Assembly: GCA_050950285.1 (NCBI GenBank)
Contig: JBMNHG010000002.1
Span: forward strand, 436,296-500,295
DNA: 64,000 nucleotides
Direction: 5' to 3'
Origin: Kiritimatiellia bacterium
GTDB lineage: Bacteria; Verrucomicrobiota; Kiritimatiellia; RFP12; JBMNHG01
Part shown: positions 1 through 64,000 of the stretch, piece by piece
Layout: each line of letters starts with the position of its first letter
How positions within the stretch are numbered: the stretch's first letter is position 1
Program-made: the position numbers and the translations under genes
Notes under the pieces: model-generated
The model's input: only the letters and a program-made list of their open reading frames with translations
Databases searched by the model: none
What the model was told of the DNA's origin: nothing

Positions 1-537
1 GACCGCGGGAGCGACCTTTTTGCAGTGCCAGACCTTCGACCAGAACCACTCGCTCGAATAGGTTCCGCCGCACTTCTCCAGATAGGGGGCGCCGGCCTTC
101 CGGGCGGCGGCGGTAATGGCCTCCGCCTCCGCGAAGGAGGTGTGGTCCTTCCAAAGCCAGGCGTGGGCGGCCGGGTTCTTCGCGAACTTCCGGGTCATCG
201 CAAGCGGCCGGCCCTTGGCGTCCACCGGAATCGGTGTCGAACCGGTGGTGTCCACGCCGATGCCGACGACCTTCCCGGGATCGAACCCCTTGATCTTCTT
301 CGCCTGCTTCACGACGGCTTTCACGCAGGCGAGGAAGCCCTGGATGTAGTCGGCGGGGTTCTGGCGCGCGAGGTTGGGATCCTTGGGGTCGAGGATGATG
401 CCGGCCTCGCCGGCAGGGTACGGGAAGACGTGGGTGGCGAGTTCGGTTCCATCGCGGATGTCCACCAGCAGGGCGCGGCAGCTGTTGGTTCCGTAATCCA
501 CGCCGATGGCGTACAAGGGGGCGGCGGTCTTCTTCAT
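1..537 (-). CDS. araB: Ribulokinase (FGGY carbohydrate kinase), 5' part only; runs off the window edge
   Basis: My translation from ATG at 537 (GGAG upstream): MKKTAAPLYAIGVDYGTNSCRALLVD...LARQNPADY...GIGVDTTGSTPIPVD...WLWKDHT...CGGTYSSEWFWSK. These are AraB-type motifs. Absent from the ORF track because there is no stop in the window. Confidence 0.88.
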   Translation of the reverse strand, partial: MKKTAAPLYAIGVDYGTNSCRALLVDIRDGTELATHVFPYPAGEAGIILDPKDPNLARQNPADYIQGFLACVKAVVKQAKKIKGFDPGKVVGIGVDTTGSTPIPVDAKGRPLAMTRKFAKNPAAHAWLWKDHTSFAEAEAITAAARKAGAPYLEKCGGTYSSEWFWSKVWHCKKVAPAV

Positions 538-601
538 CGTGGCGTACTCCGAAAGGGCGCGGAAACCGGCATTCCTTGCCGTCCGCATCCGTGGTGACAC
601 T

Positions 602-2473
602 TTATCGTTCCCCCGCGTGTTTCGCAAGCCGCAACCGCATGCCGGGAGAGGCCGGCGCGGGGCGGTCCGATTCGAGGGAGGCCGGGAGCCAGCGGGCGAG
701 GTGCCGCAATCCGCAGCGTTCCGCCATCGTTCGCAGCGTCGCGGCGGCAGGAGGGATGAATGCGGCGAAGCGCGGGATGCCCAGCTCGGTGAGGCGTCCG
801 AAGGCGCCCAGGGCCTGGACCAGCCGCTGCACCGCCGCCCACGGGAAGAGGCGGATCGCGTCGCCGCCGCCGCCGGGGAGCGCCCGGGCGTACCGTTCGA
901 GAAGGCGCATGCGCGCCGCGTCGTCGAGGATGGAAACGTACGCGTCGCACAGGAGCGAAGCGAGATCGTAGGCGGCGGGCCCCAGGCGCATTCCCTGGAA
1001 GTCGACGAGAAGGATGCCGCCGTCCGGGCGGCAGAAGACGTTGCTGGACTGCAAATCGCGATGGATGAGCACCTGCGGCGCGGCGGCGAGGCGCGCCGCC
1101 GCCTCCTCCAGCTCGCGGGCGATTTCCGCCGGGAGTCCCGGAAGCCCCAGCCGCCGCCGCACGATGTACTTTGCGAAGAGCTCGTGCTCCCAGCGCATCA
1201 CGGTGAGATCGAGCGGAGGCTCCAGCGTGGTCCCCTCCGCGCGCACGGCGTCGGCTCCGCGCGAATGCATCGTCGCGACGACGGGGAGAAGACGGTCGTA
1301 GGCGGCGAGCGCGGCGGCGGGGCGGCGGGCGGCGAGCGTCTCGAGCGACAGGTCGCCCGCGTCCTCGAGCGCCAGCGCACGCGCTTCGGGCGCCTCTGCC
1401 AGCACGCGCGGCACCGGCACGCCGGCACGTCGCAGGATCGCGGCATGCCCGGCGTAGCGGTCGTTCTCGGCACGCTCCCCGCCGTGGCGGACGTAGACCG
1501 CGGTGGCGCCGTCTTCGGCGAACAGGCGAAGGAACGAGCGGTTCGAGCCGCGCATCCCCCCCAGCGGTTCGAGCCATGTCCCCGGAAGAGACCACCCCAT
1601 CGCGGAAAGGATGGGCGCCAGCGCGGGATCCGGCCAGTCGAAAGCGCGGAATCGCACCCCCTCGCCCCGCCGATCGGGAAGACGGAAGGGATAGTCGGGA
1701 AGGGGCGGAAGCGGAGGGTCCGCCGGAAAAACGGCGCGCCGTTTTTCCGCCTTTCGCAAGCGCGCGAGATCGCGCCGCACCTCCAGCAGGCGTTCCAGCG
1801 TCCCCGCATCGTTCCAGTATCCCGAACGGGTCCGGATGCCGAAGACGGACTCCCCGGCGCGCATGCCGGCCTCGTAGACGGAAATCACCGAAAAGACGTC
1901 CTGGCCGGGAAAGTACCCGAAGATTCGCGGGGAAAGGAGCTGCACGCCGCAAAAGGTGGCGGTGCCGGGGGAACCGGGGGTGGCGGAGCGGAAGGTCGTG
2001 ATGCGCCCTGCGGCGTCCGTCTCGACGGTGCGCGGGCCCCGCCGGCCCGTCAGCCACGCCGCGGCGAGCGGGTCCCGCTTCCGGAAACACGCCGCCAAGG
2101 GGGCAGGATCCAGTTCGGCGACGATGTCCCCGTTGACCATCCAGAAGGGCTCGTCCCCGAAGAAGGACCGGAGCGGGCGGAGGGCGCCACCCGTCCCCAG
2201 GAGAATCGGTTCGAAGGAGAAGGAGATCCGGGCAGGGCCGGGCCAGCGCGAAAGGTAGTCGCGAAGCGGCCCGGACTGCCAATGGAGGTTTACGGCGACC
2301 TCTTCGACGCCCCACGATTCGAGGAGGCGGATGGAACGCGTGACCAGCGCTTCGCCCGGGGCAACCGGCATCAGCGGCTTGGGCACTGCGCCCGTCAAGG
2401 GACGCAATCGCTCGCCCAGGCCGGCCGCCAGCACCAAGGCCTTTCGAGGGGAAGGAAGATTCCGGGAGATCAT
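602..2473 (-). CDS. Fusion of an N-terminal nucleotidyltransferase (MurU-like) and a C-terminal APH-fold sugar kinase (AmgK-like)
   Basis: LVLAAGLGERLRPLTGAVPKPL, NGD and WNDAGT in the N-half; GSNRSFLR, LEDAGDLSL, HRDLQSSN, LVDFQGMRLGPAAYDLASLLCD and QALGAFGRL in the C-half. Confidence 0.82.
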   Translation of the reverse strand: MISRNLPSPRKALVLAAGLGERLRPLTGAVPKPLMPVAPGEALVTRSIRLLESWGVEEVAVNLHWQSGPLRDYLSRWPGPARISFSFEPILLGTGGALRPLRSFFGDEPFWMVNGDIVAELDPAPLAACFRKRDPLAAAWLTGRRGPRTVETDAAGRITTFRSATPGSPGTATFCGVQLLSPRIFGYFPGQDVFSVISVYEAGMRAGESVFGIRTRSGYWNDAGTLERLLEVRRDLARLRKAEKRRAVFPADPPLPPLPDYPFRLPDRRGEGVRFRAFDWPDPALAPILSAMGWSLPGTWLEPLGGMRGSNRSFLRLFAEDGATAVYVRHGGERAENDRYAGHAAILRRAGVPVPRVLAEAPEARALALEDAGDLSLETLAARRPAAALAAYDRLLPVVATMHSRGADAVRAEGTTLEPPLDLTVMRWEHELFAKYIVRRRLGLPGLPAEIARELEEAAARLAAAPQVLIHRDLQSSNVFCRPDGGILLVDFQGMRLGPAAYDLASLLCDAYVSILDDAARMRLLERYARALPGGGGDAIRLFPWAAVQRLVQALGAFGRLTELGIPRFAAFIPPAAATLRTMAERCGLRHLARWLPASLESDRPAPASPGMRLRLAKHAGER

Positions 2474-2491
2474 GCCGCCCTTGCCGGATTC

Positions 2492-3253
2492 CTAGCGCAC
2501 GGCAAAGCCGCGCCCCGCGAGGTAGCGTTTGAGTTCGGGGATGGCGACGAGGTTGAAGTGGAAGACGCTCGCGCCCAGGAGAATCGTGGCGCCGGCCTCC
2601 GCAGCCTCGGCAAAATGCTCCATCGTCCCCGCCCCGCCGGAGGCGACCACGTCGGCCTCCGTGACGGCGCGGATCCGCCGGATGAGCGGGAGATCGAAGC
2701 CCGTTCGCGCCCCGTCCGTCGACTTCGACGTCGGGAGGATGCGGGTCACTCCGTAGCCGTCCACCCGCTTCGCCCATTCCAGGGCGTCCGTCCCCGTGGC
2801 CGTGCGACCGCCATCGATGAAGACTTCGTAGCCTGACGGCATCGCGGGATTCCGGGCGACATCGATCGCGACCGTCACCTTCCCGGCGCCGAACGCACGG
2901 ATCATCTCGCCGATCATGTCCGGATTGCGGAAGACCGACGACGACGTCGATATCGTGTCCGCGCCCGCCTCCAGCACGGCCCCGGCGGCCTGCACCGAAG
3001 CGATACCGCCACCCACGGTGAAGGGGATGGTCTTGACGGCGGCGACCTTCCGGACCACCTCGAGCCGGGGGTCGCGGCTTTCGGCCGTGGCCGCGATGTC
3101 CAGCATCGTGATTTCGTCCGCGCCCGCAGCGCAATAGGCCGCGCAGCATTCGACGGGGTCGCCGGCATCCCGGATGTCCGTGAAATGGACGCCCTTCACA
3201 ACGCGCCCGTCCCTCATGTCGAGGCAGGGCATGATCACCAGCGGTTTCGTCAT
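2492..3253 (-). CDS. hisF: Imidazole glycerol phosphate synthase cyclase subunit
   Basis: IMPCLDMRDGRVVKGV, PFTVGGGI, DGARTGFDL, VASGGAG, ASVFHF. Confidence 0.9.
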   Translation of the reverse strand: MTKPLVIMPCLDMRDGRVVKGVHFTDIRDAGDPVECCAAYCAAGADEITMLDIAATAESRDPRLEVVRKVAAVKTIPFTVGGGIASVQAAGAVLEAGADTISTSSSVFRNPDMIGEMIRAFGAGKVTVAIDVARNPAMPSGYEVFIDGGRTATGTDALEWAKRVDGYGVTRILPTSKSTDGARTGFDLPLIRRIRAVTEADVVASGGAGTMEHFAEAAEAGATILLGASVFHFNLVAIPELKRYLAGRGFAVR

Positions 3254-3301
3254 CGGTGTCTTTCCCTCGTAGGCCGTCGCTCCGGAACGGCGCGCGATGC
3301 G

Positions 3302-4486
3302 TCATGCCTTCGATGCGGCTTCCGCAAGCAGGCGGCCGGCGGAACGGCAGGCCTCCAGCGTCTCCGGCGAAGGCCGGAAGCGGCAGGTCAGCGTCGGCGC
3401 AACGGGGCAGGTGTTCATCTGCGCGAGACTGGCGGCGGCCTCTTCGGCGCCCTTCGACGCCCATCCGTAGGAACCGAACGCGAAGGATGCCTTGCCGTTC
3501 AAAAGCTTCAGCCCGCGCAGATAGGCCAGCGCAGAGGCCATGCGCGGCATGAGGCCCATGTTGAGCGTGGGAGTGCCGATCGCGATCGACGCGCAGTCCA
3601 GGGCCTCCGTCGCCACGCGTGTGTCGTTTGCGGTGGCAAGGTCCAGCACGGCGACGTCCACCCCCGCTTTTTCGCGCGCGCCGGCAGCGACCGCCGCAGC
3701 CATCTCCCCGGTGCCGTGCCACATCGTCCGGTAGAGGACCAGCACCTTTTTCGCCGGCTTGAGGGAGGCCCAGTCCCGATAGGCCCCGAGGATTTTGTCG
3801 AAATGGCTCCGCCAGACGACGCCATGGCTCGGGCAGACGATGCCAAGTTCCAGCTTCCCCAGTTTCGCGAGGGCGGCCCGGACGGGGGCGCCATAGGGGG
3901 CGACGATGTTCGCGTAGTACATCTTCGCCTCCTGCATCACCTCCGCAAGATCCGCGGCGTCGTCGAACCGCTCGTCCGTCGCGTAATGCTGCCCGAAGGC
4001 ATCCATGGAAAACAGCGTGCCGCTCTCCTGGATGCAGGTGACCATCGATTCGGGCCAATGGACCATCGGAGTGTTGAAGAACTGGAGCGTCTGGCCGCCC
4101 AGCGGAAGGGTCGCGCCGTCGTCCACGACATGGAAGCGCCACGAGGCGGTGTCGTAGTGGAGGCCGAGGGCTTCCTTGCACTTCGCGTTGCAGACCAGCG
4201 TGGCGTTCGGGAAGGAGCGCATCGCGGCGGGCAGCGATCCGGAGTGGTCCGGCTCCGCATGGTTGCACACCACGAAATCAACCTTCTCCGGCGGAACCAG
4301 CTCGGTGATCTTCGCGATCCATTCCGAGGCAAACGCATCCTTGACCGCATCGATGGCCGCGATTTTCTCCCCTTTCACGAGATAGGCGTTGTATGTGGAG
4401 CCGCGTTCCGTGTGATATCCGTGGAAATCACGGACGTCCCAATCGATGCAACCAACCCAGAACACCCCTTCCGTCACCTTCAACAT
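3302..4486 (-). CDS. fprA: Flavodiiron protein (metallo-beta-lactamase + flavodoxin), FprA family
   Basis: Start reassigned to ATG 4486 (AAGGAG upstream). RDFHGY..RGSTYNAYL, NHAEPDHSG, HWPESM, SMDAFGQH, PSHG; C-terminal flavodoxin GTPT...FGSYGW. Confidence 0.92.
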   Translation of the reverse strand: MLKVTEGVFWVGCIDWDVRDFHGYHTERGSTYNAYLVKGEKIAAIDAVKDAFASEWIAKITELVPPEKVDFVVCNHAEPDHSGSLPAAMRSFPNATLVCNAKCKEALGLHYDTASWRFHVVDDGATLPLGGQTLQFFNTPMVHWPESMVTCIQESGTLFSMDAFGQHYATDERFDDAADLAEVMQEAKMYYANIVAPYGAPVRAALAKLGKLELGIVCPSHGVVWRSHFDKILGAYRDWASLKPAKKVLVLYRTMWHGTGEMAAAVAAGAREKAGVDVAVLDLATANDTRVATEALDCASIAIGTPTLNMGLMPRMASALAYLRGLKLLNGKASFAFGSYGWASKGAEEAAASLAQMNTCPVAPTLTCRFRPSPETLEACRSAGRLLAEAASKA

Positions 4487-4577
4487 CCTGTCGTCTCCTT
4501 GCTTCCTGTCATCCCGATCGTCCTGAAAAACGGCCGGTCCCTGTTTTTGCCACCGGGCTACCGCTTGAAAAGCTCCG

Positions 4578-4606
4578 ACTATAAAGCCTTGGAACGGGTT
4601 TTTCAA
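4578..4606 (-). promoter_or_regulatory. Putative sigma70 promoter for fprA
   Basis: Minus strand TTGAAA-N17-TATAGT, about 90 nt upstream of the fprA start. Confidence 0.6.
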
Positions 4607-4762
4607 CCCCCATTTCGCACCCTGCCGGCAGTTACGGCGATCCCGTCCGTTTCGGCGCACTGCGGACGAGCGGACGCTCGTTGCTCCCACCCATTCCCAT
4701 ATCATGCTCCGTGTCCTTCCCGCACCCACCATCCTCTTGCTTTTGGACATATCCAGAGACGC

Positions 4763-4810
4763 TTGCAAAACCCTTGCCCCTCTGGGGACCGCCGTCCCCG
4801 GCGGGCCGGG
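4763..4810 (-). repeat. REP-like palindromic repeat (core GGGGAC-GGCG-GTCCCC), reverse-orientation copy
   Basis: Reverse complement matches 37388-37431 over about 45 bp; the core also occurs at 32533-32558 and 32700-32723. Confidence 0.8.
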
Positions 4811-4823
4811 TGGCAGGAAGGGG

Positions 4824-5315
4824 TCAGGCATCCTGGCCTGCGTCGACCGGCGTGGCGGAAAGAAGGGTTCGCAAGGCGGCGGGGGCGATTTTCACGAAGA
4901 GCCCGCGTTGTCCGCCGTTGATGCAGATCCAGTCGAGGTCGAAAATCGTGGACTGCGCATAGACCGGCACGTCCGGGCGGCGGAATCCGAAGGGCGACGT
5001 GCCGCCGCAGTGGTAGCCGCTGTGCCGTTCGGCCTCGGCGCGTTCGCAGAGTTCGATGGATTTCTCGCCCAGCGCACGGGCGAGCTTCTTCGTGGAAATC
5101 TCCTGGTCGCCATGCTGCAACATGACCAGGGGGCGTCCCGCCGTATTCTTCAGCACGATGGTCTTGACGATCCGGTGCTCGTCGATTCCCAGGACGGCGG
5201 CGGCCTGGGCGGTTCCGCCCCGATCCTCGTAGTCGTAGCGATGCACCTCGAACTCCGCCTTCTTCCGGCGAAGAAAGCGGATTGCGGCCGTCATGGGGAC
5301 GTCCCCTGGTTTCAT
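4824..5315 (-). CDS. ybaK: Aminoacyl-tRNA deacylase, YbaK/EbsC family
   Basis: IVKTIV, ISTKKLA, GYHCGGTSPFG, INGGQRG. Confidence 0.88.
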   Translation of the reverse strand: MKPGDVPMTAAIRFLRRKKAEFEVHRYDYEDRGGTAQAAAVLGIDEHRIVKTIVLKNTAGRPLVMLQHGDQEISTKKLARALGEKSIELCERAEAERHSGYHCGGTSPFGFRRPDVPVYAQSTIFDLDWICINGGQRGLFVKIAPAALRTLLSATPVDAGQDA

Positions 5316-5333
5316 GGGTTCGGAGGCCTCCGG

Positions 5334-7259
5334 CTATTTCATCCGGTAGATGCCGGGCGGGACGTCGTGGAAGGCCTTGTCCTTCGCGCGCTTCACGATC
5401 GATCCGTCGGTGGTTTCCGTGAGGGTGGACACCTTGTCCCACGGCGCGGGGAGCGTGAACTTCGGATAGAGCTTCGAGTCGTTGCAGCCTTGGAGGCGCG
5501 GCACCACGAGCAGATTCTGCGATTCGAGGATGCCCAGATCGCCGGGGAGCGGAGTGAACGCGCGTTCGCCGCCGAACTCCTCGAGCAGCTCCAGCATCGC
5601 GCGATTCTTCGCGGCATGGCCGGGGGCTTCCTTCTCGTCGAGGCAGGTGACATACCCGCAGGCGGCGGAGTAACACGCGCCCTGGTCGAGGACGATCCGC
5701 TTGTCGGTCCACCGGTTCAGCGAGAGCATGAAATCGCGCGGGCCCAGTCCGTCGATGGCGCGCACGGGATTGAAGCCCATCGTGATGAGGTTCACGGGGG
5801 CCTCGAGGGTGGTGCCTTCGCCGAAGAGGAGACCTTCGGGATCACATTCCTTGACGCAATTGTAGACCTCGGTAATGAACTTCACGGCCATGCGGTTCGT
5901 GTCGCCCGGGAAGCGCATGAAGTCGCGCTTGCGGAAGTCGGGCGGGAAGGCCCAGCCGAGGCAGTCGAGGAAGAAGCCCTTGGCGCCGCATTCTTTCATG
6001 TAGAAGCGAATCCACTTCTTCGTGTACTCGATGTAGCCGGGGTGGCCGGGGTTGCAGTGCGCCATGCCGCCGTCGACGCTGCCCCAGGAGGCGCAGACGC
6101 GGCCATCGATTCCGCGGATGAACCAGTCGTCGTCGATGTCGATGCCGCCTTGCGGGAGCAGGCCGGAGTACGACATCCAGATGAGAAGCGGCACGCCCTT
6201 GTCCGTGATGCGGCGGCACATGCTCCGGAACTCGCCGATGGATCCGTGGTTGGGATCGGGCTCGTAGCCCATGGGCGTGGTGCCGGAGTGGAGCGGCCGG
6301 TTGGTGACGAGGCAATAGCTGATGCCATTGCACCCCTTCCGGGCGAGGACGCGCTCCCACTCGTCGGCCTGTTCGGTCCACGACGGTTTGTTCGTCCAGG
6401 CGAGGCCATGGGCCCAGAGGGTCTTGTAGACCCATTCGGGCGTCTTCTCGTAGTAGAAGGTAATGTAGTCGGCCATGAAGCGCATCATCGAATCATGGTC
6501 CTTGCCGTAGTAGAGCTTCACCTCGGGCAGCTGGAGCGCCTCGCCGATGCCGAAGGGGGCATGGAGCGTGAAGTCGTAGCCCACGCCGCGGCCTGCGTCC
6601 CGGATGTTGAGGATGTAGCCCACGTGCGGGCGGCGGCAGGTGATGGCGAGCCAGTGGCCCGTCTTCGCGTTGTAGAAGACGCCGCCGTGGATGCCCATGA
6701 CGCCGGGGTAGATGCGGCGCCAGACGTTCCGCATGAATTTCTTGCACTGCTCGGGCGTGTCGTTCTCGTAGCCCACGTGGCCGAACTCGTCGGTAGGCCC
6801 GCTCGAATGCAGCGAGGGGAAGATCATGCGGGTGTCGTCGCCCCAGAACGACCAGTTCCAGTTCAGGAGAGAGAAGGTGTCCACGTAGAGGGGCGCCTCG
6901 ACCACGGGGCCGCCGGGGCCGGGACACGGCAGATCGTCCATGTCCGCCAATTCGCGCCGGATGAGGTAGTGGACGCCGAACGACGGGAATTTCGCGTTGT
7001 CCCGCGGGCCCATGTCGCGGTTCACCACGAGCCCCCAGCCGGAGAAGTGGTTGACGAAGTGCTCGCCCTTCATGCGGACGAGCGCGCTGCTGTTGCCGAG
7101 CGACTGGCCCTTGTCCAGGCGCGTCTTCAGCGGCACGCCGTTGACGTAGAGTTCCGCGTTGCTCGGCCGCTTCGAGTCGAGGAGTTCGACACCGTAGAGT
7201 TTGACGGAGCAGACCTGGCCGGTCTTCTCGTCCACGGAGACGGCGAAATCCTTGCGCAT
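5334..7259 (-). CDS. Putative glycoside hydrolase-like protein (beta-sandwich + TIM barrel), family unresolved
   Basis: 641 aa with strong coding bias; YEPDPNHGSIGEFRSMCRRITDKGVPLLIWM, CNPGHPGYIEY and GFFLDCLGW resemble GH13/GH36-clan barrel segments; no signal peptide seen. Confidence 0.55.
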   Translation of the reverse strand: MRKDFAVSVDEKTGQVCSVKLYGVELLDSKRPSNAELYVNGVPLKTRLDKGQSLGNSSALVRMKGEHFVNHFSGWGLVVNRDMGPRDNAKFPSFGVHYLIRRELADMDDLPCPGPGGPVVEAPLYVDTFSLLNWNWSFWGDDTRMIFPSLHSSGPTDEFGHVGYENDTPEQCKKFMRNVWRRIYPGVMGIHGGVFYNAKTGHWLAITCRRPHVGYILNIRDAGRGVGYDFTLHAPFGIGEALQLPEVKLYYGKDHDSMMRFMADYITFYYEKTPEWVYKTLWAHGLAWTNKPSWTEQADEWERVLARKGCNGISYCLVTNRPLHSGTTPMGYEPDPNHGSIGEFRSMCRRITDKGVPLLIWMSYSGLLPQGGIDIDDDWFIRGIDGRVCASWGSVDGGMAHCNPGHPGYIEYTKKWIRFYMKECGAKGFFLDCLGWAFPPDFRKRDFMRFPGDTNRMAVKFITEVYNCVKECDPEGLLFGEGTTLEAPVNLITMGFNPVRAIDGLGPRDFMLSLNRWTDKRIVLDQGACYSAACGYVTCLDEKEAPGHAAKNRAMLELLEEFGGERAFTPLPGDLGILESQNLLVVPRLQGCNDSKLYPKFTLPAPWDKVSTLTETTDGSIVKRAKDKAFHDVPPGIYRMK

Positions 7260-7292
7260 GGCAAAGTCCTTTGCGTATCGGTTGGTCGTGGG

Positions 7293-7517
7293 TCAGTCGT
7301 TCACGGGTTCGACGGTGATTTCGGAATCCACGTCGGCCCGGAGCGTGTATTCGATATAGTTCTTGATGGTCGCCTGCGCATGGGGGCAGCCACGGCAGGC
7401 GCCCTGCAAGCGGAGGCGCACCACCTTGCCGGCGATTTCGACGAGTTCGAGATCGCCGCCATGGCTCTGCAACCCGGTACGAAGCTGTTCCAATGCAACC
7501 TTGATCTTGTCTTCCAT
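7293..7517 (-). CDS. NifU/Nfu C-terminal domain Fe-S cluster carrier
   Basis: LQSHGGDLELV...LRLQGACRGCP (CxxC); start MEDKIK chosen. Confidence 0.9.
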   Translation of the reverse strand: MEDKIKVALEQLRTGLQSHGGDLELVEIAGKVVRLRLQGACRGCPHAQATIKNYIEYTLRADVDSEITVEPVND

Positions 7518-7651
7518 GATGGGAATCCTGTCCATTCAAAAACGCGCCCTGCGGCGCGGGGAGAGAAAAACAGCGCGATACGTCGCTTGGGGCGAAGACG
7601 CCGTGGGGAAAAAGACGACGGCGGATGCGGGGGCATGCCCCGGCGCACGGG

Positions 7652-7873
7652 CTACACCTTGTGCCGGTAGACGATCCGGCCCTTCGTGAGATCGTAGGGC
7701 GAGATTTCCACCGACACCCGGTCGCCAGTGGAGATCTTGATGAAGAACTTGCGCATCTTGCCCGAAATGTGGGCGAGAATCTCGTGGCCGTTCTCGAGGC
7801 GCACGCGGTACATCGTGGCGGGCAGCACCTTGACGACGGTGCCGATAACTTCAATGGAATCTTCGCTAGGCAT
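7652..7873 (-). CDS. infA: Translation initiation factor IF-1
   Basis: [12 protein letters not shown]...[17 protein letters not shown]...[21 protein letters not shown]. Confidence 0.97.
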
Positions 7874-7929
7874 GATTTGTCAAATATAGTACAAAATGCC
7901 TCCATGCCGCAATGAGAAAGTGTGTTTCC

Positions 7930-8742
7930 ATGCCCGCCGCCTATCCTCCACTGCCGTCTCTCCCTCCGCGCACCCGCCGTGCATGGCGTCTCGGGTCGAC
8001 CTCGTACGTCCATCCCGACGACATTCTTCCCAATGCGGAAAGCCTCGCCGGGCAGGTCGAGGACATCGAACTGGTGCTCTTCGAATCCCCCGAATCCGCC
8101 AACCTCCCCTCCCCTGCCGTCGTGGAGCGTCTCGCCGAACTCGGCCACGCGCACGGCATGACCTACTCCATCCATCTGCCCATCGATCGCGACCTCGGCG
8201 ATCCCGACCCCGCCGTGCGCCGCGCCTTCACCCGGCAGGCACTCCGCATCCTCGACCTCCTCGCACCCCTTCCCGCCCCCGTCGTGATCCTGCACCTGCA
8301 AGGCATCGAGCCGGACGACACCCCCGCCCGCGTCCGCCAATGGCAGGACGACGTCTCCGTCGAAATCGAACGCCTCCTCGCCGCAGGCGTCGACCCCCGC
8401 CGCCTGTGCGTCGAGAACCTCCGAAACCCCTTCGAATGGAACGGGCCCGTCGTGGAGCGATTCGATCTCTCCGTGTGCGTGGACGTCGGCCACCTCTGGC
8501 TCCAGAATCGCGATGCCGTCGCCCACCTGCGGCGCTACCTCCCCCGCGTCCGCGCCGTCCACCTGCACGGCGAACGCGACGGCAAGGACCACCTCTCCCT
8601 CGCGCAGTGCGATCCCGTGCGCCTCCGCGCCTTCGTCCGGGCCCTCGACGCCTGCGCCTACGACGGCCTCGTCTCGCTGGAGGTCTTCTCCTTCGACGAC
8701 ACCGCAACCTCCATCGACCGCCTGAAAGGGCTTCTCCCATGA
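7930..8742 (+). CDS. cbiR: AP-endonuclease-2/xylose-isomerase-like TIM barrel, probable cobamide-remodelling phosphodiesterase
   Basis: RLGSTSYV, DIELVLFES, SIHLP, CVEN, CVDVGHL, VHLHG, DHLSL, LEVF metal-binding motifs; ATGA-coupled to cobU. Start could also be 7912. Confidence 0.72.
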   Translation: MPAAYPPLPSLPPRTRRAWRLGSTSYVHPDDILPNAESLAGQVEDIELVLFESPESANLPSPAVVERLAELGHAHGMTYSIHLPIDRDLGDPDPAVRRAFTRQALRILDLLAPLPAPVVILHLQGIEPDDTPARVRQWQDDVSVEIERLLAAGVDPRRLCVENLRNPFEWNGPVVERFDLSVCVDVGHLWLQNRDAVAHLRRYLPRVRAVHLHGERDGKDHLSLAQCDPVRLRAFVRALDACAYDGLVSLEVFSFDDTATSIDRLKGLLP

Positions 8743-9266
8743 CCCGTCCAACCGTCACCTTCGTCTTCGGCGGCGCCCGTAGCGGCAAGAGTTCCTTCGC
8801 CGAACAACTCGCCGTCGAACGCTTCCGGCATCCGCTCTATCTCGCCACCGCCCAGCCCGTCGATGCCGAGATGGGCGACCGTATCGCGCGGCACCGCGCC
8901 CGGCGCGGCGACGCCTGGGGCTGTCGCGAGGAGCCGCTCGACCTCGCCCATGCCCTCGCAACCGGCGACCCCGCATGCGACGGCGTGCTGCTCGAATGCC
9001 TTGGCACCTGGCTGGGCAACGTGCTCCACCACGAAGGCGAAGCGGCCTGGCCCGCCCGTCGCGACGCCCTCCTCGCCGCCCTGCGCGCCCCCGCGCGAAG
9101 CGTGGTGCTCGTCGGAAACGAGACGGGCATGGGGATCGTCCCCGCCACGCCGCTGGGCCGCCGGTTCCGCGATCTGAACGGATGGCTGAACCAGGCGGTC
9201 GCCGCCCTCGCGGACGAAGTGGTCTTCCTCGCCGCAGGCCTCCCTCTCTGGCTCAAACGCCCGTAG
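8739..9266 (+). CDS. cobU: Bifunctional adenosylcobinamide kinase / adenosylcobinamide-phosphate guanylyltransferase
   Basis: GGARSGKS P-loop, YLATA, RIARHR, NETGMGIVP, RFRDLNG, AGLPL. Confidence 0.93.
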   Translation: MTRPTVTFVFGGARSGKSSFAEQLAVERFRHPLYLATAQPVDAEMGDRIARHRARRGDAWGCREEPLDLAHALATGDPACDGVLLECLGTWLGNVLHHEGEAAWPARRDALLAALRAPARSVVLVGNETGMGIVPATPLGRRFRDLNGWLNQAVAALADEVVFLAAGLPLWLKRP

Positions 9267-9318
9267 CGCCCGCCCGCCCGCCCCTCCCTCACATCCATTC
9301 CCGACAGGAAACCCCGCC

Positions 9319-11409
9319 ATGCAAATCGATTCCTATTTCCGACAGGTCTACGCCGCCGTCCTCGGCAAGGTGATCGGCGTCTACATGGGACGCCCCTTCG
9401 AAGGATGGACTCGCGACGCGATCGAAGCGCGCTGGGGCGAAGTCACCCGCTACCTCCACGCAGACCAGAAGGTCCCGCTCGTGGTCGCGGACGACGACAT
9501 CTCGGGCACCTTCACCTTCGTTCGAGCCCTCGAGGATTCGGGCCTCTACGCGGACACTCCCCAGGAGTTCTTCGGCGAAACGTGGCTCAACTATCTCATC
9601 GACCGCCGCACCATCCTCTGGTGGGGCGGCATGGGATGCTCCACCGAACACACCGCGTTCATCCGCCTCCGGCAAGGCGTCAAGCCCCCGCGCTCCGGCT
9701 CGCGTGCGTTGAACGGCCGCGTGGTGTCGGAGCAGATCGGCGCGCAGATCTTCATCGACGCCTTCGGGATGGTCGCTCCCGGCAACCCCCGGCTCGCGAT
9801 GGACCTCGCGGAAAAAGCGGCGCGCGTCTCGCATGACGGCGAAGCCGTCGTCGCCGCGAAGGCCGTCGCCGCCATGGTCTCCCTCGCCTTCGTCGAAAAG
9901 GACATCCACACCATCCTCGACCGCGTGGCGGAGCTGATTCCCGCCGATTCGCTCGTCGCCCGCGTCCATCGCGACGTGCGCGGCTGGGCGCGCGAGGATC
10001 GCGACTGGCGCAAGACCCATGACCGCATCGTCGCGACCTACGGCTACGACCGCTTCGGCGGCGGATGCCACGTGATCCCGAACCATGCGGTGATGGTCCT
10101 GGCGTGGGCATATGCGGGGAACGACTTCTTCGAAGCACAGAAAATCGTCAACACCGCAGGCTGGGACACCGACTGCAACGCCGGCAACGTCGGCACCGTC
10201 TGTGGCTTGATCGCCGGCATCGACCGCCTGGACGAACGCTATCCCTTCCATGCGCACCCCGAGTTCCACGACCGGATGGTGCTGCCCACCGCCGATGGCA
10301 CGGATTCCGTGACGGATTGCCTGCAAGTCGCCCGACACATCGCCCGGATCGGGTGCCGGGTCTCCGGCATCCCCCTCCCTCCCGAACTCGTCCGCACGGC
10401 GTGGCACGACTTCTCCCTCCCGGGCGCCCTGCACGGCTACCAGCCGCTCGACGGCCGCACGACGGTCACCCATTCGCCTCTCTCCGGCGGATCCGCATGC
10501 ATCGCCTTCCGAGCCTCCCCCGGCCACCCCGCCCGCGTCGCGACGCCCATCCTCCACGCCGCCCTGGGCCAAACCGGCTACGCCTGCGTCTCTACGCCCG
10601 TCCTCTGCCACGGGATGGAGGTTGTCGCCGAGGTCGCCTGCGACGAACTCTCCACGCCGGACGTCCACATCGCGCTCCGTGCGCTCTGCGGAATGGCGGA
10701 CGACGCCCCCGCCACCCTCTATTCGTCGGAGCCTGTACGGCTGTGCGCTGGCGGGACGGCACGCCTCCGCTGGACGATCGACACCGACTTCCACCCCGTC
10801 GACATGCTCGAAATCGCCCTGCTGTCCGACACCGGATGCGACGGCACGGTGCGCCTCGTCCAAGTCGAAGCGAAAGGAACCGCGAAGGTCAAGGTGGGAT
10901 TCGACGACTTCCTCGCGAACGGCGCCGTCGAACGCACGCCGGGATGGATTGCCACGGCGGGCGTCCTCGCGGACGCTGCGCGGAAGACCTTCCGCATCGA
11001 CGAAGGCTTCGGATGCCTCGTCACCGGACACCGCGGATGGAAGAAGGTCCGTTCGTCCGCGACGCTGCGCACGCACTGCTCCGATCGCGCAGGGCTCGTC
11101 GTGGGCTATCAGGGACTTCGCCGCCATGTCTCCGTGGCGATCGTCCGCGGACGCCTCCAAGTCGCCCGGAATGCCTACGGCGAGGATATCCTGTTCGATC
11201 ACGCCGCAGGCATCGAAGAGGACACCCCGTTCCATCTGGACGTGGAGGCGGAGGAAGGCGTCGTGCGCGTCCGTCTCGATGGCGGCGAGCCCATCGAAAT
11301 CCGCGATCCCGGCATCCACGCGGGCGGCGCGGGCCTGTGCGTCGAAACCGGCAGCGTCGAGCTTCTGGGAGAACTCACGATCACGGCGGAGACCGCCGCA
11401 CTGCCGTGA
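9319..11409 (+). CDS. ADP-ribosylglycohydrolase family protein, long form with C-terminal beta-rich extension
   Basis: GKVIGVYMGRPFEGW, ADDDI, IGAQIFID, HVIPN, GWDTDCNAGNVG. Confidence 0.88.
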   Translation: MQIDSYFRQVYAAVLGKVIGVYMGRPFEGWTRDAIEARWGEVTRYLHADQKVPLVVADDDISGTFTFVRALEDSGLYADTPQEFFGETWLNYLIDRRTILWWGGMGCSTEHTAFIRLRQGVKPPRSGSRALNGRVVSEQIGAQIFIDAFGMVAPGNPRLAMDLAEKAARVSHDGEAVVAAKAVAAMVSLAFVEKDIHTILDRVAELIPADSLVARVHRDVRGWAREDRDWRKTHDRIVATYGYDRFGGGCHVIPNHAVMVLAWAYAGNDFFEAQKIVNTAGWDTDCNAGNVGTVCGLIAGIDRLDERYPFHAHPEFHDRMVLPTADGTDSVTDCLQVARHIARIGCRVSGIPLPPELVRTAWHDFSLPGALHGYQPLDGRTTVTHSPLSGGSACIAFRASPGHPARVATPILHAALGQTGYACVSTPVLCHGMEVVAEVACDELSTPDVHIALRALCGMADDAPATLYSSEPVRLCAGGTARLRWTIDTDFHPVDMLEIALLSDTGCDGTVRLVQVEAKGTAKVKVGFDDFLANGAVERTPGWIATAGVLADAARKTFRIDEGFGCLVTGHRGWKKVRSSATLRTHCSDRAGLVVGYQGLRRHVSVAIVRGRLQVARNAYGEDILFDHAAGIEEDTPFHLDVEAEEGVVRVRLDGGEPIEIRDPGIHAGGAGLCVETGSVELLGELTITAETAALP

Positions 11410-11505
11410 TCCGATTCCATGCGGCACGGGATGAAGACCGATGGCGGCCAGCCCGAAGTTCCAGCGGCTCTTTCAGGCCCTGAACGACCGTATTTCCTTG
11501 ATTTA

Positions 11506-11655
11506 CGAACCCGGCCACAAATAGCGCTGCGCACGGAGATTCAGGCATTGGGAGCTGGAATTGGGAGTTGGGAAAGGGGCATGGACATTCCTGTCCGTGT
11601 CACGGGTTGGAAAACCCGTGCCCCTGTTTTGTAGTATGAATTGTGGCCGGGTTAG
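11506..11655 (+). mobile_element. 150-bp MITE-like element, copy 1 (TIRs CGAACCCGGCCACAA / TTGTGGCCGGGTTAG, flanked by TA)
   Basis: Terminal inverted repeats with TA on both sides; near-identical inverted copy at 20615-20764. Confidence 0.85.
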
Positions 11656-11903
11656 TAGGTTGCGCTGAAAAGTCGGGCGGCAGCCCCGGCCTTGCCCGTG
11701 ACTGCCGCTTCGGTTACAATCTCCGCCAGAGACAGCGGGGACGGCCATGCTCAACCACGTTTCCATCAGCCACACAGAGTGCCTTTTGGGAAACCGCCAA
11801 GACGCCAGGAGCGCCAGGCGGGAGGAGTATGTGGCGGGTGCGCCCAACCGACACGCGCTCATCTCAAATCATGTTCATACCGCCCCACGCCTTCCCGCCA
11901 ACA

Positions 11904-12090
11904 TGCCCGGCAAGGTCAGGCTCTCGGCGGAGACGGGCGGCCGGCGCATCCGGCTCTGGGAGAACGCCGACCGCACCGGCGAGGTGGTTCTGCCGAAGGA
12001 GTGGAACTCCGCGACGAACGTCCCTTCGTCTGCACGAACAGTTTGACGCCCATCAAGCTGAAGGTGGAGCCGGACGACCTGCCCGGCAAG
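11904..12090 (+). pseudogene. Short coding fragment of a large modular protein bounded by 11-bp direct repeats TGCCCGGCAAG
   Basis: Direct repeats at 11904-11914 and 12080-12090; joining the ends gives the continuous peptide LTPIKLKVEPDDLPGKVRLSAETGGRRIRLWENADRTGEVVLPKEWN. Confidence 0.55.
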
Positions 12091-12522
12091 CTTGTCGCCA
12101 TAGCGGGTTTTTATCAGCGCCTCGTGAATCTGCTGCGGACATCCGTTGCCGGCGAAGGCGGCGAAGGCACGCGAGAATGTTGCCTCCGAGGGAACTTCAC
12201 CGAGCGTCTCCCATCCGCACAACCGGCGCAGGGCCGGACAATGGCGGATGGCGTCGATCAGGTCGCGCGTGGTTGCGTAGTCCCAGACTGCCTTGGCAAT
12301 GAACGCCTTGCACAACGCCAGCCGATCGTGCGGCGGGCAGCCGTTGCTAATCCAGCGATAGGCCCCCATGTGATCCTGAGGAGCACACAACTCGCAGACC
12401 GCGACGAACAGGCGTTGCTTCTCATCAAGCTCGCCGATCTCGTCCTCCAGCATCGGGAAGAGCCAGGACTGGATGCTGTTCCACAACGGACCTATCGGTG
12501 TGCGATGTCGCTTTTCCTGCAT
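12080..12522 (-). pseudogene. Truncated DDE transposase (N-terminal DUF772-type domain; IS5/IS1182-like), broken before the first catalytic Asp
   Basis: WNSIQSWLFPMLEDEIGEL...PPHDRLALCKAFIAKAVW...LRRLCGWE...VPSEATFSRAF...IHEALIKTRYGDKLAG, then similarity is lost. Confidence 0.8.
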
Positions 12523-12631
12523 GAGTTTCCGTATCCTTTCCGGGCGTCAAGCCTGTTTGCCTGGATGGCCGGCATATCATGACATGTTGCGCTGCAACAA
12601 TCTACAACAAAATTGAGGAAGAGGGGGGGGG

Positions 12632-12660
12632 TAGACAAAAGCTCCGGAATATGCGACGAT
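12632..12660 (+). promoter_or_regulatory. Putative sigma70 promoter (TAGACA-N17-GACGAT with TG extension) for the 12838 gene
   Basis: Correct spacing; directly preceded by a G9 run (12623-12631). Confidence 0.4.
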
Positions 12661-12837
12661 TTACCTGTCGTTTTGGGCGTGGCATGGTGTTGCGCAGAAA
12701 GCGATGTGGCGTAAGCTGAAGCGTCGTGCCTGCCCGCTGGGGAGCGCGGGACGGTTCACTTACAAAAACGCCCCGCGCGCAGGCCGTCAGGCGCTGCGAA
12801 GCGGGGGGTTTTGCAAGAGCCTCAGGAGGCTAAGACA

Positions 12838-14685
12838 ATGACCATGAAATCCATTCTCAGCGTATGCCGCAACCGAGGTCTGGCGGTGTCCATCGGATTG
12901 GCCGTGTGTTCGGTCGCTGTAGCCGACACCGAATTGCAGTGGACGGGGGCGGCCGGAAACGGATACATCGACGACAAGGACAACTGGGGCGGAACCTACG
13001 CCCCGATCTACGACTCGACAAGCGACGGGTATTACGGTAATTTCAGATTTCAGACGGGGAAGACGCTCAGCATCGGCGTCTCCGCAGATGTCCGCCTGGA
13101 CCGTCTCTATTTCCAGAACACGCAGAACGCGACCTTCAACTTCGACTTCACCGGGCATACGGTTTCGTTCCAGGGTTTCAAGAACTATCCGTTCTCGACG
13201 CATAATACGTGTTCGGGCAATATCTATAACTTTCTCGGTGGTACCTTCTGCTTCGACGGGCAGCGCCATACGATTTCATTCAGTGATTCGTCCGCGACCG
13301 TGACACTTGGTTCAAACGCTGTCCTGAGCGGGAGACCGGAATTCTTATTTTCCGCTAAGACGAGTTCAGGATTATTCAAAGTCCAGCCGGGGTACCAAGG
13401 GCGCTTCTATATTAACGCCAACGCCGATACTTCTGTAATCGTTGAGGGCGTGGATCGTTCGACCAGTATCACAAACCAGAAGGACAACACCGCGTGGAAG
13501 TTGTCTGGTGATGTTGATTTTGGTTCGGCGTGCCTGGGCGGTTGCGGCCTGTGGACGGGGTACGGGGCCTTTGGACATCGCCAATCCATCTCGAATGCGT
13601 TCATCGATGTCCAGGGTACTTTGGGCCATGGCTATACGACGGCGGCCTCGAACAACTTCGTACGTATATTCGCCGGGACGGAGATGATTCTTCAGCAGCC
13701 GGGCAACACGAAGTACGCCTATGCGGCCGGATATCAGGGGTGTTCTAATGCCGTCGAGATCGCGGGAGTTGGGACGCAGGTGACCCTTGTCGGCACGGAC
13801 TGGACGCTCGCCGGCATTGCCTGCGGCGTGATGGGTGATCGGAACTTCCTGCACATCACGGATCGGTCGCAGATCGACATCGGTAACACCTCGCTGATGA
13901 TCGGCAACCCGAAGGGGTTGTTGAATCGTGGACGCTCCGTGGGCAACCGTATCGTCATTGACGGGGGCGCCCGTGTGTCCAGCGGTCCGATCTGGGTCGG
14001 GTGCGCGGCGAATCGAAACGACCGTGCCTACAATGGTACGCAGAGCGACAGCCACACCTACAACTGGAGCGCGGACGGAACGCCGACGACGGATGCCGAC
14101 ATGACGATCGCCGTTAGCTCGAATGCGGTTGTCTTCGCCGGGCACACGACAACGGGGGTGGTCGGACACGTCTATGTCAGCGTGGATACTGATTACAGAC
14201 TCCCAACGCTCACGGATGCCAATGGCGTCGAGGTGCGGGACGGAGCAACCGTGCAAGTTTCCGGCAACGTGTCCGTCGGCTTGCAGGGAGAGGACAATTA
14301 CCTGACCGTGGCCAATGGCGGCTGTCTCGAAGCGAATACGCTCACGTTCGGCGCGAACTCCGTGCTCAATTTCGTTCTGACCGATGACATGTCGACCGAG
14401 GCCCCGATCCGCACGCGCAACGCCGACTATAATCTGGTTCTGAACGGTGCTCCTCGGATCGTCATCGACACGACGGAACTGACGGCAAACCGTGTGCAGA
14501 CCCTGCTGGCGACGAGAACCGCCGGCAAAACCGTCAATCTGGATGACGGAGCCCTGGCGACGATGAACGCGAATCTTCAGGTCATCGGAAGGGGCACGGC
14601 GGAACTGGTGCTGCAGGATGCCGGAACGCGGCTCGTGGCCAGGCTTCGCGGCATGTCTTCGGGCATGGCGGTCCTTGTCCGTTGA
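12838..14685 (+). CDS. Secreted beta-strand-repeat (passenger-like) protein ending in GMAVLVR
   Basis: AGGAGG RBS, signal peptide (..LAVCSVAVA-D), WTGAAGNG..NW start, repeated G-x(4)-N-hydrophobic strands; visibly more AT-rich codon usage than neighbours. Confidence 0.8.
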   Translation: MTMKSILSVCRNRGLAVSIGLAVCSVAVADTELQWTGAAGNGYIDDKDNWGGTYAPIYDSTSDGYYGNFRFQTGKTLSIGVSADVRLDRLYFQNTQNATFNFDFTGHTVSFQGFKNYPFSTHNTCSGNIYNFLGGTFCFDGQRHTISFSDSSATVTLGSNAVLSGRPEFLFSAKTSSGLFKVQPGYQGRFYINANADTSVIVEGVDRSTSITNQKDNTAWKLSGDVDFGSACLGGCGLWTGYGAFGHRQSISNAFIDVQGTLGHGYTTAASNNFVRIFAGTEMILQQPGNTKYAYAAGYQGCSNAVEIAGVGTQVTLVGTDWTLAGIACGVMGDRNFLHITDRSQIDIGNTSLMIGNPKGLLNRGRSVGNRIVIDGGARVSSGPIWVGCAANRNDRAYNGTQSDSHTYNWSADGTPTTDADMTIAVSSNAVVFAGHTTTGVVGHVYVSVDTDYRLPTLTDANGVEVRDGATVQVSGNVSVGLQGEDNYLTVANGGCLEANTLTFGANSVLNFVLTDDMSTEAPIRTRNADYNLVLNGAPRIVIDTTELTANRVQTLLATRTAGKTVNLDDGALATMNANLQVIGRGTAELVLQDAGTRLVARLRGMSSGMAVLVR

Positions 14686-14713
14686 TCAGCATAACCGAGA
14701 GAGGGGACACGAA

Positions 14714-16837
14714 ATGAAACAGGCAACGGTGACATTGCTCCTGACCGGCTTGTGCGCGCAGGGGTTCGGGGCGGACAGGGTCTTCGTGAACTGGCAGGAT
14801 CTGCCGGCGGCGAAGATGCTCCAGATGGAGATGCTCGAACGCGGCGAAGCGTTCCCGGAACTCGAGATCGTCAACAGCTACGTCTGGGCGAAGCAGAAGG
14901 GGCTCGGCTTCCTCTGCGCGGCGGGAGCAACAACGCCGGCGGGGTTCACCGACGTGCCCGTGGCCTTGAACGGGACGATTCCCTACGTGACGAAGTCCGG
15001 CGCGACGAACCGGTTGACGATCGCCCAGGTGCGGACGGAGATCGTGGCGAAGGAACAGTGTCTGTTGACGGACGTGGAGATGCCGCTTCGCTCGCTGCTG
15101 CGCGCGGATGGCGGCTACGACTACGTGCCGTACGGCACGAGCGGCGGACGCGGTGTGAACCGCCTCGGTTTCGACCAGTTCGGCGGCATTCTTGCCGCTG
15201 GCGAGTTCGAGAAGAAGCCCGGTCTCGTCTTCCGCACGAAAACCGACGCGGGCCGCGCATTCGGCGCGGCGCTCGCCGAGGCGGCCAATCGTCTTGGCCC
15301 CGAGCGGCTTCTGAAGCTCGACTACTACCCGATCGAGGCCCGCTATCCGCAGAAGACGGCGCCGGACCGCAAGTTCGTCTACGCCCACGCAATGCAGTGC
15401 TTTCTGCTCGGCGGCGTGCCGGAAGGCTTCGCGCATTCTTATCCCTCGGACGCGAAGACGGAGGACTTCGACACCTGGCCGCCGGCTCCCGGTCCGGGGG
15501 TCCGCACCTGGTGGAGCGAGCGCCTGACGCCGTTCGTCCATCAGCCGACGCTCGCGGCCGCCCGGCTGGACCTCGACTGCGCGCAGAAGGCGGGACTCGA
15601 CGCGATGGGCATTCTCATCTATCCCGGCTGTCTCAGCGAGGACAACCCGTGGCACGGCGGCATCGAGCGGATGTGCGCGGCGGCCGAGACGCATCCGGTG
15701 AAGATCTTCCTCGATCTCTGGGGGACGTTCCCCCGGACGTGGACGTGCGAGGCGAAGACGCTCTACACCGCCGAGCACGGGCGGCTGCTGAAGGCGCTGT
15801 TCGACCGCTATCCGAAGGCGTGGCTGCGCGTCAATGGCAAGATCGCCTTCCAGTTCGGACGCGATCAGGTGGAATACGGACAGCGCGCGTCGGACTACCA
15901 GGCCTTCTGGCAGGCGCTCGGGGGACGCGGCAACTACTATCTCGTCTGCACGCTGATGGACAGCCGCGCGCACAACTTCTTCAACGGCTGGGAGCAGTTC
16001 GGCGATCTCTCCACGTTCTGGTGCGTGCACTGCGGCTGGGGCGACAAGAACGTCGACTGGGTGCTCGATCCGATTCGGAAGGCCCGCAACGACCGGCTCT
16101 CCTGGGGCGTCTCGCGCGGCTACAGCCGCGCGAACTTCGGCAACACCATCGATGCGGGCTGCCTGACGGAGGGCTTCGGCGCCTGCCGGTTCATCGACAA
16201 CTGGCTGGAGGCGATCGACCGCGACTGCGCGGCCGTCTACGTGCAGAGCTGGAATGACATGGGCGAGGATCATCACATCCTCGAATCGAACTTCCTGGGG
16301 GACAGCTTCATCCGCCTCGACCGCCATCTCGCCGACTGGTTCCGGGCGGGACACGAGCCCGCGGTCGGCGAGGAGAAGCTCCTGATGTTCCACCGCCGCC
16401 ATCTGGTCGATGCGGAGATGGAGACGCATCCCGGACGGGATCCGCAGCATCCTTCCTGGACGAGCGCGCCGCTCTGCGACTACGTGCACGTCGTCTCGCT
16501 TCTGAAGAGGCCGGGCGATCTCGAGCTGACGCTCGGCGACGAGACCCTCCGTCTCGCGAATGTCGGTGCGGGCCTCCGCGACTGGCTGGTCGTCGTGCCG
16601 CGCACGAAGGACCACGGCGGCAACCAGCCGTACTGGAACGAGGGCAGCTACGAGAAGACGATGCCTTTCGATACGGACCGCCGGCGCGTGACGACCGTCC
16701 GGGCGATCCCCGCCTGCACACCTGTCGCGCGTCTTTCGCGGGACGGTCGGCCGGATCTCGAGGTCGTCAGCCGCACGGGCATCGCGGACCGGTTCCGGTT
16801 CCACTGCTTCGCCGTCATCGGGAGCGTGTCAAAATGA
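14714..16837 (+). CDS. Secreted GH71/GH99-like glycoside hydrolase (alpha-1,3-glucanase-like)
   Basis: Signal peptide MKQATVTLLLTGLCAQGFG; KFVYAHAM, LDLDCAQKAGLDAM, WLRVNGK, VQSWNDMGEDHHI (GH71-type WND-x-GE motif). Confidence 0.65.
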   Translation: MKQATVTLLLTGLCAQGFGADRVFVNWQDLPAAKMLQMEMLERGEAFPELEIVNSYVWAKQKGLGFLCAAGATTPAGFTDVPVALNGTIPYVTKSGATNRLTIAQVRTEIVAKEQCLLTDVEMPLRSLLRADGGYDYVPYGTSGGRGVNRLGFDQFGGILAAGEFEKKPGLVFRTKTDAGRAFGAALAEAANRLGPERLLKLDYYPIEARYPQKTAPDRKFVYAHAMQCFLLGGVPEGFAHSYPSDAKTEDFDTWPPAPGPGVRTWWSERLTPFVHQPTLAAARLDLDCAQKAGLDAMGILIYPGCLSEDNPWHGGIERMCAAAETHPVKIFLDLWGTFPRTWTCEAKTLYTAEHGRLLKALFDRYPKAWLRVNGKIAFQFGRDQVEYGQRASDYQAFWQALGGRGNYYLVCTLMDSRAHNFFNGWEQFGDLSTFWCVHCGWGDKNVDWVLDPIRKARNDRLSWGVSRGYSRANFGNTIDAGCLTEGFGACRFIDNWLEAIDRDCAAVYVQSWNDMGEDHHILESNFLGDSFIRLDRHLADWFRAGHEPAVGEEKLLMFHRRHLVDAEMETHPGRDPQHPSWTSAPLCDYVHVVSLLKRPGDLELTLGDETLRLANVGAGLRDWLVVVPRTKDHGGNQPYWNEGSYEKTMPFDTDRRRVTTVRAIPACTPVARLSRDGRPDLEVVSRTGIADRFRFHCFAVIGSVSK

Positions 16838-19800
16838 AGATCAGCTTTCCCCGCGCATCGGGTCTCGCCGCCGCGGCTTCGGCCGCGGAACCCTTCATGC
16901 AGATCAGGTTCGATTCGTCGCAGACGGATCCGGACCGGTGGCCGGCGGCGCGGGAGGCGCTGAAGGCCAATCCGGGCTGCGCGGACGAGGTCTGGTTCTC
17001 GACCGGCTGCGGCTACCCGGCGCTGGACTGGCATCGGCGGCAGAGCGCGCGGTGCGCGGCCGCCGCGGAGGACATGCGGCGGCTGGGCATCGTGCCCTCG
17101 CTCCAGATCCAGATGACGGTGGGGCACGGGGACTTCCCGGACTTGATGACCCCGGCTCGGCTCGAGGCGAAGACCTGGCGCGGGTTCACGGGGTCGAACG
17201 GCGTGGTGTGCGTCGCCTGCAGCTGTCCGCGCGATCCGGCGTTCCTGGACTATTTCGAGGAGCTCTCCGAGATCTACGCCGCGTGGAAGCCGTACTGCGT
17301 GTGGATCGACGACGACCTGCGGATGACGAACCACCGGCCCGTCTCGCTGTGGGTCACGCGGCAGACGGATCCCTACGGCTGCTTCTGTGCGCGCTGCCGC
17401 GGCGATTACGAGAAGGTGAAGGACCGCATGAGCTGGCGCGAGTTCTCCGACCGTTCGCTCGCCGCCGTCGCCGGCCGCATCGCTGCGGCGTTCTGCCGGA
17501 TTTCGCCGGGGACGCGCTTCGGTCTTCAGGGGTGCGGCGACGACGCGCGGCTCGTGCTGGCCGAGCTCGAGCGCGTGTCGGGGCACCCCGTCTCCTACCG
17601 GTCGCCGGGCTGCTACTACTACGACTGGGACGATCCGCGGATCAAGATCCGCGATGCGCTGAGCACGTGGCGCTTCGTCGTCAACCAGGGCGAGGAGGCC
17701 TGGCGGCGGATGGACCGCGTCTGCACGGAGATCGAGACCGCGCCGCGGTTCTTCTCCTGCCGCGGCGCGACGTCGCTCGTGATGCAGTCGATGACGACGA
17801 TCGCCCTCGGCATGAATTCGATGAGCTACTTCATCACGTCCTCCCGGGAGGATCCGTCGCTCTGCCGCGACCGCCTCTACCCGGCGCTGGCGCGGACGGC
17901 CCCGGACATGAAGGCGTACGCGGCGGCGAACGCGGGAACCGTCTCCTGCGGCTTCGGCCTCGAGGAGAATCCGACGCCGTGGCCGTGGCGTCTGCCGTTC
18001 TACGGCGTGCCGCTCGTGACGGGATTCTCGCGCGAGATCGGCCGGATCGTGACCCTGGCGTCCGGCGGACAGCCGCCCGACGGCTCGGTCATGGAGCGGG
18101 AGATCGCCCTCGCACGCGGCGTGACGAGTTCCGTCGAGAGGGTCGAGCTGCCGGACGGCCGGCGGTACGCCGTGCTGCAGACGCCGTTCCTCGACAACAG
18201 CGCGGTCGACATGGCGCGGTTCGGGGAGGTGCAGGAGCTCTTCGCCTGGGCGTCGCACGACCGTACGCCGATCGTTCTCCGCACGCCGGCTCGCGTCTCG
18301 GTCTTCCCCCGCACGACGCCGGACGGCAGGCTCCGGACCGTGCTCGTGCAGAGCGCCGAGCTGGACGAGACGCCGGCTCTTGTCTTCAGGCTGAACGGAC
18401 TCGATCCGTCGGCGGACGCCGTGCGCTGGCATGAAACGGGAGGGGCGTCCGGAACGGCGCTGCTCGACCGTCGGGCCGACGGGACGTTCGTGACGATTCC
18501 GCCGATCGGGTGCTTCGGGTCGATCTGGTTCGAGGTCGTCTCCACGCGCACGCTCTCCACCGCGCCGTCCTACGAACTCCACAACATCGTGCCGATGTGG
18601 CTCGGCCACGAGGCGGAGCAGGCCTCGAAGGCCGTCGACCTGGCGGCGCGGACGGGGGTGCGTCTGTCGCTGTACTCGCTGTCGCTTCATCCGGAGGGCC
18701 GCCCCGCGCAGGCGAAGGCCGATCGCCTGATCGACAGCTACCGGGCCTATGCGCGCGCGCTGAAGGGCACGGACGTCCGCGTCGGCGTGCTCGTGCAGTC
18801 CATCCTCGGGCACTGGCCCCGCAACGACCGGGAGATCGAGCCGTGGACGCGGACGATCGACCAGGACGGCAGGGCGGTGCGGTTCTGCCCGCTCGACCCT
18901 GGCTTCGGCGCCTACATCGACCGCGTCTTCACGGAACTGGCGTGCGAGCGGCCAGCGTTCATCCTGACGGACGACGACATCCGCGCGTACTCGCACGGCT
19001 GCGAGTGCTTCTGTCCCCGTCACGTGGCGCTCTTCAACGCGCGGCGCGGCACCTCCTACGATGCGGACGGACTGCGCGCCGCGGTGGCGACCGGAAAACC
19101 GGGCGAGGCGGACTACGACGCGTTCCTCGCTCTGCAGCGCGAGATGATCGAGGAGCATGTCGTCGGGCGCATCCGCCGCGCGATCGACGCCGTCGATCCG
19201 ACGATTCCGGCCGGTGTCTGCATCGCCGGGGAGGAGCATTTCTTCGCCGGGAACCTGGCGCGGCGGATGGCGGCGAAGGGGCAGCGCCCGATCATGCGGT
19301 GCGGCACGGGCTGCTACTTCGAACGCCTGACGGGCGAACGATTCCCGCCGAGCGTGCTGCGTCAGCTGGCCTTCGCCGAGGCGTTCCGCGGGGAGGGGAT
19401 CGGCCTCCTGGACGAGGCGGACACCTGTCCGCACAACCTCTGGTCGAAGTCGAGCCGGGCCTTCTTCACGCATCTGGCCACCTCCGCCTTCGCCGGTTAC
19501 GCGGGCGCGAAGACGTGGTTCGTGAATGCCGTGAAGGGGTCGGGCGTTCCCGTCTCGCGTGCGTATACGGACGTTCTGGCCGGGCATCGCGATTTTCTTT
19601 CCGTGCTGTCTGACGCCGTCTCGGGGTCGGCCTTCCGAGGCCTGATGGCGCCGTGCTTCACGCGGCCGAAGAACTGGCACATGACGCGCGAGCACGGCGA
19701 GTTCTTCGTCGAGGAGAACGTCTGCACGAACCTGGCGGTCGCGTTCGGCGTGCCGATGGGCGTCTCGCGTGACTTCGGTTCCCGGGAGAACGTCTTCGCG

Positions 19801-20511
19801 CTCTCCTCGCACGCCGAAGTCGAACGGCTGTCGGAGGCCGAGCTGGAGCGTCTCCTCTCCGGAAGGGTCTTCGTCTTCCGCGAGGCGGCACTGGCCCTGA
19901 CGGAACGCGGCCGCGCGGACCTGCTCGGCGTGCGGATGGAGCCTTCGACGATCCGGTTCACGCAGGAACGCGCGAGCGACGGACTGAATCTGCCGGCGAC
20001 TTCCTCCCTGTCGGGCTCCGTGCGTCTGACGATGGAGACCGGCGCCGAGATGCTGTCCGAATTCGTGTTCGGCCTGGCGGGATGCGAAGGCGAACCGGTC
20101 TCGCCGGCCTCGGTCCTCTTCACGAACCGTCTGGGCGGACGCGTCGTGACGACGGCCTACACGCCCTGCGTCCATTACCTCGAACGCTTCAACGAGGCGC
20201 GCAAGTCCTGGTTCGTGCGATGTCTGGACCGTCTGTCCGACGGGCGGCCGCCGGTTGTCGCCGGCAACGATCAGGACGTGCTGCTTCTCGAACGCGGAAC
20301 GACCGATGCGCGTTACGTGCTGGCCGTCAATCTGAACCCCGAACCGATCGGGCGCCTGTCGCTCCGGCTGGAGGACGGCTGCCGCGTCCGGCGGCTGGAC
20401 GATGCCGGAATCTGGCGTCCCGTGGTTCAGACGCGCTGCGGCGTGTTCGCCGAACTGGATGTTCCGGTCGGGTTCTACGAGACCGTCGTCCTGAAGATCG
20501 ACGAATTGTAA
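16834..20511 (+). CDS. 1225-aa protein of two tandem homologous glycoside-hydrolase-like barrel modules
   Basis: CPRDPAF..WIDDDLR..GCFC in the first half and CPLDPGF..LTDDDIR..ECFC in the second; ATGA overlap with the upstream gene. Confidence 0.7.
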   Translation: MKISFPRASGLAAAASAAEPFMQIRFDSSQTDPDRWPAAREALKANPGCADEVWFSTGCGYPALDWHRRQSARCAAAAEDMRRLGIVPSLQIQMTVGHGDFPDLMTPARLEAKTWRGFTGSNGVVCVACSCPRDPAFLDYFEELSEIYAAWKPYCVWIDDDLRMTNHRPVSLWVTRQTDPYGCFCARCRGDYEKVKDRMSWREFSDRSLAAVAGRIAAAFCRISPGTRFGLQGCGDDARLVLAELERVSGHPVSYRSPGCYYYDWDDPRIKIRDALSTWRFVVNQGEEAWRRMDRVCTEIETAPRFFSCRGATSLVMQSMTTIALGMNSMSYFITSSREDPSLCRDRLYPALARTAPDMKAYAAANAGTVSCGFGLEENPTPWPWRLPFYGVPLVTGFSREIGRIVTLASGGQPPDGSVMEREIALARGVTSSVERVELPDGRRYAVLQTPFLDNSAVDMARFGEVQELFAWASHDRTPIVLRTPARVSVFPRTTPDGRLRTVLVQSAELDETPALVFRLNGLDPSADAVRWHETGGASGTALLDRRADGTFVTIPPIGCFGSIWFEVVSTRTLSTAPSYELHNIVPMWLGHEAEQASKAVDLAARTGVRLSLYSLSLHPEGRPAQAKADRLIDSYRAYARALKGTDVRVGVLVQSILGHWPRNDREIEPWTRTIDQDGRAVRFCPLDPGFGAYIDRVFTELACERPAFILTDDDIRAYSHGCECFCPRHVALFNARRGTSYDADGLRAAVATGKPGEADYDAFLALQREMIEEHVVGRIRRAIDAVDPTIPAGVCIAGEEHFFAGNLARRMAAKGQRPIMRCGTGCYFERLTGERFPPSVLRQLAFAEAFRGEGIGLLDEADTCPHNLWSKSSRAFFTHLATSAFAGYAGAKTWFVNAVKGSGVPVSRAYTDVLAGHRDFLSVLSDAVSGSAFRGLMAPCFTRPKNWHMTREHGEFFVEENVCTNLAVAFGVPMGVSRDFGSRENVFALSSHAEVERLSEAELERLLSGRVFVFREAALALTERGRADLLGVRMEPSTIRFTQERASDGLNLPATSSLSGSVRLTMETGAEMLSEFVFGLAGCEGEPVSPASVLFTNRLGGRVVTTAYTPCVHYLERFNEARKSWFVRCLDRLSDGRPPVVAGNDQDVLLLERGTTDARYVLAVNLNPEPIGRLSLRLEDGCRVRRLDDAGIWRPVVQTRCGVFAELDVPVGFYETVVLKIDEL

Positions 20512-20614
20512 AAGTCAGGCCATGCAAAAACCATTCGGAGGTGAGGGCATTCGCCAACGGTCAAGCGAAGAATCCACGGGAGGCGGAATATGAAACAGGC
20601 AATAGCAGTCCTTA

Positions 20615-20764
20615 CTAACCCGGCCACAATTCATACTGCAAAACAGGGGCATGGGTTTTCCAACCCGTGACACGGACAGGAATGTCCGTGCCCCTTCCCC
20701 AACTCCCAATTCCAGCTCCCAATCTCTAAATCTCCGTTCTCAGCGCTATTTGTGGCCGGGTTAG
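20615..20764 (-). mobile_element. 150-bp MITE-like element, copy 2 (perfect 15-bp TIRs CTAACCCGGCCACAA, TA flanks)
   Basis: Reverse complement aligns ungapped to 11506-11655, with about 10 substitutions by manual alignment. Confidence 0.88.
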
Positions 20765-20766
20765 TA

Positions 20767-20952
20767 CGCTTCACGATGTCTTCGACTTCGATTGCTTCAC
20801 GACAAACCAAACCGCGGTCGAGTCGAGATCTGCCACGATGATCCAGAGTGGTTTTGGGAACAGAAAGCGTTGCCAATGCAGGACAAGTCGGTCTTGTGGA
20901 GGTCGAGGTTGATGGCGACGTTGAAATCAATGGAAAGACGATTACCCCATGA
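20767..20952 (+). pseudogene. Possible frameshifted 3' remnant of a large protein gene
   Basis: LHDVFDFDCFTTNQTAVESRSATMIQSGF, then after a frame change at GGTTTTGGGA: GTESVANAGQVGLVEVEVDGDVEINGKTITP*; the stop overlaps the next ATG (ATGA). Confidence 0.35.
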
Positions 20953-21857
20953 CACGATATCCCCAAATACCCGCAATGCTTATTCTGGTGCTGTCGGCTG
21001 TGACGGTCTCTGCGGCAGGGGCGTCCGATCACGGCACGATTTCAACCGCTACGATTGCCTCAGATGCCTATGCCATCCTTGCGGACATTCCCAACAAGGG
21101 CTTTGAAGAAAGCAGGGCGGGACTTCAAGAGATCATTGCGCAGCGGCAAGTTTTGGAGCGAAGCGATGATCCGCTTCAGCGGCAGTTGGCACTTATTCTC
21201 GCGGACGCTGTAGCGCATGTGATCGCAAGCGAAATTCGAAACACTGAAATGCAACGTATGGGCGCGGTCCAATCCTCGATCCATATGAGACCGCCATCTC
21301 CTAGGAATGTGGTGGTCCCGTTGTGGGAAGAGAATGATCTAGATGCAAAATCGGCGGTTCGCGCCTGTTCCCATGCGTCCGGTGATATTGTCAGGTTCGC
21401 CTTTCAAAACAGTTCCGAGGATGAAATCCTCGACGGGCGAATGATCCAGAAGGCTTCCGGCGATATCCTTCCCCGTATCAGAGAGCTACAGAGAAATGCC
21501 CGTGAATATCGAGGCATTGGCCGTGCGCCAAGTGCTGACGAGTTGCTAATGCAGACTCTGGTGACGGCCCAGGCGTTCCGTGATCTACGTGTCATTGTTG
21601 ATCTGTTTGAAAACGGGGAGCTTTCGCAGGACAGAGCCATTCTGCAAAGCGCGATCGATGAGGCATTGTCGCAGACCCGGAAACGACGCATGGACGACGG
21701 GATGAAGGAGACTTCCTCGAAAGTGCTTTCGACATTTGGACGCTACTGCTTGCCAGATCCTGATGCCTATCGGCTCAAGATGGCGCTTCTTCTTGGACCC
21801 TACATGACGGATAGGGATGCGTTGCCAGAGGCGGCGAAACGTATCTTTCAAGAATAG
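20949..21857 (+). CDS. Hypothetical secreted, mostly helical protein (AT-richer, likely acquired)
   Basis: 302-aa ORF with signal-peptide-like N-terminus (LILVLSAVTVSA-A); no family recognised. Confidence 0.65.
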   Translation: MTRYPQIPAMLILVLSAVTVSAAGASDHGTISTATIASDAYAILADIPNKGFEESRAGLQEIIAQRQVLERSDDPLQRQLALILADAVAHVIASEIRNTEMQRMGAVQSSIHMRPPSPRNVVVPLWEENDLDAKSAVRACSHASGDIVRFAFQNSSEDEILDGRMIQKASGDILPRIRELQRNAREYRGIGRAPSADELLMQTLVTAQAFRDLRVIVDLFENGELSQDRAILQSAIDEALSQTRKRRMDDGMKETSSKVLSTFGRYCLPDPDAYRLKMALLLGPYMTDRDALPEAAKRIFQE

Positions 21858-22126
21858 GCCATGCCGAGAGACTGGCAGAACAAAGGACGAGAAACCAGTG
21901 AGGAAGAATGCGGTTGGACGGGGCGGTGGTGAAATAGGGGACGGCAAAGCAGTTGTGAATGACGTTATGAAAGCTCAAGGCCTATCGAGCATAAATGGCA
22001 GACGAAAGGGTACAGGGGGAAATGTGTCTGGGCGACCATGATTCGTGCAGTGCGGCTGTCCTCTGGACCGGACCGGATCCCGAAACTCCCACCTCTCGAA
22101 CGCCTATTCCAGCCAGGAATACATCA

Positions 22127-22330
22127 TGATCGATGGCACCATAGCCAAGTCCGGCGGCGGGCCGGGGGCACCGCCGCCCTTCCGCGTCACCGTTCCGTCG
22201 GTCGACGTCGACTGGGCGGGCTTTGCCGGTCCGGCGGACGAAAACGGGGAGGAGGCGCGCTTCGTCGTCGTACCGCTCAACACCAACAAGGCGGACGACA
22301 TCCGCAGGATCAAGCTCCACGACCCCTCCG
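22127..22330 (+). pseudogene. Possible internal fragment of a large modular protein
   Basis: High-GC codon-biased stretch FRVTVPSVDVDWAGFAGPADENGEEARFVVVPLNTNKADD with no convincing termini. Confidence 0.35.
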
Positions 22331-22447
22331 ACGACGACCAACGAAACGGCCGCCCCTGGATTACGCCGTCATTCCACGTCGCGTCCGGTCGCCACGCACA
22401 AAAACGATTGGAGGATCCGGTGAGCCGTGGTACGCTATCCACGCATT

Positions 22448-22993
22448 ATGCATGGATCATCCCACACGTTCTCGCGACGGTCCGGGCAGGCCCTGGTCGA
22501 ACTGGCGGTCGGGCTGCTGGTGATTGTCCTGTTGACGACCGGCATCATCGGCTTCGTTCAGCTTTCGGGCGCCAAGGGGGAGACCCTTGCCGAGGCCCGT
22601 GCGGAAGCGGGACGCAAGGCCGCGTCGGGCGGTCTGGCCGTCTCTCAGTCCCCCGACTTCTTCCGTGACTGGGAGGAAGGCGCGGACGGGCTCCGCCACA
22701 CGGCGGACGATACGAAGCAGCGCGATTCCGCCTCCCGTCTCCAGAACCTGGCGGGGCAGAGCGTTCCCGACGAATCGCAATGGGCGCTCCTCGAGTCCCG
22801 CCGCCACTCGTCCATGGCCCGCCTGGGGCGTGGCACCTTCCCGATGGGCGCGCTTTCGATGGTCCACGCCGAAGAAGCGCGCACCGTCGAGCTCTCCCCC
22901 GCCATGCGCGATTGGATCGTCGGCAAGGATTCCATCACCGTGGCCTCGGACGTCTGGCTCCCCCGTTTGGAACTGGGCGGATTCGACGACTGA
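22448..22993 (+). CDS. TadE/TadG-like prepilin (class III signal)
   Basis: RRSG|QALVELAVGLLVIVLL: G at -1, E at +5, then a hydrophobic helix. Confidence 0.75.
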   Translation: MHGSSHTFSRRSGQALVELAVGLLVIVLLTTGIIGFVQLSGAKGETLAEARAEAGRKAASGGLAVSQSPDFFRDWEEGADGLRHTADDTKQRDSASRLQNLAGQSVPDESQWALLESRRHSSMARLGRGTFPMGALSMVHAEEARTVELSPAMRDWIVGKDSITVASDVWLPRLELGGFDD

Positions 22994-23024
22994 TCCCGCC
23001 TGGACATTTCTCCGGATTCCACCC

Positions 23025-24845
23025 ATGGACGCCTCCGCTCCCCCTCCCCGCGCGACTCCCGCAGAACACGCCGCCATGGATTGGCGGAATCTCGCCGCCG
23101 GGCTTCCCATCCCGTCGTCGGGCTACTGCGACCAGCCGTACATCGTGAAAACGGAGGACGGCGCCTGGCTTTGCTGCCTCACGACGGGCCCCGGCGAAGA
23201 AGGCGCGCGCGGCCAGCACGTGGCCACGATGCGCAGCACCGATCGCGGGCGCACCTGGTCGGCCCCCGTCGCCGTCGAGCCGGGCGAGTCCCGCGAAAAC
23301 TCCTACGCGGTGATGCTGAAGGGCGCGGGCAACCGCGTCTTCATCTTCTACAACTTCAACAGGGACGATCTCCGCGAGATTTGCAGCCATGACCGCACGA
23401 AGACCTTCCAACGCGTGGACAGCCTGGGCGCATTCGTCTTCAAAACGAGCGACGACGGCGGTCGCACCTGGTCCTCCGGCCGCCACGCCATTCCAGTCCG
23501 CGCCTTCCGATGCGACCTGGAGAACGTCTACGGCGGCGACGTCCGCTTCTTCTGGAACGTGGGCCGGCCCTTCGTGAAAGACGGTGCCGCGCATGTGCCG
23601 CTCATCAAGGTGGGCCGCATGGGGCGCGGGTTCTTCGAGCAGTCCGAAGGGGTGTTGCTCCGCAGTCCGGATCTGCTCGCGGCGGACGACCCCGCCGCCG
23701 CCTGGGAGACGCTCCCCGACGGCGACGTCGGCCTGCGCGCCCCCGCCGGCGGCGGCCCCATCTCGGAGGAGCAGAGCTATTCCCTGCTTTCCGACGGCTC
23801 GCTCTACGCCACCTGGCGCACCCTGGCCGGACGCCCCGCGGAGGCCTACAGCCGGGATGGCGGCCGCACCTGGAGCCCCGCCCGCTGGCGTCGCTACGCG
23901 GACGGGCGCGAGATGAAGCATCCGCGTGCGGCCGCCTTCGCCTGGCGTCGCTCCAACGGCCGCTTCCTCAGCTGGTTCCACAATCACGGCGGCCCCCTCC
24001 AGCTGGAGCACCGCGACAACGCCGACGGCTTCGCCTATCAGGGGCGCAACCCCGTCTGGGTGTGTGTCGGGCGCGAAATCCCGGCGCCCGATGGGCTGGA
24101 GATCGCCTGGTCGCAACCGGAAATCCTGCTGTATGACGTCGATCCAACGGAACGGATCAGCTACCCCGACCTCGTCGAAGACGACGGGCGCACATACGTC
24201 ACCGAAACGCAGAAGACCCTCGCGCGGCTCCACGAGATTCCCGCGGATTTCCTCCGCGCGATGGACGACGCGCTCGACCTGTCGCTCGGCCTCGCCGACG
24301 CGCCCGGCGCCGCGCTCGAAGCGCTCCTCGCGCAACCGCCGCTGCTGGCGGGCGGAGCCGGCCCCGCATCCCATCCCCTCCCCCGCATCGACGGAACGGG
24401 GCTGTCGCTCGAAATCCGCATCGACCCCGCGCGCATCGACCCCGGCGCGCTCCTGCTCGGGAACCTGGACGAGGCGGGGAACGGCTTTGCGGCGCGCATC
24501 TCGCCCGAAGGAGACCGCGCCGTCATCGCCTTCCAAGACGAAGGCGGGCCGTTCGCCTGGGCCAGCGATCCCATCCCCCGAAACGGCGCGCCGTTTTTCC
24601 TGGTGGCGAACCTCGACCTGGGGCCGCGAATCGCGAGCTTCCTGACGAACGGCCTCTTCTGCGACGGCGCCGCCGACCGCGAGTACGGCTGGGCCCGCTT
24701 CCGGACGGCGCGCCCCGAATGGAACGGGGCGCCCGAGCTCCACGTGGGCGCAAGCGTCCTCTCCTTCCGCCTCCGCGACCGCCCCCTGCTCTCCGCCGAA
24801 GCCCTCTTCCAGCCCTGGAACGACTCTTCGTCCCCCCACCCATAA
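23025..24845 (+). CDS. BNR/Asp-box beta-propeller (sialidase-like) with C-terminal LamG/ConA-like domain
   Basis: STDRGRTW, SDDGGRTW and SRDGGRTW Asp-boxes; KHPR, RNPVW, ISYPD. Confidence 0.8.
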   Translation: MDASAPPPRATPAEHAAMDWRNLAAGLPIPSSGYCDQPYIVKTEDGAWLCCLTTGPGEEGARGQHVATMRSTDRGRTWSAPVAVEPGESRENSYAVMLKGAGNRVFIFYNFNRDDLREICSHDRTKTFQRVDSLGAFVFKTSDDGGRTWSSGRHAIPVRAFRCDLENVYGGDVRFFWNVGRPFVKDGAAHVPLIKVGRMGRGFFEQSEGVLLRSPDLLAADDPAAAWETLPDGDVGLRAPAGGGPISEEQSYSLLSDGSLYATWRTLAGRPAEAYSRDGGRTWSPARWRRYADGREMKHPRAAAFAWRRSNGRFLSWFHNHGGPLQLEHRDNADGFAYQGRNPVWVCVGREIPAPDGLEIAWSQPEILLYDVDPTERISYPDLVEDDGRTYVTETQKTLARLHEIPADFLRAMDDALDLSLGLADAPGAALEALLAQPPLLAGGAGPASHPLPRIDGTGLSLEIRIDPARIDPGALLLGNLDEAGNGFAARISPEGDRAVIAFQDEGGPFAWASDPIPRNGAPFFLVANLDLGPRIASFLTNGLFCDGAADREYGWARFRTARPEWNGAPELHVGASVLSFRLRDRPLLSAEALFQPWNDSSSPHP

Positions 24846-24861
24846 TCCCAAGGAAACCCGC

Positions 24862-25578
24862 ATGCCGACCCTCCTGACCATCCCCTCCTACGACGAAATG
24901 TCGCGCCAGGCCGCCGACCTCGTCGCGGACGTCGTCCGCGCCAAACCCGGCGCCGTCCTCGGACTGGCCACCGGCTCCACGCCCATCGGAACCTACAAAC
25001 ACCTCGTCCGCATGGTCCGCGAAGGGACGCTCGACCTGTCGCGCGTGACCACCGTGAACCTGGACGAATACGTGGGGCTTCCGCCGTCCCATCCCCAGAG
25101 CTACCGCTACTTCATGGAGCGACACCTCTTCCGCCCCGCGAACCTGGCCCCGGAACAAACCTTCCTCCCGGACGGCATGGCGTCCGACCCCGAGGCCGAA
25201 GGACGCCGCTACGACGCGCTCATCGAGTCGCTCGGCGGCATCGACCTCCAGCTGCTCGGCATCGGGTTCGACGGGCACATCGGCTTCAACGAGCCGTGCG
25301 ACGAGTTCGTCAAGGCCACCCATCCCGTCGACCTCGACCCCTCCACCATCCGCGCCAACGCCCGCTTCTTCGCAAGCGAGGCGGAGGTCCCGCGGCGCGC
25401 CATCACGATGGGAATCGGCGCGATTCTCGCGGCGCGCCGCGTCCTGCTCCTCGCCTGCGGGGAAGGCAAGCGCGCCATCTTCGACGCCGCCGTCTACGGC
25501 CCCATCACCCCGCGCCTCCCCGCCTCGATCCTCCAGCTCCATCCGGACGCGACCTTCCTCTTCTCCCCCGGCACCTGA
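24862..25578 (+). CDS. nagB: Glucosamine-6-phosphate deaminase
   Basis: LGLATGSTP, NLDEYVGL, LLGIGFDGHIGFNEP, AITMGI, PASILQLH. Confidence 0.96.
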   Translation: MPTLLTIPSYDEMSRQAADLVADVVRAKPGAVLGLATGSTPIGTYKHLVRMVREGTLDLSRVTTVNLDEYVGLPPSHPQSYRYFMERHLFRPANLAPEQTFLPDGMASDPEAEGRRYDALIESLGGIDLQLLGIGFDGHIGFNEPCDEFVKATHPVDLDPSTIRANARFFASEAEVPRRAITMGIGAILAARRVLLLACGEGKRAIFDAAVYGPITPRLPASILQLHPDATFLFSPGT

Positions 25579-25604
25579 CGGAACCCTCCACCCCCCTGCA
25601 CGGC

Positions 25605-27704
25605 ATGAAACTCCATCTCGGCATCGACATCGGCGGCACGAACGTCGTGGCCGGCATCGTCGCGGAAGACGGACGCATCCTCCGGAAGGAGTCCTTCGCG
25701 ACGCGCGCCCCGCGCGACGCCGCCTCGCTATGCGACGACATGGCGGACGCCTGCCGGCGCCTCGCTTCCGCCGAGGGCGCCCCCCTCGCCGCCTTCCGCA
25801 AAATCGGCGTGGGCTGCCCGGGGCTCCTCTCCGGCGGCACGGTGAACCTCGCCACCAACCTCGGCTTCCGCAACGTGCCCCTCGCCTCGCTCCTGACGGA
25901 ACGGACGGGCCTCCCCACCTTTGTCCTGAACGACGCCAACGCCGCCGCGTACGGCGAACTCGTGGCGGGATGCGGGCGCGGCGCAAGCTCGCTGGTCGCC
26001 GTCACGATCGGGACCGGCATCGGAGGCGGCATCATGATCCGCCGCCGCATCTACGAAGGGTTCAACGGGCAAGGCGCGGAGGTCGGCCACATGGTCGTGG
26101 AGCCGGACGGCCGCCCCTGCTCGTGCGGCTACCGGGGATGCTTCGAGGCCTACTGCTCCGCCACCGCGCTCGTCCGCGACACCCGCGAGGCCATGGCCCT
26201 CCATCTCGACAGCGCGATGTGGGAGTTGTGCGGCGGCGACCTGCGGAAGGTCGACGGCCGCACCGCCTTCGAAGGGATGCGGCGCGGCGATGACGCCGCC
26301 CGCGCCGTGGTCGATTCCTTCATCCAGCACCTCTCCCGCGGCATCTCCAACCTCGTCATCCTCCTCCAGCCCGAAGTCCTCTGCATCGGGGGAAGCATCA
26401 GCGCAGAGGGCGAAACGCTGCTGGCGCCGCTCCGCGAGCTGGTCGCCCGCAGGACGCTTTTCACGGAGGGGGACAAGGCCACCCGCATCGTCGCCGCGGA
26501 ACTCGCGGGCGATGCCGGGCTCATCGGCGCCGCGCTCGCCCCCGCATTCTCGGAAACCAACGACGCCGCCACGCCCCACCCCGACGGGGACGGCTCCGGC
26601 GAACCCGGCCATCCGCCCATCCGCCTTGGCGAAACCGATGCCCTGGTCTCCGGCGTCCTCGTCGACGGCCGCACCTGCGACATCCACGTCTCCAACGGCG
26701 TCATCCTCTCCATCGTCCCGTCCGCCGGGCCCTCCTGCGGCCTCGCCGCGATTCCGGGACTGGTCGACATCCACATCCACGGCGCCGGGGGAAACGACGC
26801 CATGGACGCCGATTTCGCGCCTCTCTCGCGCTTCCTCGCAAGCCAGGGGACGACCTCCTGGATGCCCACGACCATGACCGCGTCCCCCGAGGCCCTGCGG
26901 CGCGTCGCCGGGGCGTCGTGGGACGTGCCCGGCGCGCGGATCGTCGGACTCCACCTGGAAGGTCCGTTCCTTTCGCCCGCCCGGGCGGGCGCCCAGGACG
27001 CCGCCTTCCTCCGGAAGCCCGACCTCGACGAAGTCCGGTCGCTCCCCGGCGTGAAGCTCGTCACCGTCGCACCCGAGACCGAAGGCGCGCTCGACTTCAT
27101 CCGCTCGCTCTCCGGCGAAGCCGCCGTGGCGATCGGCCACACGGACTGCGACTACGACCTCGCCTGCCGGGCCTTCGACGCCGGGGCAACGCAGCTCGCC
27201 CACATCTGGAACGTGATGCCTCCCCTGCTCCATCGCGCGCCGGGCCCCATCGGCGCCGCCCTCGTGAAGGATGCGTCCGTCCAGCTCATCGCCGATGGCG
27301 TGCACGTCCATCCGGCGGTCGTGCTGGCCACCTGGCGGATGTTCGGGCCCGGACGCGTCGCGCTCGTGAGCGACAGCATCCGCCCGGGCGGCCTCGCCGA
27401 CGGCGACTACGTCTGCGGCGGGCTGCCCGTGCGGCTCGAACACGGCGTGGCGCGCCTCCGGGACGGCGGCGCACTGGCCGGCGGATCGCTGACGCTGTGG
27501 CAATGCGTGCGGCAGGCCGTCTCCTTCGGCATCCCCTTCGACGATGCCGTCCGCATGGCCACGCGGACGCCCGCGAATCTCATCGGCCGCTCCGACCTCG
27601 GCAGGCTCGCGCCCGGCGCCACCGCCGATTTCCTCCTGGTGGACCGCGAGCGCATGGAACTCCGCGCCGTCTACATCGGCGGCGTGCCGTGGGGGAAGGA
27701 GTAG
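25605..27704 (+). CDS. ROK-family sugar kinase fused to N-acetylglucosamine-6-phosphate deacetylase (NagA)
   Basis: GIDIGGT, NDANAAAYGE, GTGIGGG, EVGH, CSCGYRGCFE (ROK); linker; then PGLVDIHIHG, LHLEGPF, GHT, HIWNVM, ADGVHVHP, VSD, LAGG, TPA (NagA) in one frame. Confidence 0.9.
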   Translation: MKLHLGIDIGGTNVVAGIVAEDGRILRKESFATRAPRDAASLCDDMADACRRLASAEGAPLAAFRKIGVGCPGLLSGGTVNLATNLGFRNVPLASLLTERTGLPTFVLNDANAAAYGELVAGCGRGASSLVAVTIGTGIGGGIMIRRRIYEGFNGQGAEVGHMVVEPDGRPCSCGYRGCFEAYCSATALVRDTREAMALHLDSAMWELCGGDLRKVDGRTAFEGMRRGDDAARAVVDSFIQHLSRGISNLVILLQPEVLCIGGSISAEGETLLAPLRELVARRTLFTEGDKATRIVAAELAGDAGLIGAALAPAFSETNDAATPHPDGDGSGEPGHPPIRLGETDALVSGVLVDGRTCDIHVSNGVILSIVPSAGPSCGLAAIPGLVDIHIHGAGGNDAMDADFAPLSRFLASQGTTSWMPTTMTASPEALRRVAGASWDVPGARIVGLHLEGPFLSPARAGAQDAAFLRKPDLDEVRSLPGVKLVTVAPETEGALDFIRSLSGEAAVAIGHTDCDYDLACRAFDAGATQLAHIWNVMPPLLHRAPGPIGAALVKDASVQLIADGVHVHPAVVLATWRMFGPGRVALVSDSIRPGGLADGDYVCGGLPVRLEHGVARLRDGGALAGGSLTLWQCVRQAVSFGIPFDDAVRMATRTPANLIGRSDLGRLAPGATADFLLVDRERMELRAVYIGGVPWGKE

Positions 27705-27708
27705 GCCC

Positions 27709-28340
27709 ATGGCCGCGAAAGCCAGCGCCCCTCCCGGGCGGATCGGACTCTTCGGCGGATCCTTCGACCCCATCCACAACGGCCACCTGCGCGCGGCGGA
27801 ACACCTCCGCGACGCCCTGGCGCTGGATCGCGTCCTCCTCCTCCCCGCGGCGCGATCGCCCTTCAAACGGCACCGGGACGCCGCCACCGCGGAAGACCGC
27901 CTCGCCATGGTGCGCCTGGCGATCGACGGGAAACGCGGCCTGGAGGCGAGCGACATCGATCTCCAGCGCCCCGGGCCGACCTACGCGATCGACACGGTCC
28001 GTCTCGTGCAGGAGCGGTTCCCCGACGCGGAACTCTTCTTCCTCGCAGGAATGGATTGCCTGCGCGGCCTTCATGGCTGGCATCGCGTGGAAGAACTGCT
28101 CGCGGCATGCCGCTTCACCTTCGTCACCCGCCCCGGCTTCGCGCTTCCGCCGGCGGACGATCCGGAGTGGGGGTTGCCGCCCCCCTGGCCCGCCCGCCTC
28201 CGCGCCCAATCCGTTCCGGGCCTGGAAGTCGACATCTCGTCCTCCGCCATCCGCGACCGCTGCCGAACGGGCCAATCCCTGCAAGGCCTCGTCCCGGGCG
28301 CGTCGAAGCCTACCTCCAAAAACACTCCCTGTATCGCTGA
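27709..28340 (+). CDS. nadD: Nicotinate-nucleotide adenylyltransferase with an apparent 1-nt deletion near the 3' end
   Basis: GLFGGSFDPIHNGH, GMD, ISSSAIR; the canonical tail VEAYLQKHSLYR* lies in another frame after LVPG (about 28300). Confidence 0.88.
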
Positions 28341-28411
28341 AGGGTTCCCCGCAGCCCGCCGTTTCCCCCCGCCAGACTCACGCGCGGATCCCGCAACCCG
28401 AAATTCCACGA

Positions 28412-28440
28412 TTCCATTTTCTCCTCTCCTCTGCCATAAT
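28412..28440 (+). promoter_or_regulatory. Putative extended -10 promoter for the aminotransferase
   Basis: TTCCAT-N17-CATAAT with TG at 28432-28433, 11 nt before the ATG. Confidence 0.5.
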
Positions 28441-28451
28441 GACGGTACCCC

Positions 28452-29648
28452 ATGCACCTGCTCAACCCCCAGATCCAAGCCCAGCTCGGAAACTCCTCCG
28501 CCATCCGTAAAATGTTCGAGACCGGCATCGAACTCCGCAAGAAGGTCGGCGCGGACAAGGTGTGCGACTTCTCGCTCGGGAACCCCGACGTCCCGCCGCC
28601 GCCCGCCGTGCGCACCGCGCTGCTCGACGCCGCCGAAACCGTCTCCCGGCCCTTCTCCCTCGGCTATCCGCCCAACGCGGGACTCCCCTCGCTTCGCGCC
28701 GCCCTCGCGAAAAAACTTTCCAAGGAGCAGGACACCCCGCTCGAAGCCGCGCATGTGCTGGTGACCTGCGGCGCCGCCGGCGCCATCACCTCGTTCTTCC
28801 GCGCCGTGCTCGAACCGGGCGACGAAATCCTCGTCCCCTCGCCCTACTTCGTGGAATACGGCGCCTATTGCGGACACTTCGGCGGCGTGCTCAAGGCCGT
28901 CCCGTCGAAGCTCCCCGACTTCGCGCCCGATGTGGACGCCTTCGCCGAAGCCATGACCCCCCGCACCCGCGCCATCCTCCTCAACAACCCGAACAACCCC
29001 ACCGGCTGCCTCTACTCCACCGGACAAATCGCCGCCATCGGCGCACTTCTGGAAAAGGCCAACTCCGACGGTCGCGACCGCCCCGTCTTCCTCCTCTCCG
29101 ACGAACCCTACCGCTTCCTCGTCTACGACGGCATGACCGTCCCGCCCGCGCTTCCGGTCTCGCCCTACGCCGTGGTCTTCGGCTCCTTCTCGAAGACGCT
29201 CTCCCTCGCCGGCGAACGCATCGGCTACATCGCGGTGAATCCCGCCATGCCCGGCGTCGCGGACCTTCTCGCCGCCTGCACCATGACCATCCGCACCCTC
29301 GGCTTCGTGAACGCCCCCGTGATCGGGCAGAAGATCGCCGAATACGCCCTCGACAGCGGCGTCTCCGTCGATCTCTACCAGCGCCGCCGCGATGCCATGG
29401 CCAAGGTGCTGGAAGACGCCGGCATCGAATTCGCCATGCCCCGGGGCGCCTTCTATTTCTTCCCCAAGGCCCCCGGCGGCGACGAGAAGCGCTTCGTGGA
29501 ACTCCTGCAGCAGGAGTACATCCTCGCCGTTCCCGGAAGCGGCTTCGGCCTCCCCGGCCACTTCCGCCTCAGCTTCGCCGTGGACGAGGAAAAAATCCTC
29601 CAGTCGGCGGAAGGCTTCCAACGCGCCGCCGCCGCCGCCCGCGCGTAA
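28452..29648 (+). CDS. Class I/II PLP-dependent aminotransferase (aspartate aminotransferase-like)
   Basis: DFSLGNPD, NNPNNPTG, SDEPY, SFSKTLSLAGERIGY, AVPGSGFG. Confidence 0.93.
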   Translation: MHLLNPQIQAQLGNSSAIRKMFETGIELRKKVGADKVCDFSLGNPDVPPPPAVRTALLDAAETVSRPFSLGYPPNAGLPSLRAALAKKLSKEQDTPLEAAHVLVTCGAAGAITSFFRAVLEPGDEILVPSPYFVEYGAYCGHFGGVLKAVPSKLPDFAPDVDAFAEAMTPRTRAILLNNPNNPTGCLYSTGQIAAIGALLEKANSDGRDRPVFLLSDEPYRFLVYDGMTVPPALPVSPYAVVFGSFSKTLSLAGERIGYIAVNPAMPGVADLLAACTMTIRTLGFVNAPVIGQKIAEYALDSGVSVDLYQRRRDAMAKVLEDAGIEFAMPRGAFYFFPKAPGGDEKRFVELLQQEYILAVPGSGFGLPGHFRLSFAVDEEKILQSAEGFQRAAAAARA

Positions 29649-29710
29649 TGCGATCATACCCCCCATCCATCTCGCCCATTGTCCCATCACTTCGTACCCA
29701 GGAGGTTCCC

Positions 29711-32470
29711 ATGAGGATTCGTCGCATCGCACCCTTCACGCTCGCGCTTTCCCTGCTTGCCGGCGCGGCCCCGGCGGACTACGTCTGGATCGGCGGAAAC
29801 CAGGCCGGCGACCCGAACTCCTTCACCAACGCCGCCAACTGGGCGGGCGGACTCGCTCCGGTCTACGCCTCCTACGAGAAGATCTGGGTCACCCAGGAAT
29901 GCGCATACGTGACCTTCGACATGCGCGGGCAGGTCCAGAACTTCTACTTCGGCGGACTCGTGCTGGGCAACGAAGACGGCGCGGAAGTCACCTTCGAGAT
30001 CACCTCCACACGCCCGGCGTACAGCCCGGCCGTCTTCACCAGCGGCACCACGCAGTCCACCAACTACTACACCTCGCTCTTCGGGACGAACACCCGCGTC
30101 ATCGTCCGTTCCGGCGCGGTTTTCTCCTTCAACTCCGGCCTTTCCATGTGCGATCCCGGAGTCTCGATCACGGGCGACGGCGCCCTTTCCTTCGGAGGCA
30201 CGCAGACCATCTTCGGCCGCGACTACGGCACGCTCCCGGTCGAATTGAACCAGGGCGCGCGCACGATGACCGCCCAGGGCGACAGCGCGTTCCCGGCCGG
30301 CCTCACGATCCATGCCACGGGAAGCGCCGGCATCGACAAGGTCACGCTCTACGACATCGCGGGGCACACCGTCACGGCCGGAACCGTCTTCCTGGGCATC
30401 CAAGACGTCGACACCGGCAAAGAGAACGACCAGTCCGGCTTCGGCGCGATCGAATTGAACGGCGGGACGTTCGCCGCGACCGACATCGTCTTCCGCTCCA
30501 ACCCCGATGGCACCTATCAGAACCAGAACCCCCTCACCCAGGACTCGTACATCGCCGACACCGCCGGCGGCGGCACGCTCGCGTTTTCAGGCGATTTCGC
30601 GGATGTCACCTCCCGAAGCCCCGCCCAATGGAATCTGTCCGCTTCCACCCTGCGGGCAAACGGCGACGGCTCCACGGTCCAGCGCCTGGAAGCGCTGAGC
30701 CGCGACCAAGGCGACTCGGTCTTCGCCGTCTCGGAAAACCGCTTCATCGGAACGCTGGAAATCGCCGCAGGCGCCCGCGTCCGGCTCCAGGACGAGTACG
30801 ACAACGACCGCGTGGACGGAGGCGCGGCCGAAGTCCTGTACGTCGGCTCGCTCGTCGTCGCCGAGGGCGCCACGCTCGATCTGAACGGCCTGGACATCTA
30901 CGCCCACGCCACCGACCTCCGGGGGACCCTCACCGAGAACGGCGGCGCGATCCGTCCGCTCACCTCCACGCGCCTCGTCTTCTCGGTCCCCCTCTTCCTC
31001 GACGACGGCACGGACACCTACGGCGCAGTCGCCGCCGGAACCCACGGCACCTGGGGCGGCCTGATGGTCGCCACCGACATCGACGGCGACGGCAAGCTCG
31101 AGATTGTCCTGCCCACCATCGACGAGGACGGCAACGACGGGGACGACTTCTTCTGGTGCGCGGACTTCGACGGGGAATCCCTCACCCTCAAGCACGACGA
31201 TGCCTGGCCCGTCGCGGCGCCCACCGCCGTCACCAAATGGATCGGCCTGGTCGATCGCGGCTTCGGCCTCGGCGAAGAGATCGTCTTCCTGAACAGCGGC
31301 TGGGCGGCGCTCGGCAAGCTCGCGGGCGACGGGTCCATTTCGACGGTCACGCAGGGCGGGAACATCTTCTACGCAACCCTGCCGACCCTCGGCGACATCG
31401 ATGGCGACGGCGACGTCGAAATCTTCGCCTCCGCCCGAGCCAACAACAACAACATCCGCATCGTGAACGCCCGAACCGGCGCGGCGGAATCGACCTTCAA
31501 CATCATCGAGAAGAACGCTGCGGGAATCTCGCAGATGGGCGGTTTCGGCGACCTCTACGGCGACGGGGTAAACCGCGTGGTGGTCTTCGGTGCGCAGGCC
31601 GGCGGTTCCTCCTCGAACCTCTTCGGCATCTACAACGCCGACGGCACGAGGATGGGCGGATTTTCGACCAGCGGCTACGGCGCGACCGAGCGCAACAACA
31701 CCCTGGTGGTCTTCGACTACGACCGGGACGGCCAAGGGGAGATCTTCCTGCACGACAACCAAAATGGGAACGGCTACCTGAAGATCTACAGGAACGACGG
31801 CACGCTCGTGCTCGATCTCTCCTCCGAAGGCAAGCAGGGCGGCAACTTCGGCCTGGCGGACTTCGACAAGGACGGCGTCTACGAAATCGCCTATGCGGGC
31901 AAGGTGTTCGACACGGACGGCACGGTCCTCGCAACGCTTCCTGGCGTCTACGCGGTCGGCACGGGCCTGGCGCTCGCCGACTTCACCGGCGACCAGATTC
32001 CGGAAGTGGTCTACTACGTCTCCGACACCGCCCAGTATCCCGGATACGGCAAGAGCGTGAACATCTACGACGTCGCGACCGGCACCCTCCTCGAGGGATG
32101 CCCCATCCGTTGCGGAGACGGCACGCTCCGCCAAGGGTCTTTCACCGTCGCGCACGAGTACGGCGGCTTCTTCGGCAGCTTCCATCACTGGGGTTGCCAT
32201 GAGCCGCTGGTGGCCGATCTCGACAACGATGGCGACTGGGAGATCATCACGGTGAACGGCACCTCCACCGGGTATCTCACCATCAACGGGGAGATCGTGC
32301 ACAACCTCTTCGATCCCGCGCTCACGGTGATCGACTACCCGACGCCCTACCGCCTTCCGCCCTACCGCACGGCGTTGGAGATGGCCTGGCGCACGCACAA
32401 CCGCGACGCGCAACTCACCGGCATCTACCCGCTCCCCATCCGGGCGGGCACGCTCCTGCTCGTGCGATAG
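29711..32470 (+). CDS. Secreted protein: N-terminal passenger-like beta region plus FG-GAP/VCBS Ca-binding repeats, ending in GTLLLVR
   Basis: GGAGG RBS, signal peptide; DIDGDGKLEI, DIDGDGDVEI, DYDRDGQGEI, DFDKDGVYEI, DFTGDQIPEV, DLDNDGDWEI. Confidence 0.85.
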   Translation: MRIRRIAPFTLALSLLAGAAPADYVWIGGNQAGDPNSFTNAANWAGGLAPVYASYEKIWVTQECAYVTFDMRGQVQNFYFGGLVLGNEDGAEVTFEITSTRPAYSPAVFTSGTTQSTNYYTSLFGTNTRVIVRSGAVFSFNSGLSMCDPGVSITGDGALSFGGTQTIFGRDYGTLPVELNQGARTMTAQGDSAFPAGLTIHATGSAGIDKVTLYDIAGHTVTAGTVFLGIQDVDTGKENDQSGFGAIELNGGTFAATDIVFRSNPDGTYQNQNPLTQDSYIADTAGGGTLAFSGDFADVTSRSPAQWNLSASTLRANGDGSTVQRLEALSRDQGDSVFAVSENRFIGTLEIAAGARVRLQDEYDNDRVDGGAAEVLYVGSLVVAEGATLDLNGLDIYAHATDLRGTLTENGGAIRPLTSTRLVFSVPLFLDDGTDTYGAVAAGTHGTWGGLMVATDIDGDGKLEIVLPTIDEDGNDGDDFFWCADFDGESLTLKHDDAWPVAAPTAVTKWIGLVDRGFGLGEEIVFLNSGWAALGKLAGDGSISTVTQGGNIFYATLPTLGDIDGDGDVEIFASARANNNNIRIVNARTGAAESTFNIIEKNAAGISQMGGFGDLYGDGVNRVVVFGAQAGGSSSNLFGIYNADGTRMGGFSTSGYGATERNNTLVVFDYDRDGQGEIFLHDNQNGNGYLKIYRNDGTLVLDLSSEGKQGGNFGLADFDKDGVYEIAYAGKVFDTDGTVLATLPGVYAVGTGLALADFTGDQIPEVVYYVSDTAQYPGYGKSVNIYDVATGTLLEGCPIRCGDGTLRQGSFTVAHEYGGFFGSFHHWGCHEPLVADLDNDGDWEIITVNGTSTGYLTINGEIVHNLFDPALTVIDYPTPYRLPPYRTALEMAWRTHNRDAQLTGIYPLPIRAGTLLLVR

Positions 32471-32522
32471 CCATCCGCCTTCCGTGACGGAAACGGCGCG
32501 CCGCGAAAAAAGCGGCGCGCCG
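32447..32522 (+). repeat. 76-bp direct repeat copy 1 (GTLLLVR-stop codons + hairpin)
   Basis: Identical to 37278-37353 except one base (32485 T vs 37316 C). Confidence 0.95.
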
Positions 32523-32524
32523 CC

Positions 32525-32723
32525 CCGGCACAGCCCGCCGGGGACGGCGGTCCCCAGGCAGGTCGTCCCTCCAGGCGGCGATACGCGACACGGCGCGGGC
32601 GCGTGTGGCGTGCGTTGGCGTACCGTGTGTCGCGAGTCGAAGGTCGCGAGTCCTCTCCCCCGATCCGCCCGATCCCGATGGCCACGCCGCGCCGGCACGG
32701 CCCGCCGGGACGGCGGTCCCCAG
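32525..32723 (+). repeat. Two direct copies of the REP-like repeat CCGGCAC[AG]GCCCGCCGGG(G)ACGGCGGTCCCCAG
   Basis: Copies at 32525-32557 and 32692-32723. Confidence 0.85.
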
Positions 32724-32894
32724 CGCGGTCCGATTTATTTCCTGGCTTGAGGTTATCTGTGTAAGCGATACACTTTTTTGCAACCATCACGATCCACCAG
32801 CCCCCGCCCCGAACCGATGCACGATCGTGCGGGATGGAGACCGGAGACCGTGGGTGGCATTCCGTGGCGTCCGTTCGTATCCAGGAGAAATCCC

Positions 32895-35800
32895 ATGTCC
32901 CATCGATCCGTTTCCCGTGCGCTTGCGGCATCTGCCGCGGGCCTCTTCCTCCTCTGTGCATCCGCGCATGCCGACGTCGTGATGTCGGGCCCGTTGCCCC
33001 AGGGCTACTGGAGCAACCTGCTCCATCTTGGGGCCACCTTCGAGACGGACTCGCTCACGGCCAACAACCAGAATATCTACACCGACTGCCTTGCCGCGGC
33101 AGGCGGGGAGGCGAACCAGACGCCGGGCCATGGCGATGTGCTCACGGGCCTTGCCACCCACGGGGATTCCCAGGAGCCCGCCGGCCAGCTCACGTGGACC
33201 GCGATGGACGACGCCGATGGCTTCTGGCAGCCCAATCGCGATGCATACATCAAGTATTGGCACACCTACGTCATCGTGCCCGGCAACCAGCCGCGCCCCG
33301 TCCACTTCTACCTGCGCCAGGATGACGACGTCCGCATCTGGAACAACGGCTCGAACATCGTCACCAGCATCGGCTGGGACAACCACACCGAGAAAGGCCC
33401 CTTCGCCGCGACGCTCCAGCCCGGTCGCAATTCCATCACCATCAAGCTCTACGAAGGCGGTGGCGGCGACTACATGGCCATACGCATGACCGATGTGGAC
33501 GGGACCTATTTCGACGACCTCTCCTACACGCTTGTCCCGGTCGACTTCACCGTCGCCAACCCCCTGAACGGCGGCGAGACCTACACCGGGACCAACGCGG
33601 TCGTGGCGGTTGTCTTCCCGATGGTGGCCGACGGGACCCACTACCAGTTTACGGCGGGCGATGACGCCTCCCTGCTGTCCCCGGCCGCCTGGAAGCCCTA
33701 TGCGATCGGCGCAATGCCGGACGACATCTTCGATTTCCCCGCCCCGGACGATGGCGCGACCGTCACCATCGGCGCCTGGGTGATGGGAAACGGCTTCACC
33801 AACGGCTACTCCGACACCATCCTCTACTCGACGTCGCGCCCCTCGGCCGTGGCCACGAACATCTCCATCGGCATCAACAACGCCGATGGAACCGAAATCC
33901 CGGTCTCCCTCGTTGACGCCGGTTCCACGGGCGGCGACAGCGGCATCGCCTCCATGACGGTCTCCCCCTCCATCCTCTACGCCCCCGGCAACGTCACGCT
34001 GACCGTGGTCAATCACGCCGGCCTTTCCGACAGCGCGACCGTCATGGTCTCCCAATCCGGCCTTCTGGCGGTCCATGTTTCCCCCGATGGCGACGACGAC
34101 ACCGCCGACGGATCGCCCGAAAAGCCCTTCCGCACCGTCACGGAGGCGGCGGCGCGCGTCGCCCCCACCCCGCTCGAGGCGATCTACATCGCCCCCGGCC
34201 TCTACGACGCGGACGCCGGCGAATCCTTCCCGGTCGCCCTGAAGGACACCCGGATCGTGAACAGCGGCGCCGGGCCCGCCATCTTCGACGGCGGCAACGC
34301 CGCAGCCCACATCTTCACCGCCGTCGAAGGCTCGCTCTCGCTCCTCAACCTCGCCTTCCGCGGTTCGACCGACGCCGCCCTCTCCGTGCGCACCACGCCC
34401 GTCGCCGCGACCAATTGCGTCTTCACGCAGTCCCAGCCCAACTTCGGATGGGGCGCGACCGGCGCGCTGCGCCTGGAACGGAACTGCGCGCTCGAGGCGG
34501 TCGGATGCGTCTTCACCAACATCAGCCGCACCGCCGTGATCCGCTGCACCGACATCAACGGCGCAAACGAGCACAACGGAAGCCCCGTGACGCTTCGCGA
34601 CTGCCTGCTCGCGGACAACGTGGCGGGAGCCGCCGGCGGCGCCAACGACTCGAGCCTGATCTACACGCGCAACCGCGGCTCCTCCTTCTCGTTCTACGAC
34701 ACCGTCTTCCGGAACAACGAAACCGGCATCGGCACCGTCCACGACGCGTCGTCCTCGCCCGTCGTCTATGCGGACTTCTCGCCCGTCGACATCGACCGCT
34801 GCCAGTTCCTCGGCAACCGCGGCGGCAACCTCCTCGGCGTCTGCTACGCGAACGCGAGCATCCGCAACTCGCTCTTCGTGGACAACGACAACCCCGACAA
34901 CATCTACCACGGCTACAGCACCTCCGCCGACTTCCGCAACTGCACCTTCGTGCGCGGCACCGGCGGCTTCACCGGGTATACCGCGACCGCCAACCTCTTC
35001 AACTGCATCCTCGCGGACCTCGTCTCGCTCAACGTCCCTTCGACCAACCACGGCGGAAGCCCCGACCGCCTCCGGATCCGCGACACCCTGATCTGGAACA
35101 CCCCCGCCGGAATCGGATACGACGCCCATTCCAGCGCGAACATCATCGAAGCCGATCCCGTGCTCGAAAACGCCGGCGTCGCCTTCTCCGATGCCGGCTT
35201 CGACCCCCGCCCGCGCCCCTACTCCCCCGCCATCGACGCCTCCGCCGCCGAGAACGTCGCCGGCGCCTTCGACCTCGATGGCCACGCGCGCGCCGCCGAC
35301 AACGACGGCGATGCCCTGGCCGTCGCCGACCTGGGCTGCTACGAATCGCTCTTCCACGCCGCGATCGTACCGACCTTCTCCGTCCCCGTCCCCGGTTCGC
35401 TCAGCGGCTACCGCGGCGTGACCTATCCCGTCACCATCGGGATCTCCCCTGCGGCGGAAGGCCCGGTCGAGGCCGCCGTCACCTATTCCGAAGGCGTGAC
35501 CGGCCCCGCCGCCCTCTCCTTCTCGAACGGCTCCGCCACGGTGGTCCTCAACGTGGAAACGCTCGGCTCCACCAACACCTTCGCGCGCATCACGATTGCC
35601 GAGAGCAACACCTCGCAAGGCGTTCTGCCGGGCATCCTCGATGTCTTCATGGACGACCTGGTCGTAACGGTCGGCGGCGAGACGAACCTCTTCGTCCGCG
35701 CCGGCGACTCCCTCGACCTGCCCGTCGCGCTTGCGCTCGGCGGCGCCGTTGCGCCAGACGACGTCTCCATCAACGTCGGCGCCATCCAGGGCACAGGCAC

Positions 35801-37301
35801 CTCGGCCGCCGCCTGGCACGGAGAGTCCGCCAAGATTCCCGCCGGCCAACACAGTTCGGCCCCGGACGCCCTCCGCATCACCGGCGGCATCGGCATCAAT
35901 GCCGTCACCCTTTCCACCGGCACCGCCCTCTTCCTCGAGAGCGGCGACTCGGAAGTGACCCTCCGCATCGTCGGCTACCCCGGCTGCCTGTATGTCGATC
36001 CCGCCAACGGCGACGACTCCGCGGACGGCACCCTCGCGTCGCCGCTGAAGAGCGTGACCAAGGCCATCACGCTCCTCAAGGCAGGCGACGAAGTCCGCCT
36101 GCTCCCCGGCACCTACACGGCCGCCACCGAGACCTTCCCCTGGCGGCCCGGATCCCTCGCGCTCGTCGGCTGCGACGCCACCGGCGCCAAGACCGCCGAC
36201 CGCACGCTCTGCGTGGTCGATGGCGAGAACGGCGTCGACCACCTCGCGAACGTCCTCCAGTCCACCGGTTCCGCCGCCGGGCGCATCGAAGGCCTCTGGA
36301 TCCGCAACTCCACCGATTCGGGCCTCTTCATCGAGAACTCCGACTGTGTCGTGAGCAACTGCTTCTTCACGCAGGACACGGCCTCCAACGTGGGCGGAGG
36401 AATCCGCGTCGCCAACGTGAGCCAGGCGGACGTCGTCGACTGCTGCTTCAGCGGGATGACCCGCCGAGCCGCGATCTACTGCACCGCCGTGGACAACGCG
36501 GAGTACAAGCGCCTCTCCGCGCTGCGCTGCCTCTTCATCGACAACACCAGCTATCTCGGCGCCATCGGCTGCACCGAAGGCAACCAGTTCCGCCTCTATG
36601 CCACGGATTGCGACTTCATCCGCAACGTGGGCGACCTGGATACAAACGTCCACGACGCCAGGGCCTCCGCCGCCTTCTACAACGGCGGGAACCGCCTCTT
36701 CGTCGACCGCTGCCGCTTCCTCGCCAACAGCGGCAACCACGTGGTCGGCATCGAATACGCCCAGGAAAACGTCCTCATCGCAAACTCGCTCTTCGTCGAC
36801 AACGCGACCGCCGGCGGCGCCTTCCGCGGCTACAGCGCCACCATCGACGCCCGCAACTGCACCTTCATCCGCAACGCCGGCGGCTATGCCATCTACGGAC
36901 TCAGCACCTACATCCGCAACAGCATCTTCTCCGGCGACACGGCGCTGTCCCTGGATGACGGGTCCGCCGGACGCCTGCGCCTGCGCGATTCGATGGTCCA
37001 CGAAATCGGCGAAGGCGATTTCGGATACGTCGTCGAGGCCCCCGGCACCGTTGCCACCAATGCCGCTCCGCTCTTCAGGAACGCGGCCATCGCCTGGGAT
37101 GCCGAAGGCTTCAACGCCCGCCTCGGCAACGACAGCCCCGCGATCGACGCCGGAAACGCCGATTTCATCTTCGGCGACCTCGACCTCGACGGCACGGCCC
37201 GCATGAAATACGGCCGCACCCGGCGCTTCGGCCTCAAGGTCGATCTCGGCTGCTACGAAGCGGACGTTCCGCCCTTCGGCACGCTCCTGCTCGTGCGATA
37301 G
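32895..37301 (+). CDS. 1468-aa secreted protein: PA14-like domain plus two DUF1565/right-handed beta-helix modules, ending in GTLLLVR
   Basis: AGGAG RBS, signal peptide (..ASAHA-D), QDDDVRIWNNG..YEGGGG (PA14-like); HVSPDGDD..DGSPEKPFRT and YVDPANGDD..DGTLASPLKS; two SPAIDA..DLDG..DLGCYE ends. Confidence 0.85.
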   Translation: MSHRSVSRALAASAAGLFLLCASAHADVVMSGPLPQGYWSNLLHLGATFETDSLTANNQNIYTDCLAAAGGEANQTPGHGDVLTGLATHGDSQEPAGQLTWTAMDDADGFWQPNRDAYIKYWHTYVIVPGNQPRPVHFYLRQDDDVRIWNNGSNIVTSIGWDNHTEKGPFAATLQPGRNSITIKLYEGGGGDYMAIRMTDVDGTYFDDLSYTLVPVDFTVANPLNGGETYTGTNAVVAVVFPMVADGTHYQFTAGDDASLLSPAAWKPYAIGAMPDDIFDFPAPDDGATVTIGAWVMGNGFTNGYSDTILYSTSRPSAVATNISIGINNADGTEIPVSLVDAGSTGGDSGIASMTVSPSILYAPGNVTLTVVNHAGLSDSATVMVSQSGLLAVHVSPDGDDDTADGSPEKPFRTVTEAAARVAPTPLEAIYIAPGLYDADAGESFPVALKDTRIVNSGAGPAIFDGGNAAAHIFTAVEGSLSLLNLAFRGSTDAALSVRTTPVAATNCVFTQSQPNFGWGATGALRLERNCALEAVGCVFTNISRTAVIRCTDINGANEHNGSPVTLRDCLLADNVAGAAGGANDSSLIYTRNRGSSFSFYDTVFRNNETGIGTVHDASSSPVVYADFSPVDIDRCQFLGNRGGNLLGVCYANASIRNSLFVDNDNPDNIYHGYSTSADFRNCTFVRGTGGFTGYTATANLFNCILADLVSLNVPSTNHGGSPDRLRIRDTLIWNTPAGIGYDAHSSANIIEADPVLENAGVAFSDAGFDPRPRPYSPAIDASAAENVAGAFDLDGHARAADNDGDALAVADLGCYESLFHAAIVPTFSVPVPGSLSGYRGVTYPVTIGISPAAEGPVEAAVTYSEGVTGPAALSFSNGSATVVLNVETLGSTNTFARITIAESNTSQGVLPGILDVFMDDLVVTVGGETNLFVRAGDSLDLPVALALGGAVAPDDVSINVGAIQGTGTSAAAWHGESAKIPAGQHSSAPDALRITGGIGINAVTLSTGTALFLESGDSEVTLRIVGYPGCLYVDPANGDDSADGTLASPLKSVTKAITLLKAGDEVRLLPGTYTAATETFPWRPGSLALVGCDATGAKTADRTLCVVDGENGVDHLANVLQSTGSAAGRIEGLWIRNSTDSGLFIENSDCVVSNCFFTQDTASNVGGGIRVANVSQADVVDCCFSGMTRRAAIYCTAVDNAEYKRLSALRCLFIDNTSYLGAIGCTEGNQFRLYATDCDFIRNVGDLDTNVHDARASAAFYNGGNRLFVDRCRFLANSGNHVVGIEYAQENVLIANSLFVDNATAGGAFRGYSATIDARNCTFIRNAGGYAIYGLSTYIRNSIFSGDTALSLDDGSAGRLRLRDSMVHEIGEGDFGYVVEAPGTVATNAAPLFRNAAIAWDAEGFNARLGNDSPAIDAGNADFIFGDLDLDGTARMKYGRTRRFGLKVDLGCYEADVPPFGTLLLVR

Positions 37302-37353
37302 CCATCCGCCTTCCGCGACGGAAACGGCGCGCCGCGAAAAAAGCGGCGCGCCG
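37278..37353 (+). repeat. 76-bp direct repeat copy 2
   Basis: See 32447-32522. Confidence 0.95.
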
Positions 37354-37362
37354 TTTTTTTTT
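37322..37362 (+). terminator. Intrinsic terminator
   Basis: Stem AAACGGCGCGCCGC / GCGGCGCGCCGTTT, loop GAAAAAA, with a T9 tail (37354-37362). Confidence 0.85.
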
Positions 37363-37380
37363 CCCGCGAACGGGGCGCTC

Positions 37381-37431
37381 GCAAAACCCGGCCCGCCGGG
37401 GACGGCGGTCCCCAGGGCAAGGGGTTTTGCA
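37381..37431 (+). repeat. REP-like element bounded by GCAAAAC...GTTTTGC
   Basis: Contains the GGGGACGGCGGTCCCC hairpin; matches the reverse complement of 4763-4810. Confidence 0.8.
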
Positions 37432-37482
37432 CGCGCCCGCGAATTCTCCGGCGCTTTTCCCTTCCGTGCCGGGCGGTGGGCT

Positions 37483-37491
37483 TGCTATACT
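37483..37491 (+). promoter_or_regulatory. Putative extended -10 (TG-C-TATACT) for the accDA operon
   Basis: Near-consensus motif about 100 nt upstream of ATG 37589. Confidence 0.5.
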
Positions 37492-37588
37492 ATCGGGATA
37501 CGACATTCCTGCCACGGGCGCCTTCCCTCCCAAGTTCCGGCGCATGGCGATGCAGGTTGATGAACGTTCCCGTGAAATAAGGTTTCCC

Positions 37589-39277
37589 ATGGCCTGGTTG
37601 AAAAGTACGAGCAAAAGTCTGAACGTCCGGCAGGAATCGGACGTGTGGGTTGTCTGCCCGAAGTGCAAGGCGTACGTCGGCAGGGAGACGTGGAAGGCTT
37701 CGCTTCCCCTGTGCCCGCGTTGCGGCGCGCCGCAACGCATCGGGTGCCGCGAGCGTGTGGCGCAGATCGCCGACAAGGGGACCTTCTCCGAGATCCACGC
37801 GTCGGTCGCCGCGGCCGATCCGCTGCGCTTCGAGTCCGCAGGCGTAAAATACGTCGACAAGATTGCCGAGACGAAGGCCAAGACCGGCCTGGACGAGGCG
37901 ATTCTCACCGGGACGGCGGCAATCTGCGGCCACCCGGTGGTCCTCGGCGTGATGGACTTCCGGTTCTTCGGCGGAAGCCTTGGAAGCGGGACGGGCGAGC
38001 GCATCGTCCTCGCGGTGGACGAGGCGGTCCGGCTGGGCCGTCCGCTGGTTCTCTTCTGCGCCTCCGGCGGCGCGCGCATGCACGAAGGCATCGTTTCGCT
38101 GCTGCAGATGGCGCGCACGAATGCGGCCATCGCCAAACTCCACGAGGCCGGGCTCCCCTACATCGCCGTCCTGACCGACCCGACGACGGGAGGGGTTTCC
38201 GCCAGCTTCGCCACCGTCGGCGACCTGGTGATTGCCGAGCCTCGCTCCCTCATCGGCTTCGCGGGACGCCGCGTCATCGAGAACACGATCCGCCAGAAGC
38301 TGCCGGACGATTTCCAGACGGCGGAGTACCTCCGGGAGCACGGCTTCCTCGATTCGATCGTCGCCCGCGCCGACCTGCGCGATTGGCTCGGCAAGGCGCT
38401 CTCCTATTTCCGTCCCGTGCAGGCTCCCGCCGACCTCCCCGCGCCCGCGATGCCGAAGAAGCCTCGGGGGAAAGGGACGAAGGCGACCGCCTGGGAAACC
38501 GTCCAGCTCGCCCGCAACAAAGACCGTCCGACGATTCGCGACTACATCGAGCTCGCCTGCGACGACTTCGTCGAGCTTCATGGCGACCGTCTCTGCGGGG
38601 ACGACCCCGCGCTCATCGGAGGATTCGCCACCATCGGCGGAATCCGCGTGATGCTCTTCGGCCACCTCAAAGGCCGCACGATGGAGGAGAACCTCGCCTC
38701 GAACTTCGGCATGGCCAATCCCGAGGGATACCGCAAGGCGATGCGCCTGATGCGCCTGGCGGAATTCTTCCGCCTGCCGGTGGTCAGCCTCGTCGACACT
38801 CCCGGCGCCTATCCGGGGCTGGAGGCGGAGGCCCGGGGGCAGGCCGAGGCCATCGCCCGCAACCTTTGCGTGATGGCGCGGCTGAAGACGCCGTTTGTCG
38901 CCGTGATTACCGGCGAAGGCGGCAGCGGCGGCGCCCTTGGCGTAGCCGTGGGCGACCGGGTGATGATGCTCCAGAACGCGGTGTACTCCGTGATCTCCCC
39001 CGAAGGGTGCGCATCGATTCTCTGGCGCGACGGGAGCAAGGCGGCCGAGGCGGCCGAGGCGCTCAAGATCACCTCCGGCTCCTTGCTGGAACTCGGGGTG
39101 GTCGATTCCGTGATTCCCGAACCCGCCGGCGGGGCCCACACCGACAAGCCCGCCACCGCCGCGAACGTCCGCGACGCCGTCTGCGCCGCCCTTCGCGACC
39201 TCCTCACGATCCCCCCGGACGAACTCGTCGAACGGCGCCATGCCAAGCTCATGGCGGTCGGCCGAATCCCCCGGTAG
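37589..39277 (+). CDS. accD-accA: Fused acetyl-CoA carboxyltransferase beta+alpha subunits (AccD-AccA)
   Basis: WVVCPKC..CPRC Zn finger, FFGGSLG, SGGARMHEG, PTTGGVSASFA, IGFAGRRVI (AccD); VQLAR..RP, ELHGDR, FGMANPEGYRKA, DTPGAYPG, GEGGSGGAL, YSVISPEGCASILW (AccA). Confidence 0.93.
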   Translation: MAWLKSTSKSLNVRQESDVWVVCPKCKAYVGRETWKASLPLCPRCGAPQRIGCRERVAQIADKGTFSEIHASVAAADPLRFESAGVKYVDKIAETKAKTGLDEAILTGTAAICGHPVVLGVMDFRFFGGSLGSGTGERIVLAVDEAVRLGRPLVLFCASGGARMHEGIVSLLQMARTNAAIAKLHEAGLPYIAVLTDPTTGGVSASFATVGDLVIAEPRSLIGFAGRRVIENTIRQKLPDDFQTAEYLREHGFLDSIVARADLRDWLGKALSYFRPVQAPADLPAPAMPKKPRGKGTKATAWETVQLARNKDRPTIRDYIELACDDFVELHGDRLCGDDPALIGGFATIGGIRVMLFGHLKGRTMEENLASNFGMANPEGYRKAMRLMRLAEFFRLPVVSLVDTPGAYPGLEAEARGQAEAIARNLCVMARLKTPFVAVITGEGGSGGALGVAVGDRVMMLQNAVYSVISPEGCASILWRDGSKAAEAAEALKITSGSLLELGVVDSVIPEPAGGAHTDKPATAANVRDAVCAALRDLLTIPPDELVERRHAKLMAVGRIPR

Positions 39278-39289
39278 GCGGCCCTTCCC

Positions 39290-40981
39290 ATGAAAAAACC
39301 AACGATACGCATAACGGACACGACGCTTCGCGACGCACACCAATCGCTTTGGGCGACACGGATGCGCACGGAGGACATTCTCCCGATTCTCGACGCGATC
39401 GACGCCGCCGGATACTATTCGCTCGAATGCTGGGGCGGCGCGACCTTCGACGTTTGCCTGCGCTTCCTCCGCGAAGACCCCTGGGAGCGCCTGCGCCAGA
39501 TCAAGGCGCGCTGCAAGACGCCCCTCCAGATGCTGCTCCGCGGCCAGAACATCCTCGGCTACAAGCACTATCCCGACGACGTCCTCCGCCGCTTCATCGA
39601 ACTCGCCGCCCGGAACGGCGTCGACATCTTCCGCATCTTCGACGCGCTCAACGACACCCGCAACCTCGAATCCGCCATCCGCATCGTGAAGGAGGTGGGG
39701 GCGCACGCCCAGGGCACCATCAGCTACACCTTCAGCCCGGTGCACACCGGCGCCGCCTACGTGAAGCTCGCCCGGGAGCTGGAGCAGCTCGGATCGGATT
39801 CCCTCTGCATCAAGGACATGGCCGGCATCCTCTCCCCCGGGGTCGCGGGGAAGCTCGTCGGCGCCATCCGGAAGGAGGTCTCCATCCCCGTCCAACTCCA
39901 CGGGCACATGACGAGCGGCATGGCCGTCGCCACCTACCTCGAAGCCGTGCGTTCCGGCGCCGAGGCCGTCGACGCCTGCGTCGCGTCGATCTCCGGATGT
40001 TCGTCGCAACCCCCCATCCGCACGCTCGAAGCCGTCTTCGCCTCCTACGGGTTCGACACGGGGCTCGACCTCGACGCCGTGACGAAGGTGGACGACTATT
40101 TCCGGAAGCTCCGCCCGCGACGCGAGCCGACCTCGTCGTCGACGCAGTTTGTCGACGCCGGCGTGCTCCGCCACCACATCCCGGGCGGCATGATTTCCAA
40201 CCTCCGCAGCCAGCTCCAGGAACAAGGCGCGCTGGATCGCCTCGACGAGGTCCTCGAAGAGCTCCCGAAGGTGCGCGCCGACATGGGCTACCCCCCGCTG
40301 GTCACCCCCACCAGCCAGATCGTCGGCATCCAGTCGGTGTTGAACGTGCTGGGCGGGAAACGGTACGGCATGGTGACGGAAGAGACCCGCCGCTACGTTC
40401 AGGGATACTACGGACGCCCTCCCGCGCCCGTGGCGAAGGACGTCGCCCGGAAGGTCCTGCAAGGCGGGAAGCCCATCGGCTGCCGTCCCGCGGACCTTCT
40501 GGAGCCTGGCCTGGAAGACGCCGCATCGCGTCTCGATCCCCGGCTCGTGCGGTCGGAGGAGGACATCCTGTCCTTCTGCCTCTTCCCCGAAGTGGCCCAA
40601 GGCTACTTCGAGTGGCGGGCGCTTCCCGAGGGCAAACGCCCGCCGATCCCCGCCGACGAAGAACGAAACGCCGCGCCGCAGCAGCCCGCCGCCGCCGCGC
40701 CCGCGGCGGCCCGCCCGCCAGAAGCTCCGGCGGATGCGCCGGTTTCCGGCGACATCCTCCGCGCGCCGCTCAACGGCACCTTCTACCGGCGTCCCGGCGC
40801 CGGGAAGGAGGAATATGTCCAGGAAGGCGACGACGTCCCGGCCGGAGCGAAGATCTGCGCGGTCGAAGCGATGAAGCTCCTGAACGACATCGTCGCCCCG
40901 CGTCCCTGCACCATCGTGAAATTCCTGGTACGGCACGGCGATTCCGTTGTCAAAGGCCAGCCCCTGGTCGCCTTCCGCTAG
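39290..40981 (+). CDS. Pyruvate/oxaloacetate carboxyltransferase (PycB/OadA/5S-like) fused to an AccB-type biotin carboxyl carrier domain
   Basis: TLRDAHQS, ECWGGATFD, MLLRGQN, IKDMAG, HGH, LVTPTSQIVG; Ala/Pro linker; APLNGTFYRRP...VEAMKL. Confidence 0.9.
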   Translation: MKKPTIRITDTTLRDAHQSLWATRMRTEDILPILDAIDAAGYYSLECWGGATFDVCLRFLREDPWERLRQIKARCKTPLQMLLRGQNILGYKHYPDDVLRRFIELAARNGVDIFRIFDALNDTRNLESAIRIVKEVGAHAQGTISYTFSPVHTGAAYVKLARELEQLGSDSLCIKDMAGILSPGVAGKLVGAIRKEVSIPVQLHGHMTSGMAVATYLEAVRSGAEAVDACVASISGCSSQPPIRTLEAVFASYGFDTGLDLDAVTKVDDYFRKLRPRREPTSSSTQFVDAGVLRHHIPGGMISNLRSQLQEQGALDRLDEVLEELPKVRADMGYPPLVTPTSQIVGIQSVLNVLGGKRYGMVTEETRRYVQGYYGRPPAPVAKDVARKVLQGGKPIGCRPADLLEPGLEDAASRLDPRLVRSEEDILSFCLFPEVAQGYFEWRALPEGKRPPIPADEERNAAPQQPAAAAPAAARPPEAPADAPVSGDILRAPLNGTFYRRPGAGKEEYVQEGDDVPAGAKICAVEAMKLLNDIVAPRPCTIVKFLVRHGDSVVKGQPLVAFR

Positions 40982-41068
40982 CGGGGACTCCGCCGGCCGG
41001 GGCCATCCCGCTCTCCGTCGAATGGCACGGTATCCGCTACTGGGGGAATGAAAGAAAGGGGGTTTGTC

Positions 41069-41686
41069 ATGACCATTCTGTTCCAAGGCGATTCGATTAC
41101 GGACTGCGGGCGTCGCGTGAGCGGCGGCGAAGGCTACGAAGTCGGCGAAATGGGCCCCGGCTACCCCGGCCTCATCAAATCCCGGCTCTCGTGCGACCAT
41201 CCCAACCGCGACTTCACCTTCCTCAACCGCGCCATCAGCGGCAACCGCATCGTGGATCTCTACGCGCGCTGGCGTTGCGATGCCATCAACCTCCGCCCCG
41301 ACCTTCTTTCCATCCTCATCGGCGTGAACGACAGCTGGCACGAGGCGAGCGGGAACGGCGTGGAAGTGCCGCGCGCGGAGCGCATCTACCGGGAACTCCT
41401 CGCATGGACCAAGGAGAAGCTCCCGCAGGTTCGCCTGGTGCTCATCGAGCCGTTCACGGGGCCCTTTGCCGCCGGTGCCCCGCTGGCCGGGGAGGTCGCC
41501 CTGCGAGCGGCCTTCACCCGCCGCCTCGCGGAGGAGTTCGGCGCGGTGTTCATCCCGATGCAGTCGATCTTCGATGCCGCCTTCCGGCACTCGAAGCCCG
41601 AGCACTGGATGGTGGACGGCGTACACCTTACGCCGGCCGGGCACCAGTTGCTTGCGGACGCCTGGCTCGACGCCGTGAAACTCTGA
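41069..41686 (+). CDS. SGNH/GDSL hydrolase
   Basis: FQGDSITD, ISGNR, IGVND, DGVH. Confidence 0.92.
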   Translation: MTILFQGDSITDCGRRVSGGEGYEVGEMGPGYPGLIKSRLSCDHPNRDFTFLNRAISGNRIVDLYARWRCDAINLRPDLLSILIGVNDSWHEASGNGVEVPRAERIYRELLAWTKEKLPQVRLVLIEPFTGPFAAGAPLAGEVALRAAFTRRLAEEFGAVFIPMQSIFDAAFRHSKPEHWMVDGVHLTPAGHQLLADAWLDAVKL

Positions 41687-41714
41687 GGCCGATCCGCCCG
41701 AAAGGATTGCCCCG

Positions 41715-43526
41715 ATGGCGGCCTCCCCGTCCTCCTATCCCCTCCTTCGCGACCGCCTCCTCCGGGCCGGCGCCCGCCGCACCGCCGTGGCCCGCCTCTT
41801 CGCGGCCGCCCGCGCCGCGGGTCGCGCGCCTGGCGCCTTGCTGCTCCTGGCCCTGCTCGACTGGGCCTTCCCGCTCCCCGCATGGATCCTGCTGCCCGCC
41901 GCAACCGCGGGAGCGCTTTGGTTCGCGGCGGATCTCGTCCGCTTCGCCGCGGCGCGCGCGTGCCGCCGCCGGACGCCGGAGGCCGCGGCGCTGGAACTCG
42001 AAGCGGAGCAGGAGGGACGGCTGGACAACCTGCTCATCGGCGCCCTGCAGCTGGGCGCGGAGCTGGAAGAGGATCCCGCGGTGCGCCGCCACTCCCCGCT
42101 TCTCGTCCGGGCGCTGGTCGAACGCGCCGCCGACGAAGCGAAGACCCTCTCCTCCGAGGCCGCGCCGCGACCGCGCGGATGGCGCGCCTCCCTTGCCGCC
42201 GCCCTCGCCACCGCGGCCTGCTGGGGGATCTTCGTCCTGGCGGCGCCCGAGGCCGCCCGCGTGCGCTGGGCGCATCTCGCCGACGCCTGGAACGCCGCGG
42301 TCGAATTCGCCTTCCCCGTGGAGTTGGAGGTGGCGCCCGGTTCCACAAGCCTCCTTCGCGGAAGCCCGCTGGAGTTGACGGTGGCCGCGAAAGGGGCGCG
42401 CCGTCCGACCATCGTCCTCGACCTGCTCGACGCGGAGGGCGTCCCGGTGGAAACCCGCGATCTTCCGCTCGAATCGCGGCGCGCCGTTTTCCATGTCGAT
42501 TCCGTGCAGGACGACTTCCAGTACCGCTTCCGCTACGGCCGCCGCCAGGCCGGGCCCTTCCTGGTGCGCGCCGGCGACCGGCCCGTGATCCAGGCCGTGA
42601 ACTACGAACTCACCTATCCCCTCTACACCGGCCAGATGCCCCGCATCCTCACCGGGCGCCAGATGCGCCTCCAGGCCATTTCCGGCACCGCCGTGCTGGT
42701 GAGCTTCGCCGCAAGCACGCCGCTTCATCCCGACCTCACATACGTGGAGTGGCAGGACGGCTCGCGCCAGCCCGTGAGCGTGAACGGGCGCTTCGGGCAC
42801 TTCGCCTTCGCGATCACCCAGGCCGACCGGGCGACCCTCCATCTGGCCAACCGGCTCGGCGCCGGCTTCGAGATGGCCGAGCCGTGGCCTCTCGACATCG
42901 CCGTGGTGCGCGACCAGGCGCCCCAGGTGCGCATCGCCTTGCACGGCGGCAGGAGCCTGATGCTCGCCGGGCAGGCCGCCGCCCTCGCCGTGCCCTACGT
43001 GGCGGAGGATGATTTCGGCGTTGCCGAGATCCGGCTCGAATACAAAATCGAGGCCCTGGACGAACTGCTTGGCCGCGCTCCGCGCGAGGGCGCGCTCACC
43101 CGCATCATCGACCCCGCCTCCGACCGCGTGGTGGGGCGCTTCCCCGACCCCTTCGCCGAACTCGACCCCCCGCTTGCCCCCGGCGACCGCGTGTCCCTCG
43201 AGGTCGTGGCGCTGGACAACAACTCCGAGACCGGCCCGGGCGCCGCGCGCTCCTCCGCCTACGAGGTGGTGGTGGTACAGGACGATCTGGGCGCCTATGC
43301 GGAGGCCCGTCTCGGGTTCGGCGCAAGCACCGCCCTCCTTCGCGGACTCAAGCGCGTGAAGCGCAACACCACGCTGCTGGTGGAGCCCGACCGCACCGTC
43401 CGCAGCGAGGATCGCGTGGAGATCGAGGCCCACGACCTCGACGCCCGCAACAGCCCCGACCTCTGGCCCGCCGGCTCGGAGGATTCCATCGGCGACTACT
43501 TCCGCCTCCTCTCCGGCGCACAATAG
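41715..43526 (+). CDS. Membrane-anchored DUF4175-like protein with Ig-like repeats
   Basis: N-terminal TM segments, YPLYTG, DQAPQV, AEDDFGV, VALDNN..GPG pattern. Confidence 0.6.
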   Translation: MAASPSSYPLLRDRLLRAGARRTAVARLFAAARAAGRAPGALLLLALLDWAFPLPAWILLPAATAGALWFAADLVRFAAARACRRRTPEAAALELEAEQEGRLDNLLIGALQLGAELEEDPAVRRHSPLLVRALVERAADEAKTLSSEAAPRPRGWRASLAAALATAACWGIFVLAAPEAARVRWAHLADAWNAAVEFAFPVELEVAPGSTSLLRGSPLELTVAAKGARRPTIVLDLLDAEGVPVETRDLPLESRRAVFHVDSVQDDFQYRFRYGRRQAGPFLVRAGDRPVIQAVNYELTYPLYTGQMPRILTGRQMRLQAISGTAVLVSFAASTPLHPDLTYVEWQDGSRQPVSVNGRFGHFAFAITQADRATLHLANRLGAGFEMAEPWPLDIAVVRDQAPQVRIALHGGRSLMLAGQAAALAVPYVAEDDFGVAEIRLEYKIEALDELLGRAPREGALTRIIDPASDRVVGRFPDPFAELDPPLAPGDRVSLEVVALDNNSETGPGAARSSAYEVVVVQDDLGAYAEARLGFGASTALLRGLKRVKRNTTLLVEPDRTVRSEDRVEIEAHDLDARNSPDLWPAGSEDSIGDYFRLLSGAQ

Positions 43527-43594
43527 CGGCACGCCGCGAGCGGCGCCGTTCCCCATCGTCCGGTGGCGGCCTCCTCCCGGGAGGCGCGCGGACG

Positions 43595-44236
43595 CTATCG
43601 GAGGGCTTCCAGGCGGGCGACCAGCCGGGTGGCGACTTCGCGTTTGGACAGGAGCGGCCACGCCTCCGGGTCGCGGCCCGGGGCGAGCAGGGTCACGCGG
43701 TTGGTGTCCACCGCGAAGCCGGAGTCGGCGCGGGACACGTCGTTCGCCACGATGAGGTCAAGGCCCTTCGCGACGAGTTTTCGTGCGGCTTCGGGGAGGG
43801 GGTCGCCGGTTTCGGCGGCGAAGCCCACGAAGGTGCGCGAACCCTTCCGCGGCGCGAGGGTGGCGAGGATGTCCGGGTTGGGCGCCAGTTCGAGCGTCGC
43901 GGCCATCTCCCGTTTCTTGAGCTTGGCGGCGCACGTCTCGCGGGGGCGCCAGTCGGCGACAGCGGCGGTCATCACCAGCACGTCCGCGCCGGGGAGAAGC
44001 GCCTCCAGCGCCGCGAGCATGTCCCGTGCGCTCACCACGTCGGTGCGTCGCACGCCGGACGGGGTGGGAAGGGCGACGGGGCCCGCCACGAGTTCCACGG
44101 GATGCCCCCGTTCCGCCGCGGCCTCCGCGATGGCGAACCCCATCTTCCCCGTGGAGCGGTTGCTGAGGAACCGCACGGGATCGAGGAATTCGCGGGTGGG
44201 ACCGGCGGAGACCAGGAAGGAGAGTCGCTTCGGCAT
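43595..44236 (-). CDS. coaB: Phosphopantothenate-cysteine ligase (stand-alone CoaB domain)
   Basis: VSAGPTREFLDPVRFLSNRSTGKMG, AAVADW, PNPDIL, VGFAAET, DLIVANDV; no N-terminal CoaC flavoprotein. Confidence 0.9.
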   Translation of the reverse strand: MPKRLSFLVSAGPTREFLDPVRFLSNRSTGKMGFAIAEAAAERGHPVELVAGPVALPTPSGVRRTDVVSARDMLAALEALLPGADVLVMTAAVADWRPRETCAAKLKKREMAATLELAPNPDILATLAPRKGSRTFVGFAAETGDPLPEAARKLVAKGLDLIVANDVSRADSGFAVDTNRVTLLAPGRDPEAWPLLSKREVATRLVARLEALR

Positions 44237-44260
44237 GGGGAAAGTCCGGGCGGGTCGGCC

Positions 44261-46498
44261 TCAGGGATCCTGCGGGGAGGGCGGCGGGACGGTGCGGCCC
44301 CAGCCGGAAGGCGCGTCGCCGAGAACGAAGGAGAGATGCGGCGACGCGAGCAATTCCGCATGTTCGACCCAGCAGCGGTCGAGGGGCTTTCCGCCGAGTT
44401 TGGCGGAGAGGATGCAGCGGCCCGTCCCGTGGCGTTCCACGTCGATGACGAGCTTCTTGCCGTCGCCCCAGCCGGAGAGATCGGCCTCGATGCGGTCGAA
44501 GAGGGGCGGCGAGAGCATGTAGTGCGTCTGGCCGATGATGGGGTAGAGGCCCATCGAGTGCCAGAGGTAGTAGCCGCTCTGGCAGCCCATGTCCTCGTTG
44601 TCGGCGAGGCCGTCGCGGGTGTCGTGGAAGTGTTCCGCGAGGGAGTCGAGGATGCGTTCGCCGGCCTTGTCGGGGCGTCCCGCGTAGCTGTAGAGGTGCG
44701 GGACGTGCATGCGCGTTTCCTTCACGCCCCAGGTTCGGGGGCGTCCGGACGTGGGCTCGAAGATCTCGTCGAGGTCGCGCACGAAGGCCGCGGGGCCGCC
44801 GTGGCGGGCGATGAGGCCGGGGATGTCGTGGAGCGGGTTCATCGACCAGATGCGGAGGCTTCCCTCGTAGGCGCAGGGGTCGTTCCAGGCATCCCAGCCG
44901 GGGCGGTCGGGGTCGGCGAAGCCGTCGGGGGCCCACGAACCGTCGGGGAGGCGCGGCCAGAAGACCTTCTTGTCCGGATGCCAGAGATTCCAGATGCGGG
45001 CGGCGAAGGCGCGGAAGCGCGCGGCGGTGTCCGCGTCGCCCAGGGACTCGGCGAGGCGGGCGATGCAATCGTCGTGGACGGTGTATTCGATGTGGCGGGA
45101 GACGCAACCCTTCGTGATGTCCGTGGAGAGGTAGCCGAGGCGATGGTAGTCGTCGAGGTAGCGGCCGGAGACCATGGGGTCGGGCGGCGTTTCGAGGGCG
45201 TTGCGCATGCAGTGCCCGAGGGCGCGGCGGTAGTCGACGCCCGGCACGCCTTTGAGCGCGGCTTCGGCGAAGAGGATGTCGCAGGCGCAGGCGCTTTGCA
45301 TGTAGGCGTGGTGGCCCGTGATGAAGGCGTCGGGCAGCCAGCCGGTGGCGTCCGCGACGTCCAGGAGCCAGTTCATGAGGTCGGCGGAGAAGGCCGGATG
45401 GAAGAGGTGCTGGAAGGAGTTCGAGTTGCGGATGCTGTCCCAGAGGCAGTAGACATCGGTGAAGGCGCGCCGTCCGGTGGGGAGGAAGGCGTCTTCGTCC
45501 ACGCCGAGATCGGCGGGCATGCAGTGGAGGCGGTAGAGGCAGGTATAGAAGAGGCGCCGCTGCTCTTCGGTGCCGCCGGAGACGGCGAACCGCGAGAAGA
45601 GTTCCTCCCAGCGGTCCACGCAGGCGGCGCGGGCGGCGTCGAACGACAGGCCGTCGGCTTCGCGGGCGAAGTTGGCGCGGGCGTGGGCCACCGAGACGAA
45701 CGAGATGGCGACGCGCACGGAGAGGGTCGCGCCTTCGGGGAAGCGAAGCAGGGCGCGGGCGTCGGGGCCGACGGCGGAGCGCAGCGCGGCGGCGGGGACC
45801 ACGCCGCCGCGCGTGGCGAGGGCGCACCCGGTGAACGGGATGTCGAGCTTCAGGCAGAAGAAGACCGAATAGGGGTGGTGGTGGCCCCAGCCGCCGAGGA
45901 AGTCGCATCGGCCGACGAGCTCGGTTTCGCCCGCGATCTCGATGAAGCCGCCCGTCGACACCGGGGCGATCTCCCAATTCTCGACGTCGCGCAGCAGGCC
46001 GTCGGTTCCGAGGCCGCAACGGATCACGCTGCCGCCGTCCACGAGCAGCCACGCCTCGTCCCCGGCGGGGTAGGCGTAGCGATGGAAGGCGACGCGCGGG
46101 GTGCAGGTGAGCTCGCAGCGGACGCCGGAGGGACGGAGGGTGACGGCGTAGTATCCGACTTCGCCGCATTCGTCGCACGGCTCGCTTCCGGCGATCCGGT
46201 CGGCGACGGGCGTGAGCCACGGGGCGGCGTTCTGGCGGCGCGGGGCGCCCGTGAAGGGGGTGAGGCCCACGTTGCCGTAGCGCGAGGCGCCGCCGGTGCC
46301 CGCCACGTGCGTCTGGGAGAAGCGCTGGATGGCGACGCCGCTCCGGTAGCCGTGGGTGGGCTGCGGGTAGAAGACGTCCGGGCCGGGGCGCACGATGCCC
46401 AGCGGGCAGTAGGGGCCGGGAAGACAGTTCCCGCTGCCGTCCACGGCGAAGAAGGTGTTGACGTGGCGGGAGAGCCTGCCTGCGAGGATCGAGTTCAT
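44261..46498 (-). CDS. GH92 alpha-mannosidase family protein
   Basis: PGPYCPLG, FSQTHVAGTG, FYTCLYR, LWDSIR, VSRHIEY, YEGS, DNEDMGCQS. Confidence 0.87.
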   Translation of the reverse strand: MNSILAGRLSRHVNTFFAVDGSGNCLPGPYCPLGIVRPGPDVFYPQPTHGYRSGVAIQRFSQTHVAGTGGASRYGNVGLTPFTGAPRRQNAAPWLTPVADRIAGSEPCDECGEVGYYAVTLRPSGVRCELTCTPRVAFHRYAYPAGDEAWLLVDGGSVIRCGLGTDGLLRDVENWEIAPVSTGGFIEIAGETELVGRCDFLGGWGHHHPYSVFFCLKLDIPFTGCALATRGGVVPAAALRSAVGPDARALLRFPEGATLSVRVAISFVSVAHARANFAREADGLSFDAARAACVDRWEELFSRFAVSGGTEEQRRLFYTCLYRLHCMPADLGVDEDAFLPTGRRAFTDVYCLWDSIRNSNSFQHLFHPAFSADLMNWLLDVADATGWLPDAFITGHHAYMQSACACDILFAEAALKGVPGVDYRRALGHCMRNALETPPDPMVSGRYLDDYHRLGYLSTDITKGCVSRHIEYTVHDDCIARLAESLGDADTAARFRAFAARIWNLWHPDKKVFWPRLPDGSWAPDGFADPDRPGWDAWNDPCAYEGSLRIWSMNPLHDIPGLIARHGGPAAFVRDLDEIFEPTSGRPRTWGVKETRMHVPHLYSYAGRPDKAGERILDSLAEHFHDTRDGLADNEDMGCQSGYYLWHSMGLYPIIGQTHYMLSPPLFDRIEADLSGWGDGKKLVIDVERHGTGRCILSAKLGGKPLDRCWVEHAELLASPHLSFVLGDAPSGWGRTVPPPSPQDP

Positions 46499-46523
46499 GG
46501 GATGGGGCCCGGGGGGGGGATGG

Positions 46524-46823
46524 TTACTGCTCGTCGGGGATGTCGAACTTGCGGTCGATGAGGGCCTCGAGTTCGTCGAGCACCTCCTTGGCCTCGGGCC
46601 CGGTGGCGGTGACGCGCAGGACGGTTCCGCAGACCGCCTCGAGGGTCAGGAGGGCCATGATGCTCTTTCCGGAGATGACATCGCCATTCTTCTCCACCTT
46701 GACGTCCGCATCGTAGCGGGCGGAGGCCTTGGCGAAGAGCCCGGCGGGGCGGACGTGCATCCCGAAGCGGTTCTTGAGGGTGAATTCCCGAGTCTCGGAT
46801 AACGATTTGGAGGGCGTTTTCAT
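46524..46823 (-). CDS. ptsH: Phosphocarrier protein HPr
   Basis: NRFGMHVRPAG (His15) and GKSIM (Ser46). Confidence 0.93.
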   Translation of the reverse strand: MKTPSKSLSETREFTLKNRFGMHVRPAGLFAKASARYDADVKVEKNGDVISGKSIMALLTLEAVCGTVLRVTATGPEAKEVLDELEALIDRKFDIPDEQ

Positions 46824-47794
46824 GGATGGGCTTTCTTTGCCGGGGTTGTGGCGAGATGGTGCCGGATGATTTGGGCGTCGAGGTCTTGATGGGCGACTTG
46901 CCCGGAAAAGCGCAGCTTGTATTCGGCGGCGACGGTTTCGACGATGTTCACGAGATCGCGGCCCGGAGCGACGGGGAGAATCACCTGGGGCACGGACACG
47001 CCGAGGAATTCGCGGTGGAGGTCGTCCGCCCCGCTGCGGTCGATCGCCTCGTCCTTCACCATGCGGAGCGTCACCACGAGATCCACGTGCTTTTCGCCGC
47101 GGATGGCGGAGACGCCGAAGATGGCGGGCACATAGATGATGCCGAGGCCGCGGATTTCCATGTAGTAGCGGGTGACGGGCACCGCGGAGGCGATGAGGCG
47201 GTCGTCTTTGTCGCGCTTGAGTTCGGTGAGGTCGTCGGCCACGAGGGCGTGGCCGTGGTGGATGAGCCCGAGGGCCGTCTCGCTCTTGCCGATGCCGGCG
47301 GGGCCTTCGAGCATCACGCCGAGGCCCACCACCTCCATCATCGTGGCGTGGACGCGGCAGCGCGGGGCGGCGAGATCCTCCAGCACAAGGGTCGCGACGT
47401 TCACGAAGTTCCGGGTGACCATCGAAGTCACGAGGAGCGGAACGTTGTGGCGGTCGGCCAGCTGGATGACCTCGGGGGAGGGTTTCATCCCGCGGGTGAA
47501 GAGAATGGCGGGCACGCGGGTGGCGAAAAGACGTTCCAGGCGGGCCATGCGTTCGGAGGCGCCGAGTTCCGCGAGGTAGTCGTACTCGGCAAGGCCCACC
47601 ACCTGGATGCGGTGCACGGGGAAATGGCGGTAGAAGCCGGCAAGCGCGAGGCCGGGGCGGTTCACCGCGGTCTCGATGATCGGCCTGGGCAGGCCGTCGG
47701 CGCCGGCAAGAAGCCGGAGCTTCAGGCGCTCTTTCGCCCGTTCGAAGAATTGCCCGACGGTGAAGGACGTGGAAGGGGGGTGGGAGGAGGGCAT
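46820..47794 (-). CDS. hprK: HPr kinase/phosphorylase
   Basis: NRPGLALAGF, GPAGIGKSETAL, LVADD, MEIRGLGII, PVAPGR. Confidence 0.95.
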   Translation of the reverse strand: MPSSHPPSTSFTVGQFFERAKERLKLRLLAGADGLPRPIIETAVNRPGLALAGFYRHFPVHRIQVVGLAEYDYLAELGASERMARLERLFATRVPAILFTRGMKPSPEVIQLADRHNVPLLVTSMVTRNFVNVATLVLEDLAAPRCRVHATMMEVVGLGVMLEGPAGIGKSETALGLIHHGHALVADDLTELKRDKDDRLIASAVPVTRYYMEIRGLGIIYVPAIFGVSAIRGEKHVDLVVTLRMVKDEAIDRSGADDLHREFLGVSVPQVILPVAPGRDLVNIVETVAAEYKLRFSGQVAHQDLDAQIIRHHLATTPAKKAHP

Positions 47795-47795
47795 G

Positions 47796-48581
47796 TTACA
47801 TCCGGAAACTGCGGCCCAGGTAGAGCTCGCGGGCCTTTTCGTCGTGGATCAGGAAGTCGCTCGTGCCCTCGCGCAACACCTGGCCTTCGCAGATGAGGTA
47901 GGCACGGTCGACGATGGCAAGCGTCTCGCGCACGTTGTGGTCGGTGATGATGATGCCGATACCGCGGTCGCGCAGGCGGCGGACGATCTGCTGGATGTCG
48001 CTCACGGCGAGGGGATCGACGCCGCTGAAGGGCTCGTCGAGCATGAGGATGGCAGGCTCGCGCACGAGCGAACGCGCGATCTCGAGCTTGCGGCGCTCGC
48101 CGCCGGAGAGCGTAAAGGCCTTTTGCTTGGCCACATGGGCGAGGCGGAGGTCGTCCAGCAGGTACGCCAGCCTCTCGCGGCGCTGGGCCGAGGAGAGCGG
48201 GAGGGTCTCGAGAATCGCGAGGATGTTGTCTTCCACGCTCAGCTTGCGGAAGACGCTCGCCTCCTGCGCAAGGTAGCCGAGACCGGCGCGGGCGCGCCGA
48301 TAGACGGGTTTCCGGGTGACATTCTCGCCGCGGAAGGTCACGCGCCCGCCATTGGGGCGCACAAGGCCCACGACCATGTAGAAGGTGGTGGTCTTCCCCG
48401 CGCCGTTCGGTCCCAGGATGCCGATGATTTCGCCGCATCGCGCACGGATGCTCACGCCGTTCACCACCGTTCGGCCCCGGTAGCGCTTGACCAGCCCTTC
48501 CGCCTCGAGATCGAAGGGGGCGTCGGACGGAAGGGGCGGGGCGGACGCTGCCGGATTGGGAAGGACGGCGGATTCGGTCAT
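47796..48581 (-). CDS. lptB: LPS export ABC transporter ATP-binding protein
   Basis: [55 protein letters not shown]. Confidence 0.95.
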
Positions 48582-49063
48582 GGCTTGGGATCCTTTTTGA
48601 CGCTGGGGAGCACCACGCGGGCGGGATAGCACTCCATGCGCTCGTCGTTCACCCAGATGGTGATTTGCTTGCCCCAGATTTTGTCGTCGCCCCGGCGCAG
48701 CATGGCGTCGTTCCCCGTCAACACGATCTTGCCGTCCGCGTGCGTGTAGACCGCCTGAGAACAGGTGGCGGATCGATCCTCGCTCGTCATCTCCACGTTG
48801 CCCATGGCGCGTACCATTTTCACGTCGTTGGTTCCGTCGAGGAAGACCAGCACGCGGTCGGCCGTGATCTCGAAATCCGGATCCTTCACGTGCACGTTCT
48901 CTTCGAAAAGGATGACCGATTCGTTGTATTCGAACTCGAGACGGTCGGAGGTGATGACGGTCTCGCCCGGCCGGGGCTCCGCGGCCCGGGCGGCAGGCGC
49001 CGCCACGGCCACGCAGGCCGCGATGCAGCAGGAGAGGAGAAAGGGGCGTGTCGGATGGTTCAT
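48578..49063 (-). CDS. lptA: LptA/OstA family periplasmic protein
   Basis: Signal peptide, [27 protein letters not shown]; directly upstream of lptB. Confidence 0.8.
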
Positions 49064-49617
49064 AGGAGGAATCCCATGTCGGGGACGATTTTGTTCGAAT
49101 AGAGGACGACCGCGTCGGAGAGGATCTTCACGGTTTGTTCCTTGACCAGCCAGATCATGCCCCTGCCTTCGATCTGCACGCTCTTGCGCAGGGCCCGGAC
49201 CTTCCCCTCGCAGTAGCCGCGCTGGATCCGGTGGTCGTACAGGAAATTGCCGGCGATGAGAAGGCTCTCGAGTGCGCCCCCCTCGTCGTAAAGTTCCACG
49301 ACGAGCCCGTGCCCCGACACGATGCCTTCCGCCGGAATCTTCGCTTCCTCGGCATGGAGCAGGACCTTGATGCGTCCGCTCGGATGGCTTGCCAGCGGCA
49401 ACGTGAAGTTGAGGATGGGAGTGGCTTCGCTGTCCGCCGCCTTCCGCCAGGCATCGAAGAGTTCCGCGTCGGGCGGCTCGGAAGACGGGGTGGCGGGCTG
49501 CCCGCCGACGCGCTCCTCCCGGCCCGCCGCTTCGGCTTCGGCGCATACGCCCCCGCACGCGAACGCCAAACAGGCGAACGACGCCAGGATCAGGCCGCTC
49601 TGGGAAAAGCTGTTCAT
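49060..49617 (-). CDS. lptC: LptC-like beta-jellyroll protein
   Basis: N-terminal hydrophobic segment and beta-rich C-terminus (IEGRGMIW); position in the lptC-A-B order. Confidence 0.6.
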
Positions 49618-49754
49618 GAAGCAGTGGAATTCACGGACAGCATATCCGAAAGAAGCCTCCGATTCAATGGAATTCAGGGGTGGAGTTGCGCCTGGCGCCG
49701 CCGAAACGAGGTCGGGATTGCGGAACGCGGATGGAAGTGCTATCGTTCCGCACC

Positions 49755-51083
49755 ATGCTGCAAGAGCGACTCGAAAAGCTGTTTGAACGCAGGCGATTCG
49801 GCATGCGTCCGGGACTGGAGCGCATCCAGGCCCTCCTGGACGCGCTTGGAAATCCCGAACGCGCCTTCGTCGCCGTGCATGTGGCCGGCACGAACGGGAA
49901 GGGCTCCGTGGCCACGCTCGTGGCCTCCGCGCTCGACGCCGCCGGCTTCGGGACAGGCCGCTTCACCTCCCCGCATCTCCGAACCTTCCATGAACGCATC
50001 GTCCTCCGCGGGCAGCCCATCTCCGACGCCGGCCTGGAGTCCGCGCTGGATCGCGTCGAGACCGCCGCCTCCACCCTTCCCCGCGACCTGGGCGAGCCGA
50101 CCTTCTTCGAGATGGCCACGGCCGCCGCCTTCGAGGCCTTCCGCGCCGCGGGAATCCGCCTCGCCGTGGTCGAGACGGGGCTCGGCGGCCGTCTTGACGC
50201 GACAAACGTGCTCGTCCCGCTCGTTTCCGTCATCACGCAAATCGGCCTGGAGCACTGCGACATCCTCGGCGACACCCTCGCCGCCATCGCCCGCGAGAAG
50301 GGCGGCATCATCAAGCCCGGGCGGCCCGTGGTCGCCGGCGCGATCGAGGAGGAGGCGCTTGGGGTCCTTTCCGCCCTCGCCCGCGAACGCGGCGCGCCGT
50401 TCATCGACTCGTCCGCCGCCGCCGCCGAAATCCTCGCATCGGATCTGGATGGCCTCGCCGTGCGTCTTTCCTCGACGCAACGGGACCTCGGCAAGGTGCG
50501 GCTCGGGCTCGCCGGAACCTATCAGGCGCAGAACGCGGCCACGGCGCTCGCCACGCTGGAGACGCTCTCGTCCGAACTCGGCCTGGAGATTCCGGACGCC
50601 GCCATCCGCGACGGCTTCGCCGCGGCGCGCTGGCCGGGACGCTTCGACCTCGTGCGGACCCATCCGCCCGTGCTCGTGGACGGCGCCCACAATCCGCAAG
50701 CCATCCTCGCGCTCCGCCAGTCGCTCAAGGCCACGCGCTTCAAAGGGCCGGTGGCGCTGGTGACGGGGTTCTGCGCGGACAAGGATGCCGGCGGCGCCGC
50801 ACGTCTCCTCTCCTCTTTCACGAAGCGCGCATGGGCCGTCCCCGTCCCCTCCCCGCGCTCCCTCCCCCCCGGGGAAACCGCCGTCCTCCTGCGCGCCGCC
50901 GGCGTGGAGACGCACCGGTGCGAACTCCCCGAAGCCCTCGCGGAAGCCGAGTCCTGGGCGGAGGAGAACCACGGCCTCGTGCTCGTCTGCGGATCGCTCT
51001 TCCTTGCAGGACAGGCGCTTTCGCTCCTGCAGGGCGACGGCGCGCCGCCAGACCCTTCGGAACTCCTCCGCCCGCTTCCGTAA
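49755..51083 (+). CDS. folC: Folylpolyglutamate synthase / dihydrofolate synthase
   Basis: HVAGTNGKGS, FTSPHL, ETGLGGRLDATN, EKGGIIK, WPGR, DGAHN, GSLF. Confidence 0.95.
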   Translation: MLQERLEKLFERRRFGMRPGLERIQALLDALGNPERAFVAVHVAGTNGKGSVATLVASALDAAGFGTGRFTSPHLRTFHERIVLRGQPISDAGLESALDRVETAASTLPRDLGEPTFFEMATAAAFEAFRAAGIRLAVVETGLGGRLDATNVLVPLVSVITQIGLEHCDILGDTLAAIAREKGGIIKPGRPVVAGAIEEEALGVLSALARERGAPFIDSSAAAAEILASDLDGLAVRLSSTQRDLGKVRLGLAGTYQAQNAATALATLETLSSELGLEIPDAAIRDGFAAARWPGRFDLVRTHPPVLVDGAHNPQAILALRQSLKATRFKGPVALVTGFCADKDAGGAARLLSSFTKRAWAVPVPSPRSLPPGETAVLLRAAGVETHRCELPEALAEAESWAEENHGLVLVCGSLFLAGQALSLLQGDGAPPDPSELLRPLP

Positions 51084-51234
51084 CTTCCCGGAAACGAGCC
51101 TCCCGCGAAACCAGCGTCACGGCGCAGGCGCCCGGAAGTCCAATCCGCCGCCGCGGTCCTTTGGACTTCCCCGCCCTTCCCCAGGATGGTATGGTAGAAG
51201 AATCCTCGTTCATCCGTCTTCTTGGAGGTTTCCG

Positions 51235-52815
51235 ATGAAACACCCCTTTCTTCTCCCGCTCGCCGCAACTGCCGCCCTGGCCGCGTTCCCGGCCCTGGCC
51301 GACGTGAAGCTCCCCATGGTCTTCGCCGACCACGCCGTCCTCCAGCGCGACAAGCCCATCGTGGTCTGGGGCTGGGCCGAACCCGGCGAGGAGGTCGCCG
51401 TCTCCTTCGCCGATGCGAGCGCGGAGGCCGTCGCGGACGCCAACGGCGAATGGCAGGTTTCCCTGCCTTCCCTGCCCGCTTCGAAAGAGGGGCGCGCGAT
51501 GACCGTGAAGGGCCAGAACGAAATCGTCCTCGAGGATCTGCTCGTGGGCGATGTCTGGATCTGCTCCGGACAGTCGAACATGGAAATGAACATGGGCGGG
51601 GTGAGCGATCGCGCGGTCGCCGTCGAAGAATCAAAGGCCGTTCCCTTCATCCGCCACATGAAGATCGTCGGCGAGGGCGTCTCCGGCCCGACACGCGATA
51701 CGGTCGGCACGAAGTGGCAGGTCTGTTCCCCGTCCTCGCTCAACGGATTCACCGCCACCGGCTACTTCTTCGCCTACGAGCTCGCGACGGCGCTCGACAT
51801 CCCCATCGGCCTCGTCAACAACAGCTGGAGCGGCCAGAAGATCGAGCCCTTCACCTCGCCGGAGGCCTTCTACGCCGAACCCGGACTCGAAGCGATCGCG
51901 GACGCCGTGCGTGGCCTCGACCCTGCCACCGACGCAGGCAAGGCCGCGAACGAGAAGGCCCTTTCCGCCTTCCGCGCCTGGCTTGCCGGCGCGGAAGAGG
52001 CGGTCGCCGCCGGACAGCGCCCCACCCCCTCCCCGAAGATGCCGATGGTCAGTTCCCACAACTGGCCCTGTTCCGCCTATTTCAACCGCGTGCACCCCAT
52101 CACGCGCTTCGCCGTGAAGGGCGCCATCTGGTATCAAGGCTGCTCGAACGGCGGCGACGGCGACATCTACGTCCACAAGATGCACGCCCTCATCGACGGC
52201 TGGCGCAAGGCGTGGGGCTACGACTTCCCCTTCTACTTCGTGCAGCTCGCCAACCACCAGAACGCCACCGACGACCCCGCCGGCGGCAACGGATGGGCCC
52301 GCCTGCGCGACGCGCAGCGGAAGTCCCTCGCCATCCCCGATACCGGCATGGCCGTGGCCATCGACATCGGCGAGGCCAGGGACATCCATCCCCGGAACAA
52401 GCGCGACGTCGGCCGGCGCCTCTCCCTCTGGGCGCTCGCGAAGACCTACGGGCACGACGACCTCGTCTACTCCGGCCCGCTCTTCAAGGAGGTCGTCCCC
52501 GAGGAAGGTCGCATCCGCGTCCTCTTCGAAGACTTCTCCGTGGGCTCCGGCTTGATGGCGGGCGTGAAGAATGGGACGAACCCCGCGGAGGAGGATCCCG
52601 AGGGCGTGATCAAGGGCTTCGCCATCGCGGGCGAGGACAGGCAGTGGGCCTGGGCCGACGCCGCGATCGATGGCGACGCCATCGTCCTCGCCTCCCCCGA
52701 CGTCCCCTCCCCCGTGGCCGTCCGATACGCCTTCCGGCAGAACCCCGAAGGCCGGTGCAACCTCTACAACCGCGAAGGCCTCCCCGCCTCGCCGTTCCGT
52801 TCGGATTCCTGGTAG
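51235..52815 (+). CDS. Sialate O-acetylesterase family (SGNH) secreted protein
   Basis: GGAGG RBS, signal peptide, VLQRDKP, GDVWICSGQSNM, IWYQG, FVQLA, DIHP, GLPASPFRSD. Confidence 0.9.
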   Translation: MKHPFLLPLAATAALAAFPALADVKLPMVFADHAVLQRDKPIVVWGWAEPGEEVAVSFADASAEAVADANGEWQVSLPSLPASKEGRAMTVKGQNEIVLEDLLVGDVWICSGQSNMEMNMGGVSDRAVAVEESKAVPFIRHMKIVGEGVSGPTRDTVGTKWQVCSPSSLNGFTATGYFFAYELATALDIPIGLVNNSWSGQKIEPFTSPEAFYAEPGLEAIADAVRGLDPATDAGKAANEKALSAFRAWLAGAEEAVAAGQRPTPSPKMPMVSSHNWPCSAYFNRVHPITRFAVKGAIWYQGCSNGGDGDIYVHKMHALIDGWRKAWGYDFPFYFVQLANHQNATDDPAGGNGWARLRDAQRKSLAIPDTGMAVAIDIGEARDIHPRNKRDVGRRLSLWALAKTYGHDDLVYSGPLFKEVVPEEGRIRVLFEDFSVGSGLMAGVKNGTNPAEEDPEGVIKGFAIAGEDRQWAWADAAIDGDAIVLASPDVPSPVAVRYAFRQNPEGRCNLYNREGLPASPFRSDSW

Positions 52816-52852
52816 ACGCCCCGGGCGGCGCAACGGCAGACCATACCCCCGC

Positions 52853-53404
52853 ATGAAACGCGAAAAGATCATCGGCTTCCTCCTGGCCGCAGGCTTCCTG
52901 GCCTTCGCGGGGGTGGTGGTTTTCGTCTCGCAGGGATGCGCCACCGCCCGAATCCGCCCGCCCGCAGGCCGCTCCCACATCGAGGTGAAGATGAGGGTCA
53001 CCGGCTACTGCAACTGCGGAAAGTGTTGCTCCTGGTATCGCAACTGGTACGGACGCCCCATCTTCGAGAACGGCCCGAACAAGGGGAAGCGCAAGGAAAT
53101 CGGCATCACCGCCAGCGGCAGCCGCGCCGGCTGGGGCACCGCCGCCGCCGACCCGAACCGCTACCCCTTCGGCACCATCTTCCACGTGCCGGGCTACGGC
53201 TACGCACGCGTGGAGGACACCGGCGGCTCCATCCGAAACAACCACATCGACCTTTGGTTCCCCTCCCACCAGCGCGCCCAGGCCTGGGGATCCAAAAAAC
53301 TCGCCGTGAAGGTCTGGCTTCCCCCCGGCACGTCCAAACCCGGCGACCCGGCGCAGGCCGCCACGAAGCCCGTCCCGCCCAAACCCGGGACCCGCACCCG
53401 GTAG
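52853..53404 (+). CDS. 3D-domain protein (MltA-like) with N-terminal membrane/lipoprotein anchor
   Basis: VTGYC, GITASG, AADP..YPFGT, VEDTGGSI, HIDL. Confidence 0.85.
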   Translation: MKREKIIGFLLAAGFLAFAGVVVFVSQGCATARIRPPAGRSHIEVKMRVTGYCNCGKCCSWYRNWYGRPIFENGPNKGKRKEIGITASGSRAGWGTAAADPNRYPFGTIFHVPGYGYARVEDTGGSIRNNHIDLWFPSHQRAQAWGSKKLAVKVWLPPGTSKPGDPAQAATKPVPPKPGTRTR

Positions 53405-53557
53405 AGGCCGCCGGGTCCGCCGGAATCACGCACCGGAAGCCCTGCGGGCCCTTCGACGCTGTTTCGGCCGGAACGCGCGTCCAGCGTGCGCGCCGGTTCC
53501 ACGGGACGACGCCCCCTCTCGTTCAACCCCACCCCAACCCGAACCCGAAAGCTCCCC

Positions 53558-54589
53558 ATGCTCGCAGCCGTCCTCCATGATTTCAACGACCTCCGCCTGG
53601 ACCAGGTTCCCGACCCCGTCGCCGGACAAGGCGAAGTGGTCATCCGCATACGGGCCTGCGGCATCTGCGCCACCGACTACAAGGCCGTGCGCGGAATCCG
53701 CCGCAACGTGACCTTCCCCTGCATCGCCGGGCACGAGGCCTCCGGCGTCATCGAATCGATCGGCCCGGGCGTCGAAGGATTGCATGTCGGCGACGAGGTG
53801 ATTGCCCAGCCCTCCGGCTATTGCGGCATCTGCCGCTTCTGCCGCATGGGCCTCCAGCACTACTGCGAGCACGCCTTCACCACGGGCGGCGATGGCCCGG
53901 ACGACGTCTGGCCCGGCGCCTTCGCCGAACTCATGCGCACGAAGGCCACCTGCTGCTTCCTCAAGCCGAAGGGGATCTCGTTCGAAGCCGCCGCCCTCGC
54001 GGAGCCCCTCTCCGGCGCCTGGAAGGGCGTGATCCAGTACAGCCAGATGCAGCTGTCCGACGACGTGGCCATCATCGGCGTGGGCGGCATCGGACTTCTC
54101 TGCCTGATGGTCGCAAAGGCCGCCGGCGCGGGGCGTCTCGTCGCCATCGACACGAGCGCCCACGCCCGCGAAAACGCGCTGGCGATGGGCGCCACGCATG
54201 TCATCGACCCCGCCGCAGGCGACGTCCGCGAAGCCCTCTACGCCATCCTTCCCGACGGCCCGGACCTGGTGGTCGAAGCGGCAGGCCCCATCGAGGCCGT
54301 GCGGCTCGCCGCGAGCCTGCGACGCCGGGGCACGCGATGGAACGTCTTCGGCATCACCACCCACGAGCGCTTCGAACTCGATGGCGGCGAAACGCACTTC
54401 CTCGAAGGCCGCATGGACGCCAGCTTCGGCACCACGCCGCTTGCGATGCAGCACGCGATCCGCCTCATGGAGCGCGGCCTGGTCGATCCCTCGCGCATCG
54501 TCTCCCACCGTTTCGCGCTGGAGGACATCCACCAGGCGATGGACGCCATGGCCACCCCCGGCCGCAACAAAGTGATGGTGCTGCCATGA
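53558..54589 (+). CDS. Zinc-dependent alcohol/polyol dehydrogenase (MDR)
   Basis: CGICATD, GHE, structural-Zn CGICRFC..YC, GVGGIG. Confidence 0.9.
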   Translation: MLAAVLHDFNDLRLDQVPDPVAGQGEVVIRIRACGICATDYKAVRGIRRNVTFPCIAGHEASGVIESIGPGVEGLHVGDEVIAQPSGYCGICRFCRMGLQHYCEHAFTTGGDGPDDVWPGAFAELMRTKATCCFLKPKGISFEAAALAEPLSGAWKGVIQYSQMQLSDDVAIIGVGGIGLLCLMVAKAAGAGRLVAIDTSAHARENALAMGATHVIDPAAGDVREALYAILPDGPDLVVEAAGPIEAVRLAASLRRRGTRWNVFGITTHERFELDGGETHFLEGRMDASFGTTPLAMQHAIRLMERGLVDPSRIVSHRFALEDIHQAMDAMATPGRNKVMVLP

Positions 54590-55560
54590 GGGCGCTCGTC
54601 AACACCGCCCCGGGCGCGCTGGAACTCCTCGAACGCCCCACCCCCGAACCCGGCCCCGGCGAAGTCCGCATCCGCACGCTCGCCTGTGGCATCTGCGCCA
54701 CCGACCTCGAGAGGATCGCGGGCTGGAGCCGCACGCCGTTCCCATCCATCCCGGGCCACGAGTGGTGCGGCGTGGTCGACGCGGTCGGTCCGGACGTGGA
54801 CGCCTCGCTCGTGGGGATGCGCTGCGTGGGCGAGAACGTGCGCCGCGACGGCGGGGAGGTCGGATTCGAGCATCCCGGCGGCTACGGCGAATTCTTCCTC
54901 ACCGAACCGCATCTCCTGCTCCCCGTCCCCGGCCACGCCGACCCTGCGGCCGCCACGCTTCTGGAACCGCTCGCCGTGGCCGTGCGAGGCCTCCGCCGGG
55001 CGCGCATCCCGGGCGCTCCCTCCAACGTCCGATCGCCCGCGCTGGTAATCGGCGACGGCCCCATCGGCCTCCTCCTCGCCATGCTCCTCCATGCGGCGGG
55101 CGTGAAAGAGATCGCCCTCGCAGGCGGCCGCCCCGCGCGACTCGCCGCCGGCCGCCGGCTCGGCGCATCAAAGACCTTCAACTACCACGAGACACCCCTG
55201 GGCCGCATCGCCGGCGAATCCGGCTTCATCGCCGAAGCCAGCGGATCCGCCGACGCGCTGGATGCGGCCGTCGACCTCGCGCCACACGGCGCCCGCATCC
55301 TGGTGATTGGCGACTATGGCCCCGCCTGCGCCCGCTTCGCGTGGAACACCGTGCTCCACAAGGAACTGGAACTCGTCGGCAGCAACGCCAGCCATGGCGC
55401 CTGGACCGAAGCGGTGCGCCTCGCCTTCGACGCGGAACCCCCGCTCCCGCTCGCCCGCCTCGTAACGCACGTCTTCCCGGTGGATGAGTTCGAAGCCGCC
55501 TTCGACACGGCCCGCCATGTGCGGGAAGCCATCAAGGTCGTGCTGGCATGGGAGTCCTGA
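54586..55560 (+). CDS. Second MDR dehydrogenase lacking the structural-zinc lobe
   Basis: CGICATD, PGHE, LEPLAV, GDGPIG; no 4-Cys segment; ATGA-coupled to the upstream gene. Confidence 0.85.
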   Translation: MRALVNTAPGALELLERPTPEPGPGEVRIRTLACGICATDLERIAGWSRTPFPSIPGHEWCGVVDAVGPDVDASLVGMRCVGENVRRDGGEVGFEHPGGYGEFFLTEPHLLLPVPGHADPAAATLLEPLAVAVRGLRRARIPGAPSNVRSPALVIGDGPIGLLLAMLLHAAGVKEIALAGGRPARLAAGRRLGASKTFNYHETPLGRIAGESGFIAEASGSADALDAAVDLAPHGARILVIGDYGPACARFAWNTVLHKELELVGSNASHGAWTEAVRLAFDAEPPLPLARLVTHVFPVDEFEAAFDTARHVREAIKVVLAWES

Positions 55561-55567
55561 CACGGCC

Positions 55568-56644
55568 ATGAAACCTCTTTCCATCGCCGTCGCCTGCGGC
55601 GGAACGGGCGGACACATCTTCCCCGGCCTCGCCACCGCGAACGTTCTCCGCGCCCGAGGGCATGCCGTCGAAGTCTGGCTCTCCGGCCGCGACATCGAAT
55701 CCCGCGCCCTGGAATCGTGGGACGGCCCCGTCTTCCACACCGGCGCCCGCCCGCTCGTCCGCAGCCAGCTGGGGCGCCTCCCCGGAAGCGTCGCCCGCTG
55801 CTGGCTCCGGATGGGCGCATCGCGCCCCGACGCCCTCCTCGCCATGGGAAGCTACGCAAGCGTCCCGCCTGGCTGGGCGGCGCGCCTCCGCCGCGTGCCC
55901 ATCGTCCTCCACGAGGCCAACGCCGTCGCCGGCAAGGCCACCGACCATTTCGCGCCGTCCGCCGCCGCCATCGCATGGAGCTTCGGCGCCCCGCCCGCCC
56001 GCTACGGCGCGAAAGGCGTCCGGACCGGCCTCCCCGTCCGCACGGAACTCGCAGGACGCCCCCCGCTCCCCGGATTCGAGCCGGATGGGGACGCCTTCAC
56101 CCTGTTCGTCACCGGCGGCAGCCAGGGATGCCGCTTCCTGAACGAAACCGTCCCCGCAGCCTGCATGCTCCTCGCGGCGCAACGCGGAGCTCGGCTCCGC
56201 GTGATCCACCAAACCGGCGCCGCCGACGAGACGGCCGTCCGGACGCACTACGCCTCCGGGGGAATCCCCGCCCTCGTCTCCGCCTTCATCGACGACATGG
56301 GAGGCGCCTTCGCCGCCGCAGAGGCCGTCGTCTGCCGGGCGGGAGCCGCCACCTGCGCGGAACTCGCCCTCTGCGGGAAGCCCGCGCTGCTCGTCCCGCT
56401 TCCCTCCGCCGTCCGAGACCACCAGCGCCTCAACGCCCGCTCCTTCGCCGAGGCAGGCGCCGCGCTTTGCCTGGAGCAGTCCTCGCTCGCTCCCGAGGCG
56501 CTGGCCGGCCACCTGGCCGACCTGCGGGACAATCCGGCGCGACGGCAGTCCATGCGGTCCGCGATGAAGTCCTTCGCCGCGCCGGACGCCGCCGACCGCC
56601 TGGCCGACGTCGTGGAGAAGGTCGCACGGGGGGACGGCCCGTGA
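55568..56644 (+). CDS. murG: Lipid I GlcNAc transferase
   Basis: CGGTGGHIFPG, HEANAVAG, TGLPVR, GGSQG, HQTG, CRAGAAT, HQRLNA. Confidence 0.93.
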   Translation: MKPLSIAVACGGTGGHIFPGLATANVLRARGHAVEVWLSGRDIESRALESWDGPVFHTGARPLVRSQLGRLPGSVARCWLRMGASRPDALLAMGSYASVPPGWAARLRRVPIVLHEANAVAGKATDHFAPSAAAIAWSFGAPPARYGAKGVRTGLPVRTELAGRPPLPGFEPDGDAFTLFVTGGSQGCRFLNETVPAACMLLAAQRGARLRVIHQTGAADETAVRTHYASGGIPALVSAFIDDMGGAFAAAEAVVCRAGAATCAELALCGKPALLVPLPSAVRDHQRLNARSFAEAGAALCLEQSSLAPEALAGHLADLRDNPARRQSMRSAMKSFAAPDAADRLADVVEKVARGDGP

Positions 56645-57660
56645 CCCTCGTCCTCGCCCCGATGCGCGGCATCACGGGACGCGCCTTCCGCTGCGCGTTC
56701 GCCCGCCATTTCACGGGACTCGATCTCGCTGTCTCCCCCTTCGTCCCGACCGTCCGCGGCGATCGCGTCAAACCCTCCCACCTCCGCGACTTGCAACCCG
56801 TCGCAGGCTTCCCCGACCTCCCGCTCGTGCCGCAGGTGATCGGAAAGGATCCCGGCGATTTCGCGCGAATGATCCGCGAACTGCTCGACAACGGCTTCGA
56901 CGCCGTCGACCTCAACGCCGGATGCCCCTGGAAAATGGTCGTTCGCAAGGGGCGCGGCGCGGGATTGCTGGAGGACGCGGACGCCCTTCGCCGGATGCTC
57001 GACGCGGGATGCTCCGTCGCTCCCGGACGCCTTTCCATCAAGGTCCGCCTCGGGATACGTTCGGCGGACACGCTCCCCGCGCGCATGGATCTCCTGAACG
57101 GATACCCCCTCCGCATCGTGACCATCCATCCGCGCACGGCCCGGCAGATGTACGAGGGTTCCGTCGATCTGGACGCCTTCGAAGCGTGTGCGGCGGCATG
57201 CCGCCATCCCGTGGCCTACAACGGCGACATCCGCACCCCGTCCGGCCTGCGGAGCCTGCGCGAACGCTTCCCCTTCGTTGCCGCCTGGATGATCGGACGG
57301 GGCGTGGCGGCAAACCCCTTCCTGCCCGAGGAAATCCGCGGAAAAACGGCACGCCGCGATTTCGCGCGGCTGCAGGCCTTCCTGGAGGATTTCGTCGAGT
57401 TGACGAAGCATGAGGTCCCGGGACCGTCGGGCGTGCTCGGACGGCTGAAGGAGCTGTGGTCGCACCTCTCCGCTTCCATCCCGGGGGGCGGGCGCCTCTG
57501 GCAGGGCATCCGGCTTTGCCGGACGATGGCCGAATACGAATCCGTCATCGCCCCTTGGTTCGCAAGGGAGACGGCCCGCCTCGTCGAGCCAGCAGCTCCG
57601 CCCGCCAGCCGCTGCGAATCGACGGAGGCGCGAGCGGACGTTGCTCCAGATCGGCAATGA
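56641..57660 (+). CDS. tRNA-dihydrouridine synthase family
   Basis: GTG start; LAPMRG, DLNAGCP, SIKVRLG, IHPRT, YNGDI, MIGRG, LKELW. Confidence 0.9.
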   Translation: MTLVLAPMRGITGRAFRCAFARHFTGLDLAVSPFVPTVRGDRVKPSHLRDLQPVAGFPDLPLVPQVIGKDPGDFARMIRELLDNGFDAVDLNAGCPWKMVVRKGRGAGLLEDADALRRMLDAGCSVAPGRLSIKVRLGIRSADTLPARMDLLNGYPLRIVTIHPRTARQMYEGSVDLDAFEACAAACRHPVAYNGDIRTPSGLRSLRERFPFVAAWMIGRGVAANPFLPEEIRGKTARRDFARLQAFLEDFVELTKHEVPGPSGVLGRLKELWSHLSASIPGGGRLWQGIRLCRTMAEYESVIAPWFARETARLVEPAAPPASRCESTEARADVAPDRQ

Positions 57661-58696
57661 CCGCAGCTTCCAGGTTGGCGCGAGAGGCGATCACGGCGGG
57701 GTCGATCCCGAAGGGCTTCGCTTTCCCGGCGATGAAGGCACGGAGCTCGCCGACCCTCCCCTTCAACTCCTCGCGGGAAATGGTCGCGGACGGGGCGGAA
57801 CGGGGGAGTTCCTCCTCGGGAAGACGCATCGCGTCCCCGATGCAGCGGAGGACGGCCTTCCCGCGCCCATCCTTCTTCTTCCCCCATGACCGCGGCACGC
57901 CGCGAATTTCCAGCAACTCGGGAACCGTGGCCGGAAGCGCATGCGCGATGTCGACAAGGCATTCGTCCGTGAGCCAAAAGCCTCTCGGAACGTCGCTCTC
58001 GCGCGCGGAAACCTCCCGCCATGCGGCAAGCTCGCGGAGGACGGCCCGCTTCCGCGCATCCAGGGACGCCATGCCCTTCACCCGCCGCCACGCCTCGCGA
58101 GGGTCGCGGTCGAGACTGTCGTTGGAGGCCGTCCGGGACGCCATCTCCTCCATCATCCAGGCGCGGACCTCGTCATCGACGCAACGGGCGAGCAGCCGTT
58201 CCCGCGCCTCCAGCAGGTAGGCCACGTCCTCTGCGGCGTACTTCAACTGCTGCGGGCGAAGCGGGCGGGCAATCCAGTTCGAGCGGGTTTCGCCCTTCGA
58301 AAGCTCCACGCCCAAAAGTTCGAGGACGAGCGCATGGAGCGACAGCCCAACCGGCAATCTGCAAAAGCCCGCCGCGACGCTGGTGTCGAAAACGGTGGCC
58401 GGCTGAACCCCCGCAGCCCGCGCCAGGATGGCCAGATCCTGCGTGGCATCGTGAAGCACCTTCACGACCGACGCATCCGCCAGCACGGCGCCAAGCGGGG
58501 ACAAATCGGGAATCTTCACGGAATCCACCAGCCCGATGCGCCCCTGGTCGTCCGCCAGCTGCACCAGCCCGAGACGGGGATAGTAGGTGCGCGTCCAGAG
58601 GAACTCCGTGTCCAGGGCGATGGCGCGGCATCCGCGAAGGGCCACGCAAAGCTCGTCCAACGCCTTCGGCGATTCGATCAAGAGAGGGTCGGTCAT
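57545..58696 (-). CDS. rnd: Ribonuclease D
   Basis: ALDTEF, YYPRLGLVQL, KVLH, FDT, SNW..RPL..YAAEDV, HRDC (WREVSAR), terminal GWR. Confidence 0.92.
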   Translation of the reverse strand: MTDPLLIESPKALDELCVALRGCRAIALDTEFLWTRTYYPRLGLVQLADDQGRIGLVDSVKIPDLSPLGAVLADASVVKVLHDATQDLAILARAAGVQPATVFDTSVAAGFCRLPVGLSLHALVLELLGVELSKGETRSNWIARPLRPQQLKYAAEDVAYLLEARERLLARCVDDEVRAWMMEEMASRTASNDSLDRDPREAWRRVKGMASLDARKRAVLRELAAWREVSARESDVPRGFWLTDECLVDIAHALPATVPELLEIRGVPRSWGKKKDGRGKAVLRCIGDAMRLPEEELPRSAPSATISREELKGRVGELRAFIAGKAKPFGIDPAVIASRANLEAAVIADLEQRPLAPPSIRSGWRAELLARRGGPSPLRTKGR

Positions 58697-58708
58697 GACA
58701 GGTCAATC

Positions 58709-58737
58709 GTTGTACCAGAGCATCGCGCCCCATGCAA
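58709..58737 (-). promoter_or_regulatory. Putative sigma70 promoter for rnd
   Basis: Minus strand TTGCAT-N17-TACAAC with TG extension, 12 nt before the ATG. Confidence 0.5.
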
Positions 58738-58838
58738 CGCCGATTCGCCCGCGACCCAGTCCTTCGCATTGAAAAATCTTCCCATGCGGGGGAATATCCG
58801 CGATACTGTTCCTTTTCGTTATCAAAAGAGGATGTGAC

Positions 58839-59720
58839 ATGGCAGCTACCCTGATTGACGGCAAAGCGATCGCGGCGGGAATTCGCGCGGAGATCGCGCG
58901 CGCCGTGGCCGACCAGATCGCGGCAGGCGGCGAGCGCCCCGGGCTCGGCGTGCTGCTCGTGGGCGACAACCCCGCCTCTCTTTCGTACGTCACGGGCAAG
59001 GAGAAAGCCTGCTCCGAGGCCGGCATGCGTTCCATCGAACACCGTCTCCCCGCCATCGCCTCCACCGAGGACGTGCTCCAGGTAATCGCCGAAATGAACG
59101 CCGACGCACGTATCCACGGCGTGCTCGTGCAGCTCCCGCTTCCCGGCCCGGTCGATGAAAACCGCGTGATCGACGCCATTGCGCCGGAAAAGGACGTGGA
59201 CGGCTTCACCGCCGGGAACGTCGGCCGCATGATGCTGGGGCGTCCCTGCTTCCTGCCCTGCACGCCCAACGCCATCCTCCGGCTCCTTGACCACTCCGGC
59301 ATCGAGACCGACGGCCGCCACGTCGTGGTTGTCGGCCGCAGCAACATCGTCGGCAAACCCATCGCCCAGCTTCTCGCGCGCAAGCGCCCCGGTCCGAATG
59401 CGACCGTGACGATGTGCCACACCGGCACGCGCGATCTCGGCGCCTTCACGCGCCAGGCGGACATCCTGGTCGTGGCGACGGGACGCCCCCGTACCATCAC
59501 GGCGGACATGGTGAAACCGGGCGCCGCCGTGATCGACGTGGGCGTGAACCGGATTCCGAATCCGACGAAGAAGGCCGGCTTCCACCTTGAGGGCGATGTC
59601 GATTTCGCCGCCGTCAAGGAGGTCGCCGGCTGGATCACCCCCGTCCCGGGCGGCGTTGGCCCGATGACGATTACGATGCTTCTCCTGAACACCCTCGAGG
59701 CCGCCCGTCGCACCTCGTAG
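58839..59720 (+). CDS. folD: Bifunctional methylenetetrahydrofolate dehydrogenase/cyclohydrolase
   Basis: LIDGK, LVQLPLP, KDVDG, PCTP, GRSNIVGKP, IDVG, TPVPGGVGPMT. Confidence 0.97.
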   Translation: MAATLIDGKAIAAGIRAEIARAVADQIAAGGERPGLGVLLVGDNPASLSYVTGKEKACSEAGMRSIEHRLPAIASTEDVLQVIAEMNADARIHGVLVQLPLPGPVDENRVIDAIAPEKDVDGFTAGNVGRMMLGRPCFLPCTPNAILRLLDHSGIETDGRHVVVVGRSNIVGKPIAQLLARKRPGPNATVTMCHTGTRDLGAFTRQADILVVATGRPRTITADMVKPGAAVIDVGVNRIPNPTKKAGFHLEGDVDFAAVKEVAGWITPVPGGVGPMTITMLLLNTLEAARRTS

Positions 59721-59734
59721 GGGGCGGTGCGGAC

Positions 59735-59929
59735 TCACGAGGCAACGGACGCCTTCCGCAACGCTGCGGGAAGTTTCCCCCATGCCCGGACGAGGTTGAC
59801 CAGCCCCTTCTTCCGTTGGATGCGGCTCGCAAAGAGGAGGGTGCGGGACGAGGAGCCGGACCATCGAGGAACGGCAGGCGGCGTCTCCGCGCGGATGCCC
59901 GGCGGTGCGATGGCGACGGGATTCCTCAT
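59735..59929 (-). pseudogene. 64-codon internal fragment of a GT4-type glycosyltransferase
   Basis: MRNPVAIAPPGI...RTLLFASRIQRKKGLVNLVRAW resembles the GT4 linker and the start of the C-domain (R..KG motif). Confidence 0.6.
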
Positions 59930-61068
59930 TCGTCCAGCGACAAGTCCCAGGAGCGTGGGGCGGTGCTGAGGATTTCGCAGCCGTCGCGGGTGACGAGCGC
60001 GACATCCTCGATGCGCACGCCGATTCTTCCGGGGATGTACACGCCGGGCTCGATGGTGACGACCATCCCGGGTTCGAGCTTCCCGGTGGCTCGTGGGGCG
60101 GCCGTGGGCGCTTCGTGCACCTCGAGGCCCACGCCGTGACCGAGCGAATGGGTGAAATATTTCCCGTAGCCGGCCCGTTCGAGGGAATCCCGCGCGATGG
60201 CGTCGAGTTCCGCGCCGGTCATGCCGGGGCGGAGGCTGGCGGCGGCAAGGCGGTTGGCGGCGAGGACGGCGGCATGGACTTCGCGGAAGAGTTTCCGCGG
60301 CCTGCCGAAGAAGCAGGTGCGCGTGAGGTCGGCGCAGTAGTGGTCGAGCTTGAGGCCGATGTCGAGGAGGAGGGATTGGTTTTCGGCGAGGGTGGCGAGT
60401 CCGGGATGGTGGTGGGGTTCGGCGGCGGTCGCACCCGCGCAGACGATGGCGTCGAAGGATTCGCCCTGGCCGAAGGTGTCGGCGAAGCGGCGCACGAGGT
60501 TGCGGATTTCCCACTCGGTCATTCCGGGGCGCACGGCGAGCTGGACGGCGCGCATCATGCGGTCGTTCGCGGCGCAAGCGGCGCGCAGGGCGCGTTGTTC
60601 GCGGGGGGATTTGACGGCGCGCTGCCGTTTGGCGATGGCGGAGGCGTCCTTCCAGTCGTCCGGGCCGCGGCCGATGCGCCCGAGGAGGCGGCGGAGTGCG
60701 TTGGCCGGCATTTCGCCTTCGAGTCCGACGGCCTTCCAGGATCGGACGATGCGGCGGAGTTGGGCGTCGAGTTTGTCGCCGCGTTGGAAGACGGCACACG
60801 GGAGGAAGGGGAGCTGGGCGCGGGCGGCGGCGATGTAGCGGGAGTCGGTGAAGAACGAGGCGCCATCCCGGGCGTCCACGGCAAGCAAGCCGTGGGTGGA
60901 CTCGAAGCCGGAATAGTAGAGGCGCGCGAGCGGATCGACGAAGAGCGCTCCGTCGAGCTTGTCCCGGCGGAGGAGGGTCTGGAGGCGGCGGATGCGCCCG
61001 GTGTATTCCGCGGCGGGGAACGGGCGTGGCGGGCGCAGGCAGGGGGCGGGGGAACCGGCAGGGCTCAT
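59926..61068 (-). CDS. Xaa-Pro aminopeptidase/dipeptidase (M24B)
   Basis: FTDSRY, RAVKS, LLLDIG..YCADLTRT, HSLGHGVGLEVHE, TIEPGVY, GVRIED. Confidence 0.93.
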   Translation of the reverse strand: MSPAGSPAPCLRPPRPFPAAEYTGRIRRLQTLLRRDKLDGALFVDPLARLYYSGFESTHGLLAVDARDGASFFTDSRYIAAARAQLPFLPCAVFQRGDKLDAQLRRIVRSWKAVGLEGEMPANALRRLLGRIGRGPDDWKDASAIAKRQRAVKSPREQRALRAACAANDRMMRAVQLAVRPGMTEWEIRNLVRRFADTFGQGESFDAIVCAGATAAEPHHHPGLATLAENQSLLLDIGLKLDHYCADLTRTCFFGRPRKLFREVHAAVLAANRLAAASLRPGMTGAELDAIARDSLERAGYGKYFTHSLGHGVGLEVHEAPTAAPRATGKLEPGMVVTIEPGVYIPGRIGVRIEDVALVTRDGCEILSTAPRSWDLSLDE

Positions 61069-61901
61069 AGCGGATGGATTTCGACGAGGTCGCGCGGAAG
61101 GGATCGGGGGAGCCCGAGCACGGCGGCGTCCGGGCCGACCCAGACGCAGGTTCGGAGCGCCTCGTAGATGCAGGCCTTCCCGAGGGCGACGGCCTCCAGC
61201 AACGGCATGCCGCGCGCAAGGGCGGCGGCGATGGCGGAGGAGAGGGTGCAGCCCGTGCCGTGGGTGGAGAGCGGGGCGTCGACGACGGGCGAAACGAGCT
61301 CCCAGACACGGCCGCCGATGCACAGGACGTCCCGCGTGGGATCGACCGGATCGTGTCCGCCCTTTACCAGCGTGGCGCAACCGTAGCGGGCGGTGAGTTC
61401 GCGGGCGGCGCGGCGGGCGCTTTCGATCCCGCGGACGTGGAAGCCGGCGAGGACCTCGGCTTCGGGCTGGTTCGGCGTGATGAGCGCGGCGCGGGGGAGG
61501 AGGGTGCGGGCGAGGGTGTCGATGGCGTCGTCGCGGAGCAGTTTCGCCCCGCTGGTGGCGACCATCACCGGATCGGCGACGAGCGGGATGCCGGGATGCG
61601 CGGAGAGCGCGTCCGCGACCGTCGCGATGGTCTCCGAGTCGGCGAGCATTCCGGTTTTGACGGCATCCACGGCATAGGCGTCGAAGATGGCGGAGAGCTG
61701 GAGGCGGAGGAAGTCGCCGGGAACGGGCAGGATGCCGCGCACGCCCGAGGGGTTCTGCGCGGTGAGGGCCGCGAAGGCGGTGCACCCATGGACGCCGAGG
61801 GCGTGGAACGACCGGAGATCCGCTTGGATGCCGGCGTTGCCACCGCTGTCGCTGCCAGCGATGGTGAGCGCCACGGGGATGGAGGGAGAAGGTGGTTTCA
61901 T
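61065..61901 (-). CDS. thiD: Hydroxymethylpyrimidine/phosphomethylpyrimidine kinase
   Basis: LTIAGSDSGGNAGIQAD, LTAQN, KTGML, DPVM, TPN, KGGH, THGTGCTLS. Confidence 0.95.
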   Translation of the reverse strand: MKPPSPSIPVALTIAGSDSGGNAGIQADLRSFHALGVHGCTAFAALTAQNPSGVRGILPVPGDFLRLQLSAIFDAYAVDAVKTGMLADSETIATVADALSAHPGIPLVADPVMVATSGAKLLRDDAIDTLARTLLPRAALITPNQPEAEVLAGFHVRGIESARRAARELTARYGCATLVKGGHDPVDPTRDVLCIGGRVWELVSPVVDAPLSTHGTGCTLSSAIAAALARGMPLLEAVALGKACIYEALRTCVWVGPDAAVLGLPRSLPRDLVEIHPL

Positions 61902-61952
61902 GGAGGAGCGACAAGGCGGACGTTCGCGGTCGGCAGGCGGGCGGAGGGGGAA

Positions 61953-64000
61953 TCAGGAGCGCCGGCGTCGCGCGACGAAGTCGTATGCGTTGCGGAACAT
62001 GCGCATCCAAGGCCCATCCTCGTTCACGAAGAGGCCGTCGGGGCGATAGGGGAGCTGGATGGAGCGGAAGCCGCGCTCCGGGTGGGGCATCATGATGGTG
62101 ACGCGGCCGTCCGCGGAGGTGAAGCCCGTCGCTCCGCCGGCGGAGCCGCTCGGGTTGTAGGGGTAGACTTCGGTGGGGAGGCCTCGGGTATCGACATAGC
62201 GCAGGGCGATGCCGTGCGCGGCGGCCAGGCGCGCCGCGGATTCCTCCGACGCGAAGCGGGTGCGGCCTTCGCCGTGGGCCAGCGAAATCGGGATGCGGCT
62301 TCCGGCCATCCCGCGCAACAGGATGGAGGGCGAATCGAGCACCTCCACGGTGGTGTAGCGCGCCTCGAACTGCCCGGAGCGGTTCCGTCCGAAGCGGGGC
62401 CAGTCCTGCGTGCCGGGGATGAGGCCGGCCAGTTGCGACACCATCTGGCAGCCATTGCAGACGCCCAGCGTGAAGGTGCCGGGACGTTCGAAGAAGGCGC
62501 GGAACATCGCCTCGAGGCGCGGGCTGAATAGGATGGAGCGGGCCCAGCCGGCGCCGGAGCCCAGGACGTCGCCGTAGGAGAAGCCGCCGCAGGCGACGAG
62601 GCCGTCGAAGGCGTCGAGCGACGCCGAGCCGGCGTGGAGGTCGCTCATGTGCACGTCCACGGCGTCGAAGCCGGCGCGGGTGAAGGCGGCGGCCATCTCG
62701 ACCTGGCCGTTCACGCCTTGCTCGCGGAGAATGGCGATGCGCGGGGGCTGCCGGATGGAGGCCGTGCACGGGGCGTCCGGATCGTAGGCGAGCGAGAAGG
62801 TCATGCCCGGATCGCCGGCATCCGAGGCGATCGCGAATTCCTCGCGGGCGCACGCGGGGTTGTCGCGTATCTCCTGCATCTTGCAGGTGAGTTCGCTCCA
62901 GGCGGAGCGCACGCGGGCGAGCGGTTCGTCGAGGGCGGTGACGCCGTCCACGGCCACGCGGAAGTGGCGGTGTGGCGTGGAGGCCCCGATGTCGCGCACG
63001 GCGTCACCGAGGCCGTGGGCGCGGAAGACGTCCAGCACGGCGCCCGCCTGGTCCGGCGCCACCTCGAGCACGGCGCCGAGTTCCTCGGAGAAGAGCGCGG
63101 CGAGCGGAGAGGCGCCCGGCGAGGGGAGATCGGCGGAGATGCCGCGGCCGCCGGCCATCGCCATCTCCGCGAGGGTCACGGCCACGCCGCCGTCGGAGCG
63201 GTCGTGGTACGAAAGGGCGAGCCTGCGGGCGACGATCTCCTGCATGGCGGCGAAGAAGCCGCGGAAGAGGGCGGGGTCGTCGAGGTCGGGCGGGGTGTCG
63301 CCGGCTTGTCCGTAGACCTGCGCGAGGGCCGAACCGCCGAGGCGGCCGCGCCCGAGGCCGAGATCCACGAGCAGCAGGCGGGAGCCGTCCGCCTTGAGGT
63401 CCGGGGCCAGGGTGAGGCGGACGTCGGAGACGGGGGAGAAGGCGGTGGCGACGAAGGAAAGCGGCGCGACCTGGCGCTGCTTCCCGCCCTTCGAGTCCTC
63501 CCAAAGGGTGCGCATCGAGAGCGAATCCTTGCCCACCGGGATGGAGATGCCGAGTGCGGGGCAGAGGTCCATCGCAACGGATTCGACGGTGGCGCGGAGC
63601 GCGGCGTCCTCGCCGGGTTCGCCGCAGGCGCACATCCAGTTGCCGGAGAGCTTCACGTTGCCGATAGGGCCGACGGGGGCGCCGGCCAGGTTCGTGAGGG
63701 CTTCGCCGACGGCGAGGCGACCGGAGGCGGGAGCGTCCACGACGGCCACGGGGGCGCGTTCGCCGGTGGACATGGCCTCGCCGGAAAAGCCGAGGTAGCC
63801 GGTGGCGGTGACGGCGTTGTCGGCCACGGGGAGCTGGAAGGGGCCCACCAGCTGATCGCGGTGGACGAGGCCGGTGACCGAGCGGTCGGTGATGGTGACC
63901 AGGAAGTTCTTGTTCGCCACGGCGGGGAGGCGGAGGATGCGTTGGAAGGCATCGGCGGGTTCCACGCCGTCGAGGTCGAGGGCGGGCGGGACGACGGGGG
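61953..64000 (-). CDS. purL: Phosphoribosylformylglycinamidine synthase, large single-chain form, 3' part
   Basis: TDRSVTG, IPVGKDSLSM, YHDRSDGG, ILREQGVNG, GGFSYGDVLG, LGVCNGCQM, YPYNPSGS, MMPHPER; the 5' end lies beyond the window. Confidence 0.96.
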   Translation of the reverse strand, partial: PVVPPALDLDGVEPADAFQRILRLPAVANKNFLVTITDRSVTGLVHRDQLVGPFQLPVADNAVTATGYLGFSGEAMSTGERAPVAVVDAPASGRLAVGEALTNLAGAPVGPIGNVKLSGNWMCACGEPGEDAALRATVESVAMDLCPALGISIPVGKDSLSMRTLWEDSKGGKQRQVAPLSFVATAFSPVSDVRLTLAPDLKADGSRLLLVDLGLGRGRLGGSALAQVYGQAGDTPPDLDDPALFRGFFAAMQEIVARRLALSYHDRSDGGVAVTLAEMAMAGGRGISADLPSPGASPLAALFSEELGAVLEVAPDQAGAVLDVFRAHGLGDAVRDIGASTPHRHFRVAVDGVTALDEPLARVRSAWSELTCKMQEIRDNPACAREEFAIASDAGDPGMTFSLAYDPDAPCTASIRQPPRIAILREQGVNGQVEMAAAFTRAGFDAVDVHMSDLHAGSASLDAFDGLVACGGFSYGDVLGSGAGWARSILFSPRLEAMFRAFFERPGTFTLGVCNGCQMVSQLAGLIPGTQDWPRFGRNRSGQFEARYTTVEVLDSPSILLRGMAGSRIPISLAHGEGRTRFASEESAARLAAAHGIALRYVDTRGLPTEVYPYNPSGSAGGATGFTSADGRVTIMMPHPERGFRSIQLPYRPDGLFVNEDGPWMRMFRNAYDFVARRRRS

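Follow-up and report, generated by a model that had tools for sequence, protein, structure and literature searches.

A predicted two-protein oxaloacetate:acetyl-CoA transcarboxylase in a Kiritimatiellia bacterium without a detectable biotin carboxylase

A single-chain ACCT/PycB enzyme of protists (Entamoeba, Giardia, Mastigamoeba, retortamonads, and Monocercomonoides) is reported to convert acetyl-CoA and oxaloacetate to malonyl-CoA (PMC8136499, PMC7985675, and PMC12308965). The reaction that we propose for a pair of bacterial genes is not new and is credited to this protist enzyme; no paper on a bacterial two-protein variant was found in the literature. The primary papers on the protist enzyme are reportedly those of Jordan (2003) and Barbosa-Cabrera (2012). 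In Propionibacterium freudenreichii, methylmalonyl-CoA:pyruvate transcarboxylase (12S + 5S + 1.3S, EC 2.1.3.1) likewise uses biotin to exchange carboxyl groups between keto acids and acyl-CoAs without ATP. Methylmalonyl-CoA is the physiological substrate of this enzyme, and acetyl-CoA is also accepted.

The window analysed here is a 64,000-nucleotide stretch of DNA from a Kiritimatiellia bacterium (GCA_050950285.1, contig JBMNHG010000002.1, positions 436,296–500,295 of the forward strand). Two neighbouring genes within it (Table 1) probably encode an ATP-independent system that converts oxaloacetate and acetyl-CoA to pyruvate and malonyl-CoA by means of one swinging biotin, and replaces acetyl-CoA carboxylase (ACC). 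A preliminary description of the locus had read the pair as a predicted oxaloacetate:acetyl-CoA transcarboxylase, and sequence comparisons support this reading; each computational check that had been suggested with it turned out in its favour, with the qualifications given below. Both the genome and the sampled genomes of its order lack biotin carboxylase, and AccDA is paired with a carboxyltransferase–carrier protein; therefore, malonyl-CoA is probably produced from oxaloacetate without ATP.

Table 1 Features of the gene pair and its upstream region, numbered from the first nucleotide of the window
Feature	Position	Strand	Details
Intrinsic-terminator-like hairpin and U-run	37320..37362	+	end of upstream gene (32778-37301)
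-10-like hexamer TATACT	37486..37491	+	visible by eye; weak evidence
Gene 1, fused AccD-AccA carboxyltransferase	37589..39277	+	562 aa; acetyl-CoA/malonyl-CoA side
AccD (beta) part of gene 1	37625..38413	+	residues 13-275; PDB 2f9y_B E 1.1e-70
Zn-ribbon cysteines of gene 1 AccD part	CPKC 37655-37666, CPRC 37712-37723	+	
AccA (alpha) part of gene 1	38480..39268	+	residues 298-560
Intergenic gap, 12 bp	39278..39289	+	
Gene 2, oxaloacetate/pyruvate carboxyltransferase and AccB-type biotin carrier	39290..40981	+	563 aa
Carboxyltransferase domain of gene 2	39302..40669	+	residues 5-460; NF006761
RDAHQS of gene 2	39329-39346	+	residues 14-19
IKDMAG of gene 2	39809-39826	+	residues 174-179
HGH of gene 2	39899-39907	+	residues 204-206
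Ala/Pro-rich linker of gene 2	40670..40756	+	residues 461-489; from translation
AccB-type biotinyl domain of gene 2	40757..40972	+	residues 490-561; PF00364, TIGR00531
Thumb GTFYRRPGAGKEEY of gene 2	40775-40816	+	residues 496-509
Presumed biotinyl-Lys529 of gene 2	40874-40876	+	in EAMKL, residues 526-530

The two genes form the compact unit that had been described, with a gap of exactly 12 bp between them. A 151-nt RNA-library contig with exactly the sequence of the window runs across this gap, which is a weak hint only. The hairpin at the end of the upstream gene has a folding energy of −32 kcal/mol (z −3.97), and none of 200 shuffled sequences was equally stable. Because this strong hairpin separates the upstream gene from the pair, the two genes are likely to constitute their own transcription unit. 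The hairpin was overlooked by the consensus scan. The promoter-like −10 previously ascribed to the pair was not confirmed, since the hexamer TATACT is visible, but the consensus scan gave no two-hexamer promoter-like sites between positions 37250 and 41150.

The product of gene 1 is a fused AccD–AccA, as originally described. Its residues 13–275 match the accD model TIGR00515 (322.6 bits, cut-off 317.45), and residues 300–560 match the accA model TIGR00513 (360.9 bits, cut-off 319.3). Additional matches are to NF004344 (397.4 bits) and to the Pfam families ACCA and Carboxyl_trans. The protein aligns without gaps to AccD chains from the PDB and to residues 56–314 of E. coli AccA, and contains the loops GGSLGS and GEGGSGGALG. 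The AccA part begins at approximately position 56 of the accA model, and the linker therefore stands in for the AccA N-terminus. The start of gene 1 is uncertain because the open frame extends upstream (TTG at 37427, ATG at 37544); with the start at 37589, however, the alignment with orthologues begins at the first residue.

Gene 2 encodes a carboxyltransferase of the PycB/OadA/5S type joined by an Ala/Pro linker to a biotinyl domain, and both the domain models (HMGL-like, PYC_OADA, and Biotin_lipoyl) and the motifs RDAHQS, IKDMAG, and HGH bear out the earlier assignment. The domain-type model NF006761, 'pyruvate carboxylase subunit B', scores 742.1 bits, which passes its cut-off of 402. The PDB matches of the carboxyltransferase domain are 5ks8_C (1.5e-155), 2nx9_A (1.2e-141), and 1rqb_A (3.5e-128). 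PycB is closer than 5S, the model of which (NF008984) reaches 526 bits, under its cut-off of 827. An assignment of gene 2 as an OadA equivalog was rejected: its score of 675.7 bits against TIGR01108 (oadA) is under the cut-off of 756.5, there is no oadB or oadG in the window, and OadB lies beside another OadA. Purifying selection on the fusion gene is strong, with a dN/dS of 0.04–0.06 in four close pairs from one genus without biotin carboxylase.

The biotinyl domain of gene 2 groups with AccB and not with PycB or OadA, according to tail alignments and the BCCP model. It aligns to E. coli BCCP without gaps, thumb included, and its top five PDB matches are all BCCPs of ACC (E 1e-16 to 8e-13), as against 1.8e-6 for the transcarboxylase 1.3S subunit and 3e-4 for PycB. 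The best family is TIGR00531, of which only positions 55–153 are matched, with 74.5 bits, below the cut-off of 115.2; the N-terminal domain of AccB has been lost from the gene 2 protein. No scaffold able to hold the enzymes of gene 1 and gene 2 together was evident. The thumb is present in nine of nine fusion-clade loci, and a seven-residue gap takes its place in 14 OadB-adjacent tails, in agreement with the prior statement that tails of the PycB/OadA type normally lack it. In a quick, unrooted tree of carboxyltransferase domains, the 27 rows of the AccB-fusion clade form one starred branch (SH-aLRT 99), apart from the OadB-adjacent rows.

A search of the genome for accC or pycA found neither: TIGR00514 matches only a 1104-residue CarB frame (E 3e-9), and PF02785 matches nothing even at E ≤ 1. 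Five frames match PF00364, two of them biotin-type, two lipoyl, and one HlyD-like. The biotin-type frames are the tail of gene 2 and an OadA on contig 8, and the genome thus contains neither a stand-alone accB nor another free biotinyl protein detectable with this model. Gene 1 is the only match to PF01039, so that the genome has no other acyl-CoA carboxyltransferase of this family, and no further source of malonyl-CoA was seen in the searches for biotin carboxylases and acyl-CoA carboxyltransferases. Genes for FabD (over the cut-off), a GTP-type PEP carboxykinase, and BirA are all present. The window is devoid of accC, pycA, oadB, and oadG, as had been reported, whereas other contigs carry two oadB and one oadG, together with a separate OadA. 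These genes are arranged as an OadA–OadB pair on contig 8 and an OadG–OadB pair on contig 3. The OadA–OadB pump and the OadG–OadB pair are competitors for the oxaloacetate and, at least in principle, for the carboxybiotin, which counts against the transcarboxylase reading.

The order was sampled with 121 genomes from 12 families, 78 of them of high quality. PF02785 found no biotin carboxylase over its cut-off in any of them, and detected one in 13 of 14 reference genomes used as a control; sub-cut-off matches in two genomes of the order (E 0.002–0.003) belong to frames of about 1250 residues. A gene missing from draft genomes can never be called absent with full certainty. The conservation of accA and the fusion was upheld: each is found in 118 of the 121 genomes and in all 78 of high quality. 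The three genomes missing the fusion are 55, 74, and 79% complete. When coordinates were compared by hand, 34 of the 121 genomes had accA upstream of the fusion gene at a distance of no more than about 200 bp, and two more had the genes about 1.1 kb apart; in the remaining 85 the genes are non-adjacent or on separate contigs. The gene order accA-then-fusion also occurs in genomes G137, G140, and G119 from outside the order, and in six of 80 loci of carboxyltransferase homologues. OadB adjoins an OadA paralogue other than the fusion in this genome and its relatives.

From this gene content we infer the reaction and its direction, the contact between the two proteins, and the source of oxaloacetate. 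The carboxyltransferase of gene 2 would use oxaloacetate as the carboxyl donor for the biotin carried at Lys529, in the AccB-type domain of the same protein, and release pyruvate. The Ala/Pro linker would allow the carboxybiotin arm to swing to the AccD–AccA protein, which would hand the carboxyl group to acetyl-CoA, and the resulting malonyl-CoA would be used by FabD in type II fatty-acid synthesis. Oxaloacetate would be supplied from PEP by the GTP-type PEP carboxykinase. The route from PEP through oxaloacetate to pyruvate would replace the pyruvate-kinase step, and malonyl-CoA would require no extra ATP. The equilibrium would lie near 1. If the proposal is true, coupling to PEP carboxykinase lets bacterial fatty-acid synthesis pass its committed step without a cost in ATP.

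Biotin carboxylase, the partner in the PycA role that is absent here, is kept alongside the fusion in the relatives G137 and G155, where the fusion tail is the only BCCP-family match. Therefore, the fusion alone is not diagnostic, but the missing biotin carboxylase is. The state of G137 and G155 looks like a shared-carrier intermediate. Since the tail is the sole AccB in these two genomes with biotin carboxylase, the fusion may have originated as a carrier common to pyruvate carboxylase and ACC, and not for transcarboxylation. The tails of G137, G131, and G140 match positions 2–155 of the 156 in the BCCP model (96–109 bits), and this end-to-end match indicates that a whole AccB was fused. In a first step, a complete AccB would have been joined to a PycB-type carboxyltransferase while biotin carboxylase was still present, and at the stage of G137 and G155 the single carrier would serve the carboxylation of both pyruvate and acetyl-CoA. 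In a second step, biotin carboxylase would have been lost, and the N-terminal domain of AccB would have decayed in several lines. On balance, we lean slightly towards the broader view that ATP-dependent carboxylation of acetyl-CoA was abandoned across the order, and that an obligate oxaloacetate:acetyl-CoA transcarboxylase, which arose stepwise and convergently with the protist enzyme, makes all the malonyl-CoA.

The alternative that survives best, though improbable, is that biotin is carboxylated in another way, either by OadB reversed on a sodium gradient or by an unrecognised ATP-grasp enzyme, and that the pair functions as ACC and pyruvate carboxylase with a common carrier. Oxaloacetate decarboxylase has been driven in reverse by Na+ in vitro, the genome offers two OadB genes and one OadG, and the fusion serves as the only AccB alongside biotin carboxylase in G137 and G155. 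However, the search of the 121 genomes of the order gave no biotin carboxylase homologue, the fusion-bearing G160, G158, G237, and G246 show no OadB, and most other genomes have one OadB, which adjoins its own OadA paralogue. The carboxyltransferase domain of the fusion, moreover, already supplies a direct carboxyl donor.

Somewhat less probable again is that gene 2 chiefly provides the alpha subunit for a Na+-pumping oxaloacetate decarboxylase that includes the OadG–OadB of contig 3, and that its adjacency to accDA is incidental. No alpha gene adjoins the contig 3 pair, and the carboxyltransferase of gene 2 is 48–53% identical to OadA-like genes beside OadB of the same type in G159 and G189. 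The TIGR01108 score of gene 2 speaks for this reading but falls short of the cut-off, and its AccB-type tail has the thumb that is missing from the 14 OadB-adjacent tails, from which the fusion clade is also separate in the tree. The fusion persists where there is one OadB or none. Because the contig 8 OadA–OadB has no OadG of its own, the OadG of contig 3 is explicable by the contig 8 enzyme.

Transcarboxylations are freely reversible, and the complex could act mainly in reverse, forming acetyl-CoA and oxaloacetate from malonyl-CoA and pyruvate for anaplerosis or malonate use. This is very unlikely. Gene 1 does match the beta (58 bits) and gamma (31 bits) subunits of malonate decarboxylase, but weakly and far under the cut-offs of 278 and 237, and the genome shows no biotin carboxylase or other acyl-CoA carboxyltransferase as an alternative source of the malonyl-CoA that fabD needs. 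We give almost no credence to the explanation that accC and accB are real but absent from the assembly, which consists of 12 contigs, is 99.35% complete by markers, and is not closed, and that the locus simply combines a normal ACC carboxyltransferase with a normal PycB. Of 151 genomes from the phylum, 118 had accC over the cut-off in the same type of search, and none of the 15 from the same order did. Biotin carboxylase was over the cut-off in none of the 121 genomes of the order (78 of high quality), and an AccB thumb is unusual for a PycB.

The predicted transcarboxylase shares with the E. coli-type ACC (AccA, AccB, AccC, and AccD) the orthologous AccD and AccA, both above curated cut-offs, and the AccB thumb. 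Unlike in that system, AccD and AccA are fused, AccC is absent from the genome, and AccB, which is free-standing in the E. coli-type enzyme, is attached behind a carboxyltransferase and has no N-terminal domain. The best structural relatives of the gene 2 carboxyltransferase are the PycA/PycB pyruvate carboxylase (5ks8) and the OadA/B/G Na+ pump (2nx9), in which PycB and OadA perform the same carboxybiotin/pyruvate half-reaction as that proposed for gene 2. Their tails are thumbless, in contrast to that of gene 2. Among 80 loci of carboxyltransferase homologues, the neighbouring partner is OadB in 47, biotin carboxylase in four, and accD–accA in six; the partner of gene 2 is AccDA. The P. freudenreichii transcarboxylase has a 5S subunit homologous to the gene 2 carboxyltransferase (1rqb_A), but its acyl-CoA side is the 12S hexamer of PccB type, whereas gene 1 is of the AccD/AccA type (2.6e-25 to 12S 1on3_A, 2.6e-87 to AccA). 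Its carrier is the separate, thumbless 1.3S (1dcz_A, which aligns only past the thumb), whereas that of gene 2 is fused and AccB-type.

The protist enzyme resembles the bacterial pair in combining AccD–AccA-type and PycB-type carboxyltransferases with a biotinyl domain and no biotin carboxylase, and, by analogy, in the proposed reaction and role. We found about 40 single-chain proteins of the protist type, 1142–1345 residues long, with Paratrimastix, Carpediemonas, Entamoeba marina, Aureococcus, and Symbiodinium among the names, and the 12 examined are 35–43% identical to gene 1 and 31–38% to gene 2. The protist system is one polypeptide, and the bacterial system two proteins. The AccD part of the protist enzyme lacks the Zn-ribbon N-terminus, as ten of the 12 proteins align only from gene 1 residues 60–73 onwards, and two shorter ones from a later point. 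The 11 protist biotinyl tails examined are thumbless and pyruvate-carboxylase-like, unlike the thumb-bearing tail of gene 2, and in the quick, unrooted tree the protist carboxyltransferase domains fall into a starred clade of their own (SH-aLRT 100), away from the bacterial fusion clade. The single chain, thumbless carrier, and separate clade of the protists point to independent assembly. With the same modules as the protist enzyme but a different carrier and clade, the gene pair can be regarded as a bacterial two-protein variant, and an origin independent of the single-chain enzyme would make the two convergent solutions.

The AccD–AccA fusion (gene 1) and the carboxyltransferase fusion (gene 2) lie on the same strand with a measured gap of 12 bp, which bears out the compact two-gene unit of the preliminary description. 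The G+C content of the gene pair, 66–69%, is the same as that of the surrounding DNA. Because a strong hairpin closes the upstream gene, the pair looks like a separate transcription unit. The -10 element claimed for it is visible by eye as TATACT, but a consensus scan of 37250–41150 detected no promoter-like sites. The same scan found three terminator-like sites, equal to shuffle expectation, and sequence 3' of gene 2 is no more stable when folded than its shuffled versions (z +1.58). In the metatranscriptome run X1, 0.07 of the sampled words were present and five contig pieces aligned, two of them identical to the window over 39036–39319, one of which spans the 12-bp gap, and three of them short parts of contigs from other organisms; the X1 contigs leave the rest of the stretch without cover and prove neither transcription nor a single transcript. 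To the eye, a frame downstream of the pair looks like phosphopantothenate-cysteine ligase, the CoaB portion of CoA synthesis.

Features of the gene pair and its surroundings in the window
Feature	Position	Strand	Product	Remarks
Upstream gene, secreted-looking protein with long repeated blocks	32778–37301	+	1507 aa	stops at the 37320–37362 terminator
Terminator-like hairpin and nine U's, end of upstream gene	37320–37362			fold -32 kcal/mol, z -3.97
Gene 1, accD and accA in a single frame	37589–39277	+	562 aa
Gene 2, carboxyltransferase, Ala/Pro linker and biotinyl domain	39290–40981	+	563 aa
CoaB-like frame	43595–44236	-	213 aa	likeness judged by eye

Both halves of gene 1 score over the model cut-offs in one frame, accD at residues 13–275 (TIGR00515, 322.6 bits; cut-off 317.45) and accA at residues 300–560 (TIGR00513, 360.9 bits; cut-off 319.3). 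The protein aligns without gaps to residues 56–314 of E. coli AccA, also matches AccD chains in the PDB, and retains the AccD zinc-ribbon cysteines and both glycine-rich loops. A solved acetyl-CoA carboxylase (ACC) structure, PDB 8uxz, contains AccA, AccD and BCCP. The carboxyltransferase of gene 2 is of the pyruvate/oxaloacetate type (NF006761, 742 bits), and its top PDB relatives are PycB (5ks8_C, 1.5e-155), OadA (2nx9_A, 1.2e-141) and transcarboxylase 5S (1rqb_A, 3.5e-128). All three parts of gene 2 are present, and the domain reading of both genes given in the preliminary description stands.

The C-terminal 93 residues of gene 2 align to E. coli BCCP without gaps, including the thumb, an insertion typical of AccB/BCCP biotinyl domains. 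The top five PDB matches of this tail are all BCCPs of ACC (1e-16 to 8e-13), and transcarboxylase 1.3S (1.8e-6) and PycB (3e-4) match it only past the thumb. All nine fusion-clade loci of the genome_contigs sample have the thumb, and 14 OadB-adjacent tails have a 7-residue gap in its place; the alignment of two tails, L058 and L077, begins only past it. The biotin carrier of gene 2 is of the AccB type and not the tail of a PycB or OadA, as had been proposed from the thumb. The tails in three relatives (G137, G131 and G140) match the whole BCCP model (positions 2–155 of 156, 96–109 bits), which indicates that a complete AccB had been fused; the window's protein retains only positions 55–153. 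Between the carboxyltransferase and the biotinyl domain, the gene 2 orthologues differ among lineages (families f2 and f4, for example loci L018 and L015, versus f5, f19 and f20, loci L026, L028 and L029). Some have a complete AccB N-terminal domain there and others an unrelated short piece (…AKFAVIGKQF…), and the window's protein and G038 carry a deletion.

The assembly of the window's genome comprises 4.05 Mb in 12 contigs and is 99.35% complete. Against accC (TIGR00514), this genome yields only a 1104-aa CarB frame, through its two ATP-grasp halves, and Biotin_carb_C (PF02785) has no match at E<=1. The genome contains no PF01039 carboxyltransferase other than gene 1 and no free AccB, since just two of its five Biotin_lipoyl matches are biotin-type, namely gene 2 and a contig 8 OadA. 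It encodes fabD over the cut-off, BirA and a GTP-type PEP carboxykinase. The preliminary description had noted that accC, oadB and oadG are missing from the window. For accC this extends to the whole genome, but an OadA–OadB pair is present on contig 8 and an OadG–OadB pair on contig 3.

No biotin carboxylase was found in the sampled genomes of the order. In the phylum sample, accC scored over the cut-off in 118 of 151 genomes. The other 33 comprise the window's own genome, each of the 15 from the same order, two from one family of the same class (G119 and G140), the full set of 14 from genus g39, and G070, where a match stayed below the cut-off. Gene 2 has orthologues (62–77% identity) in the window's genome and in the 15 others of its order, as well as in G140, G119 and G137, and AccD/AccA are present in every phylum-sample genome that bears one. 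In the order sample of 121 genomes from 12 families and 39 genera, Biotin_carb_C did not exceed the cut-off in any genome, and weak matches (E 0.002–0.003) were seen in ~1250-aa frames of two. Gene 2 and accA were each found in 118 of the 121, and each in all 78 of those with a completeness of 90% or more; those missing one or the other are 55–87% complete. By hand comparison of coordinates, 34 of the 121 have the end of accA no more than ~200 bp upstream of the fusion gene; in two more the genes are ~1.1 kb apart, and in the rest they are apart or on different contigs. The order accD-accA-fusion also occurs in G137, G140, G119 and six loci from metagenome-assembled genomes (MAGs; L041–L045 and L115), and accC was not found in four of these MAGs (G151–G154; completeness not given). 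Four close pairs from one genus without biotin carboxylase gave dN/dS values of 0.04–0.06 for the fusion gene; distant-pair values of 0.18–0.26 were set aside because dS was near saturation. The 14 sampled genomes of g39 (family f28) lack accA and accD as well as accC. They have a stand-alone 5S-like carboxyltransferase of ~507 aa without a biotinyl tail, 45% identical to gene 2 (for example L030:4101-5624, G084:C3), and no 12S or 1.3S partner was found beside it.

Since the window's genome has no biotin carboxylase, no other PF01039 protein and no free AccB, the carboxybiotin used by AccDA must come from oxaloacetate or, less directly, be formed by a reversed OadB. OadB was found in 116 of a 121-genome sample of the order, mostly as a single copy. 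It mostly adjoins an OadA paralogue (27–29% identical) and not the fusion gene, and four genomes (G160, G158, G237 and G246) have the fusion and no OadB match, which argues against gene 2 as a pump subunit. OadB adjoins 47 of the 80 loci around gene 2 relatives, biotin carboxylase four and accD-accA six; the 47 are Firmicutes-type OadA of ~50% identity. A quick IQ-TREE run included 71 of 111 carboxyltransferase-domain rows, the 40 omitted being mostly Firmicutes and most of them OadB-adjacent; L047, L103 and L115 had been dropped earlier as short or interrupted. The 27 AccB-fused rows form a single branch (SH-aLRT 99), and the biotin-carboxylase-adjacent rows form another (SH-aLRT 98). Genomic context and tail type rank gene 2 low as an OadA.

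In the window's genome, the OadG of contig 3 (PF04277, 48.8 bits, a 92-aa frame upstream) and its OadB at 781897–782964 (L037:7892-9289 and 9220-9498, minus strand) have no adjoining alpha-subunit gene, and the contig 8 OadA–OadB pair has no adjoining OadG. About 2 kb from the contig 8 OadB gene, a 1485-aa frame (L038:3697-8154, plus strand) has weak acyltransferase, PKS C-terminal and phosphopantetheinyl-transferase matches and a second, sub-cut-off fabD match.

Two genomes, G137 of the same class and G155, retain biotin carboxylase, and the fusion tail is their only BCCP-family match. The accC of G137 is solitary, with no accB adjoining and with glutamate-mutase-like genes as neighbors (loci L029 and L039; L046 in G155). 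One carrier could serve biotin carboxylase, pyruvate carboxyltransferase and AccDA in these genomes, which likely represent an intermediate state and give a plausible history for the enzyme. In the window's order, biotin carboxylase is gone and only the carboxyl exchange would be left. Because G137 and G155 keep biotin carboxylase alongside the fusion, the fusion by itself is no proof of transcarboxylation.

Based on the gene content of the genome and the order, the gene pair probably encodes an ATP-free oxaloacetate:acetyl-CoA transcarboxylase that makes malonyl-CoA. This interpretation, first put forward in the preliminary description, is supported by the lack of biotin carboxylase in the genome and the 121 order genomes and by the AccB-type carrier. 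Within the gene 2 carboxyltransferase domain, oxaloacetate would carboxylate the biotin, the biotin arm would swing across to AccDA, and malonyl-CoA and pyruvate would be released. Oxaloacetate supplied by PEP carboxykinase would yield malonyl-CoA at no extra ATP. The two decarboxylations are similar in free energy, and the exchange would therefore be near equilibrium. The Propionibacterium enzyme takes acetyl-CoA as acceptor.

Textbooks treat acetyl-CoA carboxylase with its biotin carboxylase as the essential step with which all bacteria begin fatty-acid synthesis, and as a target for antibiotics. If the proposed reaction is correct, a whole order that has dispensed with the ATP-using half would clearly depart from the textbook view and would be an example of ATP saving by energy-limited anaerobes. 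In public databases, gene 2 goes under the names 'pyruvate carboxylase subunit B', 'oxaloacetate decarboxylase alpha subunit' or 'methylmalonyl-CoA carboxyltransferase' (PycB, OadA or 5S), so that metabolic reconstructions of these bacteria get anaplerosis and lipid synthesis wrong. For engineering, the pair would offer a compact natural two-gene module for a predicted ATP-free malonyl-CoA route. In a literature search that reached only a minority of subscription journals, no paper turned up that describes a bacterial AccDA and PycB::AccB system or the loss of biotin carboxylase in Kiritimatiellia.

Ten metagenomic proteins of ~1005–1026 aa (P0090–P0099) combine biotin carboxylase, AccD and AccA in one chain, the opposite solution to that of the window's pair. 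When longer relatives of gene 1 were sought, about 40 single-chain proteins of 1142–1345 aa emerged that have AccD–AccA, PycB carboxyltransferase and biotinyl domains; among their named sources are Paratrimastix, Carpediemonas, Entamoeba marina, Aureococcus and Symbiodinium. Twelve of these proteins were examined and are 35–43% identical to gene 1 and 31–38% to gene 2; eleven have a thumbless tail, and P0122 stops short of the tail. Their carboxyltransferase domains form their own clade (SH-aLRT 100), which together with the state of G137 and G155 provides a testable history of the modular rebuilding of biotin enzymes. Published work credits a single-chain protist enzyme with the same reaction, and the protist proteins carry the same modules, so this kind of enzyme is already known. 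Whereas the protist enzyme is one chain with a thumbless carrier, the bacterial version consists of two proteins with an AccB-derived carrier, and would be a different build of the same kind of enzyme.
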